A stretch of 64,000 nt of DNA from a virus, in IMG/VR virus record IMGVR_UViG_3300023106_000002, positions 31,560-95,559 of that record. One strand, written 5' to 3'. Both the position numbers and the translations under genes were made by a program. This document shows, piece after piece, positions 1-64,000 of this stretch; within the stretch, counting starts at the first letter, position 1, and each line of letters starts with the position of its first letter. The notes under the pieces are model-generated. The model worked only from the letters and a program-made list of their open reading frames with translations. It did no database searches and was not told where the DNA came from.

Positions 1-3000
1 GTAACAATTATTGATACTGAAGCAGAAGATGATTTCAAAGATGCATTGGTTATAGATTTAGGTAATACAGCAAATTTGTTTGAAGATGATAACTTAGGTG
101 ATCCTTCAAATGATGTTGCTGATAGTGAATTTGATTTACAGATTGGAAACACATACAGTCCTGAGCAAATCAAAGCTATAACAGCATTTGTTAAAAAGAC
201 TGTAGAGAACATTGAAACTAAGTTAGATAGAAGACCTAGCTTCAGAGAATTTATGTCTCAAACATATAAGTATGCAGAAGATAAGAATCAAGTAAAGAAA
301 ATATTCAATGCTTCTATTGAAGGGTGGAAAGCAAATGGATATGAAGCAGATAACTATCAGGAAGTGTATAATGATTTATTCAATCCTTTTCAAGAAGATG
401 TTACTGCATATCTTGAAGCTGTTACTAACATGTTTGAAACTGAAGTACCAGCACAAGAAGTTACTACTTATGATGAATTAGATACCAAAACTGAAGAGAT
501 TGAAGAACAAGTTGCTAGAGTTGAACAAGTAACTGTAGCTTATGATGAAGAGAATGTTCCAATAGTAAGAACTATTGTTGATGACATTTCTAGTCAACGT
601 ACATTAAACATTGAACCTAAGTTAGGTTTCTCAGCAATTGTATATGATGAAGTCATTGAGAATGGCGTATTGATAAGAAAGTCAAGAGGTTCTGTATTGA
701 ACATATCACCTGATAGTCTTATTGATTTCAGAGATCTTCTTAACCCTGATACATATAAGACAGGTGATAAACTTAATATCGAAGTTGCTGATGAAAGTTT
801 ATGGTCAGGTATTACTGTATCTAATGGTAGAGATGCTAATGATGATGTACAAACTACATCATTTGCTGCGTGGGTTTCTGAACGCGAAAAGATAGATTCT
901 AACTTTAGAAGTTCTCAAGAGTTTAGAAATAAAATGCCAATCTTCTATTCATCTGATGCTGGTAAAAGACTAGCCTATGTACAAGATACAGATTGGTACA
1001 ATCCTTTCAATGTAGGCAATCCTTTTGGTGAAAGTAAAGACCCTAACAATGCAACACAAGCATGGTTAGATCATATACAAGAAGGTAAGAATAATACTCA
1101 AGAACTTCGTAATAATATTGCTAGAGGACTTAAACAAGTAACTATCAATAAACCTGAAGATGGTAAGTTCTACAAGATACCTGAAGAAGAACCATTGATT
1201 ACTGTTAATGAAAGTAATCCTCAAAGCGTAATTGCAGTACAACGTGGTACAGATTTGAATACTTCATTTGCTAATCAATTTAGTGAAGGTGTATTATTGA
1301 ATACTAATTTCAAAGGTGAACGAGGATTTGATAGTAAAACGAATAGTCATACATGGATGATTAATCGTATAGGATTTACTACAAATGATAAAGGAGAAGT
1401 TGTACCAAGTTACAGAGCATATCCAGTATTACGTTTAGTAACTAATGATCAAATTGAAACTGTTAAATGGGCATTAGCAGCACACTTGACATTGAAAGGT
1501 TGGACACAAGAGTTATCAGGAGTCAATGCAAAATATGCTATGACTATAGATCAAGCTAAGAAGTTACAACGTGACATCAATACAAACATGTCATTTAATA
1601 TTGAGAATCCAAAAGAGATTATCAACTTTATGAAAGTGTACTTTCAAACTAAAGTTGATAGTGATATACTTGGACCATATAGAAACGCATTATTTAATAC
1701 AACTGAAACACATGCTTTAATACTTCAACATACAAGTCTCAAAGCACTTGACAACAAGAACATTAAAAGCATTGTTCATATCAATAATGGAGTAGTTACT
1801 CCTTTGAATCAAAGATATGAAGAATACTTAAAGAATAACTTGCGTACCAATATCAAATCATTTGATGTGGGTACTAATGCAAAACCGGTATATGCTACAG
1901 TTATTCAACCTATTATCAATGTATCTTATACAGAAGTAAGTGAAACAATTAGTCCTAGACAAGAAGCTGCTAATGTTATCATTGAACAATTACAAGAAGA
2001 AGCTAAAGTAAATGCACCATTTGATTTATCAAAACATACTGAATTTTTAAACAGTATAGGAGTTGATATTGATTCTTTTGAACAGAGTGATGCTATGATT
2101 GATAATACAGATAAGTTATCAAACATCTTCAAATTGCCAGGGAACTTAAACATTCTTCAAGAGAAAGCTATCAGACAGTTCATTGTACATAGTATTGGTG
2201 AGAAAGCAAGTTTTGATTACAAATCATTATCTAATCCTGCTAAGATTAAAGCTGAGACTTTATCAGAACTTAAATTATTAATTAATCCTGTAGTTAAGCA
2301 GATAGAAAATTTAATCGCAGAAGTAAATGGACAAGATAATTCTACTGGTAAATACGATGTATTACTTGATGCTTATAATAGTACTCTCAAAAACATTAAA
2401 GTTGTTCAAAGTAATTTCTCATCAATCTACGAAAAAGGTTGGAAAGATGTTCAGAAACAGACTTCACTTGTCCTCAACGAAGATGAGAATATTGATGAAT
2501 CAGAAGATGATGTAAATTTATCTATCAAAGATTATAACAAAGATTCTATTGAAGAATCAGGTAAATCAAAAGCATCATATAGATTGAGAAGATTCTTGCA
2601 TAAAATACCAACTTACAATGTAGATGGTACTATTGCAAAAACTTACTTAGGTCTTCCGCAGTATATGTCATTTAATGATGTGTACAATGAACTTAGTAAG
2701 GTACTTGCTATGGGAAGTGATGTTGTATCTGATTATAAATTGATTATTAAGAAATTAGAACAAAGTCCTTCACCTTTTATTAAAGATGTATTAAGGAAAT
2801 TAGAAACTGCTGATGAACAGATCAAGAATGAATTTGTTTATAACTTTGTTAGACATAGTTTGACTTCTAAGTTTGCTATGTTTGATATGGGTAAATCAGG
2901 TACATCATTGAAAGTATATGATACAAACTCAAATGAAGCATCTCGTGTAATACGAGGAATATGGTTGAACAATAATAAGGCATCTGAGTTATTTACTTTG

Positions 3001-6000
3001 AATGGTAAACTCAATGCAGATGTAGCACAAGATTTAATTACTGAGTATGAATCATGGGATAAGGATTATACTAAAGTACCTCAACAAGAGTTAAGAAATT
3101 GGTTAGATAAAATCGGTTATACTTTTACAGATGGAGCATGGCAACAAATATACACTAGCGGTGTATGGAATGCACAGAAACAGAATAATTTTAATGCTCT
3201 TTACACTCAAGATAAAGGTGGTTTATTTGTGCCACTTGTTAAGTATCTTAGAGGTGCAATCACAAACCCTAGTGAATTTGATTTTGATAACAAGAAAAAT
3301 ATATTTAGTAATCTTACTGGTGTGACAAATGCATTATCACTTGTAGAAGCACAGTACAATGCTAACTTAATTGCATTGTCATTTAGAGATTCAGGTAAGA
3401 ACATATCAACTCAAGTACCTACTAAGTTTGTTACTGATATGATTCAAAAGTTGAAAAGAAGTTTGAATGAACAAGGTAACACATACATTGATGATTTACA
3501 AGCAATCTCTTTTTCAAGTGAGTCTACTACTCTTGAGTTGTTAAAGAACAATTCTGAGTTTGCTCGATTAATGGAAATATCTCATTTAAGTTTAACTGCT
3601 GTTAAACAACGTGGTGATAATCCATCAAAAGCAGGTATTACTGATTTAGGAGATATCGATTATGATCTTGCAGTACTTACAGGTTTCCAAGACAGAAAAG
3701 GAGTACAGTTTGGTACTGACAACAAAATCAATGGTATCCCTGTTAGAATGGCACACATGTTATTCCCTACCATGTCAGATAAGACAACAGGTCTATTTAT
3801 GAGAACATCAGTATTTGATTTCTTAAAAGATAGTAACTTGTTATTTGAAACAGCAGAAGATGGTAAAGTTACAGGACTTGATGATAGTGTAAAGGATTTG
3901 CTTTTCACTCAACTTGTTATGCCTGAACTTAAACGTATAATTAATTTTCATCAAAAAGTAAAAGCTACAAATATTAAGAATTATGATAATGGTGCTATGT
4001 TATTTCATTTCATACCAGCACTAAATACTCTTACTGATGAAAGTGGTGTCAGGTTGATTGAGAAATTAGCTACTATTGAAAACTATACAATAGAAGATAT
4101 TGTTGCTCAGTATGGTAAAGCAATGAAAGATACTATTGAGAGAGTAATTAAGAAAGAAGTTGCTTTTAAAATGCAACAATGGAATGGTTATTCACGTACT
4201 GATAGAAATGGTAATGCTATACTTGATGCTAATGGTAATACTACATCAACTATGTTTGATAATGATTACTTTACTGAAGTAGGTAAAAGTCCTTCTAAAG
4301 ATTATGAAATTGGAGTATATGACTTTGTTATGAATAGTTTACTGTTTAATGCAGAAGTATTTAAAATCTTCGCAGGAGATATAGCAAACTATAGTCAAGA
4401 TAAAGTATTCAAAGAAAAAGGTGCTAAGAAGTTACCATATCAAATTGAAGAACCTTCAACTTATTTATCAATCAATAAAGAGATAGGAGTTAACTTAGGT
4501 AAACGTCTAGCACTTCTTATAGCACCTGGAAATAAAGTTGCAAACTCATACAATGAAAAATACAATCAAATCTTTTTAGAAGATGCTGTTGATATTTCAG
4601 AGAATGCTTCCTACCTTGTAAAGAACTTTTATGGTCAAAACATAGATGAAGAAATTGCTAAGTATAGATCATTAGAAGATGCTATTAATATTGCAGAACA
4701 ATCTAAAACAGATTCTAATCCTGAAAAGATAAATAAGATTAAAGATCAAATGTTGGATATGCGTAGAGATTGGGCTAAGAGATTTCCTGATTTAGATGCT
4801 TACTTTGATATTGAATCTACTGATGCTCAAGAATATTCTACATGGGCAGAACACTTATCTTTAATGGAAAGAATGGGTAGAATTACTGATAGTGAAAGAA
4901 ATAACATCTATAATAAGTTATTATCTTTCCAAGACTTGACTAAAGAAGAATTGAACTTAGTATTGCAACCTATTAAACCAGTACACACAGGTAGCTATAT
5001 CAACCAAGACTTTGATGTTAATCAAATGGTTTATATTAAGTCATCATCTTTTCCATTGATTCCTCAACTTACTGCGGGTACTAAACTCGATGAGTTAAGA
5101 GTTGCTATGGAAACACTTGAGGTAATATCAGGAAGATATACACGTGCTTCTTTTCAAACTGCTAATAAAGTTGGTGCTACTAAAAAGACAGTTAATCCAT
5201 TCGATTATAACTCAATTCTTGCTGGTGTCAGAGAGTATGATGAAAACGATGTTAACTCTACAGTAAGAGTACTTGACAGAAATAACTTCAGAATTCAACA
5301 AGATGTACCTTTCAAATCAGATAAGAAGAAAACTGATACAGTATCTATGGGTACTCAGTTCTTTAAATTGTTATTTGGTGATGGTATGTATAATATTGAA
5401 GATTTTAACTTGAATGGCAGAACTGTTACAGGTAAGAAATTATATGAACATTATAACTATCACTTTAGTGAGATAGTAAACAATAAGAAACAAGAGTTGT
5501 TTATGGACTTAGGACTTGACTCAAATGGTCAGGTATTAAATCAAGTACAATTCATTAAAAGCTTACAGAATCTTTTGATTACTGAAGCTACAAGTAGAGG
5601 TTATAGTTTAAAATCATTAGCAGGATTGAAGATAGAACAACTTCAAGCCAAAGCAGGATATTACTATGAGTTCAAAACTCCACTATGGTTATCGTCAGAT
5701 AGCAACAGATATGAATCATTACTTAATGCTATTATCACAAACAGGCTGATGAAGCACAAGATGCCAGGAAATGGATTTATTGCTGGGTCAGAAAGTGGAT
5801 TTAGATATACAGAAGATCTTAATAGTGTTGATAAGTCACGTATTATTTACTTAGATTCTTGGAATGGTAGAGAACTTCAAGGTGCTCATACAACAGATAC
5901 AGAAGGAAATGTTTCATTCAATTCTGCACAAGTATTTGTACCTGCTAAGTTTAAGAACTCAAAGAATGAATTGATTGATTTGTTTGAAGGTTTTAATAAT

Positions 6001-9000
6001 AAAACTAAAGAAGGTAAGTATGTTTACAGAAGAGACAATGGTACATTAGGACTTAAAGAAGGTTCTATTGATAAAGAGTTAATGAATTTGTTTACATTCA
6101 GAACTCCTACATCTTCTCACGTATCAGGTTCATCTGTAGAAATTGCAGGTATATTGCCTCCTGAAAGTGGAGACTTGATGATTGTACCTAAGAACTTTAC
6201 TAAACAGAAAGGTCTTGATTATGATATTGATAAGGAGTCTGCCTATGCATTAAATCACTATGTAGATGATAATGGCGCCATTAGAGTACTTGATGGTAAT
6301 GCTGTAACAGATATGTTACAGAAATATCAAAACGCTATAGACAAGATCAACAAAGAAAGTAATGCTATTGAGAGTAAAACTCAAGCATTAACTATCTTAA
6401 AAGAGATGTCTAATAGTTCAAGATTTCCATTGAGTGAAGAAGACTTGTTAGAATTTACAAACCCTGAGATAAGTGTGCAAGACATTGCTACACGTGCTAT
6501 GTGGAAATTGAAAACTAAGTTATCAGAGAATGAGTTTATCAGAACTCACTTAGTTGTATTCAATAACCCTAATCCTGTTGTACAGAACAAGATCAATAAA
6601 GTCTTATCTATTGATTTTGCAAAAGAACAAGCTGCAGCAATTGAAAAATTAGAGGCTGAGGGAGAAAAAAATAAAATTATTGCTCAATATATCAAGCAAG
6701 GATTATCACCTCTCGAAGCAGATAAAAAGTACCAAACTGAGGCTATGGATTATACAATGCTGACTTATTCTTATCAAAAAAATAAGATGAGTTTGGGTAG
6801 TATCGGGAAGATTGCTATTGGAGTATATGCAAACTATACTACATTCAATGGACTACTTCAACAAACTGAGGAACAAGTCTTCATGCGTAACAAAGAAGGT
6901 GATCCTACAATAATTAAGATTGGTAAATATGAAAGCAACGGTATATTAGGTGCAGAAAGAACACTTGATGGTGAGAGAACTACTGCTGAAGTATTTGCTG
7001 AAAAGGAAAATACTGCAACAGATAATGAGAAAGAACAAGTACTTGGTAGAGTAGGTGTGAATGAATCGACTATTAATGTTGATGCTCACATGACTTTACG
7101 TGGTTTTGATAAAGATGAAAATGGAAACTCAATATCATACATGTTACTGTCTCAACCTTTAGTTAAAGAACTTAATAAAAGACGTAAAGATAGTAAAGGT
7201 ATTCTTGGTGAATATATTGATGATAACAGTCTAATCAAATCAATGATTGAATCGTTATCAAATAATACTATTACTTATATTCAATCAGGAGAAGGTATGG
7301 ATTTGGAGTATTATTTCACCAATAAGTCTGACATGTCACAAGTTATTATTGATGGTGGTATGTTAAGTGGAAATAATATGCTTGATGGTATAACGTATAA
7401 TGGTGAAAACTTAGATGTACAAAGAGAAGCATTCATGACTTATATTGAACTTGAAAAAGAAGCTAAAGCAGTATCAAGCATTCAAAAAACTATCAATGTT
7501 AATACACTTGGTAAGTCAATGATTGAATCTCAATTGAAATATGAAGGACTTAAAGTATTAGCTGAAAACAAAAAAGTATCAGGAGTTCATAATTTACTTG
7601 GTAATTTCTTAACAAAGAAACCTGAAGATGTTAACAATGGATATTGGATAGGAGATTACTATGTAGTTCCTACTACACCTCAAGGACAGATTGTTATCAA
7701 TGGTTTACATTTAGGTAATACTTTGTATAAAGACTTCTTTCCTTATCAAGATAAAGCAATACTTGATGTTGTAAACGAAATACTTTCAGCTAAAGGTAAA
7801 GATAGTGTATCAGATGCTACAATGATTGATAACTTTGAAACCATTGTGGAAGGTATCAGAAAGTATATTAATTCTCGTCAAGGAAATAACATCTTTAATG
7901 TATCTCCTAAAGCTAAGAGATTTGATTTGTTTAAAGATACAGAAGATAATACTTCTCTTTCTACTTACATGTTAACTATACTTAAAGGAGATACTACTGG
8001 ATATAAAAAAGGATTGAAGTTCTTGAAAAATAATTCATTGATTAAAAGCTTTACTTATGATACTGGTATTGGTAACAATGAAGTATCTACTATTAAGTAT
8101 AACAATGCTGCTACTGATAACTTAGATGAAGAAGATTTATACAATGCAATACCTGAATTAGTATTAGCTAATTTACCATTGCCTGAAAGAAATGGACAAC
8201 CATATTCTACTATGCAACTTGCAGAAGATTTGGTAGCATATTCATTCCTTGAAGGAGGTGTACAAGAAGCTACTCAGTTTATCAAGTATGTACCTGTTGA
8301 GTTCTTAGAATCAATTGGGCAGATGGAAAATGATGTATTTGTACCAGCAAACAGAAAACTTCAGGGATTTAACTCCAAGAAGAATAGTGGTATTAATATT
8401 TTTGCTATAGCATTAGGAATGAAAGAAAATGAAACAAGTACATTTACTAAGCAGTACTTTCAACACAATCCTTCAGATGCTGCAAGGGTTTCATTTAAAG
8501 ATACTCGTGGTCAAAGTAGTTTCAAATACGTAAACACTATTGGTAAAAGTCCTTCTTTTGTTAGCATGAAAAACAAAGCAAAAGATGAAATGAACAAGTT
8601 CACTTTGTATCAAAACATGGGTAATGGTAATTATCAAGAGATTGATACACTTGGTAACTTTGGCATCAGTGAATATGAATATAAAAATGATGCGGTTGCT
8701 TCATTAATGACTAATAAAGTTAATGTTACTCCTGTAGCTAGTGTACAAGAAACAGAACTTGCTGATCCATCTATTACTACTGCATTGAATATTGATAACA
8801 ATACTTCGATTAAAGCAATACTTGGACAAATATCATCAATGAATTTTGCTCCTGAGTATGCTCACTTATCTACTGCTGCTGAATGGTTAGCACCTTTAGC
8901 TAAAAATAAAGGAGTATTTAGTTTTGATAATACTATTCGAGGAGCAGGTTTAGCAATGAGAGAAAGTCTTGATATAAGATTAAATCCTTCAATGACTATT

Positions 9001-9717
9001 CAAGAGAGTGATGAAAAAACAGCATTGATATTCTTACATGAATTTATTCATACTGTAAGTACTAATGAGTTATTACAATACTTTAACAATGATGGTTTAA
9101 CATTGAAAGAAGGTTTAACAGTACCTTCTTATGTTTCAAACTTGTTAACAGTATTTAATGAGTTCAGAAGATTACATTCATCTGAAATCAATCTCTTGGT
9201 TAATAAGATGAATGGTAAAACAGATGCATCATTGAGTAATGAGTTTAGTGATAGAGAGAAAAATGTTATATATGCAGGTACAAATATATTTGAGTTTGTA
9301 ACAGTTGCTATGACATCTCCTATGTTCCAAGAAGAGATGAATAAAGTGTCATATAAGAAATCAGGTTTATCATTAATTGAAAAACTTAAAGATGCCTTGA
9401 TGAGATTATTTAAACATATCTATCCAAACATTGCTGAGAACTCAGTTGCAGAAGCATCTATTTTAGCATCTTTGGATTTTGTTCAAGAAGAAGCTAGTAA
9501 ACGTAGAAGTATTGAACAAGAAGACTTGTTGCCTGCTGATATTATGTATGAACTTGAAAGAGAAGATGCTGAAAGACTTCAATATGGAGGATTGACAGAA
9601 CCTGATATAGTCAATGATGTTGAATTATCAGACCCTGATAGTCAAAATATTACAGGAGAAACTATCGATTTAATGATTGATAATTTAGAAAATTTGCCTA
9701 ACTTTGAACCATGCTAA
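1..9717 (+). CDS. Virion-packaged DNA-dependent RNA polymerase polyprotein (crAss-like, phi14:2 gp66-type) with C-terminal zincin-like domain; 5'-truncated
   Basis: Frame is open from base 1 (>3200 aa). Two-barrel RNAP Mg-binding motif GLDYDIDK at 6211-6234, preceded by FRTPTSSH. HEFIH (9037-9051) plus downstream NIFEFV is a zincin signature. Size and position match crAss-like phages. Confidence 0.9.
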   Translation, partial: VTIIDTEAEDDFKDALVIDLGNTANLFEDDNLGDPSNDVADSEFDLQIGNTYSPEQIKAITAFVKKTVENIETKLDRRPSFREFMSQTYKYAEDKNQVKKIFNASIEGWKANGYEADNYQEVYNDLFNPFQEDVTAYLEAVTNMFETEVPAQEVTTYDELDTKTEEIEEQVARVEQVTVAYDEENVPIVRTIVDDISSQRTLNIEPKLGFSAIVYDEVIENGVLIRKSRGSVLNISPDSLIDFRDLLNPDTYKTGDKLNIEVADESLWSGITVSNGRDANDDVQTTSFAAWVSEREKIDSNFRSSQEFRNKMPIFYSSDAGKRLAYVQDTDWYNPFNVGNPFGESKDPNNATQAWLDHIQEGKNNTQELRNNIARGLKQVTINKPEDGKFYKIPEEEPLITVNESNPQSVIAVQRGTDLNTSFANQFSEGVLLNTNFKGERGFDSKTNSHTWMINRIGFTTNDKGEVVPSYRAYPVLRLVTNDQIETVKWALAAHLTLKGWTQELSGVNAKYAMTIDQAKKLQRDINTNMSFNIENPKEIINFMKVYFQTKVDSDILGPYRNALFNTTETHALILQHTSLKALDNKNIKSIVHINNGVVTPLNQRYEEYLKNNLRTNIKSFDVGTNAKPVYATVIQPIINVSYTEVSETISPRQEAANVIIEQLQEEAKVNAPFDLSKHTEFLNSIGVDIDSFEQSDAMIDNTDKLSNIFKLPGNLNILQEKAIRQFIVHSIGEKASFDYKSLSNPAKIKAETLSELKLLINPVVKQIENLIAEVNGQDNSTGKYDVLLDAYNSTLKNIKVVQSNFSSIYEKGWKDVQKQTSLVLNEDENIDESEDDVNLSIKDYNKDSIEESGKSKASYRLRRFLHKIPTYNVDGTIAKTYLGLPQYMSFNDVYNELSKVLAMGSDVVSDYKLIIKKLEQSPSPFIKDVLRKLETADEQIKNEFVYNFVRHSLTSKFAMFDMGKSGTSLKVYDTNSNEASRVIRGIWLNNNKASELFTLNGKLNADVAQDLITEYESWDKDYTKVPQQELRNWLDKIGYTFTDGAWQQIYTSGVWNAQKQNNFNALYTQDKGGLFVPLVKYLRGAITNPSEFDFDNKKNIFSNLTGVTNALSLVEAQYNANLIALSFRDSGKNISTQVPTKFVTDMIQKLKRSLNEQGNTYIDDLQAISFSSESTTLELLKNNSEFARLMEISHLSLTAVKQRGDNPSKAGITDLGDIDYDLAVLTGFQDRKGVQFGTDNKINGIPVRMAHMLFPTMSDKTTGLFMRTSVFDFLKDSNLLFETAEDGKVTGLDDSVKDLLFTQLVMPELKRIINFHQKVKATNIKNYDNGAMLFHFIPALNTLTDESGVRLIEKLATIENYTIEDIVAQYGKAMKDTIERVIKKEVAFKMQQWNGYSRTDRNGNAILDANGNTTSTMFDNDYFTEVGKSPSKDYEIGVYDFVMNSLLFNAEVFKIFAGDIANYSQDKVFKEKGAKKLPYQIEEPSTYLSINKEIGVNLGKRLALLIAPGNKVANSYNEKYNQIFLEDAVDISENASYLVKNFYGQNIDEEIAKYRSLEDAINIAEQSKTDSNPEKINKIKDQMLDMRRDWAKRFPDLDAYFDIESTDAQEYSTWAEHLSLMERMGRITDSERNNIYNKLLSFQDLTKEELNLVLQPIKPVHTGSYINQDFDVNQMVYIKSSSFPLIPQLTAGTKLDELRVAMETLEVISGRYTRASFQTANKVGATKKTVNPFDYNSILAGVREYDENDVNSTVRVLDRNNFRIQQDVPFKSDKKKTDTVSMGTQFFKLLFGDGMYNIEDFNLNGRTVTGKKLYEHYNYHFSEIVNNKKQELFMDLGLDSNGQVLNQVQFIKSLQNLLITEATSRGYSLKSLAGLKIEQLQAKAGYYYEFKTPLWLSSDSNRYESLLNAIITNRLMKHKMPGNGFIAGSESGFRYTEDLNSVDKSRIIYLDSWNGRELQGAHTTDTEGNVSFNSAQVFVPAKFKNSKNELIDLFEGFNNKTKEGKYVYRRDNGTLGLKEGSIDKELMNLFTFRTPTSSHVSGSSVEIAGILPPESGDLMIVPKNFTKQKGLDYDIDKESAYALNHYVDDNGAIRVLDGNAVTDMLQKYQNAIDKINKESNAIESKTQALTILKEMSNSSRFPLSEEDLLEFTNPEISVQDIATRAMWKLKTKLSENEFIRTHLVVFNNPNPVVQNKINKVLSIDFAKEQAAAIEKLEAEGEKNKIIAQYIKQGLSPLEADKKYQTEAMDYTMLTYSYQKNKMSLGSIGKIAIGVYANYTTFNGLLQQTEEQVFMRNKEGDPTIIKIGKYESNGILGAERTLDGERTTAEVFAEKENTATDNEKEQVLGRVGVNESTINVDAHMTLRGFDKDENGNSISYMLLSQPLVKELNKRRKDSKGILGEYIDDNSLIKSMIESLSNNTITYIQSGEGMDLEYYFTNKSDMSQVIIDGGMLSGNNMLDGITYNGENLDVQREAFMTYIELEKEAKAVSSIQKTINVNTLGKSMIESQLKYEGLKVLAENKKVSGVHNLLGNFLTKKPEDVNNGYWIGDYYVVPTTPQGQIVINGLHLGNTLYKDFFPYQDKAILDVVNEILSAKGKDSVSDATMIDNFETIVEGIRKYINSRQGNNIFNVSPKAKRFDLFKDTEDNTSLSTYMLTILKGDTTGYKKGLKFLKNNSLIKSFTYDTGIGNNEVSTIKYNNAATDNLDEEDLYNAIPELVLANLPLPERNGQPYSTMQLAEDLVAYSFLEGGVQEATQFIKYVPVEFLESIGQMENDVFVPANRKLQGFNSKKNSGINIFAIALGMKENETSTFTKQYFQHNPSDAARVSFKDTRGQSSFKYVNTIGKSPSFVSMKNKAKDEMNKFTLYQNMGNGNYQEIDTLGNFGISEYEYKNDAVASLMTNKVNVTPVASVQETELADPSITTALNIDNNTSIKAILGQISSMNFAPEYAHLSTAAEWLAPLAKNKGVFSFDNTIRGAGLAMRESLDIRLNPSMTIQESDEKTALIFLHEFIHTVSTNELLQYFNNDGLTLKEGLTVPSYVSNLLTVFNEFRRLHSSEINLLVNKMNGKTDASLSNEFSDREKNVIYAGTNIFEFVTVAMTSPMFQEEMNKVSYKKSGLSLIEKLKDALMRLFKHIYPNIAENSVAEASILASLDFVQEEASKRRSIEQEDLLPADIMYELEREDAERLQYGGLTEPDIVNDVELSDPDSQNITGETIDLMIDNLENLPNFEPC

Positions 9718-9729
9718 CTAAATAAAATT

Positions 9730-12700
9730 ATGAGTTGTATAGGAGATAAAATAACAGAAGACTTAATAGGTAATGTAACTCATCCAAAGAAAGGGAACTT
9801 TACTATAAAAAAAGACAGTATCTTTATACCTGATACCGTCTTATCAGAAAATGGCAGCACTTATGGTGTTGTCAAATATGTTGAGCAACAACTTAATAAA
9901 AGATATGCAGAACTTTATGGTACTCTTGCTAATGACAACTTAGGTCAATTGACTTCATTAGTACCTTTTAATGATGGAATCAGAATTGATGTTGTTCCTT
10001 CTAAATCTGTAGAGAAAGCTATAGAGTACAAACAAGGTGAAGCCACAAGAGAAGAACTTAAAGAGATGATTGCTCAGGAATTGGCTGAAAATGAACAGAG
10101 TGATTTTGAAGTAAGAGATCAAGAAGGAAATCAATTCTTCGATCAAGAAGGAAATGTATATGCTACATTAGATGATGCTATTGCTGCATTTGAAAGAGAA
10201 GATCAATCTTATGATAGCTTCTTTCCATTAGCAGCACAAACTGTTATTCAACCTAACTACGAAGACTATATTATTCGTAAGCAAGAGTTGATTAAAAGAA
10301 TGGATAAACAAGTTGAGAAGTTATATAATGAAAAAAGGAATCTTAATACTCATGGTATCAATAAAAGGATTTCACGGTTTACTAAGATTAAGGAACAGCT
10401 TGAATTAGACGTAGCAAGATTTACATCAAACAATGATAAGCATTCACTTATTCAAGAATTCTTTAATAAAGACTTTGATTTAATCAACAGCTTACTGGAA
10501 GAACCTAGCTTAGATAATCTTTTCTTAGCTAAAGACTTATTCAAATATATCAAAAATACAGCAGATATACGATTAGCTAATATAGAGAATAAGTTATTTA
10601 CACCTAAGGCTAATACAACTTATAGTCCTGAAGTATTAGCACTGATTGCAAGTGTACATGAAAGAGTAAATCTTCAAGAACGTGATATAGAAGAAGCAGT
10701 TGATAAAGTGTTCATGACACTTCTTGAGAAAAATCAACAAAAACTTGAATCTTTATATCCTGATAAGAATCTTGAAGAAATTAAAGAAGAGTTATTGAAA
10801 AATCTTCAGGATATTACTTGGATTGAATCAATGTTTTTCGGACAAGGAGAAAATGTAACTTCTTCCAATAACATCATAGAGAACTTGATAAGAGTTGAAT
10901 ATGAAAAGGAAGTAGTTAAACAAGAAGGTAAAGCACAAACAATTATTGCTGACATCAATGCTTCTCTTCCAGCAGTTGAAAAACATCTTGCATTATTAGG
11001 GAAGAAGATTAAATCTACTTTAGGAGGAATTGTATATAGTGGATATGATTATCGTTTTCTATATCAAGTAGATAAGAAAGGTGATTATAAGTCATCGCTT
11101 ATTGGTAAGTACTCCTTGCAATGGGAGAACTTCATATACAACTTAAACAAAAATCATAACAATAATATTTATCTTGCAAGACAAATGAAAGACTGGGCAG
11201 AAGTTGAAAAACTTTTGATTGGTAAGTTCAATGACTTGAATGATAAATCAAATTTTGTAAACTTTACATTGCTTCACGATATATTTAATGATCCAATCTA
11301 TGATGAATTTAAGAAAGGTACTGATGTAGAAGCTAAAGCATATAAAGATAGTCTGATTCGTAACATTGGTTTTGATGAATATCAGAATGTTATTGAGGAA
11401 CAACGTAATCTTTTAGATAACTATCTTGAAGAAGTAGATTTGATTACAGAACAGAAGCTATTAAGTGAAGGTGTTGCAGATGTAAATGATTTAAGTGATG
11501 CAGCAAGACAGAACCTTAATTTGAGCATTGCAAGGTTGAATCCCGCCACATTTCTAGAATCATTTCTTGCTGGTAGAAAAGGAATGATTGAATACACTAT
11601 AGGAACTCAATCAAATGAGAAACCATCTTATTTGAAATACAATACTGTAGTACCTGCGAGAAAGTCTTTAACAGGTAAAGATACAGGATTCTATGATGCA
11701 AACTTCGATATGATTGAAGATAGTCCTGCTTTATATGCATTGTGGGCAGCTATTAAAGATGGTACTAAACTTATCAATGAGAATTTAATTGATTCTAATA
11801 TAAGTGTAAAGAAAAATTCATTACTCTTATGGAAGAAACAATTTGCTGAAGAGAGTGTTAACAAGGATGCTAAGTCTGTTATAAAACAAGGTTTAGGAAA
11901 TATGTTGAATTTAAAACAGTTTATTAAAGATATAGGAAGTGCTAAGTTACCTGATTATACTGCTAAAGATACTGTAGTATTACCAGCAGAAGTCAAATCT
12001 TTCAATGCAGCAGTTCATAATGACTTTGAAATAAATAAAACAGAACTTGCTAATATCTTAGGTACTCGTATAACTGATGAAACTAAAGTTGCATATAAAA
12101 CTCTCTCGTTAGACCAGCAAAAGAAGATTTATGAATTATTCGGATTTACAAATTCTCCTGATTTTGAAAGAGCATCAGGTGGATTATTTAAAGTAGAAGC
12201 ACTTAAGCGTTTTTCAGAGAAGAAGATCATGGATCAGCAAACTTTGAATACTCCTTTAATGATTAAAGCATTACTTGAATTCTCAGCAGAACATAGAGCA
12301 AAGACTAATTCTCTAAACGAAGTAAATATTTACAGAGAAAAGAGTAATAATATACGCAATCAAGAAAATACTTTATTCAGTAAGGAAGGTACTACAAGAA
12401 AGAGTGAAGTAGAAAGAAGTGATTTCTTCTATAAAACAGTACTACTTAATCAAAGAGAGAAAGACCATTCAGGAAACATTACTAAAATATTGACAAAGTG
12501 GGCAGATAAGAATGAATGGAACTTTGTTGGTAGACATTTCTACAAGAACTTTAAGAAAGATGAAAAAGTAATATATGATTCCGCTACTAAGCGATTAGCT
12601 AAAATAGAAGAAGAACTTGCTGACCCTGCTATCAATGATAAAGTTGCAGCAGCACTTCTCAAAGAACAAGAAGATTTAAATGCTCGTATTAGGTTGCTTG

Positions 12701-14541
12701 GTAAAGACTACTTAGCAAGTGCTGTATTTGATAATGTAGTTAATAAGTTAAGTGTACAAGTTGGATTAGGATTTAATATCTTAGCTAACATTAAGAACAG
12801 AATGCAAGGACTTACTTCTCTTATTACAAGAGATGGTGAGTTTTGGCAACGAGGAAATATATATCCTGTTAATCACTTTATAGGACTCAATAAAACTCGA
12901 TTCGTCAATCCTTCATATAAAGAAGAATGGGACAAAGCTAACTTGTTTATCAGACAGCTTAATCTTATACAAGATGGTACTAATGAAATACAACGTGCTG
13001 AAAATAAAATAAAATCGAAAGTGAGGTTTTTAAATCCTATGTATGGTACAGAAGTTGTGGAATGGTATAATCAATCTTCAGGTATTTTAGCTATGGCTAT
13101 GGATGTTGAAGTGACAGGTACGAATAGTAGAGTACCTTTATTTGATGGTTCTACTTTTCCAGCATTTGATATTGTAGATGGTACACTTAGATTAAAAGAT
13201 GAATTCAGAAATCCTGAAAACATCGCTCATTTTGAAGATGTAAGTTCAGAGGAAATGATTAATTGGAAAGCTAAAGTGGAAGATATGACACGTAGCTTAA
13301 ATGGAGATTACTCTAAGACAGGAGTTACACGTATTAAAGGAAGTATCTTCACTACTCCAATTATGATGTTTAAAACATGGATTCCTAAATACATATCATC
13401 AAGATATAGAATAGAACAGAAAAATATATTGACAGGAGAAACAGAAACTGGTTACTTAGTTTCTACTTTCTTAAATAAGAAAACGTCTTTCTCAGGAGGA
13501 ATGATGCTAGCAGTAACAGGACTACTTGGTATTCTAAGTAGTTCTCCTGCTATTATTGCATTGCCTATTTTTACAGGAGTTGCTGCTATGGGATTAGCAA
13601 GACATCATTTATCTAAGAAAGCAAGAGTAAATCAGTCAGCACCTTTTGTAGATGATACAGAACCTATTGCTATATTACAACAAGCAATGTATGTGTTGAA
13701 ATCTTTAACACCTTGGCAATTGGCAGAGATGCCTGTTAATTCAATACTTGGTAAACAGTTTATCAAACCTGTTGAATTCAAAGGTGATTTAACTCCAAAA
13801 GAACAAAGTGATGTAAGACTGATGATGCGTAATATGCAGAATGCAGCATTACTTATGTTGACTAAACTTGCAATTCAAGCCTTTCTTAGATTCAATGATG
13901 AAGATGAACCTAAAGGTAAAGCAGGAAGTGAACAACGTAAACGTTATGAAAAACAGCAAGAAGAAAAAGAAAAATGGCAAGCAGAACATAACTTTCTTGA
14001 AAATTTAGTTACAGGACTTTATCAAGAAACTTCACTTGCTGTAGAACCTACTTCATTACTCACTACTATGGGAAGTAAGAATGGATTACAAGGTCCAATA
14101 GATAAGATTATCAAAGCAAGTACTGCACTAGCAAACTACAACAAAGATGAAATACAAAAAGGAGCGAGAGCGGGGCAGTCTAAGACTGGTAATGCATTTC
14201 GTAAATGGTTGTTACCATCATTGTTTAGAGATTTAGGACATGATACATGGAGAGCAGGATTTGAATCATCTATGGAGAAAGAATGGGTTAACAATGAAGG
14301 AATTGATGGAGTATTCGATTCTCAATATAAAATTGATAAGAAAGAAGCTACTGGTAAACGTTCATTAGAGAAGTTACATTATCTTCAGGAATATGAAGAA
14401 AAGAACAATGTAAACATGGAAGACTTATCTACAAGTAAGCAAGATAAGATCGAGAAGAAAGCTAATAGAACAGCTAAGAAAGCAAGTCCTAATCCTGATC
14501 GAAAAGATTATGATGAAGAGCAAGAACTTAAAGATGAGTAA
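9730..14541 (+). CDS. Large virion ejection/cargo protein with hydrophobic hairpin
   Basis: 1603 aa, helical, directly after the vRNAP. Hydrophobic stretch GGMMLAVTGLLGILSSSPAIIALPIFTGVAAMGLA at ~13495-13599. Confidence 0.6.
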   Translation: MSCIGDKITEDLIGNVTHPKKGNFTIKKDSIFIPDTVLSENGSTYGVVKYVEQQLNKRYAELYGTLANDNLGQLTSLVPFNDGIRIDVVPSKSVEKAIEYKQGEATREELKEMIAQELAENEQSDFEVRDQEGNQFFDQEGNVYATLDDAIAAFEREDQSYDSFFPLAAQTVIQPNYEDYIIRKQELIKRMDKQVEKLYNEKRNLNTHGINKRISRFTKIKEQLELDVARFTSNNDKHSLIQEFFNKDFDLINSLLEEPSLDNLFLAKDLFKYIKNTADIRLANIENKLFTPKANTTYSPEVLALIASVHERVNLQERDIEEAVDKVFMTLLEKNQQKLESLYPDKNLEEIKEELLKNLQDITWIESMFFGQGENVTSSNNIIENLIRVEYEKEVVKQEGKAQTIIADINASLPAVEKHLALLGKKIKSTLGGIVYSGYDYRFLYQVDKKGDYKSSLIGKYSLQWENFIYNLNKNHNNNIYLARQMKDWAEVEKLLIGKFNDLNDKSNFVNFTLLHDIFNDPIYDEFKKGTDVEAKAYKDSLIRNIGFDEYQNVIEEQRNLLDNYLEEVDLITEQKLLSEGVADVNDLSDAARQNLNLSIARLNPATFLESFLAGRKGMIEYTIGTQSNEKPSYLKYNTVVPARKSLTGKDTGFYDANFDMIEDSPALYALWAAIKDGTKLINENLIDSNISVKKNSLLLWKKQFAEESVNKDAKSVIKQGLGNMLNLKQFIKDIGSAKLPDYTAKDTVVLPAEVKSFNAAVHNDFEINKTELANILGTRITDETKVAYKTLSLDQQKKIYELFGFTNSPDFERASGGLFKVEALKRFSEKKIMDQQTLNTPLMIKALLEFSAEHRAKTNSLNEVNIYREKSNNIRNQENTLFSKEGTTRKSEVERSDFFYKTVLLNQREKDHSGNITKILTKWADKNEWNFVGRHFYKNFKKDEKVIYDSATKRLAKIEEELADPAINDKVAAALLKEQEDLNARIRLLGKDYLASAVFDNVVNKLSVQVGLGFNILANIKNRMQGLTSLITRDGEFWQRGNIYPVNHFIGLNKTRFVNPSYKEEWDKANLFIRQLNLIQDGTNEIQRAENKIKSKVRFLNPMYGTEVVEWYNQSSGILAMAMDVEVTGTNSRVPLFDGSTFPAFDIVDGTLRLKDEFRNPENIAHFEDVSSEEMINWKAKVEDMTRSLNGDYSKTGVTRIKGSIFTTPIMMFKTWIPKYISSRYRIEQKNILTGETETGYLVSTFLNKKTSFSGGMMLAVTGLLGILSSSPAIIALPIFTGVAAMGLARHHLSKKARVNQSAPFVDDTEPIAILQQAMYVLKSLTPWQLAEMPVNSILGKQFIKPVEFKGDLTPKEQSDVRLMMRNMQNAALLMLTKLAIQAFLRFNDEDEPKGKAGSEQRKRYEKQQEEKEKWQAEHNFLENLVTGLYQETSLAVEPTSLLTTMGSKNGLQGPIDKIIKASTALANYNKDEIQKGARAGQSKTGNAFRKWLLPSLFRDLGHDTWRAGFESSMEKEWVNNEGIDGVFDSQYKIDKKEATGKRSLEKLHYLQEYEEKNNVNMEDLSTSKQDKIEKKANRTAKKASPNPDRKDYDEEQELKDE

Positions 14542-14587
14542 AAAAGTAAAGCCAGGAATTTTGATTAGTCCCTGGCTTTAATTTTAT
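14542..14587. terminator. Bidirectional intrinsic terminator between convergent blocks
   Basis: Stem TAAAGCCAGG...CCTGGCTTTA flanked by A-run and T-rich run, at the +/- convergence point. Confidence 0.85.
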
Positions 14588-14911
14588 TTATCTGCTGTAC
14601 TTCTCAAGTATAGCTTTCAAGTTCTCAATTGATATACATTCTACTTCATCTCCTTCAGTAGTTTCAAGCCATTCAGTATTTGCTGCAATCTCTTGACGCA
14701 TAAGGAAAGTTCTATAAGGTGCAATCAATTTTGCAACGTCATCTACAACTTTTGTATCAGACATTTCTCTTTCAAGATTAGTCATTTCATCGAGTATCTT
14801 ACTATCATTTTCTGAAAAATAATGATTTGTTGCTTCACAATCATCTATAGAACATCTTCCACAACAGTCAAAGATTTTCCATAAGTTCTTGGCTACATCT
14901 TTAAATAACAT
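14588..14911 (-). CDS. Hypothetical protein
   Basis: 107 aa, stop/start overlap with the upstream gene. Confidence 0.6.
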   Translation of the reverse strand: MLFKDVAKNLWKIFDCCGRCSIDDCEATNHYFSENDSKILDEMTNLEREMSDTKVVDDVAKLIAPYRTFLMRQEIAANTEWLETTEGDEVECISIENLKAILEKYSR

Positions 14912-15390
14912 TATATCTCTTTAAATTTAAACTTTTCAAGCATCTCTTCATCGGTAGCAATTACTCCTTTTACATTACGAAGATATTGAAAAGCATGTTG
15001 TTTGTTATTGAACTTAATTGGTTCTCCATCATCTCCTCGAAGAATTTGAATACCACCATCAGCAGGTCTTCCTACAATGATTTTAACAGCTTGTGCAAGT
15101 TCCCAAAGACCTTCCATTTTAGCAAGTTGTTTACTAATACCGTATTCAAGCGCATCATCATGTGTAGGAAATTCAATACTCTTGTTGTTATTGTCTGACA
15201 TCATTCCAATACCAATACAGTAACACCAATAGATATTGATTCGTTTCATGAAAGTACATTCAACTGGATACTCAACTTCCCTTAACCAATATTGAATATC
15301 GGTTAAAGTAGATCCTTGTTGTCCATCAAAACCTAACTTAATAGCTAGATTTACCATAGCTTCGCTAGCTATCTTCTGTCTTTGTACCAT
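14911..15390 (-). CDS. Conserved phage hypothetical protein, related to 46012..46377
   Basis: Shares LAxxxGF, QxWLREV and TxxxALE pattern with the 46012 protein. Confidence 0.6.
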   Translation of the reverse strand: MVQRQKIASEAMVNLAIKLGFDGQQGSTLTDIQYWLREVEYPVECTFMKRINIYWCYCIGIGMMSDNNNKSIEFPTHDDALEYGISKQLAKMEGLWELAQAVKIIVGRPADGGIQILRGDDGEPIKFNNKQHAFQYLRNVKGVIATDEEMLEKFKFKEI

Positions 15391-15391
15391 A

Positions 15392-15685
15392 TTACAGACC
15401 TTTATTATTGCGTTCTTCTAGTCTCACAAGTCTGTCAATTTCAGCAGCAATTAATCCGCCTGCTGTAGCAAGTTCATCAATTCTATCATCATATTCTGAA
15501 GCTTCTGATTCAAGATATTCCCATGCTTCTACTTCATGTTTCATTTGTTGAGGCATAGCATAAACTGCTGCTCTTGTAGCCAACATTTCATCTGTTTGTT
15601 TATCATCTATTTCATTACTATGACCATGTTTAGTAACTTGTTCGATTCTTTTTTGAGCAATTAACTCACTTCCTGATTGTCTCAT
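15392..15685 (-). CDS. Small all-alpha phage protein, possibly MazG-like fold
   Basis: RIEQVTKHGHSNEIDD...LATAGGLIAAEIDRL pattern of a widespread phage family. Confidence 0.5.
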   Translation of the reverse strand: MRQSGSELIAQKRIEQVTKHGHSNEIDDKQTDEMLATRAAVYAMPQQMKHEVEAWEYLESEASEYDDRIDELATAGGLIAAEIDRLVRLEERNNKGL

Positions 15686-16059
15686 TTTAAATTGTGTTTT
15701 AAGTTGAACTTCTTTAAGGCTTCTATAACGATATTCAAATCTATTGATTGTTTGACAAGAACTCGTTTTTTGCCAACTTGTCTTCGTGCCACATAACTTT
15801 TACCATTACCATGTTTACTTATGTGTTTAGGTAATCTTTCAGCAGGTAATTCAATTTCTAAAAGATTGATTATTTTGTCAACAATTGCTTTATCTTTAAC
15901 AAGAGTATTGTAACACATGTCATCAAGTTTAGATACTATGTGAAATACTTTTCTTATAAAAATAGTATCTTCTTCATTCAATATATCAAGTTCCTCTTCA
16001 GATAAATTATTCATTAAGGAGTTGTATATTTCTTCTTCCATATCTAGAAACTTAACCAA
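15682..16059 (-). CDS. Hypothetical protein with AP2-like DNA-binding C-terminus
   Basis: LPKHISKHGNGKSYVARRQVGKKR resembles the AP2/phage beta-sheet DNA-binding domain. Confidence 0.4.
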   Translation of the reverse strand: MVKFLDMEEEIYNSLMNNLSEEELDILNEEDTIFIRKVFHIVSKLDDMCYNTLVKDKAIVDKIINLLEIELPAERLPKHISKHGNGKSYVARRQVGKKRVLVKQSIDLNIVIEALKKFNLKHNLK

Positions 16060-16835
16060 TTAGGGGAATACATAATTCCCACTCCTATGAAACCTTGTAT
16101 CACAGTAAAGTTACCTGTTCCTACACCTAATGCTCCAACAGGACCAATATGTATGTGTTTAGTAGGAGGAAGTTTTGTTTTCCATACACGAAGTTCTGTT
16201 ACTTCATTGTAAGGATTGCCAAGTTTTACATCACTATAAGGTTTACCTTTACCAAGTCCTAGAAAACCAGTAGGTTCAATACCAATAACAATATCAAGTT
16301 CTTCTTTAAATTTAAAAGATATACCTGTACTATCTTTATTCATTTGAACCTTTCCTTTTACCCAACTGATAGTATCAGTCTTTCTAAATTCTTTGAAATC
16401 AAATGGAGTTATATAGGTAGGATTACATGGTTCATCTTTGTTGACAACTACTTCACCTGTAGTAAGAGTAGTATCAACAGATGCTTCTGTACTGATTACA
16501 GCAGCGATACCTTCGTTCTTGAGAGACTTCTTATTCTTTTTTACAAGTTCTTGAAGTCGTTTAATATCTTTCTTATCAGTTTCTAATGCAAGTAATTGAT
16601 CTGCATTTTCAGTTTCCAAAGTAGTGATTCGACCATGATTTTTACCATCCTTATCTTTATAGTTAAGTAATGTATCATTAACTGCTTTATACAATGTGTC
16701 AGCCATAGCAGCATCTCTGTTAGCTTCACAAGTTCTGACACTTAGCAGAATGATAATAATCAATGCTACGATTCCACCTATGTAAAAACGCTGTTTCCAT
16801 TTAAAACTATACTGGTTAATTTCGCTTTCAGTCAT
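16044..16835 (-). CDS. Membrane-anchored coiled-coil/beta protein, putative spanin-like lysis accessory
   Basis: N-terminal TM helix, coiled coil, C-terminal amphipathic Gly-rich beta hairpin ending in Phe. Confidence 0.45.
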   Translation of the reverse strand: MTESEINQYSFKWKQRFYIGGIVALIIIILLSVRTCEANRDAAMADTLYKAVNDTLLNYKDKDGKNHGRITTLETENADQLLALETDKKDIKRLQELVKKNKKSLKNEGIAAVISTEASVDTTLTTGEVVVNKDEPCNPTYITPFDFKEFRKTDTISWVKGKVQMNKDSTGISFKFKEELDIVIGIEPTGFLGLGKGKPYSDVKLGNPYNEVTELRVWKTKLPPTKHIHIGPVGALGVGTGNFTVIQGFIGVGIMYSPNWLSF

Positions 16836-16859
16836 TCTTTGCTGGTATTAGATAACCTA

Positions 16860-17183
16860 TCAAAGGTTACAGATTAATAATAGTTCATATTCTTGTTGAG
16901 TAAAGCATTCATCAGGTCTTAAAGGACGCTCAAATCTTTGATGAGGATTTTCTCCATACTTCAACATTAACAAATCTTGTGTGGTTATCCACATACTTAC
17001 ATTATTAATTTTCATCATTACTACATCATGAGAATTCGTTTCAGTATTGTAAGGTATATTTATCTGATGGATAATAGCCATCATAAAAAACAATTTCTTT
17101 TCTCTGAGTTCAAGTAAATGATTTGACTCATTCATGTTTGCATGCCATAAACCTTCTTTGTAAACTAGACCTCTTGCTTTCAT
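16860..17183 (-). CDS. Hypothetical protein (C-terminal ELLL tag)
   Basis: 107 aa; ends QQEYELLLICNL. Confidence 0.65.
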   Translation of the reverse strand: MKARGLVYKEGLWHANMNESNHLLELREKKLFFMMAIIHQINIPYNTETNSHDVVMMKINNVSMWITTQDLLMLKYGENPHQRFERPLRPDECFTQQEYELLLICNL

Positions 17184-17842
17184 AATTTACAACACATTAA
17201 AAGTTCATTTTCATCAAAATCATCATCTCCAAGATAGTAAAGTTCTTCTTTATTTGAAGTAGGTCTGAAATCACGTATTCTTAAATTGTGAAAGTTTCCT
17301 CCACAATATTCAAGATGTATGAAAGCATCTCTTAAATTAGCTTGTCTTACAATAATATTACAACCACTTGCTTTATACTCTTCAATTACGCGATGTATTT
17401 GTCGCATAAGTTCTTCATCAGTTCTTCTTGTATCGAGAAAAGTAGCAGCATGATCTGAAAGATAAATACGTTCTCTTGTTTCAAGTGCTAAGTCAACTAA
17501 AATTTGTGCTTGTAAACGAGTTCTTCCTGATCTTCTGAAGTCTCTTCCATAGAAAGCTTTTAACTTCATTGCAAAGTCTTCATCATTTGCAAAATTATAA
17601 TCATTTTCTTTCATAGGAGTTTGTTTTAAAGGTTCATTAAATACAGCATATTCAAAAATACGTTGTGAAACCATTTTGCCTGAATATTCTCCATGTCCTT
17701 GAGGTACTTTATATCCTATTCGTTTACCTGTAACAGGATGTAGAATTTCATCAGCAGTACCCGTTACAGTACGAATTTGAGGTAATGAAGTACCTCTAAC
17801 TTTAGAAGGTACTCCATTATCATCTATATCTATAAGATACAT
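17180..17842 (-). CDS. Hypothetical protein (C-terminal ELLM tag)
   Basis: 220 aa; ends DENELLMCCKL; internal RRSGRT may be a degenerate P-loop. Confidence 0.65.
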   Translation of the reverse strand: MYLIDIDDNGVPSKVRGTSLPQIRTVTGTADEILHPVTGKRIGYKVPQGHGEYSGKMVSQRIFEYAVFNEPLKQTPMKENDYNFANDEDFAMKLKAFYGRDFRRSGRTRLQAQILVDLALETRERIYLSDHAATFLDTRRTDEELMRQIHRVIEEYKASGCNIIVRQANLRDAFIHLEYCGGNFHNLRIRDFRPTSNKEELYYLGDDDFDENELLMCCKL

Positions 17843-18417
17843 TATTCCTCAGTTTTTTCGAGTTGTTCTCTCTCAGCATCTAAGTTTCTATTCAATGCTG
17901 CATCTTCTGTAAACTTCTGAGGGTATCTCACCATTAACTTTGTAATGTTATTGGTAAGTATTTGAAAGAAATCTAATTTCCAAATATGACAAATGAAAGC
18001 ATAAAAAGCTAAGTTCTTTTCAGCAGCTGATTCGTCATATTCACTTACAAATACACGAGCAATTTCAAGAGTATATATGAGATTTATTTTCTCATTGTTT
18101 CTGTCTGTTACATCTTCATTGTACAACCTAATATAAAGGTCGAGGTCTTCTGCAAAGTAAAGATCATTGATAGGAATGTTTTTCATTCTCAAGTCATTTA
18201 CTTCATACCATACAGCATCTGCAAGTTCTTCACCTACATTCACTAAGTCAAGAGGTTTATTATAAGCAAGCTTCTTTTTAAAAGGATCGAGCATTTCACC
18301 CATTTCTGTTTGAATACCTGCCCACATGTGTAAGTCGTTTTCAACTTTTCCTAAATCAGGACAAGTTCTTGATGCAAGTTGTTGATATTCTGCAAGTGTT
18401 TTAATTTTTGGTATCAT
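17842..18417 (-). CDS. MazG-like nucleotide pyrophosphohydrolase
   Basis: YQQLASRT, GIQTEMGEMLDPFKK, EELADAVWY, NITKLMVRYP. Start moved to ATG 18417, just after the thyA stop. Confidence 0.85.
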   Translation of the reverse strand: MIPKIKTLAEYQQLASRTCPDLGKVENDLHMWAGIQTEMGEMLDPFKKKLAYNKPLDLVNVGEELADAVWYEVNDLRMKNIPINDLYFAEDLDLYIRLYNEDVTDRNNEKINLIYTLEIARVFVSEYDESAAEKNLAFYAFICHIWKLDFFQILTNNITKLMVRYPQKFTEDAALNRNLDAEREQLEKTEE

Positions 18418-18418
18418 A

Positions 18419-19525
18419 TTATTCAGTTGGTGCGAACATGTCCGCTTTAAGTGGTGGAAATGATTGATAGTTCTCGAAGATAAAATCTTCATGTGTCAAT
18501 CTTGATATGAATTCATCAAAGGTTTGTCTACCTTCTTTGTATTCTTTTAAGTGTTCAAGGTAATGTTCTGAGAAAGATAATTGACATCCTGAAAAAGCAT
18601 GTGGATTATTACTCAACTGTTCTCTTACAACTTCAATGTGAGGTTGATAAAAGTGAACATTTGATAAATCTCCTATAATGCTCATAGGTATCATATCAAC
18701 TATACTACCTATGATATAAGATTGTAATGCATAACTTGCAATGTTAAAAGGAAGACCTAAAAAAGTATCAACTGAACGTTGATGCCATTTAAGTGTGAAA
18801 CCATATAATGGAACATGCACAAGTTCTTCTAACAAAGTAGCTTTTGCTTCTTCATCTTTGTTTTTACCGAAACCTTCTAACCACAAAGCATTCAAATACT
18901 CTTGGTCTTTACCTGAATATTCAATACGTTGTGAATAAGACAATGGTCTTGGTAATACTTCAAATGCCCAATGACAAGGAGGCAAAGCTGTTTGATCAAG
19001 TTCTGATGGATTCCAAGCAGTTACAATGTGTCTTCTTGAAATAGGATTTGATTTGCGAAGGTTGTGAAGAAGTTCTATGATTTGATCAACATTAGAAGGT
19101 ATATATCCTATTTTAGTACCTTGAATATTAGTCCAATCTCTCCATTGAACACCATAGTTTCTACCTACATCTCCCCATAGTAAATCATTTTCAAGATCAA
19201 CTTGAAATCCTTTTTCATCCCCCTTATACATAGGATGCTTTTTCTTATGATAAGTCAATGCATCTTTGTTCCATATAGTAACTCCTTTTTTAGCTAAAGA
19301 AGATGCTTTTGTATCTCCTCGAAGAAACCATAACAATTCTTCAACAATTCCTTTAGTAAACATCTTCTTTGTAGTAAGTAAAGGAAATTCTGTCAATGGA
19401 AGTTCCAAGTTAACAGATGTTAACTGTCTACATGGAACATTAGGTCTGTTTTCTGTGGTATATTCATACCCTGTATCAAGTATAGCATTAGCTAATGCAT
19501 GATATTGAACATCTACTTTAGCCAT
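18419..19525 (-). CDS. thyA: Thymidylate synthase
   Basis: FPLLTTKK, ELLWFLRG, YGVQWR, ALPPCH (catalytic Cys), QRSVDTFLGLPFNIASY (dUMP-specifying Asn). ~45-aa insertion after PCH. Confidence 0.97.
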   Translation of the reverse strand: MAKVDVQYHALANAILDTGYEYTTENRPNVPCRQLTSVNLELPLTEFPLLTTKKMFTKGIVEELLWFLRGDTKASSLAKKGVTIWNKDALTYHKKKHPMYKGDEKGFQVDLENDLLWGDVGRNYGVQWRDWTNIQGTKIGYIPSNVDQIIELLHNLRKSNPISRRHIVTAWNPSELDQTALPPCHWAFEVLPRPLSYSQRIEYSGKDQEYLNALWLEGFGKNKDEEAKATLLEELVHVPLYGFTLKWHQRSVDTFLGLPFNIASYALQSYIIGSIVDMIPMSIIGDLSNVHFYQPHIEVVREQLSNNPHAFSGCQLSFSEHYLEHLKEYKEGRQTFDEFISRLTHEDFIFENYQSFPPLKADMFAPTE

Positions 19526-19722
19526 TATAAAGAGGTGTTAACAGTTGCTTCAATTAATGTCACTCCAAATGGAACATTGTCATCAGGAGTACTCTTAAAT
19601 TGAACAGCCTTTTGTTTATTGCTTGTTTCAAAAGTCAAACTAACACCTTCAATAAGTAACTCTTTACTGAGTACTTCAATTTTAGCTAAATGTTCTCTTA
19701 GCTGTTGCACTTTTTCTTTCAT
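19525..19722 (-). CDS. Hypothetical protein
   Basis: 65 aa, coupled to neighbours. Confidence 0.55.
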   Translation of the reverse strand: MKEKVQQLREHLAKIEVLSKELLIEGVSLTFETSNKQKAVQFKSTPDDNVPFGVTLIEATVNTSL

Positions 19723-19931
19723 GAATTTGATTTTAGTTGTAAATTATTATCGTCATCATAGTAGTAACATTCACTACAATAATGTTTGTCTCCTTGGATT
19801 ACAAAATCAGCATCAGATGCAATATCTAGCGCTACTGATTTATCACACCATGCTGCATATTCAGTTCCTTGACAACTGTCTTTTTGACAATTATCACAAA
19901 TAACTGTGTACATTGTTACTTCTTGTATCAT
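19719..19931 (-). CDS. Small zinc-finger protein
   Basis: CDNC ... HYCSEC. Confidence 0.7.
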   Translation of the reverse strand: MIQEVTMYTVICDNCQKDSCQGTEYAAWCDKSVALDIASDADFVIQGDKHYCSECYYYDDDNNLQLKSNS

Positions 19932-19934
19932 GTT

Positions 19935-21455
19935 TTAAGGAATTAAATTAACGTCTTCTTCATCTACTGTATCTCTTAGATTCAAGTAGTAAAGTTCTTT
20001 CTTTGCTCGTGTTCTTGCTACGTATTTAAGATTACGTTCTTGTTCAAGCTGCATTGGTGATTTGGCAAATTTAGAAGGGATCAGAAACTCGTTTAAAATG
20101 TAAACGATGTCTGCTTCCAAACCTTTGGATTTGTGGATTGTACACAGCGTGATGGCTTCTTCATCAGGGATTTCGTGAAACATTGAGTTTAAGGACTGCA
20201 ACATTACTTCGACTTTATCATCCCCTATCACAATATTTTCAACAAGGAGTGTAAAGTTAGCTAAATTTTGCTTCATACGATAATATTTGAAGCGTTGTTC
20301 ATCTGATTTATCCTTCACTTTATCGAGTTGCAGAAGTTCACTAGTTAGTTTGCGTTTTGTTTCACTAACTGACTTATAGTTATAAGGTTTCAAGAACTTA
20401 GTTAAAGAGTTTAATATATCTTCTCCTTTTAAGTAAACTTTGCGTTTTTGTGCAAGAAGTTGAAAATACAAAATGATAAGAGGACTCGTATTTCTACATA
20501 TAATCATAGAACCTCCTTGTATATCATCAATAAATGATAGTCTTCCTACAATACCTGCTTCTTCTTTGAACCCTTCCATAACATCATAAACAGCATTAGC
20601 TTCATCTATGATTAGTTGAGGACACCTGTAACAGATACTTAATGGTAGTTCAACAGTATTAGGTTTTTCAATGAACATATCAAATGAATTACCTGAAGCA
20701 CCGCTGAAGCCATAAATAGATTGATTTCGATCACCAACTGCTATCATTTTCTTAATATCACCTTGTCCAACCAGCAAAGAAATGAATTGATGCTGGGCAA
20801 TATTCAAATCTTGGCACTCATCTACAAGTAGATAATAGGGATCAATAGGTATTCGCATTTGTTCACGAACTGGTAAGAATATCATATCGATAAAATCAAC
20901 TTCTACCTTACCATTATACCTTTCTTCTCGCAAGGAAATAAACTCTGTCCATAATTCGCTTAATTGTGGATGGTCAAAGAAGTACTTATCCATTTCACTC
21001 ATTGCTTTGAAGATCTCTTTAACGTCATTAGTCATGAACAACCTAGATATGTCATTCATTTCTATGATAGTCATATTAATCTTAGCCTTGTCTTCCCATA
21101 TCAATGACTTAAAGATACGTCTATTAAAACGTTCTAAGTCTTTAAGGATTTGCCATGACTTGTTTGTATTGACTGTCACATTCTTCTGACCATAGTGAGC
21201 AATTACAGCTTTCAACCCTAAGGCATGAACTGTAAGTGCTTTACCATGTTTGAAACCTTTTGCTTCAATCTTAGCTTGAATGTCTTCTTGTATCGACTTA
21301 TTGAAAGCTAAAAACAAAGTTTTATACTGAGAACGCTCTAAGATACCAAGCAATGTAGATGTCTTACCTGAACCTGCTACAGCCTTGATAACAATGTTCT
21401 CATCAGTAGTTGTCCAAGCATCATAAATAGCTTGTTGTTTATTACTCGGTATCAT
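19935..21455 (-). CDS. UvrD/Rep-like SF1 helicase
   Basis: AVAGSGKTST, DECQD, VGDRNQSIYGFSGA, YRCP, TIHKSKGLE, YVARTRAK. Confidence 0.93.
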   Translation of the reverse strand: MIPSNKQQAIYDAWTTTDENIVIKAVAGSGKTSTLLGILERSQYKTLFLAFNKSIQEDIQAKIEAKGFKHGKALTVHALGLKAVIAHYGQKNVTVNTNKSWQILKDLERFNRRIFKSLIWEDKAKINMTIIEMNDISRLFMTNDVKEIFKAMSEMDKYFFDHPQLSELWTEFISLREERYNGKVEVDFIDMIFLPVREQMRIPIDPYYLLVDECQDLNIAQHQFISLLVGQGDIKKMIAVGDRNQSIYGFSGASGNSFDMFIEKPNTVELPLSICYRCPQLIIDEANAVYDVMEGFKEEAGIVGRLSFIDDIQGGSMIICRNTSPLIILYFQLLAQKRKVYLKGEDILNSLTKFLKPYNYKSVSETKRKLTSELLQLDKVKDKSDEQRFKYYRMKQNLANFTLLVENIVIGDDKVEVMLQSLNSMFHEIPDEEAITLCTIHKSKGLEADIVYILNEFLIPSKFAKSPMQLEQERNLKYVARTRAKKELYYLNLRDTVDEEDVNLIP

Positions 21456-22423
21456 ATAATACCTGCTTTAGTTAACACCTTCTCAACTTGAACAACTAAA
21501 TCTTCTATACTACCATCGTTATAAATAGTGTAATCTGTTATAGCTGCATCTAATCCTGTTTCACTTTCATGTTGATTTGGATAAAATTCTTTTAAATAAA
21601 AAAGATAAGCATCATGTTTTGTATGCCTAGAGGCATTCATTGATATAGCTTTCTCACCATCAACACTCTTCCACCAATGAGCCATACCATCATTATGATA
21701 CATAACTCCTCTTACTACACGAATAGTAATTCCTTCTCGATCTTTCACAGCTTTCATCTCATTTGGAAATCGCATATCTGTAATAATCCAGTTAGGATAG
21801 ATAAGTTCTTTGCAACATTCTTCACATCGAGTCTGTCTTTTATCTACTCCTGACATAGAGATGTTGCATTTTTGACATTTTCCCATGTAATCTCCTTCGT
21901 GAAATGCAACTTGAATTGTCTCAAAGTCATATCTAGCAAATAAAGCATTTACCCAAATATTAGGATGAATAATTTGTCTTCCACATTCAGTCCCAAGTAA
22001 TTGAAGAAGTAATCGATAAGTAAGTCTTCTTTCTTGCAAACTTCCATTTGTTAAAATTCTAACAGCTTTTCTTGCTTCTTCTATATCTGTAAACAGTAAA
22101 GGACTTTCAACATTGTCTTCATCATGATTAACTTCCCAACAATTCCAATCTTCTCCAATCTCCTGATTCTTAAAATCAGCATCTTCAAGTTGTTCTCTTG
22201 TACAACCAGTAAGTAAACAAACAGCATCTTTCAATTTATCTGCAAACTTCTTTATATCATAAGGATACATCCAAGTCCCATCTTCATTTTGAGCATCATT
22301 ATAATACTCAAGAAAACCTTCTATACTATCGTATTGATTATAACCACCTGTAAGGAGAAAGTTAATGATTTTCCCTACTGTATCTTTACCACTCGAAATT
22401 TTTCCGTTGATTCCTATAATCAT
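21452..22423 (-). CDS. Deoxynucleoside monophosphate kinase with zinc-ribbon insertion
   Basis: IIGINGKISSGKDT, FADKLK, RLLLQLLGTECGR, IITDMRFPNE, HESE. Inserted CQKC...CEEC. Confidence 0.88.
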   Translation of the reverse strand: MIIGINGKISSGKDTVGKIINFLLTGGYNQYDSIEGFLEYYNDAQNEDGTWMYPYDIKKFADKLKDAVCLLTGCTREQLEDADFKNQEIGEDWNCWEVNHDEDNVESPLLFTDIEEARKAVRILTNGSLQERRLTYRLLLQLLGTECGRQIIHPNIWVNALFARYDFETIQVAFHEGDYMGKCQKCNISMSGVDKRQTRCEECCKELIYPNWIITDMRFPNEMKAVKDREGITIRVVRGVMYHNDGMAHWWKSVDGEKAISMNASRHTKHDAYLFYLKEFYPNQHESETGLDAAITDYTIYNDGSIEDLVVQVEKVLTKAGII

Positions 22424-22426
22424 AAC

Positions 22427-22801
22427 TTAATCTTTAGAGTAAAACCATTCACTTAACCATCCAAAATGTACAAGTACATTATCTTGATACCAATGCCATG
22501 TCAACATAGCTGTTATTGCACCAAATAATGCAAATAACCATGTAAAGAATACATCCCATTCATCAAAGGGTGTTACACCACCACTTTTACGTTGCTTTTC
22601 ATTCTCTCTAATCCAAGCGTATGTAGTAATAGGAATAGTTCCTACAAGTACTGTTAATAAAAATGGAATATCCATTTGTAAAAAAGTTAGCATGAAGATA
22701 GTAAATATCCATCCTCCTAGATAACCATAAAAGCTATGCAAATGATAGCGTTGTTTTACAAAGTATTTGCAAAGTTCTTTAATCTTGTTCCAAATTTTCA
22801 T
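22427..22801 (-). CDS. Small multi-pass membrane protein
   Basis: Three hydrophobic segments. Confidence 0.65.
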   Translation of the reverse strand: MKIWNKIKELCKYFVKQRYHLHSFYGYLGGWIFTIFMLTFLQMDIPFLLTVLVGTIPITTYAWIRENEKQRKSGGVTPFDEWDVFFTWLFALFGAITAMLTWHWYQDNVLVHFGWLSEWFYSKD

Positions 22802-22813
22802 AATTGATTTGTT

Positions 22814-23053
22814 TTAATTAGTACTTGAGTTCCCTTTTGGTTTTGGTCTTATATCCTTTAATATGTCATCTCCTCTCATAATAGAAATTGACCATCTCAC
22901 ATCAGCTACATTTAAAGCAATCATTGCTCCGCTGAAGAATTCTGCTTGAAGTTCTAAATACTTAATATGTGTAGGTTTGAGTTTTGGATATATGCTATTC
23001 ATTCTATGTAGAAAAGTTTCTTCTACTCTACTTCTTATTTGTTCATCGATCAT
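22814..23053 (-). CDS. Hypothetical protein
   Basis: 79 aa in operon. Confidence 0.55.
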   Translation of the reverse strand: MIDEQIRSRVEETFLHRMNSIYPKLKPTHIKYLELQAEFFSGAMIALNVADVRWSISIMRGDDILKDIRPKPKGNSSTN

Positions 23054-23055
23054 AA

Positions 23056-23298
23056 TTAAAGTTCTATATAAGTTATTCCTTCATGTTTCATATATTCTAT
23101 GATAATACAATCTTGATTAGTCATTTCATCATGTATCATAACAAGCTTTTCTTCTACATGTTCCAAATAATATTGATTTGTTAAATCTTTATCATCTGAT
23201 ATAGCTTTCAAAGAAGGACTACAATTGTTTTTAATAAAATTAGTTGTTTCTTCACTAAAATCGGGTAAGTATCCTACATGTATTGTTGTTCCCCACAT
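23056..23298 (-). CDS. Hypothetical protein
   Basis: 80 aa in operon. Confidence 0.55.
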   Translation of the reverse strand: MWGTTIHVGYLPDFSEETTNFIKNNCSPSLKAISDDKDLTNQYYLEHVEEKLVMIHDEMTNQDCIIIEYMKHEGITYIEL

Positions 23299-23310
23299 AA
23301 TGTATTCGAT

Positions 23311-23346
23311 TTAAAAAAGAGAGTGAGGTTAAACATCACTCTCTTT
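23311..23346 (-). terminator. Intrinsic terminator
   Basis: AAAGAGAGTGA/TCACTCTCTTT stem, U-tract on the minus strand. Confidence 0.7.
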
Positions 23347-23934
23347 ATAATTAAAAAATTCTTTCTTTTTCTCTAATGGAAAGTCGAGTTCCATGTTTTC
23401 ATCATTGATGTCTTTCAAAGTAATTGTTGTTCCTAATGACGTGTTAAGTTTATCGCGAAATAATTGCTTCATGATCTTTTCTTTTGTCATGATTGCAATA
23501 GCTACTTCTCTAATAGGATGAACTTTCATATCAAATAACTTATCAATGTCAGCAGAAGAATACATTTCACTATATCTTCCTTCTCTGAAAGCATCATAAG
23601 CATTAATATGTTCTTCAGGAATTTTAAGCACTATCATGTGTTTTCTACCATGTAACATATCATCATAAGGATAATCTGTTTCATAATAGTCTTGATGTTG
23701 TACATAGTTTAAGAAGTTAAGAAATTTAGCTTTCTGATATGCTTTGTCACATAACATATATATCAACTTCTTTTCTTCCATCTTTGTACCATCAAAATAA
23801 CAATCGTGAATACCAAAAGCAAGTTTATGTACAGTTGACAATTTCGCTTGAAAAGTATCTCCATAAACCTTCAAGCATGGTATTAAATACTTGAAGGTTT
23901 TGTTGAGATATACTTTTCCTATTTGGATATTCAT
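23329..23934 (-). CDS. Conserved crAss-like replication-region hypothetical protein
   Basis: 201 aa, FREGRYSEMY motif, next to the exonuclease. Confidence 0.6.
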   Translation of the reverse strand: MNIQIGKVYLNKTFKYLIPCLKVYGDTFQAKLSTVHKLAFGIHDCYFDGTKMEEKKLIYMLCDKAYQKAKFLNFLNYVQHQDYYETDYPYDDMLHGRKHMIVLKIPEEHINAYDAFREGRYSEMYSSADIDKLFDMKVHPIREVAIAIMTKEKIMKQLFRDKLNTSLGTTITLKDINDENMELDFPLEKKKEFFNYKESDV

Positions 23935-23938
23935 AGTT

Positions 23939-25222
23939 TTATACTTGTTCGCTTACTTCTTCAAAAAAATCTTCACGTTCTACAAGTCCATTCCAATCAA
24001 TGAGTAAACAGTTTTCATTAGCATCTGCTACTTGAACTTCTTTTTCAGCTTCCCAACCATTTTCTTGATGCCATAAGTAAGTATCAAGTAATTGTTCATA
24101 TCCTAAGATTGGATAACCAACAACTATAGGTGTAATCAACGGTTGCATCACATCTTCGTTCATTGGTATTTGGATGATTTGTTGTCTTCCACTTTTACCA
24201 ATATGAAGTAGAGATTTTGTTACCTCAAAGATAAGTGGTTTTCCTTGAAAAGTCGAAGATTCTACAATAAATTTAAATGGTTTTATGATTCCTCCATCTA
24301 AACCTACTGCATAATAATATGACAATGCAAGTGTGTACCATGCTGCTTGAATGTCATAACGATAACTTCTTACAGATGATATAAAATCAAATGTATTACC
24401 GTTCATAGTTTTCAAGTCAATAGGTTGAATCCACATGATTCTACCTTGTTCATCACGACATACAATTACCATGTCAAGTAACGCCTTACATTTAATACCT
24501 CTGTGCTCAAAATAAACAGGTAACTGAAGTAAAACAGTAAGTTGTGTATATTCTTGTTGAGCATCTCGATCAAAATATTTGCGAGTTCTCAAGTTTGTTC
24601 TTAATGATTCAACAATAGATTTAATACTATTGTTGGTATTACTGTCAATAATCATTTTACCATAAGAATTGATTAAGTCCTTAAAATAAATGACTGCATC
24701 TGACTTAGTTACTGCATTGAATTTTGCATCATCTCCCCATCTTGATTGATAGTTATTAACTAAACATCCTTCAAGAAGATAATCTCTCCAATTAACTAAA
24801 TCTCCTGCAAACTCGACAAATGTTGCTTGTGCAACTGGTTCTTCTAATGTATCATTATCTAATACCATAGATTCACCATCATCTTGTAGTTCTTCTACAT
24901 GATGTACAGGTGCTGTCTCAATAAGATATGCTTCATAATCTTCCTTCACAAGATTGTGTACCATTTCAATGATTGCAGCAACTGCATCAGTAGGTTTCTT
25001 TTCAGCTTCACTAATGTGAAAGTTCTCTTCAAATTCCCCTTCTTCCCCTGTTAAAATTGTATCTACTGCTTTACCAAGCACGATATATGATTGAGTAGAG
25101 ATGTCTTTATCTTCACGCTTGAAGTTTTCGATCCCTTTAAGTAATTTCTTCGCTTGTGATTGACTCATGTCATCTGATGCATAGTATGCATCAATTTCTG
25201 CTTTTGGTGTTATAATTAACAT
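23939..25222 (-). CDS. PD-(D/E)xK exonuclease (RecE/ExoVIII, DUF3799-like)
   Basis: MSQSQAK, LGKAVD, KCKALLDMV, IDLKT, YRYDIQAAWY. Confidence 0.85.
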   Translation of the reverse strand: MLIITPKAEIDAYYASDDMSQSQAKKLLKGIENFKREDKDISTQSYIVLGKAVDTILTGEEGEFEENFHISEAEKKPTDAVAAIIEMVHNLVKEDYEAYLIETAPVHHVEELQDDGESMVLDNDTLEEPVAQATFVEFAGDLVNWRDYLLEGCLVNNYQSRWGDDAKFNAVTKSDAVIYFKDLINSYGKMIIDSNTNNSIKSIVESLRTNLRTRKYFDRDAQQEYTQLTVLLQLPVYFEHRGIKCKALLDMVIVCRDEQGRIMWIQPIDLKTMNGNTFDFISSVRSYRYDIQAAWYTLALSYYYAVGLDGGIIKPFKFIVESSTFQGKPLIFEVTKSLLHIGKSGRQQIIQIPMNEDVMQPLITPIVVGYPILGYEQLLDTYLWHQENGWEAEKEVQVADANENCLLIDWNGLVEREDFFEEVSEQV

Positions 25223-25735
25223 TTAGATGTAGTGTTTTAAAATAATATCATTCTTAAAAACTTCAAATGTCATGGAGACAATAGTGAGAAATTCTGATTC
25301 AGTATCAAATCTTGCTGTTCTAATACTGTCGTATTTGAAATCAGGATTCATCTGCTTAAATTTTTCATATTGTTTCATAGACATATACAATCTTTCATGT
25401 TGTTCAGTTCTTCTCCTCTCGCCTTCACCAAGTGGTAAGTAGTGTACTAACAATAAAGGTTTTGTAAAAACCGCATCTTCTTTAGGAAACATCAAGTTTA
25501 TGCAACATTCCATTGCAAATAACTCTTTTCCTGGACTTAAACTTTTCTGTTTTCCAGCTTTGATTTGAAGATTGAAAGGAATATTAATCAAATCAATCTT
25601 CGCATCATCATGCTGTTTACTTCCTGCACGGGATGTAATGCAGAACTCAAACTTTCTACCAAAGTCTTGAAAGACTTTAGCATAGTATCGTTCTGCATTA
25701 TGCCCTATTTTTCTGTTTTTTGCTCCTTCTCCCAT
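25223..25735 (-). CDS. Holliday-junction-resolvase-like PD-(D/E)xK endonuclease
   Basis: GHNAER, DDAKIDL, NLQIK. Confidence 0.7.
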   Translation of the reverse strand: MGEGAKNRKIGHNAERYYAKVFQDFGRKFEFCITSRAGSKQHDDAKIDLINIPFNLQIKAGKQKSLSPGKELFAMECCINLMFPKEDAVFTKPLLLVHYLPLGEGERRRTEQHERLYMSMKQYEKFKQMNPDFKYDSIRTARFDTESEFLTIVSMTFEVFKNDIILKHYI

Positions 25736-25781
25736 TATAGGTTTTCAATTGAGTTATTACTCTTCTAAAAACGCGTGTTTA

Positions 25782-27086
25782 TCAGAAAGGAAGTGGTTCT
25801 TCCTCTGCTGTATTATTTGTCATATTTTGCTCTTCTCTGACAGCTTCTTGAATAAATTCATCAAGTTCTTGCTGTTGATTAACTTGTACTGGTGTATCAG
25901 ATCTTTCTGAGGATGGAACTGTGTATGTATCTGCACCCATAGTATATCTTCCAGTTTCACTAACTCTGAGTCGATCAATTTCTGATTCACCCATAGTAAG
26001 AATTGTACTTGTACCAACTGAACTTGAATTCCAAGTAATACTAGAACCATTTGCCATATCAATAGTTGTACTACCAGTAGCAATACTATGTTCTGTATCA
26101 TCAATCAATGTTACATCACTAGCTAATTCTATTGGAAAAGGTCCTGATTCTTCTGTGAAAGTGATTCCAAAGTCATCATCATTGACTGATGTTACTACTG
26201 GATCAGGATATTCAAGTTGAACACTTTGTTGATACATACCTGATAATGCTTCTCTTATACGAGCAGGATCAACACTAGCATCCAAATCTACAGAAATGCT
26301 TTGTACTTCAGTATCTTCTGTTGCTGGTACAAAATGAGTATCTAAGCTTGGATTAATGTTACGAAAGTCAATTGCATTCACATCCATTACTGCGATACGA
26401 GGAATATGAACTTTCATGTGAAGTAACAATTCATTCAATGAAGCATAATCAACTTTGAAGTTATTAGAAAAGCAAAGTTTTTCAATTTTACTACTACTCA
26501 TATAACGTACTTCAATCTCTTGTTGATATGCTTTTTGAATGTAATCTTTCTCAAACTTTACCCAAAACTTCTTGTATTTTTCTGAAGTTGCTAACTCAGT
26601 TGATACAAGCATGACAAGTTTCTTCAAACCTTCATCATGTTCTGCATCAATATAGACATTCTCTCCATTTTCTCCTCTTGTTCTTGTAGGATTAGTATAA
26701 ACTATATCCTCAGGTTTTCTCATACACATAGTAAAAAGAACATTGCTCTCCTTATCAGTAATATAAAACTTACCAGCTACTAAAGAAGTATGAGTGACTC
26801 CTTTTGTATCACTTAAAATGATTTGATGCAATGATTGATGTCCATTGAAAACTTCTACAAACCTTTCATAAGTAGTGTATTTCCTATTGTTTAAAAAATC
26901 AGGTTTAGGTTTATGCCACGATCTCATCAATACATTTTCATACCTGCTACCAATAGTATTAGCACGATAAATGTTTTTAATATTTTGCGCATTGATTATT
27001 GGTATAAACTTCGATCCAACAGTTGCCCCTATTTTAAAAGGATCGAACTTAAATGTGTTAGCAAAGTCCCACGATAACTTTATCAT
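25782..27086 (-). CDS. Hypothetical protein with acidic disordered tail, last gene of the Ubl operon
   Basis: Starts 2 nt after the E1 stop. Ser/Thr/Asp/Glu-rich C-half ending EEEPLPF. Confidence 0.7.
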   Translation of the reverse strand: MIKLSWDFANTFKFDPFKIGATVGSKFIPIINAQNIKNIYRANTIGSRYENVLMRSWHKPKPDFLNNRKYTTYERFVEVFNGHQSLHQIILSDTKGVTHTSLVAGKFYITDKESNVLFTMCMRKPEDIVYTNPTRTRGENGENVYIDAEHDEGLKKLVMLVSTELATSEKYKKFWVKFEKDYIQKAYQQEIEVRYMSSSKIEKLCFSNNFKVDYASLNELLLHMKVHIPRIAVMDVNAIDFRNINPSLDTHFVPATEDTEVQSISVDLDASVDPARIREALSGMYQQSVQLEYPDPVVTSVNDDDFGITFTEESGPFPIELASDVTLIDDTEHSIATGSTTIDMANGSSITWNSSSVGTSTILTMGESEIDRLRVSETGRYTMGADTYTVPSSERSDTPVQVNQQQELDEFIQEAVREEQNMTNNTAEEEPLPF

Positions 27087-27088
27087 AA

Positions 27089-27775
27089 TTATATCTCATT
27101 GTTAGTAAGACTTAACGGGATGAAGAATTCATAATAGAAAGGTACATCTCTATCTTTACTTCTTTCATATATGTTAGTCATGTGGTTAGTAAAAAACGCT
27201 GTCATAAGTGTAGCAATCATTGCTGCACTATGTGATGTTTGTTTCATGGTACATGGTGCATCTTGCACTTCTCCATCATCAAACAAGTTCTCTTCATATT
27301 GTGAAATAAGATCAGGAGTAACGCAAAAAATCTGCAATTGCTCCATCTCAAGTCTTCCATCAATAAAGATTGGTGTAACTGGACAATTAGGTACAGACCT
27401 TTTCCACACTTCAAATAAATCTTTCCTCGCTTTCATGTTATCGAAAGCGGAAAACATGAAGTGATGTGTTGGAGAATCTATTGTAATAGGTCGAATATCA
27501 GTATTGATACTCTTGTTATTAAACTCCATAATGACATCTTGTAAAGCTTGTACCTTAAACTTACCAATATCACTATGTCTGAATAACTGACCTCCTAAAT
27601 TGTGCTCTTCGATTCTGTCAAAATCGAATATGTTTATATCGAAACCAGCACGAGTAAGGAAGATGGCTAACCAACTTCCTATACCTCCTGCTCCTCCAAT
27701 CATAACTGTTTCATCTTCTTTAGGAAACCACGGGGCATCCTTGAATCTATTAAACTGTTGTAGCATTGTGTTCAA
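27089..27775 (-). CDS. ThiF/E1-like ubiquitin-activating adenylyltransferase
   Basis: GGAGGIGSW, DFDRIEEHNLGGQ, AFDNMKAR, FIDGR, candidate catalytic Cys in APCTMK. Confidence 0.92.
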   Translation of the reverse strand: MNTMLQQFNRFKDAPWFPKEDETVMIGGAGGIGSWLAIFLTRAGFDINIFDFDRIEEHNLGGQLFRHSDIGKFKVQALQDVIMEFNNKSINTDIRPITIDSPTHHFMFSAFDNMKARKDLFEVWKRSVPNCPVTPIFIDGRLEMEQLQIFCVTPDLISQYEENLFDDGEVQDAPCTMKQTSHSAAMIATLMTAFFTNHMTNIYERSKDRDVPFYYEFFIPLSLTNNEI

Positions 27776-28949
27776 ATTCTTTAACCATTCCGCGAATTGC
27801 TTGAACAGTAACGTTAATAAATGGGTAATCTGCTACTTTCTCTTCCAAAATATAAGCAGCTTCTTCTGAATCAACGATGAATTCATCATCTGTTGAATCA
27901 GGGAAATGCCTTTCATACACATCTGTGAAATAAGACAATGTTTTCTCAGCTAAATCATAAGCATCTATCTCTAAATCTTCAAGAGTACTTAGAACTGTAT
28001 CTAAATCTTCTTTAGGTTCAAGAGGAACACTAATTTTCATCACTTCTGAAATAAACCTTACAATAGGATCACCCATATCATTTTCTGTTAAATCTTCATA
28101 AGTAGTGAATGGAAGATTGCTGATTAAAGCATCTACCATCTTACTTCTTTCTGAAAGTTTCGATTTGTCAAGAGGAGTTTTCATCTTCTCAACAATTTTC
28201 TTCTGTTCAGGTTTCAACTGTATAACAGGTTTCTGATATGCAGGTAAAGCTTTAACAGGTTCAGGTTTTGGAGTAGGTTTAGGTTTCATAATCTCAGCTA
28301 CTGCTGAAGAGAAATCTGAAGGTACTGAGTAACGTTCTTCAGGAACAATAACATCGCATTGATAAACAAATACTTTGTTTTCTTCATAGTTAAGGTCAGT
28401 AACAAAAGAGTTATAAGACTTACCATTTTCATCTAAAGAAGTATATGGTACTTTGCCAAAGTTTTTAGCAATCTTTGCTGTGAATCCAATCTTTGCTTCA
28501 AAGTCCATGTAATTGTTTACAATCAATGAAACGTAGTAATTGTGATTTGGTGCATTTTCGATTAATTCATCTTGATCTACACCTGAAAAGAAAACTCTCA
28601 TGCAATGATGTGAATGAATATGACCAACTGACCAATCCATTCGTTCTTCATTTTCCATCAAGTAATCAGTAAACCTATCATCAAGAGTGTATTCAGTATA
28701 TCCTGCATTCCCCATATCTAATGGTAAAATATCTTGCAGGATAATCTTCATTGTTTCAGGTTTCTTGATAGAACCTTCAACTGTGTAAAAAAGTGGACCA
28801 GACCATTCAACAGTTCTTATGTTAGAACACAAGTGCTTCACTTTGTTCAGGAACGCTGTTGACATTATCATTGCTATTTGACAATGCGTAAATTCCTGCA
28901 CCATTGACGCAAGTTGCATAGAGGTGTATTTCGAGTTGTTCAGAGACAT
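27750..28949 (-). CDS. JAB/MPN+ metallopeptidase (deubiquitinase-like) with C-terminal helical domain
   Basis: EWSG plus GHIHSHHCMRVFFSGVD (JAMM motif). Exact start uncertain. Confidence 0.88.
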   Translation of the reverse strand: MSLNNSKYTSMQLASMVQEFTHCQIAMIMSTAFLNKVKHLCSNIRTVEWSGPLFYTVEGSIKKPETMKIILQDILPLDMGNAGYTEYTLDDRFTDYLMENEERMDWSVGHIHSHHCMRVFFSGVDQDELIENAPNHNYYVSLIVNNYMDFEAKIGFTAKIAKNFGKVPYTSLDENGKSYNSFVTDLNYEENKVFVYQCDVIVPEERYSVPSDFSSAVAEIMKPKPTPKPEPVKALPAYQKPVIQLKPEQKKIVEKMKTPLDKSKLSERSKMVDALISNLPFTTYEDLTENDMGDPIVRFISEVMKISVPLEPKEDLDTVLSTLEDLEIDAYDLAEKTLSYFTDVYERHFPDSTDDEFIVDSEEAAYILEEKVADYPFINVTVQAIRGMVKEFEHNATTV

Positions 28950-30072
28950 AATTTAAAAATTTAGGATAAACAATACATTCCTGAAGGTTAACCTCTTCAG
29001 TAGGTTGGAGTTCTGTGATAGTGAAATAAATTCTCTTACCACTAATATAAACAAATGGAAGTTCTCCATTTATCATCATTTTATTAAGTGTTTCTTTTGG
29101 ATTGAATTGAGCACCTTGACTGATTTTGTAGAAACTTCTATCACTACCTTGTTTACATAGTACTTGTTCAGAATGATCTTTCAGATAATCTATATAAAGG
29201 TTTTTTATACCTTCTTTAAAGAATTCATCATGTTTGATTTTAAATCTTTCTTCACTATAAACAAAGTTTGCAGGAATTGGCATACCTTCACTTCTCATCA
29301 TTGCAAATAAGTCATCAAACCTATGCTGCATTCTGTCTTCACTCATGTTGAATTTTCCTCCTGCTGCTTGAAGTACAATGTTTCTCATGTATCTAAAAGG
29401 TCTGCCTTCTTCACTCTCCCATCTAACATAGTTATCAAGAGTCATGAATAAAAGTTCAAACTTTTGAATATCAAATGGATCTGCATTGATTTCAATAGTA
29501 AGTTCACTCATATCTTCTGAACCAAGGCAGAATTCTCTCAATTTAAAGATTTCTTCTCTCTTGTCCCATGCTGAATAAGTAGTGTTTTCAAATTCTAAGC
29601 CAGGTAAGTGACTATGTAAGTAACCATTTGACCACTCATCATGTTTGACAGTTAATCGAGTTCCTTTCATAGTACTCAAATTAATACCTGTAATATCATA
29701 ACTCAAGTCAAAATATACAAGTAAATTTTCAAGTTCTCTTTCATTACTAGTACTATTAGTGATTGTAATTTTATCATAGTTGATAATAATAGCAGGACAA
29801 TAAAGTTTTCTATCTGTAACAGTCATGTGAATATCCCAATTATCACCATAATGATTATTCATCAAAGTTATCAATTGACAAAGTTGTTCATAATAAACTG
29901 TTGCATCATCTCCTATAACTTTAGTAAATCCACGAGTACTGGTAGCAATTTTACCTTTATCAAACAACCTCTTTAACCATTTTGGATCTTTAGTAAGAGC
30001 CATTTGTCTAGCATTGTTAATGAATTGCTGTCTCCTGCTAGTAGAGTCATGCATACTATTGCTTAAATTCAT
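28822..30072 (-). CDS. Putative prokaryotic E2 (ubiquitin-conjugating-like) protein
   Basis: GYLHSHLP ... EFCLG resembles the E2 HPN...(I/V)CL active-site signature; lies between Ubl and JAB/E1. Confidence 0.6.
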   Translation of the reverse strand: MNLSNSMHDSTSRRQQFINNARQMALTKDPKWLKRLFDKGKIATSTRGFTKVIGDDATVYYEQLCQLITLMNNHYGDNWDIHMTVTDRKLYCPAIIINYDKITITNSTSNERELENLLVYFDLSYDITGINLSTMKGTRLTVKHDEWSNGYLHSHLPGLEFENTTYSAWDKREEIFKLREFCLGSEDMSELTIEINADPFDIQKFELLFMTLDNYVRWESEEGRPFRYMRNIVLQAAGGKFNMSEDRMQHRFDDLFAMMRSEGMPIPANFVYSEERFKIKHDEFFKEGIKNLYIDYLKDHSEQVLCKQGSDRSFYKISQGAQFNPKETLNKMMINGELPFVYISGKRIYFTITELQPTEEVNLQECIVYPKFLNYVSEQLEIHLYATCVNGAGIYALSNSNDNVNSVPEQSEALVF

Positions 30073-30079
30073 ATATTTA

Positions 30080-30118
30080 AAAAAATTAAAGAGTTCCGCA
30101 TATAAATGCAGAACTCTT
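30080..30118 (-). terminator. Intrinsic terminator/attenuator between Ubl and E2 genes
   Basis: Minus strand AAGAGTTCTGCA-TTTATA-TGCGGAACTCTT followed by TAATTTTTTT. Confidence 0.7.
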
Positions 30119-30128
30119 ATTAAACTTC

Positions 30129-30737
30129 TTAGTTTCTAAAGCCTCTTTCCATGTCAGCAGCTTCTTTGGCTAACCTTTTGGTTTCTGCTTCATCTGTTTC
30201 CGCTGCAATATCATCTGCACCTTTTTTTGATGCAGGTTTAGTTGAAGCTTTTGGCGCAGGAGCAACTTTAGTAGCTGTTTTCGCAGGAGTTGCTTTTTTA
30301 GCTGCTGTTGTTTTAGCAGCAGCTTTAGCAGGTGCTTTCTTTCCTTTAAAAGATTGCACTTTACCACGCAACTCTTCAATTTTCATTGAAGAGTAACCAG
30401 TATAATGCTCTTTTGCATTGTCAAATGCAGCAATGTCTTCTTTGACAAGTGCTTTCAAACCTTTTAAATCGGCTCCTGCTCCACGTTTTGCAGCCATACC
30501 TGATTTGGTTTTCTTTGGTCGCATAAATACAGTAAAAGGTTCTTCAGGTAAAGCAGCTTCTACATGGACAAGGTCAAGTTTTGACCCTCCAATAGTTGAA
30601 TGTAATTGATCAACTTCGTAACCTTGTGCTTTCAACAGCGGGATAAGTCCTCCCCATGTTGTTGCATCAGATTCGATCTTCGCTTTCTTGTTACCTCTTG
30701 TTGAATAAACTGTAATTGTTCTTTTTGTTGCGCTCAT
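30129..30737 (-). CDS. Putative ubiquitin-like (beta-grasp) precursor with helical domain and Lys/Ala-rich tail
   Basis: First 80 aa show a beta-beta-alpha-beta pattern ending FMRPKKTKSG(80), then a short helical domain and a histone-H1-like K/A/P tail. First gene of the E2-JAB-E1 run. Confidence 0.65.
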   Translation of the reverse strand: MSATKRTITVYSTRGNKKAKIESDATTWGGLIPLLKAQGYEVDQLHSTIGGSKLDLVHVEAALPEEPFTVFMRPKKTKSGMAAKRGAGADLKGLKALVKEDIAAFDNAKEHYTGYSSMKIEELRGKVQSFKGKKAPAKAAAKTTAAKKATPAKTATKVAPAPKASTKPASKKGADDIAAETDEAETKRLAKEAADMERGFRN

Positions 30738-30759
30738 AATAAAAATGTGTTGTTTTAAA

Positions 30760-31494
30760 TTACCAATTAATTGTGTTTAGAGACAACTGCTCTAAAAGTT
30801 TGTTAACAAAATAAAAATGATTGCATCCAAAAAACCCTGCATTTGATGAGTATGCTTCTGCTGCGGGATGTGCTGCTGTCAATACATAGTTCTTTAATGG
30901 GTCAATAGGTATCTGCTCAATTGTCTGTTTTGTATATCCTTTAACTCGGATTATCGATTTTGCTGACATATATGTTGCATAGTCCTGTGCTTTTCTCCCC
31001 CAAAGTAACCATATACAAGGATGTTGTTGACTAATGTAGTAAACTACTCGCTTAGTAAATTCATCCCAGTATCGTAAATGACTGCCTGCTCTACCCGATT
31101 CAACAGTTAGCGCAGTATTAAGTAAAAATACTCCTTGTTCTTCCCAATGCTCCAAAGTCTGCCAAGTACCAGCAAAGAATGATGGTGGAGGTGTATGCTC
31201 GAAATTGAGCAAAAGTTCTTTTCTAATATTCGCAAGCGAAGCAGGAACTTTATTACCTTCATTGACAGCAAATGCTAATCCATTAGCATAGTTTGGTATA
31301 GGGTAAGGGTCTTGTCCAAGTATCACTACTTTGATAGAACTTAATGGTTGTCTGAATACTCGAAAAATGTTTTGTTTTTGTGGATACGCTGAAATGTTAG
31401 GAAGTACTTCTAAATTCAGCTTCAATAGTTTCCCATGATGAAGTTCTCCAAGAAGAGGCTTCCATGATTCATGGATAATGTCAGTAGGATTCAT
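30760..31494 (-). CDS. ung: Uracil-DNA glycosylase (family 1)
   Basis: KVVILGQDPYP, GLAFAV, PASLANI, QGVFLLNTALTV, LLWG, AHPAA. Confidence 0.95.
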   Translation of the reverse strand: MNPTDIIHESWKPLLGELHHGKLLKLNLEVLPNISAYPQKQNIFRVFRQPLSSIKVVILGQDPYPIPNYANGLAFAVNEGNKVPASLANIRKELLLNFEHTPPPSFFAGTWQTLEHWEEQGVFLLNTALTVESGRAGSHLRYWDEFTKRVVYYISQQHPCIWLLWGRKAQDYATYMSAKSIIRVKGYTKQTIEQIPIDPLKNYVLTAAHPAAEAYSSNAGFFGCNHFYFVNKLLEQLSLNTINW

Positions 31495-32525
31495 GTGTTT
31501 TGATTTAGGAATTGTTGTAATACAGGTTGTCCTTTCTTTAAGTATAAATCTGATGGATCACTTATTCCCTTAGGATTAAGTTCTTCAGGCAACCATAAAG
31601 ATGTTGCCTTATCACGAAAGTGATTGTTTATAATAGGAACAAGTTTTTCAGAAGATGCGATACCTTGAGTATCATTATCATACCATACAATGACTTTACG
31701 AAAGCCTTTCACTATATTCATAAGTAAAGCTTCTGAAGGAATCATCCCTTCATTCTGAAGGTAGATTGCATACTTTCCATGATTAGTAAGTACTCTCCAA
31801 TCTTTGTATGATTTAGTAATGATTAGCTGATGACCAAATGGTGGTAACAAATGTAATCCGCCTATGTCATCTTTACGACATGTTGTGACGAATCTTCCCT
31901 TACCTTTTCGATGCGGAAAATAAATCTTTTTCCTCCCATCTTCATAATTTGTATCAGCATACGCAATATCATATACTCTGCTAGCTGTGTTCCCGTTCTT
32001 TCCATCTACTATATAGAACTTACTTACTGCAAATTGCTTATCATCAATTAAGTTCTGTTTACTTATACCATAACTTCTCCAAAACTTAGCATCTTGGAAT
32101 GTAAATGCTCGTGAATCAAAGTTAAGTGTGGCATACTTTCTTTCAATAGACTCTAACTTAAAAACTCCCTTAGTCTTTATCTTGTTCTTGATAAGTCTCT
32201 CGTAGACAAATTCAAGGGTTTGATAAAAATTAGGGAGTTTAAAGTAAAGTTTAACAGCATCAAAGCAGTCAAGTGGCTTATTATGTAATTGCTTACTTCC
32301 GTAATCAACAAACCTTAGCTTACCTGTAAAAGATGTAGTTCTTTCAAACCAACATCCTGCTCTGTTATCTGTTCTAAAAGGTGATGTAACGTAAACATAT
32401 TCAACTGGTTGATAACCAAACACCAATTCAAAAATCTCTTCTTGCGTAATGTACGCTAAGATTGCTTCCTGACTGATAAAACCTGTTCTATCTTGTGAAT
32501 CATCTTCGTATAGATTATGCTTCAT
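31491..32525 (-). CDS. DNA primase (TOPRIM)
   Basis: SPFRTD, IITKSYKD, WYDND, SDPSD. Confidence 0.85.
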   Translation of the reverse strand: MKHNLYEDDSQDRTGFISQEAILAYITQEEIFELVFGYQPVEYVYVTSPFRTDNRAGCWFERTTSFTGKLRFVDYGSKQLHNKPLDCFDAVKLYFKLPNFYQTLEFVYERLIKNKIKTKGVFKLESIERKYATLNFDSRAFTFQDAKFWRSYGISKQNLIDDKQFAVSKFYIVDGKNGNTASRVYDIAYADTNYEDGRKKIYFPHRKGKGRFVTTCRKDDIGGLHLLPPFGHQLIITKSYKDWRVLTNHGKYAIYLQNEGMIPSEALLMNIVKGFRKVIVWYDNDTQGIASSEKLVPIINNHFRDKATSLWLPEELNPKGISDPSDLYLKKGQPVLQQFLNQNT

Positions 32526-32550
32526 AAGTAAAAAGGTTTCGTTTAATTAA

Positions 32551-33324
32551 TTACCAAGTACCTGTTTGTGCAGTACCTGTTCCTGCATTTGGTGCAAGTC
32601 CTGCTGCTGCATTTAATTGTGAAGCAGCATCAGTTTTACCTGCTTCTTGCAGTTTTGCTTTAGCGCTTTCCATAAAGTCTTTGCTTCTTGTGAAAGGGTG
32701 AATAGCACCTGTCTCGTTTTTGTATTGAAGTTTACCTTCAACGATGTCTTCTGTCCATGTTCCAGCTTGTGCAGGACATACAAAATAACCACCTTTCATG
32801 TTACGAGGTACTTGCAAGAATGTTCTGTCTTGACCATCTGCAATCTCCCATTGATACTCAAGAAACAAATCAAGGTTTTTACTTCTTGCTCCACTAGGAA
32901 TAAGACCAATCAAACCATTGATAAATGCTGCAAAAGATTCTACAGGAGTTCCGAATTGTGCTTTCAATTGCTCTTCTGTTACACCAACTGCTTTCAAGAT
33001 GTGTACAATAACAGCATTTTTCTGCTTAACTTCTTTGTTGAAGCCTTCGATGTATTCTTTTGAAGTGAGATCTGTAATTTCAGCACCTTTAGCAGTATAT
33101 ACCTTAGTAACAGGATACACTCTTAGGTTGAATTCCTTACCATCACTTTTGAATGCTACATCAAGTGCATCACCAGCAGAGTTATTTGATCCTGCATTTG
33201 GATTAAGTTCAAACTTATCCAAGTTCACGTTTTGGTTTAGACCAAATTTACCACCTGCTTTACTTTGTAATGATTCATCTCTATCATCGATGTAACCATA
33301 ACCCATCTTTTGGATGTCTGCCAT
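32551..33324 (-). CDS. Putative single-stranded DNA-binding protein
   Basis: Position between the AAA recombinase-like gene and primase; beta-rich with flexible tail ending in an aromatic residue. Confidence 0.45.
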   Translation of the reverse strand: MADIQKMGYGYIDDRDESLQSKAGGKFGLNQNVNLDKFELNPNAGSNNSAGDALDVAFKSDGKEFNLRVYPVTKVYTAKGAEITDLTSKEYIEGFNKEVKQKNAVIVHILKAVGVTEEQLKAQFGTPVESFAAFINGLIGLIPSGARSKNLDLFLEYQWEIADGQDRTFLQVPRNMKGGYFVCPAQAGTWTEDIVEGKLQYKNETGAIHPFTRSKDFMESAKAKLQEAGKTDAASQLNAAAGLAPNAGTGTAQTGTW

Positions 33325-33355
33325 AATATATAAGAATTGTGTTAATGAATTAAGA

Positions 33356-33391
33356 TAATAAAGGCGGTGAAATTTCTCTCACCGCCTTTTT
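33356..33391. terminator. Intrinsic terminator
   Basis: AAAGGCGGTGA/TCACCGCCTTT stem. Confidence 0.8.
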
Positions 33392-33412
33392 AAGTTTTAA
33401 TCAATGTTTGGA

Positions 33413-33790
33413 TTATCTCCACTCATCGTTGTTAGTTGCTGGTGCAGCTTGTGCTTGTTCAGCAGCAGGAGCATTTGTTGATACCCCTTCATTTGAAGCA
33501 GCAAGTTCTGCACCATTTGTTTCACCTACACTTTCTGTAGATGCAGCAGCTTCTTGTACTGGTTCTTCTACCAATACTGCACCACCATCACGGTCATCAA
33601 TGAAGTCGAAGTTTGAAGCACCCATTGCTTTACGGTTTTTCAATGCTGGATGACTCCATACTTTACGTTTCATTGCAGCTTGTGAAACACCAAAGTGTTC
33701 TGCGATTGCTTTACGATCTTTTCCATCTGCAAGCAATTGTTGTACTGCTGTTAATGTAATAACTGGTGCGGTTTTGTTCTCTGTTGACAT
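33413..33790 (-). CDS. HTH-domain protein with acidic disordered tail
   Basis: LLADGKDRKAIAEHFGVSQAAMKR. Confidence 0.65.
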   Translation of the reverse strand: MSTENKTAPVITLTAVQQLLADGKDRKAIAEHFGVSQAAMKRKVWSHPALKNRKAMGASNFDFIDDRDGGAVLVEEPVQEAAASTESVGETNGAELAASNEGVSTNAPAAEQAQAAPATNNDEWR

Positions 33791-33809
33791 AACTAATGTG
33801 TTTTAAATG

Positions 33810-34019
33810 TTATTTTTTAGGGAATCCTTTTTCAAGTTCTTCTGCTTGTTTGGCTAACTCCTCATTTTCCAATTCATCCGCTGTTTTTTCTCGTGGTTGT
33901 TTTCCTTTCACGAAGATTACATAGCAAAGATATACAATTACTATCAATCCTGCAAGTAAACTGATGAAAAAAATCCAAAAATTCTCCATCAACCATGAGT
34001 TTATGTTTACGTTCTCCAT
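33810..34019 (-). CDS. Small single-pass membrane protein
   Basis: One TM helix, charged tail. Confidence 0.6.
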   Translation of the reverse strand: MENVNINSWLMENFWIFFISLLAGLIVIVYLCYVIFVKGKQPREKTADELENEELAKQAEELEKGFPKK

Positions 34020-34024
34020 AACTT

Positions 34025-34708
34025 TTAAAATTCTAATAGTTTCTGAACGATAAGACCATAATCGTTCTCAATTTTAGGTTCAAATAAACCTTGTGGACTC
34101 CTCGCTGTATTGAAACCATTATTCTGTGTTTCGAGGATATATTTGATTCCATCAGAATCTTTTTCAACTGCGCTGTAGAAAACTGATTCTAATTTACCTT
34201 CAAGCTGCATCTTTGTAGCCATGTTACCAAGTACTTTGAGACGTTGCATTGTTTCGTTACCTGATTTGAATGTTTCAACATGTCCTGTAAGAAAAGCAAA
34301 ACGTTGTTCTTCAAAGTTACCATTGTTGATACCTTTGACTAACATATCAGTAACTGTTTTGTAATCATGTGGTACAGTATGGAAAGGAAAACGAGGTGCT
34401 ACCTTAGTTCCATACTCTGCTTTACCACCAATCCATACAGGATTCTTGTTATCAGCATTGAACCATAAGTTAGTATTAGGTTCTAATGTTCTCATACCAC
34501 TTGATTTACCAGTTCCCGGCTCTCCTAGTATAAGTACTAACTCAAATCCTAATCCTGATAGATCTCCCATAAAGGTATAAATATCTTGACCGTAATCTTT
34601 CCACTTGTCGTGTCCAGGTTTCTTGCGATCACGCATGTATTGCTCATTCTGAATTCCAGTCAGAGTATCTACACAAATACTCCTAATCTTCTTTTGCTGG
34701 TCTGACAT
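34025..34708 (-). CDS. AAA_24/Sak4-like ATPase with rearranged motif order
   Basis: LILGEPGTGKSS, GHVE, LEGKLESV, TARSPQGLF. Walker-B-like SICVDTL lies N-terminal to Walker A. Confidence 0.8.
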   Translation of the reverse strand: MSDQQKKIRSICVDTLTGIQNEQYMRDRKKPGHDKWKDYGQDIYTFMGDLSGLGFELVLILGEPGTGKSSGMRTLEPNTNLWFNADNKNPVWIGGKAEYGTKVAPRFPFHTVPHDYKTVTDMLVKGINNGNFEEQRFAFLTGHVETFKSGNETMQRLKVLGNMATKMQLEGKLESVFYSAVEKDSDGIKYILETQNNGFNTARSPQGLFEPKIENDYGLIVQKLLEF

Positions 34709-34714
34709 AATTTA

Positions 34715-34888
34715 TTAGATTTTAATTTTGTTCCATATTTTATCAAAATCTTCAAGTACTTTATCAACATCGAGTTTAGCTGTATTGTTAGGCTTGTTTA
34801 CTCTTTGTGCCATGAAGCATTCTCTTAATACAGAAACTTTCTCTCTTAAGATTTGAATCTGCTGATCTCTATTTAAATCTCCTTCCAT
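34715..34888 (-). CDS. Small hypothetical protein (57 aa, not in ORF track)
   Basis: MEGDLNRDQQ...IWNKIKI fills the gap between the helicase and AAA genes. Confidence 0.6.
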   Translation of the reverse strand: MEGDLNRDQQIQILREKVSVLRECFMAQRVNKPNNTAKLDVDKVLEDFDKIWNKIKI

Positions 34889-34895
34889 GATAATC

Positions 34896-36107
34896 TTATT
34901 TTAGTGTTAAATGTTCAAATTTCTTTATCGCACCATACATGTTTACAGCAAAGTGCTGTGGATATGGTCCATGTCTGTTCTCTACAAGATGAATACTACG
35001 ATAGTTTGGATAAAGTAGATTGTTATGAATGTCTTTGATACGTTTACCAAAATGTTTAGGTAAGTTATATCTATCATCATTTGGATTAAAGATAGTAAAC
35101 ATGTAATCGCAATCTTCTGCTAAGTTACCAGTTTCTTTAACATCATCTGAATTAGGATACAACATATCATCTTGGTGTTTCATTCTTGATATATCTGTCA
35201 TACTTCTATTAAGGTGTATAATTTGTATAAAAGTAAATTTGAAGATGTTCTTCAACTCTACACAATATTCTGAATATTTGTCTACAGTTTGTTTCAAAGT
35301 GAATCCTTGCTCTGTAACAAGTTTTCTCAAGTGGTCAGTAACAACAAATACAATTTTATCGGGATTGTTAGGAATGTAACTCCTAATCTTCTCATGTACT
35401 TTATTATCCTTACCTACAAACTTATCGTAAATAATAGTTCCATTCTTACTTGCGTAATCAATTAGCCATTTTCTAATCCCTGTTGGATTCTCTCTCACAT
35501 CAAGGAATGTAATACATCCTTTCTTCTCAAGATTACCAAGACTATCATACTGACCAAACAATGGAATAATTCGATTATTGTAAACTTCTCGTATTTTTTC
35601 AACAATTGTTGCTTTCACTTTGATAAGTTTACCGTTATCATCCTCAAGTTTTCCTCTTAGATAATCAGCACTTAGTGGTACTATCTTTTCCTTTTCAAAA
35701 GTAACGCCTTCATCGAGAGCAATTGTTTCAATACCGTAATCACTATTTAAGAAGTGAGCCACGAAATCAAATTCCTTACTCACTCTGTCAATTTCATACG
35801 AGTTATAGATGATCTCAAAATCAATGTGATTGATACCATATTGTTCTCGAATCTGTTCAACAGTAAGTCCTGAATCAATATACTCTTGATAGACTAAGTT
35901 ATTAGCAAGTACATATAAGAAAGGAGCAATAACAAATCCAACATCAACAAAGGTACTCTTACCTCCTTTAGGAGCAGCAGCAACAACATACATCATCGCT
36001 CTTTGCAAACCGCGTATCTTCTTTGAAATAGCTTTAAGTCCTGCACCCATTGGTAAACCAATATTAGTACCTTGTTGTCCTTTTTGAAATGCGGTTATTA
36101 AGTTCAT
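34896..36107 (-). CDS. DnaB-like replicative helicase (SF4)
   Basis: AAPKGGKST, VVTDHL, IIHLNR, DVKETGNLAEDCD, ENRHG. Confidence 0.85.
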   Translation of the reverse strand: MNLITAFQKGQQGTNIGLPMGAGLKAISKKIRGLQRAMMYVVAAAPKGGKSTFVDVGFVIAPFLYVLANNLVYQEYIDSGLTVEQIREQYGINHIDFEIIYNSYEIDRVSKEFDFVAHFLNSDYGIETIALDEGVTFEKEKIVPLSADYLRGKLEDDNGKLIKVKATIVEKIREVYNNRIIPLFGQYDSLGNLEKKGCITFLDVRENPTGIRKWLIDYASKNGTIIYDKFVGKDNKVHEKIRSYIPNNPDKIVFVVTDHLRKLVTEQGFTLKQTVDKYSEYCVELKNIFKFTFIQIIHLNRSMTDISRMKHQDDMLYPNSDDVKETGNLAEDCDYMFTIFNPNDDRYNLPKHFGKRIKDIHNNLLYPNYRSIHLVENRHGPYPQHFAVNMYGAIKKFEHLTLK

Positions 36108-36652
36108 TATTGCATGGTATTTTGTACGCTTGTTCTTCCTTGTACTTCTTCTTTAGCTTCTCTAAGCCTCCCTACCCAATCTAAAAGAGCAGATGTTTTA
36201 TCACTACCTACTCCTTTTGCGATGAAGTATTTCGCAGTAATAAGATATGTTGAATTGTTTACTGTTTTAATATACATTTCAGTAGCTTGCATCACTTCTT
36301 CCTTAGTAATAAACATGTTAATGTTCATCATAAAAAACTTTTTCATGCGTGAAACGGTTTCTTTAAGGTTTCCTGCTTTCTTTTTATCAAGTCTGTAAAA
36401 CATTTGCAACCAATCTTTCACCCACTCAAATCCTTCTACTTCAATGTTCTCCTCAAATAGAGGAATCATCCATTTTATAGTATGAGTATCATCAAGTTTC
36501 AAGATACCTGTTCGATTAATCTTTTCAACAAGTGCAAATGGTGTATAAGATGGTCTTACATCATGAAATACAGAAAGAAGATATGATAACCCATCATCAA
36601 TGGGAATATTAAAGTTCCTTAGAACTTCTTTGATTTCTTCGTTTATTGTCAT
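36107..36652 (-). CDS. Conserved protein upstream of DnaB (possible loader/replisome organiser)
   Basis: Coupled to the helicase; RMKKFF...EEVMQATEMY...YFI pattern. Confidence 0.5.
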   Translation of the reverse strand: MTINEEIKEVLRNFNIPIDDGLSYLLSVFHDVRPSYTPFALVEKINRTGILKLDDTHTIKWMIPLFEENIEVEGFEWVKDWLQMFYRLDKKKAGNLKETVSRMKKFFMMNINMFITKEEVMQATEMYIKTVNNSTYLITAKYFIAKGVGSDKTSALLDWVGRLREAKEEVQGRTSVQNTMQ

Positions 36653-36855
36653 AGTTCTGTAATAATATTAGTCCAGTTTTCGAAAAATTTAAGCATGTTC
36701 TCATACTCACAGTTCATATTAGAATATGTGCATGATTCAATACGAATTCTCTTCCTTGCTCTTGTTGATAAAATAGAAATTGTTAAATGATAGTCTTTAC
36801 CTTTTACAAATCCTAATGATCCATCTTCTCCTTTAAAACATGCTTTTATTTTCAT
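36649..36855 (-). CDS. Hypothetical protein
   Basis: 68 aa, overlapping start/stop codons. Confidence 0.6.
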   Translation of the reverse strand: MKIKACFKGEDGSLGFVKGKDYHLTISILSTRARKRIRIESCTYSNMNCEYENMLKFFENWTNIITEL

Positions 36856-38117
36856 ACAAATTGTTTTTGCAGTTCTGAGTACTCGAAGTACTCGATTTTA
36901 CTTTGGTCAAGGTTCTCTGTTGCTGACTTCAACCATATCTCATCTTGTGTACCTCTAGCAACAATAATCCAAACATCATTCTCATGTCCTGGTCTAAAGC
37001 GAATACCTCTACCAATTCTTTGTAGTAAATTCTTATCTCCTGCTTGTATCTGCCAAAGTACCATACTATCAATGCCCTCAAAATTGTGACCTTCATTGAT
37101 ACTGTTCACACAAGATAATCTGTTAAGATCTCCTCTTTTGAATGCATTGTAATCTACATCTTTAGTCTTTGAATGAAAACGATGAGAACATACTGCTTCA
37201 GCTTGTTCAATTGAACCGCAAAAGAGTAAAGTTCTATCTGTTTCAGGTATCAGATTATGAAGAATGTTTCTTCCTGCTGCTGTTTTGGAAGGAAGATTAT
37301 AAATGAATCGCATTCGCATCATAGTTGTTGCTTGTTTCGCATAACCAAGTTGCTCTTTTTCATCTTTCCACTTCTTATCCAACCATTCATACTTCTTCTT
37401 TTCAGATTGATAGAATGGATTAGCTTTGTTGCCTGAAAGTATGTTGTTTTCAGTACCAAGTTCTGTAAATACCACATTGATTTTATAAGGAGCAACAAAT
37501 CCAAGCTTTACAGCGTCATCAAGTGTAAGTTCATATACAACTTTGCAACCTATAGTTTCAAGAAGTTTAAGTTTACCTTCATCTTTTGGTACAGTTGCAG
37601 TTAAAGCGATAATGTTGTTTATACCATTAAGATTAAAGAAAGTTGCTGACAATTCAGTAATGTTATGACACTCATCGAGAATGGCTGTATTAATAGAGCC
37701 AATTCTTTCTTTTGATGCAGAAGCATAGCATAAACGATTTGTACCTTCATAAAGACTTTCAGCATTCCATTTTTTAAACTCTTCATGCCAATTTTCATCA
37801 CGAAGTTTTTCAGTAGGTACTATAAGAGCATTAGGTAAAAAATTTGATTCTCTGTAAAAGGAAACTAAATCAATTGCCACTTTGCTTTTACCACTACCTG
37901 TAGCCATAGCAACAAGTCCTTTTCCTCCGTTATCAATTACTGCCCACTTTGCTTCTCGTTGTACACGTTCTCTAACAGCATTGACAAACCATATCAGAAG
38001 TTCTTCATCTTCGATATTTAATCGAATATTCTCTACTTCATCAACTACAGTCAATATTGATTTGTTAAGTGTAGTAAGTAAAGAGAGTTGTTCTCTAAGT
38101 TCTTCTTTTGTTTTCAT
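36852..38117 (-). CDS. SF2 DExH helicase
   Basis: MATGSGKS, DECH, LTAT, NEGHN, QRIGRGIR. Confidence 0.92.
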   Translation of the reverse strand: MKTKEELREQLSLLTTLNKSILTVVDEVENIRLNIEDEELLIWFVNAVRERVQREAKWAVIDNGGKGLVAMATGSGKSKVAIDLVSFYRESNFLPNALIVPTEKLRDENWHEEFKKWNAESLYEGTNRLCYASASKERIGSINTAILDECHNITELSATFFNLNGINNIIALTATVPKDEGKLKLLETIGCKVVYELTLDDAVKLGFVAPYKINVVFTELGTENNILSGNKANPFYQSEKKKYEWLDKKWKDEKEQLGYAKQATTMMRMRFIYNLPSKTAAGRNILHNLIPETDRTLLFCGSIEQAEAVCSHRFHSKTKDVDYNAFKRGDLNRLSCVNSINEGHNFEGIDSMVLWQIQAGDKNLLQRIGRGIRFRPGHENDVWIIVARGTQDEIWLKSATENLDQSKIEYFEYSELQKQFV

Positions 38118-38398
38118 GCTAAATAAAGTTTTGTGTATTGGACACAGATTAAAATTCCTTCAACCTTTTTATGTTGAAACTCTTCGGGTAAATTATCTTT
38201 ACATTCCTGTAAAAATGGATTTGCTTTGTTGTTGATTAAATGCACTGGTATTGTGCCAAATGCATAAACTTGATTGATGATTGCTTCATAAGGCATTGGC
38301 ATAGGATCATCAGGTTCTTCATCAAATACTACTAATGATGGCATGATTGTAAAATCAAATATCGGTTTCGTCACTTTTACTGGTATCAATTTCTTCAT
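38114..38398 (-). CDS. Hypothetical protein
   Basis: Probable start MKKLIPVK at 38398. Confidence 0.5.
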   Translation of the reverse strand: MKKLIPVKVTKPIFDFTIMPSLVVFDEEPDDPMPMPYEAIINQVYAFGTIPVHLINNKANPFLQECKDNLPEEFQHKKVEGILICVQYTKLYLA

Positions 38399-40511
38399 GG
38401 TTTTCAATTGCATTAATAATTTTTAATGTTTCTCCTATGTAATGAGGATAATATATAAGTTCTCTGATTTCTTCATCAGGTATCATTTGATTTATTGAAG
38501 TACATAACCAACCTTTTTCGACATTCAAATATCGAATACAGCTAAGTTTTGCATCTCTATCAAGTTCTACTAAATCAAGATCAGGATTAGCATCTAATGC
38601 TTTTTTCTTATAACTATCTAATGTTTTCTGAAGTGGTGGCATTTGTTTGATGAGAGTTACACCAGTTCCATGATAATCGATTAACTTAGTCTCTTTATTA
38701 GGAACAGCTTCACCACTTATCACATAACGATTAATTCTCTGCTGCTCAGATTCGCCAATAATCATTCCTTGCTGGTTCGAGATTCGCTCCAAAAGCTTAT
38801 CACTCTTATTGATTTTTGTCCTTTTACAGAAATCATGATAATCAGTATGACTTCTTATAAACTCTTCAACAGGTTTACCATATACAAAGTAAGCTTCTAA
38901 TGCTTTTGCAATGATTAATGATGAAAAGTCTTTATGTAGTTCAAGTTCTCCTGGCTCTGCTTTATAAATGAATGCATCTCCTTTGCGTTTTACATAACCA
39001 TCAGGTTTTACTGCAATGTAATTGTTAACATTTGCAATAATCATCTTATCATAAAAAGCTTCTTCAAGAATAAGTCCTGTTAAAGCTTCCCATCTCCTGC
39101 ATATACTTCTGAATAAATCTAACTCATCTTTTCTAATTTCAATAGTCATACCATCAGTATTTATCTGTAGCATTCTATGATTAGTAAGTTCTATTGTTAG
39201 AGTTTCAGCAAGCATACATAAAAGTAATTGACCATTGACACATGTTTGTACTACGTATTGAGTATCACATAATGGACTAAATTCACTTCCTCCTTTACCA
39301 TACGTTCCATTACCAGCAAGTTTCAGTGACAGATTCTCAGCAGTTTTCTTTGCATACATTGATCTTTCATCTTTGATTTCAGCATGAACTTCTGAATAAA
39401 CACCTTTTAGATGTTCAGGTTCAAACTTGTAAAGTACTGACATAGAAGGATAATATCCCGCTACATCAATATCAATAATCAAAGTCTTTTCAGTTGGAGT
39501 GTAAACTCCTGAAGTAATTGAACCATGTATTCCACCAACACCAAACTTATATTGAAATCCTTTGTAAATAATATTAAGTGATTGTTCACGTAAAGGAATT
39601 CCTTTCTTACTTGTTTTAATATAAGTATAAGGTACAAGTGGTTGAATAGCTTCCATTGGAAGTCCACCAAATACACCTGCAATTTCCGTGATAACTTTAC
39701 TTTTGAACCAAGATTCAATACGTTTGAAAGGTTCTTCACGAAATGAAATAAATGGTAGAATAATACTACCAATATCAATGCTTTCTCGTTTTGTATTCCT
39801 AACTACTTTACGTGTACCACCTGATTCTTTCTCTACTAAGTCATAGACTAAGTGTTGTCCTCCCTTTGCTATAATCTTACTAATAAAGATATGCTCACCA
39901 ACCTTTACATCATTGAAGTTTGTAAAATCAATACCATATTTAGGAGTGAGTATTTCTCTAAGTTCAATAGCAGGAAGAGTTTTATGAAAGAGTTTTTCAG
40001 TTGCATCACAGTCATTATGACAGTAATCAATAACTTCTAATTGCTGTTCACGAGTAAGAAAGGTTCCAACTGGATGAGGAAGTTCTCGAATATTGTTCAA
40101 TTTTAGATTGAATTCAAGTAACTTTAAGGAAGTCATTTTTGCCTTGTTATCGAAGTGATTAATCTTTAAGAGATCATGCTGCCTTCGTAACGATTCTTTC
40201 TGTTGAAAGAAACCTTTTGAGTTAATTCGTTTGTCACCAAACTTAAATAATGCAGCAGTAACTTTACTACCTCTCAAGTTCATGCATTTTGTAACTAGAT
40301 AACTGATTACTGGATCATCATAAAAGAGATTGTTATACCCTATCATGTTTCCAACTTTATCTCTTAACCATATTACAAATGGTATTCTTTCATCAATAGT
40401 TTCGCTTATTTCAAATTTATAACGCTGTCCTGTAAAGGGGTTCTTTGCACATATCAACCAAAAGTTAGGATAGCTTTCAGTATCATATATGTATGCTGTT
40501 TCCTTATCCAT
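38355..40511 (-). CDS. Family B DNA polymerase with 3'-5' exonuclease
   Basis: Exo YDTE, GYNNLFYD, YCHND; pol DVAGYYPS, LKLAGNGTYGK, INTDG. Confidence 0.93.
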   Translation of the reverse strand: MDKETAYIYDTESYPNFWLICAKNPFTGQRYKFEISETIDERIPFVIWLRDKVGNMIGYNNLFYDDPVISYLVTKCMNLRGSKVTAALFKFGDKRINSKGFFQQKESLRRQHDLLKINHFDNKAKMTSLKLLEFNLKLNNIRELPHPVGTFLTREQQLEVIDYCHNDCDATEKLFHKTLPAIELREILTPKYGIDFTNFNDVKVGEHIFISKIIAKGGQHLVYDLVEKESGGTRKVVRNTKRESIDIGSIILPFISFREEPFKRIESWFKSKVITEIAGVFGGLPMEAIQPLVPYTYIKTSKKGIPLREQSLNIIYKGFQYKFGVGGIHGSITSGVYTPTEKTLIIDIDVAGYYPSMSVLYKFEPEHLKGVYSEVHAEIKDERSMYAKKTAENLSLKLAGNGTYGKGGSEFSPLCDTQYVVQTCVNGQLLLCMLAETLTIELTNHRMLQINTDGMTIEIRKDELDLFRSICRRWEALTGLILEEAFYDKMIIANVNNYIAVKPDGYVKRKGDAFIYKAEPGELELHKDFSSLIIAKALEAYFVYGKPVEEFIRSHTDYHDFCKRTKINKSDKLLERISNQQGMIIGESEQQRINRYVISGEAVPNKETKLIDYHGTGVTLIKQMPPLQKTLDSYKKKALDANPDLDLVELDRDAKLSCIRYLNVEKGWLCTSINQMIPDEEIRELIYYPHYIGETLKIINAIENHEEIDTSKSDETDI

Positions 40512-40542
40512 ATCATTGATTGCTGGTTAAAAATTGGGTTTT

Positions 40543-40552
40543 CAAATATACG
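40543..40552 (-). promoter_or_regulatory. Bacteroidota sigma-70 -7 element upstream of DNA polymerase
   Basis: Minus strand cgTATATTTG, 32 nt before the ATG; no clear -33 element. Confidence 0.55.
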
Positions 40553-40583
40553 AAAAATTGTAATAGCTTTTTAAGAAAATCGA

Positions 40584-40853
40584 TTATTTATTAATTTCGA
40601 TCTTAGAAATCACAATGTTATTGAACATCCTATCACCTTTTATCGATCCTGCCCATCTGAAATAGATAGTAACTAAATCTCCTTCATTAAGTTCTACCTT
40701 TATTCGCTTTCTGTTTTCAAAGAATGCAATTTGACCATCAGCTTTCTCTACACCAATAGTGCTCTTTCTGAAGGGAGTCTTATTGGGTCTTTCAATAGTT
40801 ACAGGTTCTCCAATATGAATTACTTTACCTTCAAATTTGTCTTCGTTTGTCAT
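40584..40853 (-). CDS. DUF3127-like small OB-fold protein
   Basis: FEGKVIHIGE...FRK...LNEGDLVTIYF...G...FNNI. Confidence 0.7.
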   Translation of the reverse strand: MTNEDKFEGKVIHIGEPVTIERPNKTPFRKSTIGVEKADGQIAFFENRKRIKVELNEGDLVTIYFRWAGSIKGDRMFNNIVISKIEINK

Positions 40854-40857
40854 GTTT

Positions 40858-42201
40858 TTAAACGTTATATAAAATTAATAAATCTTCTGAGCGTGTTACT
40901 CCAGTATATATCAAACTCATCTTATCTTCCATATCAGGATTCAAATTAAGATTCCCAACATTCAAAATAGTTTGTCTATATGTAGAGCCTTGTGCTTTGT
41001 GTACTGTAAGTGCATGATTATATTTAATCTTTGCAAACTTAGATAGGAACTTGCTCTTAGTATCCCATTTTAGTTTACCTTTACTACAGTTCCCTGCCAT
41101 GATTCGAGACAATGCTGTCAACTGTTTTTCAGAGTCTTCATGAATAACAAATACACCTTTCCATGTTAAATTACCATCTCCCCATTCATCAACTTGTTCT
41201 CCGTTAATAACATAGCATTTAATACTGGTTTTCTGCACATTATATGCTCCTCCTATATCTTCTAATACTACATGAAATGGTACTTGTTCAATGTTTAAGG
41301 TATCGACTTTAATTTCTTCTGAAGTGTAATATTCTCCATAATGCGCATCAAAGATTAAACTCTCTCCAAGTTCTACCTTAGCAGGTTGACCATAAATTAA
41401 GTTTCGTACTTGTGAATTAATATCATTGACATCTGCATTAGTCCATGCTAAATACTTCAATTCATCACTACCATTTATAGCAGCAAGTTCTCGAACTATT
41501 CTCGATTCATCCATTGTATATACAAATCCTTTACCTTCTATCATGCGAGACTGATACTCCCATATTGCTGATAGATTTCTACTCAATGTAATAATAGGAT
41601 TTCCCGCACCTTGTCTAATAATTTCAGTAAGTTCTACAGTTGGATATTCTTCCCACTCTATTGCTTCTTCATTGTCATTCCATGCTACAGGCACACCTCT
41701 GAATACTGATCTTACTGATTCATTGACAGGTAATGCTTGTTTATCATCTCCTACAAAGATTACTTTAACTCTAAAACGAGTTGCATACTTTTCAATTTCA
41801 CCAAGCATAACTACACCAATCATTGAACATTCATCAATAACAAGATATTTTACTCCTTGTAATGGTGGATTTCTTTCATTAAATGTTGGTTCAAATGTCT
41901 CAACTCCTGTTTTCTTATCAATACGTTTACTGTATTTCAATCCTTTATGGATTGTGATAAGGTCAATGTTACTCGCTTTAGTATGAATCTTTCCAGCTAA
42001 TACACCAACTGCTTTGTTTGTGGGTGCTGAAATATAAAATTTCTTATTACCCATTCCTTTGTTTAGTAGCTTTCTCAGTAATTCATCAAGCAACCATGTT
42101 TTACCTACTCCTGCACTACCTTTTAAGACTGCTCTATCAGAAGTTTCCAATATATTGAGCAGTTCTTCTAACTTCTCTTCTTGATGTGCTGTTAAACTCA
42201 T
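40858..42201 (-). CDS. Dda/RecD-like SF1B helicase
   Basis: GSAGVGKT, APTNKA, IDECSM, VGDDKQALPV, LTEIIRQ, TVHKAQGST, YTGVTR. Start set to MSLTAHQ. Confidence 0.92.
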   Translation of the reverse strand: MSLTAHQEEKLEELLNILETSDRAVLKGSAGVGKTWLLDELLRKLLNKGMGNKKFYISAPTNKAVGVLAGKIHTKASNIDLITIHKGLKYSKRIDKKTGVETFEPTFNERNPPLQGVKYLVIDECSMIGVVMLGEIEKYATRFRVKVIFVGDDKQALPVNESVRSVFRGVPVAWNDNEEAIEWEEYPTVELTEIIRQGAGNPIITLSRNLSAIWEYQSRMIEGKGFVYTMDESRIVRELAAINGSDELKYLAWTNADVNDINSQVRNLIYGQPAKVELGESLIFDAHYGEYYTSEEIKVDTLNIEQVPFHVVLEDIGGAYNVQKTSIKCYVINGEQVDEWGDGNLTWKGVFVIHEDSEKQLTALSRIMAGNCSKGKLKWDTKSKFLSKFAKIKYNHALTVHKAQGSTYRQTILNVGNLNLNPDMEDKMSLIYTGVTRSEDLLILYNV

Positions 42202-42225
42202 ATCTAATTTTGTTCTGTTACTACT

Positions 42226-42270
42226 TAAAAAAGAAACACAAAGTGAAGTAAAAATCTTCACTTTGTGTTT
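42226..42270 (-). terminator. Intrinsic terminator
   Basis: 15-bp stem AAACACAAAGTGAAG/CTTCACTTTGTGTTT with U-tract on the minus strand. Confidence 0.8.
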
Positions 42271-42295
42271 AATTTAATTATCGGTCTTTAATGAA

Positions 42296-42934
42296 TTAGA
42301 TCACTACCTGACCAGTTGCTTCCAACTCAGCTTTCAAGTTAGCAGACATGTACACATCTTCTGCATCAGCAGTACGCGCATCAATGTCTCCTTTGGCAAC
42401 TTTTGAAAAATAAGTTTGACGGTATTGGATTTTTCCGTTGTTGTCCAAAATCAGTTTGCCTCGCAAATCAGCAACATCATGTTTCTCTGAATATCTCACA
42501 GCTTGTCTGTCACCAATGCCATCAAGTGTAGTGATACCATTTGCAACAGCATACTTCTGATCGCTGGTCAATACTGGTTTGTTTGACAACACTTTGTAAA
42601 TGGTTGCATTTGGAAACTTGGTCAACTGTTCTTTCACCGCATCAACTGCTGTACCCAATGGCACATCAATCCATGCAACTCTTGTTTCAGTTGCTAAAAA
42701 TTCCTGTTCTGCGAAACCGAAGTCTTCTGTTGCGAAGATGTTATCCTGCATATCGTTGCTTACAGACTTTGACGGGTAGAAACTTTTCGTTTCTATAGTC
42801 TGTTTAATTTCAGCCGATTCAGTACCTTCTTTCTGCCAATCACTTTTGTAAACTCTTGTGATTTCCAAAGCGCCTTTTGTTGACTCCTGACGAACTCTAT
42901 CATTCGTTTGTGTCGTTGTGTTTAATGTTTCCAT
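42296..42934 (-). CDS. Hypothetical protein
   Basis: 212 aa, flanked by a long leader and its own terminator. Confidence 0.75.
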   Translation of the reverse strand: METLNTTTQTNDRVRQESTKGALEITRVYKSDWQKEGTESAEIKQTIETKSFYPSKSVSNDMQDNIFATEDFGFAEQEFLATETRVAWIDVPLGTAVDAVKEQLTKFPNATIYKVLSNKPVLTSDQKYAVANGITTLDGIGDRQAVRYSEKHDVADLRGKLILDNNGKIQYRQTYFSKVAKGDIDARTADAEDVYMSANLKAELEATGQVVI

Positions 42935-43482
42935 TTCGTGTGTAAATTAGATTGTAAAATAAATGATTTAAAAAATGAGATTAAGGAACTTACCAACACT
43001 TAACCTCGCAATTTCCCGGATTTAGACATCATGATTACAACATATTAAAACTTAATTTAAATGCCATTCTCACTCTATCAATGAACGTGTAAGTTTTGAT
43101 TTTATTGTTTGAGAACATTAAGTTCTCTAAGACCTCGTGAATATACCCACTAACATATAGGTTGCTCTTCAAACCTCGCTGTTAAAGATTGCTATCTCTT
43201 ACCTCTCTAGCCAATTTCATAGTGAGAAGGATTCGGTAAAGTAATTCACGCACAGTATAAACTCGACAATCTAGTTCGCATACTATATATTGAGTCTTTG
43301 ATTATGAGTGAAAATATTTATAAAAGTTTTATATCATTTCAAAACAGTGAATCTACTAGCTACTTTATAGCAGTCTTGAATACAATAGCGCAGAGTTTAA
43401 TTTAAAGTGTATTTTATAAGGAATAGTGTGCAAGTTAAATCATGGACTGATAAACTCTTGCACACTTAATTCCAGTTTCGAG

Positions 43483-43950
43483 TTAGTTACTCGTAATTTG
43501 TATTGTTAATAAAAGTTCATCATTGACTTCTCGATTGTTTGTAACCCCTAAGATTTTTTGAATAGTGACTCCTAAGTTATCTTTTTCTTTCAGTACTTGA
43601 AATCTGGCAAAATCTTTTTTCCAATCATTTCCTATCTGCCTACCTGAATTATGTATTATTTTCCAAATAACTCCTTTTAAAGAAGCATCAAGATCAGTAA
43701 AGTAAACCGGTATATCTTTTGATTGAGCAAGTTCTATTTCAGTAAGTTGTCCTTTACCTACATATCCTGCAATATCATGAGGTACAACTAATACCATATC
43801 AGCATCTTTTACAAGATTACTATCATAAGGAAACTGATCGTTGTAAAAATATGCATGTATTCCGTTTTGAATGAGTTCTGACTTCAACTTTTGGATGAAG
43901 GCTATATCAGTAAGTAAAGACCTACTGATATAAATCTTCTTCTTTTGCAT
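43483..43950 (-). CDS. Nucleoside 2-deoxyribosyltransferase/TIR-like protein
   Basis: KIYIS, VKDADMVLVV, GKGQLTEIELAQSKDIPVY (conserved Glu); ends NDELLLTIQITSN. Confidence 0.6.
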   Translation of the reverse strand: MQKKKIYISRSLLTDIAFIQKLKSELIQNGIHAYFYNDQFPYDSNLVKDADMVLVVPHDIAGYVGKGQLTEIELAQSKDIPVYFTDLDASLKGVIWKIIHNSGRQIGNDWKKDFARFQVLKEKDNLGVTIQKILGVTNNREVNDELLLTIQITSN

Positions 43951-44267
43951 TAGACAGTAGCTTTAGCTTCTTCGGTAAAATAAGTCAGCTTGGTGCGCTC
44001 TGCGATTTCAAGCTTCTTTTTAGCGAGTTCGATTTCGATGTCAATAGATTGATAATCATCAACCCATGTTTTGACAGCACCATCTTTTTTTAATGCTTCG
44101 AGATCGAGTTCTTCAAGCTTTTCTTTCTTGATTTCCAACTCGTCAACTTTACCTGACAGGTTGTTAATCAGAATGTCTTGTTCACGAGCAAGTGCTTTAC
44201 CTACACGTTCAACTGCTTTTTTGTCTTTTGACTCTTTATCGAGTCCCAATAGTGTTAAAATTTTCAT
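43950..44267 (-). CDS. Coiled-coil hypothetical protein
   Basis: 105 aa with heptad pattern. Confidence 0.65.
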   Translation of the reverse strand: MKILTLLGLDKESKDKKAVERVGKALAREQDILINNLSGKVDELEIKKEKLEELDLEALKKDGAVKTWVDDYQSIDIEIELAKKKLEIAERTKLTYFTEEAKATV

Positions 44268-44271
44268 AGTG

Positions 44272-44862
44272 TTATATATTGATAATTAGTAAAAGTTCTT
44301 GTTCTTTGAGATAATCTAATCTCTTCTGTATTTCTTCAACAGGAAATGTATTACCTCTTTTCCCTAATCCTGCTGGAATACTGTATCTGAAAGCATGTCT
44401 TTCAAAGTCTCCTGTTAATACATCAACTTTATGTTGCCATGTACCAAGTCTTTTTTCATAATCTTGATGAACTTTGATACCATTTTCTCTAATTTCATCG
44501 ACAGGTATAATGCCGTATTGTGAATTCTTTATCATTCTTAATGCTGCTTTTTCCATCTTTATTTGATCTGATGATATTAATCCTCTTTCTGCAGCGAGAT
44601 TATAAGTTTTAATCATTTTACCTATTACAGTACTTGATATTCTATCATGAATAGTAATAAATTGATATGCTTCTATTTGAAGATTTTCTTCCAATTTATC
44701 AGTAGTTATAGTATATACTGTATCTAACTCAGTGATTGCTTTATATTGTCTATTGGACTGTTCAGTTAACATGGTAACATTGCCTAAAGTATTATAAAGC
44801 CATTTAAACTTATTTAGTTCGTATTTTACACAATGTTCATCCATTAATTTTGATAGTTTCAT
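44272..44862 (-). CDS. Hypothetical protein (C-terminal ELLL tag)
   Basis: 196 aa; ends KEQELLLIINI. Confidence 0.65.
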   Translation of the reverse strand: MKLSKLMDEHCVKYELNKFKWLYNTLGNVTMLTEQSNRQYKAITELDTVYTITTDKLEENLQIEAYQFITIHDRISSTVIGKMIKTYNLAAERGLISSDQIKMEKAALRMIKNSQYGIIPVDEIRENGIKVHQDYEKRLGTWQHKVDVLTGDFERHAFRYSIPAGLGKRGNTFPVEEIQKRLDYLKEQELLLIINI

Positions 44863-44964
44863 AGTTTTTGATCGATTTAAAAATAGATGGATGAATACTT
44901 TATCACAAGGTTTCTATCATCCATCCTATCCTTTGTTAATAACCTCAACTTCATCAACAACATA

Positions 44965-45213
44965 TTATAGGGTGTGTTGTCCTTTAAGTCGTTCTAAGTC
45001 TTTTTTGAGTAATGCAAGTTGTGTTTCGGTTTCTTTAACTTCCTGCTCACGTTTTTCAATCAGTAAACGATGTAATTCAAATACAATGTTCGTTTGTTCT
45101 TCTACAGCATATCCTGTTGTGATAGCTTGCAATGTGTTCGATGCTTGAAGCAATCCTACTTCACTTTGTGATGGATTTACCATACTCCAAAGTATTTTCT
45201 GTATTCTGTTCAT
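44965..45213 (-). CDS. Hypothetical protein
   Basis: 82 aa, coiled-coil C-terminus. Confidence 0.55.
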   Translation of the reverse strand: MNRIQKILWSMVNPSQSEVGLLQASNTLQAITTGYAVEEQTNIVFELHRLLIEKREQEVKETETQLALLKKDLERLKGQHTL

Positions 45214-45413
45214 AATAATAAAGGTTTTAAAACGCTGGTTAATCAGTACTCGCAGAGTGATGCTAAATGTTCAGAAAAACATCACTCTTTCGAATACCTT
45301 TGCACTCCTTTCAGAAGTTTTCTTTATGTGTTGTGAGTTCGTTGAGTAATCAATTGATTTGCTATTAACAAATAACCAATAAAAATTAAAGAAACATCTG
45401 TTATCATGCTCCA

Positions 45414-45432
45414 AATTAGTGAGGGTTTTGAG
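45414..45432 (-). promoter_or_regulatory. Repeated early-promoter-like motif, copy 1
   Basis: Minus strand CTCAAAACCCTCACTAATT; identical copies at 51158 and 54730. Confidence 0.7.
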
Positions 45433-45462
45433 CCGAGGCAATCACATAAAAAACAAAAGTAA

Positions 45463-45696
45463 TCAATTACGATTGTTTTTTATAGCTTTTGATGTTTCAT
45501 ACTGTTTATTTAACATTTGCTTGTATTCTTTCGTATCTCTATTAATAAGGGATATAAAGACAAAGCCAAGTATTGCAGCAGAAAGAAATGCTAACAATCT
45601 AAACATCCAATCTTTCCTAACATCCTTACTAAATTCTCCAAATATAGCAACAAGTATCATCCATACCATCACTACTCCGCATACTACTGTATCCAT
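45463..45696 (-). CDS. Small two-TM membrane protein
   Basis: Two hydrophobic helices, basic tail. Confidence 0.6.
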   Translation of the reverse strand: MDTVVCGVVMVWMILVAIFGEFSKDVRKDWMFRLLAFLSAAILGFVFISLINRDTKEYKQMLNKQYETSKAIKNNRN

Positions 45697-45714
45697 ATTA
45701 TATGGTTTTAAGGT

Positions 45715-46008
45715 TTATTGACAAATTCTAGTTGTAACCATTCTAATATTATTAGAATAATCATCAAGATCAAGTTGTGAGTCTACTGAGGTACTTTTAC
45801 CATCAGTTGCGCAATCTGCTTTAATAGCAATATCACGAGTATAGTCTAATGGTGTAACTACACCATCACGTATTTCAAAATACACAGTATGATCTATGCA
45901 ATCACATTGAGTGGATGCCCTCTTCAAGGAAGAAGCATCATTTTCGTTGCTGGTACAAGATACTCCTAGTACCAGCAAAAGAAAATATATGGCGATATTG
46001 ATTTTCAT
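45715..46008 (-). CDS. Small lipoprotein
   Basis: Signal peptide with lipobox LGVS-C; four further Cys. Confidence 0.7.
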   Translation of the reverse strand: MKINIAIYFLLLVLGVSCTSNENDASSLKRASTQCDCIDHTVYFEIRDGVVTPLDYTRDIAIKADCATDGKSTSVDSQLDLDDYSNNIRMVTTRICQ

Positions 46009-46011
46009 AAT

Positions 46012-46377
46012 TTATTTGATTAGTTTTAACGCTTCTTGTAATGCAAGTTCTAATGCTTCTTCATAAGTGTTGCTAAAGAGAGTATTTTTCTCATAGTTAG
46101 TATCAATATGATATACACAATAACCCCATTCTTTACAGTCAGGTATAAGCGGTGCAACATATACAATAATGTTATGAACTTCTCTCAACCATCTTTGAAG
46201 TAATGATTGAGTTGGTCTTGAAATAGAGTCTGATTGCCATTCTGTATTTTTAGTAAAAGGAGAAAAATTCTCTTTGAACTCTTCGCCTGATGATCTAAAA
46301 TGATTTTGACTGGGTTCATTAAATCCTTTCTCTTTAGCTAACTTTGCAGTTTCTAAAGTAATAAGTTCATCTTTCAT
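46012..46377 (-). CDS. Conserved Bacteroidota-phage hypothetical protein
   Basis: ETAKLAKEKGF, PTQSLLQRWLRE, TYEEALE. Confidence 0.7.
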   Translation of the reverse strand: MKDELITLETAKLAKEKGFNEPSQNHFRSSGEEFKENFSPFTKNTEWQSDSISRPTQSLLQRWLREVHNIIVYVAPLIPDCKEWGYCVYHIDTNYEKNTLFSNTYEEALELALQEALKLIK

Positions 46378-46634
46378 CTTCTTTTAAAGTTTTGTCGTTG
46401 TTTACCAATGTATTTACTACCAGTTGCATTAGTCATTGCTTTATATTCTTTAGGTTTATAAGCAAGTAATTGATGAGTATAAGCATCAGATACATTTTTG
46501 ATTAAAGTCTTAGCATTTTCAACACTATCTGTTTGAATCTTAATATCAATGTTCTGTTGTTGTAGAGCATGAAGAGTAATTGCTAGAGCACCACCCATAC
46601 CTTTATGACCAAGTATTATAATGTTTCGTTTCAT
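46374..46634 (-). CDS. Hypothetical protein
   Basis: 86 aa. Confidence 0.55.
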   Translation of the reverse strand: MKRNIIILGHKGMGGALAITLHALQQQNIDIKIQTDSVENAKTLIKNVSDAYTHQLLAYKPKEYKAMTNATGSKYIGKQRQNFKRR

Positions 46635-46678
46635 CTTGAATTTATTTACAAATTTAACACTTTTTACCTTAAAAACAC

Positions 46679-46708
46679 TTGATTATTAAAAATAAAATCG
46701 TATATTTG
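46679..46708 (+). promoter_or_regulatory. Bacteroidota sigma-70 promoter, opposite to surrounding genes
   Basis: TTG (46679-81) - 19 nt - TATATTTG (46701-08), matching the TTG-N19-TAnnTTTG consensus. Confidence 0.75.
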
Positions 46709-46712
46709 ACCA

Positions 46713-46924
46713 TTGCAAAGCAATAAATATCAGCGAAAACTCCATTCTCACGAGATGAGAATCACTCTTTTGCTTCTTTTATCATTTTTCATTAAATTTC
46801 TTCTGAAAATTAACATATACACTTTGGTCGGTGTTTTTACTTTTGAATTTCATTCATTGCATTTTTAAGTTTAAGGGGTTAAACTAGAAAACTGCTTCCT
46901 GTGCAAGGGAAGCAGTTTTTGTTT
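46713..46924 (+). ncRNA. Candidate small regulatory RNA (~210 nt)
   Basis: Host-type promoter upstream, strong terminator downstream, no substantial ORF, internal hairpin ATTCTCA-CGAGA-TGAGAAT. Confidence 0.5.
46888..46924. terminator. Intrinsic terminator (possibly bidirectional)
   Basis: AAAACTGCTTCC/GGAAGCAGTTTT followed by TGTTT. Confidence 0.85.
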
Positions 46925-47126
46925 ATGATAGCATCATCTTCGTGAAGGCTTCTTCAAGTGATGCATATAGGTCTGTATCTTTACCAATAGGTAAATCAGT
47001 TGGTGAAAACCATTTCACTTGTACTGTAATATCATGTCTCTTAACTTCAACACGATGATAGTCTTTACCATCGTGTTTGACTAAGTGATTAGATATTTTC
47101 TTGCTGGTTGAGTTTAATAACTCCAT
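46923..47126 (-). CDS. Hypothetical protein
   Basis: 67 aa. Confidence 0.55.
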   Translation of the reverse strand: MELLNSTSKKISNHLVKHDGKDYHRVEVKRHDITVQVKWFSPTDLPIGKDTDLYASLEEAFTKMMLS

Positions 47127-47427
47127 TTTCTACGTCTTTAAAGTAAAACTTAATTTCACATTTCTTGATCTTACCATTGTCATAGTAAGTACACTTGTAA
47201 GGTTGTTGTACAACTTCTTGATGTTCTCTGTCAGCGAATTCAATATTATTGATTTGAGTAAATAAAGATGCTAATGCCATTTCAGCATGACTTTGAATGT
47301 CATTACCTAATGTAATCAGCATTTCTTCACTAATATCAACTTCCATTGTAGCTTTAAATGATGTACTGAGAACAGTACCATCTTCATTGTATCGAATTGT
47401 AGCGATACCAATTTCTTTCTTTTCCAT
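47089..47427 (-). CDS. Hypothetical protein
   Basis: 112 aa. Confidence 0.6.
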   Translation of the reverse strand: MEKKEIGIATIRYNEDGTVLSTSFKATMEVDISEEMLITLGNDIQSHAEMALASLFTQINNIEFADREHQEVVQQPYKCTYYDNGKIKKCEIKFYFKDVENGVIKLNQQENI

Positions 47428-47436
47428 GATTTTATG

Positions 47437-48180
47437 TTATAATACTCGATACACCATAATCTGTCTGTATCTGTAAACGGGTTTAAATTTGTCGTTGAGT
47501 TCCATGTAATGTCCTATACTTCCTGCTTGATTGTAGAAAATATACTGTCCTTTATGTACAGCTTTACTTAATTGTTCTACAAATAGCTTAGCAAGTTCTT
47601 GTCTTGCCATAGGTTCATACATAAATAATGCATCATAACCCTTCAGGTCATCTTGTTGAATTTTCAACAGATCTTTCAATTTAAGATTAAATGTGCCAGC
47701 ATATTCTGCAATAGATGTGAGAAAGCCTAGTTTAGCATCTTTAACGAAAACTTCTTCATTATCAATACCATCTAATGCAACTGAATATTTATTAAGAAAA
47801 TCAAATCGTTTATCACTTGAAACTACTTGAATAACTTTTCTAACAGCTAACAAGAAAAATCCTGCTCCTGCTCCCATATCTAACATCTTCTTGATTTTAA
47901 AATGTTCAATAAGTTCCACTATGATGTAACTCATTTCAAAGTGTGTTGGGATATAACCCCATTCACTTCCATCTTCTCCCTTTGGTCTACCAACTACATT
48001 ATTGTAATCAGAAGCGTATTTGTTACGAGTAAAGAAGTCATATACACCTTTCATAGCATGTATTTTCTCTGCTATATTAAACATGCTCTTCTTTTGAGTA
48101 TCGTTCAATTCAACAACAGGTTTTAGTGCTTTAAGTTTATCTCTAAAAGTTTTTCTTGGTTTTTTAGTTAATGTTTCCAT
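47437..48180 (-). CDS. Class I SAM-dependent methyltransferase
   Basis: YIPT, MLDMGAGAG (motif I), LDGID, DLL, YDALFMYEP. Confidence 0.85.
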   Translation of the reverse strand: METLTKKPRKTFRDKLKALKPVVELNDTQKKSMFNIAEKIHAMKGVYDFFTRNKYASDYNNVVGRPKGEDGSEWGYIPTHFEMSYIIVELIEHFKIKKMLDMGAGAGFFLLAVRKVIQVVSSDKRFDFLNKYSVALDGIDNEEVFVKDAKLGFLTSIAEYAGTFNLKLKDLLKIQQDDLKGYDALFMYEPMARQELAKLFVEQLSKAVHKGQYIFYNQAGSIGHYMELNDKFKPVYRYRQIMVYRVL

Positions 48181-48182
48181 GA

Positions 48183-49085
48183 TTATGCTGCTTTAAAGTA
48201 ATAAGGTCTTCCATCTTTCATGATAAGTTCATGTCCTGCTGCAATAGCATCTTTTCTGTGCATCGTTGAAAATACACCTTTGTCTACAACTAATGCTGCG
48301 TGCCATGCTGAATGATGAGCATTTGGTGAGTTAATCAGTTTGAATGAATACTTTACACCATTATTAATTGATGGATGCATTGACAATCTGATGTGATCGC
48401 CAAGATTAGCACGAACTAAGCCTGAATATGCTTCATTTCTGAGCATCATTTCACGAGTTAGAATTTTTGCTCTCTTTGCTTGCTGGTTCTTTGAAGGGAA
48501 ATCAAGATATGCAATCTCCTCTTCCATAAAACGCAGCATACCACGATATAATGTATTAACATCAGCATCTAATAAGATTCTACGACTAAGTTCTTCTTCA
48601 GTAATACCAAATTGACTAGTCAATTTACCTTGTAATGTATTAATTGTTGAAGTTCTATCATAGAAATCTCTTAGATTTAAAATTCTTACTGGTGCTGATC
48701 CAATCATATCAGTTGAAATCTCCTGATAGGCATCCACAGTATTTTCACTAACACCAAGCACATCACTAAAGGCAAAGCCATCTGATGCAATGGTAACAAT
48801 GATTCCCGGTTCATATACAGATTTAACTGCAAGATTGAATGCATCGAAATTAGCTAAAGTTGCTTCTTCTGCCATATCAGGTAGAGTTCCAAGTACTTTA
48901 TCACGAGTATTGGTAGATTTCATAGGAAATCCCATGATTGAAAATAAGATAGGTTTGTTCTGAGAAACAAACACGTTAAGTTTGTCTCTCAGTACTGATT
49001 TACCTATCAAATCATATTGGTCTGTTGCTAAAGGGTTCATTCTGAAACCTTCAAAAATCTGAAGTATTAATCCAAGTGTGTCCAT
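48183..49085 (-). CDS. Isocyanide (isonitrile) synthase, Dit1/PvcA/IsnA family
   Basis: GFPMKSTN..KVLGTLPDMAEE, VYEPG...IASDGFAFSD.LGV, RNEAYS, IRLSMHP, SAWH, in the order expected for the DIT1_PvcA family. Confidence 0.9.
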   Translation of the reverse strand: MDTLGLILQIFEGFRMNPLATDQYDLIGKSVLRDKLNVFVSQNKPILFSIMGFPMKSTNTRDKVLGTLPDMAEEATLANFDAFNLAVKSVYEPGIIVTIASDGFAFSDVLGVSENTVDAYQEISTDMIGSAPVRILNLRDFYDRTSTINTLQGKLTSQFGITEEELSRRILLDADVNTLYRGMLRFMEEEIAYLDFPSKNQQAKRAKILTREMMLRNEAYSGLVRANLGDHIRLSMHPSINNGVKYSFKLINSPNAHHSAWHAALVVDKGVFSTMHRKDAIAAGHELIMKDGRPYYFKAA

Positions 49086-49105
49086 GATTTGAATGTGTTT
49101 TTGTT

Positions 49106-49633
49106 TTATTGTGGTTGTCTACATGCTGGGTAAGGACAGTCAACTGATGGTTCATCTTTTACAGCATTTCGACTGTCATATTTTTTAATAGCATCTTCCA
49201 ATCCTTGTAAAGGATTATCTTTAGTAGTATCTTCTTGTTTAACATCAGAATTGATGTTTTCAGGTGCAGTTGCATTCTTAACAGGATGATCAAAAGTAAA
49301 TTGAGCCATTTTCACAGCAACTGCTGATTGAGTTGATTGTTCTCTTCTTTCTTTACGCATGTTTGCAAGAACAGCAAGAAGTTCTATTGCATCATGTGTA
49401 AGAGCAATTGTAGTTCTTGTGATGTTTTTTGGTTCAAAGATTGTTTCGGTAGTTCTACCAATAATCTTTTTCATTCTTCTGCGCATGATGATAATGTAAC
49501 CATCACCTTTTTCTTTGTCCATAAGAGTAATTTCAACTTTGCCTGTTCTACCTTGAATAGCATTATCAAAGTGTCTAACCATAAGAGTTTTACCAATGTT
49601 CGATAACTTTGCATCGTTTTGTTCTGTGTTCAT
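49106..49633 (-). CDS. Hypothetical protein
   Basis: 175 aa, C-terminal CPYPAC. Confidence 0.65.
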   Translation of the reverse strand: MNTEQNDAKLSNIGKTLMVRHFDNAIQGRTGKVEITLMDKEKGDGYIIIMRRRMKKIIGRTTETIFEPKNITRTTIALTHDAIELLAVLANMRKERREQSTQSAVAVKMAQFTFDHPVKNATAPENINSDVKQEDTTKDNPLQGLEDAIKKYDSRNAVKDEPSVDCPYPACRQPQ

Positions 49634-49658
49634 GTGTTTAACTTATTAATGATTAATT

Positions 49659-49690
49659 TAAAAAAAGAGTGCAAGGTTAATTGCACTCTT
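49659..49690 (-). terminator. Intrinsic terminator
   Basis: AAGAGTGCAA/TTGCACTCTT with long U-tract on the minus strand. Confidence 0.75.
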
Positions 49691-49710
49691 ATCTGGCCTT
49701 GTGGTATTTA

Positions 49711-50715
49711 TTACACTTCAGGAAATACAACAGTACCATCTACGATAGCAATGTTATGAAACTGATGAAATGCTTCTTTAGCATCATCATTTAATTTCAA
49801 TAACGTCAATCCCATTCTTAACGGGAACGTATCAAGTAAATGACTTGCTGTTTCTGATGCTATTACAGCATTGTCTTGTACTCTGAAACCATGTGCTTTC
49901 ATTACTGGTGGACCAGTAACTACAATGTAATGATCTCCATACTCAGGTACATTAGTACTTCTTACAAGTACAACATCACCTTTTTGAAGATACATACCAT
50001 CTTTTGAGTTAATGCGTTTAACATCAAAAGGATTCAATGGAAAATGAGCAACTGTGTAAGCATTGTCTCTTCCATCACGAGTATGCTCAGGTAAATAATG
50101 TAACGATACAGCATTGCCAACTGATACAAAGTTATGTACAAGATTGACTCTTGTTACATCAGGCTTTTGCATTTGATACTCAGATACAAATACACCTTTC
50201 TCTTTGATCTCAGTTAATACTGGTCTTACAATGCGATGTTCAAGGTCAACAATACGATAAGTATTTACACGAATGCGTCCTGAAAGAACTTCTTCATGCA
50301 TATAACCATCAGAATGACCATGTACAGGTGATGTAAATCCATCTCCCCATCTCGCAATGACCAATTCTTTTCCTTCTTTCCATGCTGTTTGACCAGCATA
50401 AGAAACTACAGGACTCGGCGCCTCCATTGCAATGATTGTACGATCAAATTCTCCTTTTGCTGGTTCGTTTTCAAGTGTCCAATCATCTTTCTGCAACTGT
50501 TCTGACAAGTGCTGCATAACTTGTTGCGTAACATTAATCTTCTCTTGAAGATATTCATCACCATCTGTAAGTACAGGTAATGATTCAAAGTATTGTTCAT
50601 ATCCTGCTCTGTACATTTTCATGTGTTCAGGTTGTCCAATGTAAGCGATTTTTGCAATGTCTTCTACAGGTGTAGTACTTGCATTAAGATGTGTTGATCT
50701 TTCTAATGTGTCCAT
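49711..50715 (-). CDS. Cysteine-dioxygenase-like (3-His cupin) protein with extra C-terminal domain
   Basis: WGDGFTSPVHGH, VLSGRI...Y, LVHNF, AVSLHY match the thiol-dioxygenase cupin pattern. Confidence 0.8.
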   Translation of the reverse strand: MDTLERSTHLNASTTPVEDIAKIAYIGQPEHMKMYRAGYEQYFESLPVLTDGDEYLQEKINVTQQVMQHLSEQLQKDDWTLENEPAKGEFDRTIIAMEAPSPVVSYAGQTAWKEGKELVIARWGDGFTSPVHGHSDGYMHEEVLSGRIRVNTYRIVDLEHRIVRPVLTEIKEKGVFVSEYQMQKPDVTRVNLVHNFVSVGNAVSLHYLPEHTRDGRDNAYTVAHFPLNPFDVKRINSKDGMYLQKGDVVLVRSTNVPEYGDHYIVVTGPPVMKAHGFRVQDNAVIASETASHLLDTFPLRMGLTLLKLNDDAKEAFHQFHNIAIVDGTVVFPEV

Positions 50716-50737
50716 GATTATAAAGGTTTAATTGTTT

Positions 50738-50899
50738 TTAAAATGTGAATGTAAAAGCAGCTATTAAGTTTAAGATAGCCATGATGAATGAAAATATTCT
50801 CCATGCTTTACCTGCTTTATTTCCTTCTGAAATTACATAGTAATCAATTGCTATCATTATGAAAAGAATAATAGCAAGTATTAAATGAAGTGATTGCAT
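50738..50899 (-). CDS. Small two-TM protein (53 aa, not in ORF track)
   Basis: MQSLHLILAIILFIMIAIDYY...AAFTFTF fills the gap. Confidence 0.6.
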   Translation of the reverse strand: MQSLHLILAIILFIMIAIDYYVISEGNKAGKAWRIFSFIMAILNLIAAFTFTF

Positions 50900-50902
50900 A
50901 AC

Positions 50903-51124
50903 TTAAATGTTTGATTTGTTTCTGAATATATTTGTTGATTTAGACTTCATTGGTTTAGAAGTACTGTACTTAGCATTGGTTGATTTCTTAGCAAGTTTAT
51001 GCTTATCGACACCTTTACTACTCTTCTTAGGATGATTAGTAATTTGAAGTGCACGTTCTATTTTTCTTGTTGATGCTGATATAAGCATCAGACCTCCAAG
51101 TATTACTTTAAGTGAGTTCTTCAT
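50903..51124 (-). CDS. Small basic protein
   Basis: 73 aa, Lys/Ser-rich, first gene after a promoter motif. Confidence 0.55.
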   Translation of the reverse strand: MKNSLKVILGGLMLISASTRKIERALQITNHPKKSSKGVDKHKLAKKSTNAKYSTSKPMKSKSTNIFRNKSNI

Positions 51125-51157
51125 TGGTGTTTTAAATTTAAATTGTTGATAACTCGT

Positions 51158-51176
51158 AATTAGTGAGGGTTTTGAG
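51158..51176 (-). promoter_or_regulatory. Repeated early-promoter-like motif, copy 2
   Basis: CTCAAAACCCTCACTAATT, ~34 nt before ATG 51124. Confidence 0.75.
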
Positions 51177-51189
51177 CAGATTAAAATGT

Positions 51190-51249
51190 AAAATAAAAAG
51201 ATAGACTACACATAAGGAGCAAGTTCTTCAACTGCTCCTTAGTATAGTC
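51190..51249 (-). terminator. Terminator-like hairpin just upstream of the promoter motif
   Basis: TAAGGAGCA/TGCTCCTTA stem with extension, then U-rich run on the minus strand. Confidence 0.6.
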
Positions 51250-51606
51250 ACCTCAAAATAAAGTCAACACAACTTTAATTCTTTAATGTTTTCTCTTGGT
51301 TTTTACAACTGATAGTCAAGTCATATAGCCCTAATAACAAGTAAGGATTAAGCCTTAAATGTCGTAACAGCAATACGCTGATCTATAACTTGATTGAGTG
51401 CGTATCTAAAACTCATCTTCTCTATCAGTTGTCATCAAATCTACTTGTCGTACCTACAGGAGAGAACCAATCCCCTTATAAAACAAGTTGTACTCTTTGA
51501 AAGTACAGAGAAATGATAACTTAAACTACATCAGTCTTGACTGGGATGATGAAACTCCCACCAAATGTTATCGCGACTTACATCAAGACTGATATGTTGT
51601 AGTTAT

Positions 51607-51972
51607 TTAGTGAATAGGTGTATCGAGATCAATCTCTTTCTTACCTTTGAAACGAAATCCTTGTTCTTCCATCTTATCTTTCATGTGATGTCTTTCAATA
51701 TGCTTGTTAGCAATATTGAGTTTTGTTTCAGCATCATCAAGTTTGCGATAAATGATTTGGATACGTTCTTTTTGTTCTTGCGACATAGATACTAATGTCA
51801 AATTCTCTTCAATCAATTTATCATTGATTTTGTTCATCTTGATAAGATCTGCTGCCTTACTCTTACCAGCAACAATAAGTGCTGATATTGTAATGAGTAA
51901 ATAGGTGATGAATATGGCTAGTGCTATAAAAGCAGTCCATATAATAAACGGTTGTGTTAGTGTTGAGTTCAT
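51607..51972 (-). CDS. Membrane-anchored coiled-coil protein
   Basis: N-terminal TM helix then coiled coil; start set to MNSTLTQ. Confidence 0.6.
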   Translation of the reverse strand: MNSTLTQPFIIWTAFIALAIFITYLLITISALIVAGKSKAADLIKMNKINDKLIEENLTLVSMSQEQKERIQIIYRKLDDAETKLNIANKHIERHHMKDKMEEQGFRFKGKKEIDLDTPIH

Positions 51973-51973
51973 T

Positions 51974-52222
51974 TTAAAGTTTGTTATAAATTTCAATTGC
52001 AGTAACTAAGCTGCTACCATCATATACCACTTCATAAGCAGGATGCTTAGCAGTATAATGTCTTACTTCAATACGTGCAAAAGCACTTAATCGTGTAAAG
52101 CGCACATTAACAAGCATTTTCTTGTATCCAAATCCATCAGATGCATAACTTCCATACATATCTGTTGTATAAAGATTGTCGATTACTGTATCAACAGTTA
52201 ATTCGCTAGTTATTTGTGTCAT
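51974..52222 (-). CDS. Hypothetical protein
   Basis: 82 aa. Confidence 0.6.
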   Translation of the reverse strand: MTQITSELTVDTVIDNLYTTDMYGSYASDGFGYKKMLVNVRFTRLSAFARIEVRHYTAKHPAYEVVYDGSSLVTAIEIYNKL

Positions 52223-52785
52223 TAGTCTAAAGCTAGAATTTCAACTATGAATGTTCCTGTGATTTTAAAGTTGCCTTTTAATGATATTCCACCAAGTGAT
52301 GTAGTACCAGCAACAGTAAATGATTGTCCTTCTGATGTTAAAGACTTGAATGGTAACTGTTCAGTTTCGCTTAGATTTTCATCATCAACGAGTTCCTCAT
52401 TGTTATCTTCTCTACCTAAAGATATAGCATGAATACGTTCAGCATAAGCTGTATCATCTTCATCATGTCTTTGAACAACTTGTGCTCTAAGATTAGCAAT
52501 GTCTTCATTGAATTGGTTAGCAAGTCTTACTCTTTCTTTACCTTCTTCAATAAGTATAAGTCTTTGCTTTTCACGCATCTTGAGGAATTTAGCTGATGTA
52601 ATAACACCATCAAGTTTTCCCTCTTTTGCAGCGTTATAGAACTTGTAAGCAATTGCTGCAACTGTTCTCTTAGGTATTAAAGCATTAACCAGTTTAAATG
52701 CTGATTTGAAATTGGTTGATTGCTCAACTGCTTCAACAAGATAGTTGAATTCCTCATCAGTCCAAGGTAATCCTATTGTATTCAT
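52222..52785 (-). CDS. Myb/SANT-like HTH protein
   Basis: PWTDEEFNYLVEAV...IPKRTVAAIAYKFY. Confidence 0.65.
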   Translation of the reverse strand: MNTIGLPWTDEEFNYLVEAVEQSTNFKSAFKLVNALIPKRTVAAIAYKFYNAAKEGKLDGVITSAKFLKMREKQRLILIEEGKERVRLANQFNEDIANLRAQVVQRHDEDDTAYAERIHAISLGREDNNEELVDDENLSETEQLPFKSLTSEGQSFTVAGTTSLGGISLKGNFKITGTFIVEILALD

Positions 52786-53231
52786 GTTGTTTATGTGTTA
52801 AGTTAAAAAAATAGCTGTCATGGTAATCACAACTCAAAAAAAGTATCATGTCAATAAAACTAATATCGCGACCATGACAGCTAATAAAAACTCCTTGAAT
52901 AGTTGTACCTTCTGAGTACATTCACTTATGTTACTATTCAATCAAAGATAACAGAACGAGATGCTTATTACTAAGCGTTATCTTTGCATTTTGACACTAA
53001 TATATTTTAATAAATAAACTTCCAATAGTCTTACGCTGTTAATCTGACCTAATTCTATCGTGTCGATACACTTTAATATGTATTAATAGGTACTCCTTAG
53101 AGTTTTATCTTCAGGACTGGAATGTGACACCTGTATTGGAAGTTTAAATGTTAACCTAATTGTTATCTCGCTAATGTGTATAAGGTTGCATACACAATTA
53201 CATAGTTATTACTGTCCCGAATAACGTGGTT

Positions 53232-53399
53232 TTATTTAACTTCAGTTGTATCAGTTGATGCTACTTGTGGTAGTTCTCTTGATAGATCAGTTCTGTATTC
53301 TGTTTCTACTGTATTTGGACCACTAAATTGATATTTATGGTCAAGTACTATTGCTGTTGTAATTATTACAGTAACAGCAACGATGAATGTCCAATTCAT
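53232..53399 (-). CDS. Small membrane-anchored protein (55 aa, not in ORF track)
   Basis: MNWTFIVAVTVIITTAIVL..., starts 2 nt after the upstream stop. Confidence 0.55.
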   Translation of the reverse strand: MNWTFIVAVTVIITTAIVLDHKYQFSGPNTVETEYRTDLSRELPQVASTDTTEVK

Positions 53400-53401
53400 A
53401 A

Positions 53402-53701
53402 TTAACGGTATTCAGTATTAGACACTTCAACTTGTTGATAAGCTGTAAGCAAGTTAACAGTTCTGTGAAAGTCAACTTCATCTTCAAGAAGTTTAACATA
53501 ATCTGCAATAGAGTCTGAATCATCAATATCAGCCATCATTCTCTGTTTAATTTCTCGAAATGCTCCTGATGGTAATAATGAAGCGAGTCTCCGAATCACA
53601 TTGAGTGATACAATTGCTGCTTGTGTGTTGTTATCAGGTACGAAGTTAATTACTTCTTTACCATTTACTGTAACTGTTGTTGTTTGATCTTGTGTTCTCA
53701 T
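53402..53701 (-). CDS. Hypothetical early protein
   Basis: 99 aa. Confidence 0.6.
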   Translation of the reverse strand: MRTQDQTTTVTVNGKEVINFVPDNNTQAAIVSLNVIRRLASLLPSGAFREIKQRMMADIDDSDSIADYVKLLEDEVDFHRTVNLLTAYQQVEVSNTEYR

Positions 53702-53735
53702 GATAGTGTTGATTTATTTATGATTATTTAATTGT

Positions 53736-54032
53736 TTACCAAGTTTGTTCTTCTCTTTGTTCAATATGCATAAGCACATCAGTTTGATTGTTAATCAAAT
53801 CGTATTTAATAAGTCTGCCTCTCCAAGATACATAAGTTAATACATCTTTAATACGAAGTATTGGTTCATTAAAATTAATTAAATGTTCTAACTTTGCAAT
53901 CGTATCTTGTAAATTTGTTCTTCTTTCTATAGACATATCATTAAATAAGCTAAGATGAAGAGTTTCAAGTCTTTTTAATCGTGCTTCAGGTATCTTATAC
54001 CATCTTTCAGCATCATCAAGTGTCATAAACAT
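53736..54032 (-). CDS. Hypothetical early protein
   Basis: 98 aa. Confidence 0.55.
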   Translation of the reverse strand: MFMTLDDAERWYKIPEARLKRLETLHLSLFNDMSIERRTNLQDTIAKLEHLINFNEPILRIKDVLTYVSWRGRLIKYDLINNQTDVLMHIEQREEQTW

Positions 54033-54036
54033 GATA

Positions 54037-54222
54037 TTAATGTGTTAAGTGATACAATAATGCCCATAACATAGATGATATGGTACAACAGATTGAAAAT
54101 GCAATGTTCTGTTGCTTAATTGTCCACTTATTATAGAATGCACCTTGTATTAATAAGGTGAATACTGAAGACAATAATGCAAAGAAGAATGTAATTGCTG
54201 GATAATCTCTGAATATTTCCAT
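54037..54222 (-). CDS. Small two-TM protein
   Basis: 61 aa, two hydrophobic helices. Confidence 0.55.
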   Translation of the reverse strand: MEIFRDYPAITFFFALLSSVFTLLIQGAFYNKWTIKQQNIAFSICCTISSMLWALLYHLTH

Positions 54223-54238
54223 GATATTTGAATTAAGG

Positions 54239-54466
54239 TTAATGAATGTTCATGTTCTCCAATTTAATTATTACTCCTGTAAGTGATATAATTGTGTTAA
54301 AGAGTTCTTGTTTCTCTCCTTGAGGTATTTTGAAATAGTTTACTACAGCATCATGTGATACATTACAAGTATCTTGCATAAGCTGAAATGTGTATTCAGT
54401 TGATTTATCAAGAGCATCACACAATTGATGAACAGCAGCTAATTGAAGTTTAGTATTGTATTTCAT
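54239..54466 (-). CDS. Hypothetical early protein
   Basis: Probable start MKYNTKL at 54466. Confidence 0.55.
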   Translation of the reverse strand: MKYNTKLQLAAVHQLCDALDKSTEYTFQLMQDTCNVSHDAVVNYFKIPQGEKQELFNTIISLTGVIIKLENMNIH

Positions 54467-54729
54467 TGGAATTAAATTGAGGTTAATAGATGTGATAATT
54501 GGTAATTTGGCTATGAATTGCATGATATTGAAAGTGAGTGAAATAGAGATGTGGTTCAGAGACATGTGTATTGTCTCCTTCACATTCACACTCATGTTCT
54601 CGATCAAAATAAAAACTCCTGAAACATTATGAACATCTTCACAAGCATTGACACTATCTATTCACAATATTATCAGGAGTTTCTCAATAGCTAATAGCAA
54701 CAAGACTTATCAACTCATAGATTGCTAGT

Positions 54730-54748
54730 AATTAGTGAGGGTTTTGAG
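54730..54748 (-). promoter_or_regulatory. Repeated early-promoter-like motif, copy 3
   Basis: CTCAAAACCCTCACTAATT. Confidence 0.75.
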
Positions 54749-54819
54749 TCGAAGCATTATATCAAAAAAGGACGAAATAAAAAGAACGTAATGCACATTG
54801 CTGTACATTACGTAGTTCT

Positions 54820-55092
54820 TTACAAGATAACTTCAGCAGGTGTGTATGCCACAATCCTGTGTGCTGTGTATTTGTCACCGCTATCAGCTGTTTTCTCTTC
54901 AGTCTGAATATCGAGATTCAACTTCTCACCAGCTTGTAGCTTGGCAACAGTATCTTTCCCAATTGATACAGCAACACGATTAGTGTTATCCCAATGACGC
55001 ATCCAAACAGTTGGTTTGTTCTCTTTGTCCATTGCTGTGTTCAAGTTAAGCTGAGCGTAGCCTAACTTGGTTTTGATTTCATTCAAGTCCAT
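54820..55092 (-). CDS. Hypothetical early protein
   Basis: 90 aa, with its own promoter motif upstream and a hairpin downstream. Confidence 0.7.
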   Translation of the reverse strand: MDLNEIKTKLGYAQLNLNTAMDKENKPTVWMRHWDNTNRVAVSIGKDTVAKLQAGEKLNLDIQTEEKTADSGDKYTAHRIVAYTPAEVIL

Positions 55093-55130
55093 GATTATAA
55101 GGTATTATAAGTTTGTGGCAATATTGCCAA

Positions 55131-55150
55131 GTATTTGTAAGGGTTTTGAG
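55131..55150 (-). promoter_or_regulatory. Repeated early-promoter-like motif, variant copy 4
   Basis: CTCAAAACCCTTACAAATAC, ~39 nt before ATG 55092. Confidence 0.7.
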
Positions 55151-55156
55151 ACAACG

Positions 55157-55357
55157 TTAATCATCTGATTCAACTATCTTAACAGCTATGCAGCTTGTTA
55201 AGGTAATTAGCAACATCTGTGCAACAATTGTAACAAATGTGTATTTGCTTGCAATGAATGCTTGTCCCCAACTGAATAGTCCTTCAAGGACAATAAGGAT
55301 TAGGAAAGCAATTGACAATGCAATGATGTAATTGATAAGCGGTTTAGCTAGTTTCAT
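55157..55357 (-). CDS. Small two-TM protein
   Basis: 66 aa. Confidence 0.55.
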   Translation of the reverse strand: MKLAKPLINYIIALSIAFLILIVLEGLFSWGQAFIASKYTFVTIVAQMLLITLTSCIAVKIVESDD

Positions 55358-55384
55358 GATATAAGTTTTAGTGTTATTGACTTA

Positions 55385-55402
55385 GTATTTGTAAGGGTTT
55401 TG
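55385..55402 (-). promoter_or_regulatory. Repeated early-promoter-like motif, variant copy 5
   Basis: CAAAACCCTTACAAATAC, ~28 nt before ATG 55357. Confidence 0.7.
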
Positions 55403-55828
55403 CGTTATTACATGTTATGATACAACACATCTTGAGATATGTATGTTAGATACCAACCAGTCAAGGTAGCAGCAACACAACAAAGATAAGATGTGATGTA
55501 GTCATAAAATAAGCAACACAAGTTCACGAGATAAAATGTACAAAGAACTAGTGAACAAGTGCTGCTGTAACAATCATATATTCCCGCCCTGAATTACGAT
55601 GAAATAAACTTCATGGCGGGGTACTTGGATTGCTTGAGATTAGTACGGGTCTTGACTCAAGGTACTTTACATCCTCACTCTTTTCAAAAAAAATTTTATT
55701 TTATAAAAAATGACACTTAACCTGAGTTCTATCAATCTAAGCCTATCTCGTGAAGTCCCATCATCATTGACTTCAAGCAGTCTACTTATAATCATGTAAA
55801 CAAAGTTCTACATTATGTAACATTTTAC

Positions 55829-55859
55829 TTGCACAGTTGAATCTTTTGTTATATCTTTA
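55829..55859 (+). promoter_or_regulatory. Possible Bacteroidota sigma-70 promoter
   Basis: TTG - 20 nt - TATCTTTA (one mismatch to TAnnTTTG). Confidence 0.45.
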
Positions 55860-56057
55860 CATCAGATAAAAAACTCATACACTATGACAGAGTTAGCAAA
55901 ATGCTCTGATGCTGAATGTGTGAGGACTGCAAACAAGTTTGAAAAAGGATTTTGAATAGCTGAGAATGATCTTCTCATGAAGCGAGTAAACTTACCCGAA
56001 TAAACTTTGAAGTCATGCAAGTAGCAGTTCAGCATCTCCTGAGCAATAAAGAAAAGT

Positions 56058-56097
56058 AAATCCTACCTTATATATTATATGGTAGGATTTTTTATTT
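56058..56097 (+). terminator. Intrinsic terminator
   Basis: AAATCCTACC/GGTAGGATTT followed by TTTATTT. Confidence 0.75.
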
Positions 56098-56105
56098 GCA
56101 GTCTA

Positions 56106-56138
56106 TTGTAATTTGTATCATATTTATTCTTATATTTG
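56106..56138 (+). promoter_or_regulatory. Bacteroidota sigma-70 promoter for the right-hand operon
   Basis: TATATTTG at 56131-38 with upstream TTG/TTTG, 21 nt before ATG 56160. Confidence 0.65.
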
Positions 56139-56159
56139 TTCATAATTAAACTGAATATT

Positions 56160-56528
56160 ATGACAGCAGCAGAAGATTTAAAAAAGACATATCCTACTTA
56201 TCCTGAAGTTAGGACAGTACTTGTTAATAAAAGGAAGATAGTACATAGTACTTTATTTAGATTATTAAGAGATGAGAAGTATTACTTAATACCTGTAAAT
56301 GAAGAGTACTATGTTGGAGAGATAACAACAGGAACATTGCTTGAAGCACAACAAATATTTCAACGCAAGTTACACATGGTAGAACATTTATGGGTTATAT
56401 CTAATGTAGTAAATCACCAAGGAGAACTGCTTAATGTATTGGATAATGACCAACAAACAGAGAAAGAACGTATTATTAATTTAGACCCTATATTAAAAGC
56501 AGCAGATGAAAACAGCAGACGAAACTAA
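56160..56528 (+). CDS. Hypothetical protein, paralogue A1
   Basis: PTYP...KYYLIP shared with the next gene. Confidence 0.7.
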   Translation: MTAAEDLKKTYPTYPEVRTVLVNKRKIVHSTLFRLLRDEKYYLIPVNEEYYVGEITTGTLLEAQQIFQRKLHMVEHLWVISNVVNHQGELLNVLDNDQQTEKERIINLDPILKAADENSRRN

Positions 56529-56829
56529 ACAGATCATACCAACTTATCCTTTAGTAATGGCTAAGTTAACAGATGATGCATTTGAGAAGACATTGAATAT
56601 GCAGACATTGTTGAGGAAGTACTTAGATGGTAAGTATTATTTGATACCATGTAGAACTATCTTTCCTATGGGTGAAGAAGTTACACAACAAGGAATATCT
56701 AATTGTATTCAAACATTTCATGAAATGATGTATAAAACTTTGATTAGTTTTAAGATTACTGAAGAAACTAAAGGAGGTATTATTGAAGATGATGTTCAGG
56801 TAACTGAAGCAGAAAGATTAGAAGTATGA
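56506..56829 (+). CDS. Hypothetical protein, paralogue A2
   Basis: PTYP...KYYLIP. Confidence 0.7.
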   Translation: MKTADETKQIIPTYPLVMAKLTDDAFEKTLNMQTLLRKYLDGKYYLIPCRTIFPMGEEVTQQGISNCIQTFHEMMYKTLISFKITEETKGGIIEDDVQVTEAERLEV

Positions 56830-57377
56830 TACCAAATGATGGGAAGAGAAAGGTGATGCGAGGAGTTGATAAAGTAACTCTTGCTGCTGATTTTGACTTT
56901 GCTATGGAGGTCATTGATTATATGTTAGGTGATTACATTGGTGAAGGACAAGATAGGATTGTATTTGAAGCTAATATCTTTGAGAACTGTGTTGCTAAAG
57001 TTGAGTACACAAGACCTACTGTATATAATCAGAAAGAGTACTTAGTATGGAGAGCGTATCAAGGTACTACAATTGAACAATGGTTTGCTCCTTGTGTAGA
57101 CTTAACATTTGGAGGTAGTATTCTTGTACAAAAGAAGATTGAACTTGTTACAGATGATAACCGACACTTAATACCTGATGTTATACCAAGTATCTTTGAA
57201 GATGTAAAGTTTAGTAACTGTGGATTTTATAATGGACACTTCTGCTTTTGTGATTACAGTAGTGTATTTAATCAGTCAATTGAATTGGTAATGAAAGACG
57301 TTAAGATGAAACCATTTGAATCACATCTCAAAGAAGAGATATTTAAAGAAGGAGAACAAGTAAGACTAAGATTATGA
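56826..57377 (+). CDS. Minimal protein-kinase-like protein
   Basis: IGEGQDRIVF (G-loop), VAK, NQKE (helix C), DVKFSN (catalytic loop), CDY (DFG equivalent). Confidence 0.75.
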   Translation: MIPNDGKRKVMRGVDKVTLAADFDFAMEVIDYMLGDYIGEGQDRIVFEANIFENCVAKVEYTRPTVYNQKEYLVWRAYQGTTIEQWFAPCVDLTFGGSILVQKKIELVTDDNRHLIPDVIPSIFEDVKFSNCGFYNGHFCFCDYSSVFNQSIELVMKDVKMKPFESHLKEEIFKEGEQVRLRL

Positions 57378-57670
57378 CAAAGATAAGAATTGAAACCTCT
57401 AAAGGAACTACTTGGTTTGAATATGAAGAATGGCTTTATGAACAAAGATGGAAAGCACAGAAATTTGGAGATGCATTACCAGCATTCTTAAAGATGAATA
57501 CTTTACCAGCAGTTATATATCCAAAGAACTATACTTATGAACAATGGATGGCTTATCATAGAAGACAGAAGTTAATGGGAATTTTTGCAGAAGGAATGAC
57601 TAAGTTAGTTGAACAATGTACGAATACAAATTGGTGTCAATTTTTAACTAAGAAAGAACAAGATGAATAA
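57374..57670 (+). CDS. Hypothetical protein
   Basis: 98 aa. Confidence 0.6.
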   Translation: MTKIRIETSKGTTWFEYEEWLYEQRWKAQKFGDALPAFLKMNTLPAVIYPKNYTYEQWMAYHRRQKLMGIFAEGMTKLVEQCTNTNWCQFLTKKEQDE

Positions 57671-58310
57671 CTGGAAAGGTTGGAAGAGAAGTTTAAAGGG
57701 AGTTAATCATACTTCTCCATTAGTAGCGTCTCAGGCACAAAGCCCAATATCATCTTTTGCTGGTACAAGACAAGGAATTATGGAACAGATAGAGAACAGA
57801 GAAGCCATTAGTTACAAAGAAGATATGATTTCTCATTTTCTTAGTGATAATTTTACCAATAGAATTAGACCAAATGAAAGACATTTTAAGTTTTTTACAG
57901 GAGAATGGGGAATGTGGAAGTTTAATTGGGTATTAATGTATGGTGAAGCAATTGAGAAAGCTTCGCATATTAAACAAGGTAAACACATGAAAGGTACTTA
58001 TATATCATTGTTTCAGAAAAGAAGTAACTATAAGTTACTTGTTGAAGGTACTACATTTAGATTCTTTAAAGGTACAAAACAGATACAAGTATTCTATGAT
58101 GTAACAAATGAATGGAATATATCGAAAGGAAAAGATATAACTGATCCCGATGTACCATTGAAGATTCAATCAGTTAATATGTACATTGATAAGTTATATA
58201 AAGACTGGGAACTTGAGAACATAGAAATGGAGTATAATACTACATTAGATAAACTTAATAGATTAGTAGACAATGCCACAGATTATACAGAAGACAGTAA
58301 CCTTACCTAA
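57663..58310 (+). CDS. Hypothetical protein
   Basis: 215 aa. Confidence 0.65.
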   Translation: MNNWKGWKRSLKGVNHTSPLVASQAQSPISSFAGTRQGIMEQIENREAISYKEDMISHFLSDNFTNRIRPNERHFKFFTGEWGMWKFNWVLMYGEAIEKASHIKQGKHMKGTYISLFQKRSNYKLLVEGTTFRFFKGTKQIQVFYDVTNEWNISKGKDITDPDVPLKIQSVNMYIDKLYKDWELENIEMEYNTTLDKLNRLVDNATDYTEDSNLT

Positions 58311-58671
58311 GAATGAGTTCTTCGAGAAGCACTTAGAGATAATCAATCCTCTGATACCTAAACATCTTAGATTAACTCCAATGGAGATCAAAGTAGTGGC
58401 AGCATTTATGGGATTTGAAGGAGAAGTTGCTGAAGAAGATAGGTTCTGTACAGCATTGCGAAAGATAGTAATGAAGAGATTAGGTATTACAGGACCGGGA
58501 CTTAGCAACTATATTACACAACTTACACGAAAAGGTGTAATCACAGAGAAGTTAGATGGAGGATTAAAAATTCTTGATTACTTGCTTCCTGAACAAGGAC
58601 AACAATTTTATCAATTTAAACTATACAAACAAAATGAAGCATCAACTCAAAGTACAACAAGTAACTCTTGA
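58273..58671 (+). CDS. Winged-HTH DNA-binding protein
   Basis: LTPMEIKV...RKIVMKRLGITGPGLSNYITQLTRKGVI. Confidence 0.7.
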   Translation: MPQIIQKTVTLPKNEFFEKHLEIINPLIPKHLRLTPMEIKVVAAFMGFEGEVAEEDRFCTALRKIVMKRLGITGPGLSNYITQLTRKGVITEKLDGGLKILDYLLPEQGQQFYQFKLYKQNEASTQSTTSNS

Positions 58672-58909
58672 TGGTAAAGATTACCTAGAACTTGTCAATA
58701 AGATAGAAGAACTTGAAAAAGTTGAAAAGACCTATAATGAAAATGTAACTTTCATTGAAGTATTATTACTTAAACTTGATGATGCTGGAATTAAAGTTAA
58801 CACAACTAATTTAGCAGATAAAACTAAACCTATAGAAATTAAAACATCTGTACTTAACACAGCATCAATCAACGTAACAATAATCATTGAAATCGCAAAC
58901 ATCAGATAA
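58634..58909 (+). CDS. Hypothetical protein
   Basis: Start set to MKHQLKV. Confidence 0.55.
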   Translation: MKHQLKVQQVTLDGKDYLELVNKIEELEKVEKTYNENVTFIEVLLLKLDDAGIKVNTTNLADKTKPIEIKTSVLNTASINVTIIIEIANIR

Positions 58910-58910
58910 C

Positions 58911-59405
58911 ATGGACACAGAAGAGAAAATAGGATTACAAGAACCAGTACTTTTTTACGAAATCAATACATTACCTTATGGTGTTGATATAGATCAAATA
59001 CATAACATCTTCAGAGAAGAAAGATTAGTTATATATGATTCATTAAGATGTGGATTTAAAGGGACAGATGGAAGACCTTATGTTATATCTACTAACCCTG
59101 AAGAAGCACCTTATATGGTGGTTGACTCAAAGCACATGACTGGAACAGAAGTTAGAGAACTCGTTAAAACTATTGGTACATTAATTGATACTAAGAAGAA
59201 TGAAATCGAAAGCAAGATCATGGGTTATTGTTGTGGAGGAGAAGGAGAACTAATGACAAAGTATGCATACTTTATCAAGTACATTAAGAAAGCAGTATCA
59301 GGTAATGATGAGATAGGTAAAGAGTTTGATGAAACAAGACACTTGCATAAATTTCCAGCATTATCTGTAGAACAATTAAGACAACTTAAACAACGATTCA
59401 AATGA
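58911..59405 (+). CDS. Hypothetical protein, paralogue B1
   Basis: VLFYEINTLPYGVDIDQIHNIFREERLVIYDS; start set to MDTEEK. Confidence 0.65.
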   Translation: MDTEEKIGLQEPVLFYEINTLPYGVDIDQIHNIFREERLVIYDSLRCGFKGTDGRPYVISTNPEEAPYMVVDSKHMTGTEVRELVKTIGTLIDTKKNEIESKIMGYCCGGEGELMTKYAYFIKYIKKAVSGNDEIGKEFDETRHLHKFPALSVEQLRQLKQRFK

Positions 59406-59668
59406 AAAATGTAGTACTAGTATATGATTTAGAAAGCTGTCCATCAGATTATGGTATCGAAATGGATAAAGTAGGTAAAATATTTGAAGAACATGGAGTA
59501 GTTCTTTGGACATCAAAAGATAATGGTACAGAACCTAAACTTTATGTAAAAGAAATAGGTGATAAAATGGATTTCAGAGTTATTGATTTATCAACTGACT
59601 TTGCAAACAGAGCAGAAAAGGATACAGAAGAATTCATTAGTAAACTATTAAGTAAAGAAGATGAATGA
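59402..59668 (+). CDS. Hypothetical protein, paralogue B2
   Basis: VLVYDLESCPSDYGIEMDKVGKIFEEHGVVLWTS. Confidence 0.65.
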   Translation: MKNVVLVYDLESCPSDYGIEMDKVGKIFEEHGVVLWTSKDNGTEPKLYVKEIGDKMDFRVIDLSTDFANRAEKDTEEFISKLLSKEDE

Positions 59669-59927
59669 TATACCAAGAGAAGTATTAGACAAGTTATCTT
59701 TTGAAGATTTAAAGAAAGAGATCGAAGATTTTGCAAGTCAAGCTGAAGTATTTCAAGACAGAGCAGAAATGAAATGGAAAAAAGAAGATGATGCACTTCA
59801 AGATTACGATGAAGTAATGACTGAAAAGAATAGAGTACTTGTTGAATCAGATAGACAGATGAGTGGTATTCGCAAAGTAAGAAATCCAATGAAACATTTA
59901 ACACCTAAAAAGAAAAAGAGAAGATAA
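59661..59927 (+). CDS. Hypothetical protein with basic tail
   Basis: Ends HLTPKKKKRR. Confidence 0.6.
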   Translation: MNDIPREVLDKLSFEDLKKEIEDFASQAEVFQDRAEMKWKKEDDALQDYDEVMTEKNRVLVESDRQMSGIRKVRNPMKHLTPKKKKRR

Positions 59928-60271
59928 TGGCACAAGCAATAATTAATTTGAGAAAACAAGTACCTATGCAACTTGTTGAAAGAATGCTAATGTTACAGAA
60001 CATTAGAGAGATAGGAGTACAGAACTTACTTAAACTCCAAGATAGAAAGTTTAGAGTATTCTTACTTGAAGTCGAAGGAGAAACTGAAGAAGATCAATAT
60101 GAAATTGATTGGGAGTTCTGTATCTTTGCAGCTACATCATTTCAGTTTAATGCGTTGATGGAATGTTTTGTCCCAAAACAAAAACAAGAAGATGAACCTC
60201 AACGAGAGTCAAACATCATTATGCCTGACAATAATATTGAAGATGATAGACCACCATTAATACTTGTATAA
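59927..60271 (+). CDS. Hypothetical protein
   Basis: 114 aa. Confidence 0.6.
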   Translation: MAQAIINLRKQVPMQLVERMLMLQNIREIGVQNLLKLQDRKFRVFLLEVEGETEEDQYEIDWEFCIFAATSFQFNALMECFVPKQKQEDEPQRESNIIMPDNNIEDDRPPLILV

Positions 60272-60274
60272 TAC

Positions 60275-60637
60275 ATGAAGATCGACAACCCTGAATTACA
60301 GAAAGAGTTCTATGAACTCGTAAAGAGAGACTATCCTACTATGACTCCCGAAGAAATACGAGAATGTACTTCGTTTCAGTATCAACATACAAGAAACAAT
60401 ATACAAGGAGGTAAGTTACCTGTAATAAGGTTAACTTACTTTGGTACATTCTTAGTACTTCGAGGGAGAGCAGAAGGTACATTAGTGACAATGAAGAGAA
60501 AGTTTGAAGAACTTAAAATGGATGGTAAAGATTACTTTAAGTATAAGAACCAACTTGAATTGTTTTTAGAGAAGTATAAAGATGATACAACAATAAACGA
60601 AGAAAGAGATGAACTCAGTGATACAGAAGTTGACTGA
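60275..60637 (+). CDS. IHF/HU-like DNA-binding protein
   Basis: Two N-terminal helices then VIRLTYFGTFLV; usual crAss-like location upstream of terminase. Confidence 0.7.
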   Translation: MKIDNPELQKEFYELVKRDYPTMTPEEIRECTSFQYQHTRNNIQGGKLPVIRLTYFGTFLVLRGRAEGTLVTMKRKFEELKMDGKDYFKYKNQLELFLEKYKDDTTINEERDELSDTEVD

Positions 60638-60884
60638 CAAAGGATTTAATGGAGCAGATATTCATTGGTTTTTAATGAGATTTGACATACAGATTATTAT
60701 TCCAATACCTTTGCCTATACATGGTTTAATATGTATTCATCCTGATGATACCAAAGAAGATATTGAACAAAAGGTCAAAGAACTTGAAGATAAACAAGAA
60801 GCGTGGAGGAAAGCACAATTAAGTATTAACAATAAAGGTTGGGAACTTGCTAATATAGCTGCTGACTTTGAAATACCAAGATAA
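60609..60884 (+). CDS. Hypothetical protein
   Basis: 91 aa. Confidence 0.5.
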   Translation: MNSVIQKLTDKGFNGADIHWFLMRFDIQIIIPIPLPIHGLICIHPDDTKEDIEQKVKELEDKQEAWRKAQLSINNKGWELANIAADFEIPR

Positions 60885-60886
60885 AG

Positions 60887-61327
60887 ATGAAACAAGAGAA
60901 ATATTACACACCGAAGATTGAAGAGTTTCATGTAGGATTTGAATATGAGGATAGACAACTTGGATATGGAGAAACAAAAGATTTTGTAAAAAGAGTATTT
61001 AAAGTACAAGATAAAAAAGGAGTGTTCTTATCAATACTTGATTGGATTCAAGATAATCTAATTGAAGTGAGAGTTAAGTATCTTGATCGAGAAGATATTG
61101 AATCACTTGGATTTGTATATGATACTTCACTTACACCTATTTCAGATAGGTATATTCAAATAGGTAGGTATATTCAAATAGGAAATGTTACTACTAAGTT
61201 ACTTCATAACAAAGAAGATCACAAAATACGTATTGGTGTACAAGATATTGAGATATTCAACGGCACGATTAAGAACAAATCAAAATTAATTGATATTTTC
61301 AATGTAATAAATTTTCAATACAAATGA
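60887..61327 (+). CDS. Conserved phage hypothetical protein
   Basis: KYYTPKIEEFHVGFEYE...RVKYLDREDIESLGF...GTIKNKSKL. Confidence 0.7.
   Translation: MKQEKYYTPKIEEFHVGFEYEDRQLGYGETKDFVKRVFKVQDKKGVFLSILDWIQDNLIEVRVKYLDREDIESLGFVYDTSLTPISDRYIQIGRYIQIGNVTTKLLHNKEDHKIRIGVQDIEIFNGTIKNKSKLIDIFNVINFQYK
61147..61182 (+). repeat. Perfect 18-bp in-frame tandem duplication
   Basis: TAGGTATATTCAAATAGG x2 (RYIQIG RYIQIG). Confidence 0.9.
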
Positions 61328-61794
61328 ATAAATATTTAAAAATTAGTAATATATTTGCGTATCTGCAAGGTTACTGGCGTTATCATTTTTATTATAGTAC
61401 ATACTTTAAATGGATGATAAGACAGCATATCTTCGAGCAGATACAGTATCGAATATCAAAGATGGATATTAAATGCTTTGAAGATGGAAGTTGTAAGATG
61501 TGTGGTTGTGATACTACAGCATTGCAAATGGCTGATAAAGCTTGTGACAAACCTTGCTATCCGAAGATGATGAATAGAAGGAATTGGAACGGGTTTAAGA
61601 AGGTAATGAACATTGAAGTGAAAGATGTTATTATAGTTAAACGTGATATATACAATACGGGACTGTATGCACCTGATATATTAAATGCTCCAAAAATGAA
61701 GTATGTAGCACCAACAGTAGGAGAAATGTATTATATAATAGGAGTTGATCCTTATAAAAAAGAAGAAGATGGAGAAACATTGGAAAGAAGTTGA
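61324..61794 (+). CDS. Cys-rich zinc-binding protein, crAss-like
   Basis: CFEDGSCKMCGC...ACDKPCYPKMM. Confidence 0.7.
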   Translation: MNKYLKISNIFAYLQGYWRYHFYYSTYFKWMIRQHIFEQIQYRISKMDIKCFEDGSCKMCGCDTTALQMADKACDKPCYPKMMNRRNWNGFKKVMNIEVKDVIIVKRDIYNTGLYAPDILNAPKMKYVAPTVGEMYYIIGVDPYKKEEDGETLERS

Positions 61795-62065
61795 GATTAA
61801 TTTTGGTACAATTAGAGAAAATACATCTAAGACTATTATTTTTACAGCACTTAACACTATTCCTGAAATAGTTGATATTTCAGCACAATGTGGTTGTACT
61901 AAACCTAGTTATGATAAAGAAAATAAGTTGATGAGTGTGAAGTTTAATGCTGGGTATATTCCAAAACATCTAACAACTACTCAACCTGTAAGAAAGATGA
62001 TTACAGTAACTTATAAAGATGGTAGTCAAGAGATACTATTTATTACTGGTACTAAAGTTAAATAA
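61769..62065 (+). CDS. DUF1573-like Ig-fold protein
   Basis: INFGTI...AQCGCTKP...KMITV. Confidence 0.7.
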   Translation: MEKHWKEVEINFGTIRENTSKTIIFTALNTIPEIVDISAQCGCTKPSYDKENKLMSVKFNAGYIPKHLTTTQPVRKMITVTYKDGSQEILFITGTKVK

Positions 62066-62066
62066 T

Positions 62067-62270
62067 ATGAGAGATTTAAGACCTGCTGAAAAGATGATAT
62101 TGGAGATAACAAACTTGAATAAGTTTGATGCATACTTCTGTAAGAAGCATGGTCTTTTTATGTCTCGTAAGAATATTGAGAATCCAAACAAATGTCCTCA
62201 TTGTGTAATAGATGCTACACCTTTAGAGAACGCTGAACAATTACAAAAAGATATAAAAGATGGCAAATAA
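62067..62270 (+). CDS. Small zinc-ribbon protein
   Basis: CKKH...CPHC; start set to MRDLRP. Confidence 0.6.
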   Translation: MRDLRPAEKMILEITNLNKFDAYFCKKHGLFMSRKNIENPNKCPHCVIDATPLENAEQLQKDIKDGK

Positions 62271-62820
62271 ACTATTGGTAGCAGATTATGTAAGACTATC
62301 TAAATCTAATCCTAAAGTTGAAGAGGAGTTCAAGTACTTCAAAGAAAATATCTTTGGACATACTCTTAAATGGGAAGGTGGTAGCAAGCTGCATAACATT
62401 AAAGGAGATTCAGGTGGTTGGACATTATATGGTATTGCTTATAATAAGAATGCTGAAATGTTCAAGAACTTTGATGATTTCAGAGATACTACTTATGAAG
62501 AAGCAGCAGCTATTGCTTATGTAAAATATTACAGAGCAATCAATGCATTTATATTACCACTTGCTGCAAGACTTGTTTACTTCGATACTGCTTATAATAT
62601 GGGTAATACAAGAGCAATCAAAATCATGCAGAAGTGTGCAGGAGTACCACAAGATGCTCTTATTGGACCAGCAACAAGAGAAAAAATGATCTATGTTACA
62701 GAAGATTGTTTATACATTGAAAGAAACAAATGGTATAATCAACTTGTGATGAAGAACAGATCACTTAGTAAGTTTCTGAAAGGATGGATGAATAGATCGC
62801 TTGCAATATTTAAAGTATAA
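62260..62820 (+). CDS. Endolysin, glycoside hydrolase family 108 with peptidoglycan-binding domain
   Basis: WEGG...DSGGWTLYGI, FDTAYNMG, DALIGPAT, FLKGWMNR. Confidence 0.9.
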   Translation: MANKLLVADYVRLSKSNPKVEEEFKYFKENIFGHTLKWEGGSKLHNIKGDSGGWTLYGIAYNKNAEMFKNFDDFRDTTYEEAAAIAYVKYYRAINAFILPLAARLVYFDTAYNMGNTRAIKIMQKCAGVPQDALIGPATREKMIYVTEDCLYIERNKWYNQLVMKNRSLSKFLKGWMNRSLAIFKV

Positions 62821-62823
62821 GAT

Positions 62824-63405
62824 ATGGCAATACTATTTATAGTTGAAGGAAGAATAGTTAAACCTAATGTTGAAACATTACTTGTATCTCCTTTTAAAGA
62901 AATATGGGAGAGAGATGAAACATCAACAAAAGATCATGCTATTGAAGACTTCTCTTATATGGAGTTTTGTACATCTGAATTAGAGAGCAATCCTTTTTCA
63001 GGTTATAATCTTGATATAAGAGAACGCAAGGTACGTGAGCAAATTATCACGAGAGAGAACTGGGAAGAAGATGAATTTATTCTTGCTGGTAAAGCGAGCA
63101 TTATTCAATTCCAAAAAGAAGCTTCAGCAACTTATACATATTATATGTCAGCTAGAGCCGCTGCTGAAAAGATGCAAGACTTTTTCAATACATTTGATAT
63201 GGGAGCAGTCAACTTTAAAACAGGAGCATTGATTTACAAACCTAAAGAGATAACCTCAGCATTAATTGATACTGCAAAAGTTCTTGAGAACTTGCAAACT
63301 TTAAAGAAGAAAGTTGATGCAGAATTGTTTGATGAAATTAAGAACAAAGCACAGAAAGTGATTAGTCCATTTGCTAATCCATCTAGCTTAACAGATATGA
63401 GATAA
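62824..63405 (+). CDS. Conserved protein preceding terminase (possible small terminase)
   Basis: 193 aa helical, stop overlaps the TerL ATG. Confidence 0.55.
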   Translation: MAILFIVEGRIVKPNVETLLVSPFKEIWERDETSTKDHAIEDFSYMEFCTSELESNPFSGYNLDIRERKVREQIITRENWEEDEFILAGKASIIQFQKEASATYTYYMSARAAAEKMQDFFNTFDMGAVNFKTGALIYKPKEITSALIDTAKVLENLQTLKKKVDAELFDEIKNKAQKVISPFANPSSLTDMR

Positions 63406-64000
63406 TGGATGTAAGAAGTTCAAGTGGAATATGGATTAACTCGCAAGTGTTTCGTGAAGAAGCTTTGAGGTTTATGAAGTATGGTAGTTACTGTGCTGAT
63501 CCTTGGGGAAGTCCTGACTGGTTTAATTACTGGCAAGAACAACGAAGAAGATGTATTGAAGGCTATGCAGTAGGTGGTGCTAGGATAACTGGTGACCATT
63601 ACTTCTACTTGAACTTTTGTCCTATTCAGAAAGTTGAAGATACAAATGCTAAAGTATCACGAAAGGTACTTGAGTTTCCTGATTACTGGGATGGTGATTA
63701 CAATTACTTTTGGGTAAGAGAGATAGCCCGTAATGGTATATTAAGTAATGGACTTGTTACTAATGATCGTGCAGAAGAAATTTATCATTTAGATACTTTA
63801 GAGAAAGCTATAGAACTTAAGAAAATATTTGAGAACCTCCACTTAGAAGTCAAAATTGAACCTGACTATCTACTTGGAGGTTTCAATTTGATTGTAGGTA
63901 AGTCAAGACGTAAAGGATATTCATATAAGAATGCAGCAGTAGCAGTTAAGAACTACTTATGTTATCCTAAATCATTAACTATCTTTGGAGCATACGAAAA
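63405..64000 (+). CDS. terL: Terminase large subunit, N-terminal part (3'-truncated; not in ORF track)
   Basis: Hand translation MDVRSSSGIW...YWQEQRRRCIEGY...ITGDHYFYLNF...PDYWDGDY...IVGKSRRKGYSYK (terminase Walker A). Confidence 0.9.
   Translation, partial: MDVRSSSGIWINSQVFREEALRFMKYGSYCADPWGSPDWFNYWQEQRRRCIEGYAVGGARITGDHYFYLNFCPIQKVEDTNAKVSRKVLEFPDYWDGDYNYFWVREIARNGILSNGLVTNDRAEEIYHLDTLEKAIELKKIFENLHLEVKIEPDYLLGGFNLIVGKSRRKGYSYKNAAVAVKNYLCYPKSLTIFGAYE

Follow-up and report, generated by a model that had tools for sequence, protein, structure and literature searches.

A recurrent phage cassette combining an isonitrile synthase homologue with a thiol-dioxygenase-like cupin protein and two small partners

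Isonitriles, functional groups that bind metals strongly, are rare and are known from bacteria, fungi and sponges. The DNA stretch analysed here (the window, 64,000 nucleotides) carries a gene that a first-pass annotation had read, from its ordered Dit1/PvcA/IsnA motifs, as an isonitrile synthase of a phage, and it had grouped this gene with a cupin and a methyltransferase into one candidate pathway. The locus therefore raises the question of whether a phage encodes a real member of this enzyme family and, if so, which of the neighbouring genes belong with it. The coordinates of the features discussed are collected in Table 1.

The phage origin was found to hold. The leaf-litter genome is complete (95.6 kb, with direct terminal repeats) and is identified as that of a phage by these repeats together with a giant virion protein and a DNA polymerase that is 61% identical to those of Flavobacterium phages of the genus Fipvunavirus. 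The cassette is housed in an array of small co-directional genes upstream of the replication module. Neither the region nor the synthase was matched by blastn and tblastn in deposited phage genomes (n=50,697), none of the five proteins of the region belongs to a PHROGs family, and scans for Rfam families and tRNAs around the cassette gave no hits. A search of sequencing runs gave no RNA run with the cassette; two leaf-litter metagenomes matched, one of them probably the source run and the other with a small share.

Table 1. Features of the cassette region (positions in the window)
Feature	Position	Strand	Basis
Y protein, 112 aa, small conserved synthase partner	47089..47427	-	Synteny, predicted beta-beta-alpha-alpha-beta-beta fold
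Orphan class I SAM-methyltransferase-like protein, 247 aa, between synthase and Y gene	47437..48180	-	Motif I, fold neighbours
Isonitrile synthase homologue (IsnA/PvcA/Dit1 family), 300 aa	48183..49085	-	PF05141, alignments to solved structures and XanB
orf175, inserted gene between cupin-X gene and synthase	49106..49633	-	No family
Terminator-like hairpin (10-bp stem, 6-nt loop, T-run)	49665..49690	-	Between cupin-X gene and orf175
Cupin-X, two-domain protein, 334 aa (thiol-dioxygenase-like cupin and C-terminal X)	49711..50715	-	ORF, PF05995, model
X domain, residues 231-329, ~100 residues	49729..50025	-	Recurrence with synthase
Cysteine-dioxygenase-like cupin domain, residues 36-223	50047..50610	-	Structure search, profile alignment, invariant columns
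Repeated intergenic motif copy, candidate phage promoter, core CTCAAAACCCTCACTAATT	51149..51176	-	Repeat copies

The synthase matches nearly the whole of the DIT1_PvcA profile (PF05141, positions 3-272 of 273) with an E-value of 1.9e-58 and 198.6 bits against a cut-off of 26.4, and it scored 198.8 bits in a genome-wide profile search. It aligns end to end with PDB entries 9DHM and 9DH4 and with PvcA (3E59) at E-values of order 1e-28 to 1e-25, with 2e-28 for 9DHM/9DH4 and 2e-25 for PvcA, and the profile of its family aligns over positions 15-300 with 9DH4 (E 2e-50) and PvcA (E 1e-43). Identities are low, at only about 30% to PvcA and PIsnA and 28-29% to both ICS domains of a fungal XanB homologue (E 9e-42). 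A total of 309 relatives were found, many of them on contigs of 70-170 kb, where the closest two are 77% and 72% identical and lie on contigs of 95.5 and 121 kb. The family motifs (FP-KS-N, KVLG, PD-AE, SDG--F-D, LYR, RLS-HP, K-S and WH) are all present; they are invariant or nearly so across 27 phage-clade sequences and are common to PIsnA, PvcA and XanB in the alignments. By family membership the gene is thus a bona fide PF05141 isonitrile synthase, as its motifs had first suggested, and it looks catalytically intact, where the integrity of the motifs was judged by conservation only. A literature search found no paper on the active-site residues of IsnA or PIsnA. The tyrosine-isonitrile equivalog profile of PvcA (NF045653) scored the synthase at 115.6 bits, far under its cut-off of 600, and the identity of the substrate is therefore not transferable from PvcA.

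The same gene order, an X-containing gene followed by the synthase and then the Y gene, was observed in 29 distinct phage-like loci whose flanks have almost no other gene family in common. X was present in all 21 loci with room upstream, and Y lies directly downstream of the synthase in all 24 with room downstream. In related loci the gene immediately before the synthase encodes a cupin-X homologue, and one contig is circularly permuted such that its opposite ends hold the cupin and the synthase, which are hence adjacent. The cupin domain itself occurs in 16 of 20 judgeable loci and is missing from one record that is 82% complete, which gives it the look of a tailoring domain that is optional. 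X is found without a cupin in L003 and L032, as a stand-alone ORF of 105 aa in L014 (44% identity) and, in P0114, as the N-terminal part of a fusion with the synthase (38% identity, E 9e-19), while L021 carries a synthase-Y fusion. A more distant clade (L008, L030 and L031; 38% identity) in a cellular-looking context has no X, Y or cupin. As judged from these comparisons, the cupin protein and the synthase stay together far more consistently than chance would allow, and X, not the dioxygenase-like domain, is the part of that protein which always accompanies the synthase. The cluster as first drawn therefore keeps its cupin protein and its synthase, it loses its methyltransferase, and it had missed both X and Y. 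The best explanation of the whole, which we hold to be fairly probable, is a mobile accessory cassette of phages with X, an IsnA-type synthase and Y as its core and with the cupin usually fused before X.

The stop codon of the synthase (48183-48185) is followed 2 nt on by the ATG of the methyltransferase, as had been noted, and the Y gene begins 9 nt after the methyltransferase; with this spacing the methyltransferase is almost certainly co-transcribed with the synthase. Its reading as a class I enzyme is borne out by motif I (DMGAGAG) and by a Rossmann-like fold, as its structure and feature neighbours in the ESM Atlas are class I SAM methyltransferases (TM 0.59-0.66), although its Pfam matches are sub-threshold (Methyltransf_31, 16 bits against a cut-off of 27). 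It also lacks DPPY/NPPY and PCQ, the motifs by which DNA methyltransferases are usually recognised. A pathway of three enzymes, in which it would methylate the isonitrile product or a precursor, would fit these features. Against this, a word search among 5.8 billion proteins found only the protein itself, and it is absent from all 29 related loci, a count that leaves out the two closest relatives of the synthase. The one candidate relative, a 248-aa ORF in L002 with a weak phmmer hit, proved to be an unrelated GmrSD_N/ParB-like protein. We consider the three-enzyme pathway unlikely, and in the mobile cassette that we prefer the methyltransferase would contribute at most a lineage-specific methylation.

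The second interruption is similar. orf175 has no Pfam, PHROG or NCBIfam family and no homologue in any of the same 29 loci. The putative terminator that was first seen between the cupin and the synthase is a real hairpin, in which a stem of 10 bp is followed by a T-run, at 49690-49665 on the minus strand. The cupin and synthase genes abut in most other loci, with a small ORF between them in a few, and other cassettes bear different small inserts at the same junctions, which also counts against the methyltransferase as a pathway member. Phage early regions are rich in inserted morons. Judged against the 29 related loci, the methyltransferase and orf175 are foreign insertions in the cassette of this phage, and the terminator-like hairpin together with orf175 is likewise an insertion by this comparison. 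The MDTL/MDTL/METL starts of the three enzymes are real but not special; M[DE]T begins six of the 84 ORFs in the window, and the shared N-termini were rejected as a signal of a cluster.

The cupin had been described as cysteine-dioxygenase-like. CDO_I (PF05995) is the sole Pfam hit on the protein and is only marginally reached, at 23.0 and 23.9 bits against a cut-off of 23. In the AlphaFold model of cupin-X (pLDDT 91.4) a CDO-type cupin fold was recovered by both VIA-align and Foldseek. VIA-align gave Z-scores of 12.6 for B. subtilis CDO (147 of 154 residues aligned, rmsd 3.2), 11.9 for 3-mercaptopropionate dioxygenase (MDO), 11.4 for mercaptosuccinate dioxygenase, 11.2 for rat CDO, 10.4 for PCO4, 10.3 for ADO and 10.0 for ergothioneine dioxygenase. 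The best seven structural neighbours are all thiol dioxygenases, as the description had implied, and generic cupins reach a Z of no more than 9.5. The cysteine-remodelling SbzM is also among the matches, and the fold shared with these enzymes (Z 10-12.6) includes the N-terminal helices. In a profile alignment with rat CDO, H132-x-H134 aligns with the iron ligands H86 and H88, and the A-V-S-L-H motif matches S153/H155. Residues R92, E141, H194 and H206 are invariant within the cupin family, and R92 in the F-x-R-T-I of the first barrel strand may resemble the Y58-x-R60 carboxylate clamp of CDO. The invariant H194 pairs with E143 of CDO, not with H140, the third iron ligand there, and a shorter hairpin would restore the register. 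In contrast to the thiol dioxygenases, the phage cupin carries the additional X domain, and in the profile alignment it lacks the equivalents of Cys93 and Tyr157. The first position is Met or Leu; the second is Leu or Val with an aromatic Y207 one position earlier, a result that depends on the register of the hairpin, where a shorter hairpin in the phage protein puts Y207 at Tyr157.

This resemblance allows for a sulfur route in which the cupin is a true thiol dioxygenase and cysteine, or a thiol amino acid related to it, is the substrate of cupin and synthase together. The thiol would be oxidised before or after isonitrile formation, or remodelled in the manner of SbzM, and a sulfur-containing isonitrile or an N-formyl compound would result. 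The structural neighbours that all oxidise sulfur, the match to SbzM, the single Pfam hit, the clamp-like R92 and the A-V-S-L-H motif are consistent with such a route. They are set against the substituted Cys93 and Tyr157 positions in the profile alignment, a Pfam score just at the cut-off and the cassettes from which the cupin is missing; in addition, we know of no IsnA-family enzyme that accepts cysteine. On balance a sulfur route appears improbable.

Less can be read from the X and Y proteins themselves. Structure searches were made with the whole cupin-X model and were dominated by the cupin. Y has relatives in 295 representative clusters, of which nearly every one is a stand-alone protein 100-135 aa long. 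Its model (pLDDT 85) gave no structural match above a Z of 4.5, and roadblock/LC7 and sensor-like domains appeared in the Atlas structure search at a TM of about 0.5 as leads only. An assignment of Y as cytochrome c7 was discarded at 17.8 bits in NCBIfam against a cut-off of 120. The predicted complex of the synthase with Y scored 0.01, which carries no weight for or against association. X and Y might nonetheless be specificity subunits of a retargeted enzyme that modifies a macromolecule amine or a metabolite other than an amino acid (a protein N-terminus, a nucleotide or a cell-wall precursor), or that stops at an N-formyl product such as has been proposed for yeast Dit1. Both are obligatory in the phage clade and absent, with the cupin, from the distant clade; that the proteins associate physically is implied by the X-synthase and synthase-Y fusions, the synthase falls far under the PvcA equivalog cut-off, and the canonical bacterial IsnA enzymes work, to our knowledge, without partners of this kind. 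Against retargeting, the family motifs are all kept, Y has neither the invariant Lys nor the processed N-terminus expected of a substrate, the cassette is not linked to DNA-modification genes and we know of no precedent. We regard such retargeting as very unlikely.

That the genes are unrelated morons which became neighbours in a phage early region only by chance is scarcely credible, as the array of small unrelated ORFs, the interruption of the cassette by two foreign genes and a hairpin, and the uncorrelated cupin, synthase and Y distances (Mantel r -0.15, 0.11 and 0.34, not significant and uninformative in a star-like clade) are outweighed by the same order in 29 loci with unrelated flanks, by two kinds of domain fusion and, against one recently spread clone, by cassette proteins that are on average only about 30-52% identical.

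The phage cassette resembles the bacterial vinyl-isonitrile pathways IsnA/IsnB (rhabduscin), PvcA/PvcB (paerucumarin) and AmbI1-3 (hapalindoles) in its PF05141 synthase with the same motifs and in a compact operon with an iron oxygenase gene beside the synthase. It differs in being phage-borne and in its partners; the bacterial pathways use an Fe(II)/2-oxoglutarate enzyme of the TauD type whereas the phage has a thiol-dioxygenase-like cupin, X and Y. The absence of a visible TauD-like gene, first noted for the window, extends to the entire 95.6-kb genome, in which no PF02668 match was found while the E. coli control genome gave matches. In fungi (Dit1/Dit2, XanB with a fused TauD domain and the CrmA-type ICS-NRPS-like proteins) the synthase domain is likewise combined with various partners, but according to Pfam architectures these are P450, TauD or NRPS-like domains, with no X, Y or CDO-like domain among them. 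Fungal isocyanide synthases can use amino acids other than Tyr and Trp. We know of no thiol dioxygenase for which an isonitrile synthase has been described as a genomic partner. The only other known biological route to isonitriles, the oxidation of a glycyl adduct by Fe/2OG enzymes of the ScoE/Rv0097 type (PMC7949033, PMC12946266), is unrelated in protein families and in chemistry, and the phage genome has no TauD-fold protein. A literature search found no paper that describes a phage isonitrile synthase or a virus that makes an isonitrile.

In the mobile cassette that we favour, the synthase would act like its bacterial and fungal relatives, in a condensation of ribulose-5-phosphate with an amino acid at its alpha-amine that yields an alpha-isocyano acid (canonical chemistry from PMC11350588). 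The cupin, as a putative non-haem iron oxygenase with no need of 2-oxoglutarate, would oxidatively tailor the substrate or the product in place of IsnB/PvcB, and X and Y would act as accessory subunits in substrate delivery, assembly or product handling. The motif first reported at 51158 as a promoter belongs to a repeat of 19-28 nt that occurs five times in the same orientation (45405, 51149, 54721, 55123 and 55629); this copy is followed after ~25 nt by small ORFs and then by the cassette, and the repeat is a candidate promoter. Since the cassette sits upstream of the replication module behind this motif, it is probably expressed early or in the middle of infection. We infer isonitrile formation, and likewise what the cupin does, when the genes are expressed and any effect on the biology. 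Some observations count against this explanation: the characterised relatives of the cupin all act on sulfur and not on isocyano acids, the cupin is absent from some cassettes and is here split from the rest by the hairpin, the synthase scores low against the PvcA equivalog, and H194 is aligned to E143.

As far as comparative genomics can tell, the cassette is widespread and horizontally mobile; its two partners are obligatory, and the usual oxygenase is replaced by a putative iron cupin that is optional. Because an apparently intact synthase sits in a recurring cassette with new partners, the phages that carry it probably make a reactive metabolite. Bacterial IsnA enzymes are not known to need X/Y-like partners, and the obligatory partners are therefore a hint of a different substrate or reaction. 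Taken further, and here we are doubtful, X and Y may steer the synthase to a substrate unused by the known family (a sulfur amino acid, with the thiol-dioxygenase-like domain, or a macromolecule amine), so that the phages make a new class of isonitrile or isonitrile-derived warhead during infection, against host metalloenzymes or defence proteins or for metal capture. The corrected boundaries of the cluster, with the methyltransferase out and X and Y in, tell experiments which genes to express. If the explanation is true, natural-product chemists would gain a compact and easily expressed system of three to four genes, and the 2-oxoglutarate-independent partner and the new accessory domains would represent new enzymology. 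Small-molecule chemical warfare or metal handling would then be added to the known functions of phages in early infection.

The synthase at the centre of the cassette was found to belong to the PF05141 family, as the first-pass annotation had read from the sequence, with the match (E 1.9e-58) extending across essentially the whole profile. The solved isonitrile synthases 9DHM and 9DH4 and PvcA (3E59) were also matched, and a profile built from 27 members of the phage clade matched the 9DHM/9DH4 and PvcA structures with E values of 2e-50 and 1e-43 respectively. Both synthase domains of a fungal XanB homologue are 28-29% identical to the phage protein. Seven motifs common to the solved and XanB relatives (FP-KS-N, KVLG, PD-AE, SDG--F-D, LYR, RLS-HP and WH) are kept in the window protein and are invariant within the phage clade, and no sign of decay was seen in them. 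This intactness is an argument from conservation, since our literature search found no paper naming the catalytic residues. Against the PvcA tyrosine-isonitrile equivalog model the protein scored 115.6 bits, far under the cut-off of 600, and therefore the substrate assignment is not transferable. No TauD-fold protein was observed anywhere in the genome, which bears out the earlier remark that a TauD-like gene is lacking. The sequence-level statements of the first-pass annotation all held on checking, and its interpretation was supported in part.

Features of the cassette and of the phage (window coordinates)
Feature	Position	Strand	Length	Profile
Cupin-X protein	49711-50715	(-)	334 aa	PF05995
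Terminator-like hairpin	49690-49665			
orf175 (inserted gene)	49106-49633	(-)		
Isonitrile synthase	48183-49085	(-)	300 aa	PF05141
Methyltransferase	47437-48180	(-)	247 aa	
Y protein	47089-47427	(-)		
Repeat motif, five copies	45405-45432, 51149-51176, 54721-54748, 55123-55150, 55629-55656		19-28 nt	
DNA polymerase	38355-40511		718 aa	
Virion structural protein			3,223 aa	phrog_16227
1,603-aa protein			1,603 aa	phrog_14721

We found 29 distinct related loci by searching viral, genome and metagenome contigs, and scored the presence of each element in them by tblastn and domain profiles. Approached from the partner side, it is X and Y that always accompany the synthase, and the cupin domain does not. 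A Y protein of about 110 aa lies immediately 3' of the synthase at all 24 loci with downstream room, and X (about 100 residues, homologous to residues 231-329 of the cupin-X protein) lies immediately before it at all 21 loci with upstream room. A cysteine dioxygenase (CDO)-like domain precedes X at 16 of the 20 judgeable loci; it is missing in L003, where the entire 41-kb, 82%-complete record was searched, and in L032; L021 and L029 probably lack it too. The linkage of cupin and synthase proposed in the first-pass annotation is borne out, but the methyltransferase placed in the same cluster was found at none of the 29.

The joining of these parts is variable. X is fused onto the synthase N-terminus in P0114, and three loci have an additional stand-alone X ORF separating the cupin-X gene from the synthase (L014:2041-2358, L015:749-1120 and L026:1276-1638). 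At L021 the synthase, short of about 22 C-terminal residues, continues in frame into Y, a single case that an assembly error might explain. On one contig of 70.9 kb, which is circularly permuted, the cupin gene is at one end and the synthase at the other, so the two are adjacent. Almost no gene families are common to the flanks of different loci, which argues that the cassette is transferred whole among phages that are otherwise unrelated. A small protein family (83-92 aa) recurs beside the cassette, in the cupin-synthase gap at two loci and on the upstream side of the cupin at another (L010:2983-3243, L019:2982-3260 and L022:5701-5952). Two otherwise unrelated loci encode a DUF7873 protein (L002:10517-11326 and L007:7598-8368; E 1e-33 to 1e-35) beyond the downstream end of the cassette, 0.7-3.6 kb away.

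The Y family comprises 295 representative clusters; almost all are stand-alone proteins, 100-135 aa long. Its model (pLDDT 85) has a beta-beta-alpha-alpha-beta-beta arrangement, for which no solved fold was matched above Z 4.5. A more distant synthase clade with 38% identity (L008, L030 and L031) lies in a cellular-looking context and is without X, Y or cupin. Two of its contigs, L008 and L031, have mixed-strand gene context; one is binned to a Woesearchaeota MAG and the other is a near-identical 56-kb metagenome contig.

At most other loci cupin-X, synthase and Y are immediate neighbours in that order. In this phage, a terminator-like hairpin, which agrees with the terminator noted earlier between cupin and synthase, and orf175 separate the first two genes, and a class I methyltransferase-like gene separates the synthase from Y, with gaps of 2 nt from the synthase stop and 9 nt to the Y start. 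Neither orf175 nor the methyltransferase has a homologue at any of the 29 related loci, and a word search of 5.8 billion proteins returned the methyltransferase itself alone. Its fold and motif I are of the class I SAM methyltransferase type; its proposed membership of the cluster is not upheld. On sequence comparison both genes appear to be lineage-specific insertions. Different small inserts occupy the same junctions in other cassettes, which indicates that morons are tolerated there. In this lineage the methyltransferase may act on the product as a tailoring enzyme, a role unsupported by conservation.

The earlier assignment of a cysteine-dioxygenase-like cupin was supported by the AlphaFold model of the cupin-X protein (pLDDT 91.4, from 13 homologues), the PF05995 match itself lying just at the cut-off. 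The seven best structural neighbours of residues 36-223 are all thiol dioxygenases, namely B. subtilis CDO (Z 12.6), MDO (11.9), mercaptosuccinate dioxygenase (11.4), rat CDO (11.2), PCO4 (10.4), ADO (10.3) and ergothioneine dioxygenase (10.0), and generic cupins rank next with Z of 9.5 or less. By profile alignment, the iron ligands H86 and H88 of rat CDO correspond to H132 and H134, and S153/H155 to the segment A-V-S-L-H, with Met or Leu at the Cys93 position and Leu or Val at that of Tyr157. Two of the three histidines of the proposed 3-His site are therefore placed, but the invariant H194 aligns with E143 and not with the third ligand H140. A shorter hairpin in the phage cupin would restore the register, bringing H194 to H140 and Y207 to Y157. 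We infer a likeness between R92, an invariant residue of an F-x-R-T-I strand, and the carboxylate-binding R60 of CDO.

The repeat motif (plus-strand core AATTAGTGAGGGTTTTGAG) occurs in five same-orientation intergenic copies, three of them grouped at the strand-switch region (54.7-55.7 kb). The promoter motif of the first-pass annotation is real, being one of these copies, but its promoter role is one we infer from sequence, the repeat being a candidate promoter for the phage's own RNA polymerase. Two small ORFs and the cassette follow closely on one copy (51149-51176), and the next copy downstream is at 45405; this spacing fits one putative transcription unit of about 5.7 kb, with possible attenuation at the hairpin. 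Upstream of the promoter-like motif, a 480-nt stretch without an ORF (51125-51606) holds a sigma-70-like TTGACT-17-TATACT pair, then a GC-rich hairpin near 51212-51238; no Rfam match or tRNA was found in it. A strong terminator-like hairpin with a 14-bp stem (46887-46920, plus strand) falls in an ORF-poor gap (46635-46922) inside the minus-strand gene block.

That block spans 40 kb, from about 54 kb down to 14.5 kb of the window. The window (32% G+C) covers bases 31560-95559 of an IMG/VR virus record of 95,559 bp, which has direct terminal repeats and is rated 100% complete, and the DNA almost certainly originates from a leaf-litter metagenome run. Also encoded in the window are a primase, helicases, a thymidylate-synthase-like protein and a family B DNA polymerase, which shares 61% identity with the polymerases of the Flavobacterium psychrophilum phages Fpv20, FpV21 and FPSV (genus Fipvunavirus). 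The polymerase is a single gene here; in Fpv20 (compared with NC_031912.1) a homing-endonuclease gene divides it into two. Completeness, gene content, polymerase relatives and source mark the virus as a complete phage of lytic type that probably has a Bacteroidota host, and the giant virion protein and genome size make "crAss-like" plausible in a loose sense. Neither the region nor a synthase homologue was found among 50,697 deposited phage genomes.

Isonitrile formation from an amino acid and ribulose-5-phosphate is established chemistry for the synthase family (PMC11350588). In the best-supported reading, the phage synthase would convert these substrates to an alpha-isocyano acid, the iron cupin, where present, would carry out oxidative tailoring in place of the 2-oxoglutarate-dependent IsnB/PvcB, and X and Y would act as accessory subunits. 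All characterised relatives of the cupin act by oxidising sulfur, and for this reason a cysteine-type substrate must be taken seriously as an alternative. A retargeted synthase substrate is possible, since X and Y are obligatory in the phage cassette whereas canonical bacterial IsnA enzymes are, to our knowledge, active without partners of this kind. Our literature search turned up no paper describing an isonitrile synthase from a phage or other virus. Possible roles put forward for the isonitrile pathway are metalloenzyme poisoning, metal capture and counter-defence.
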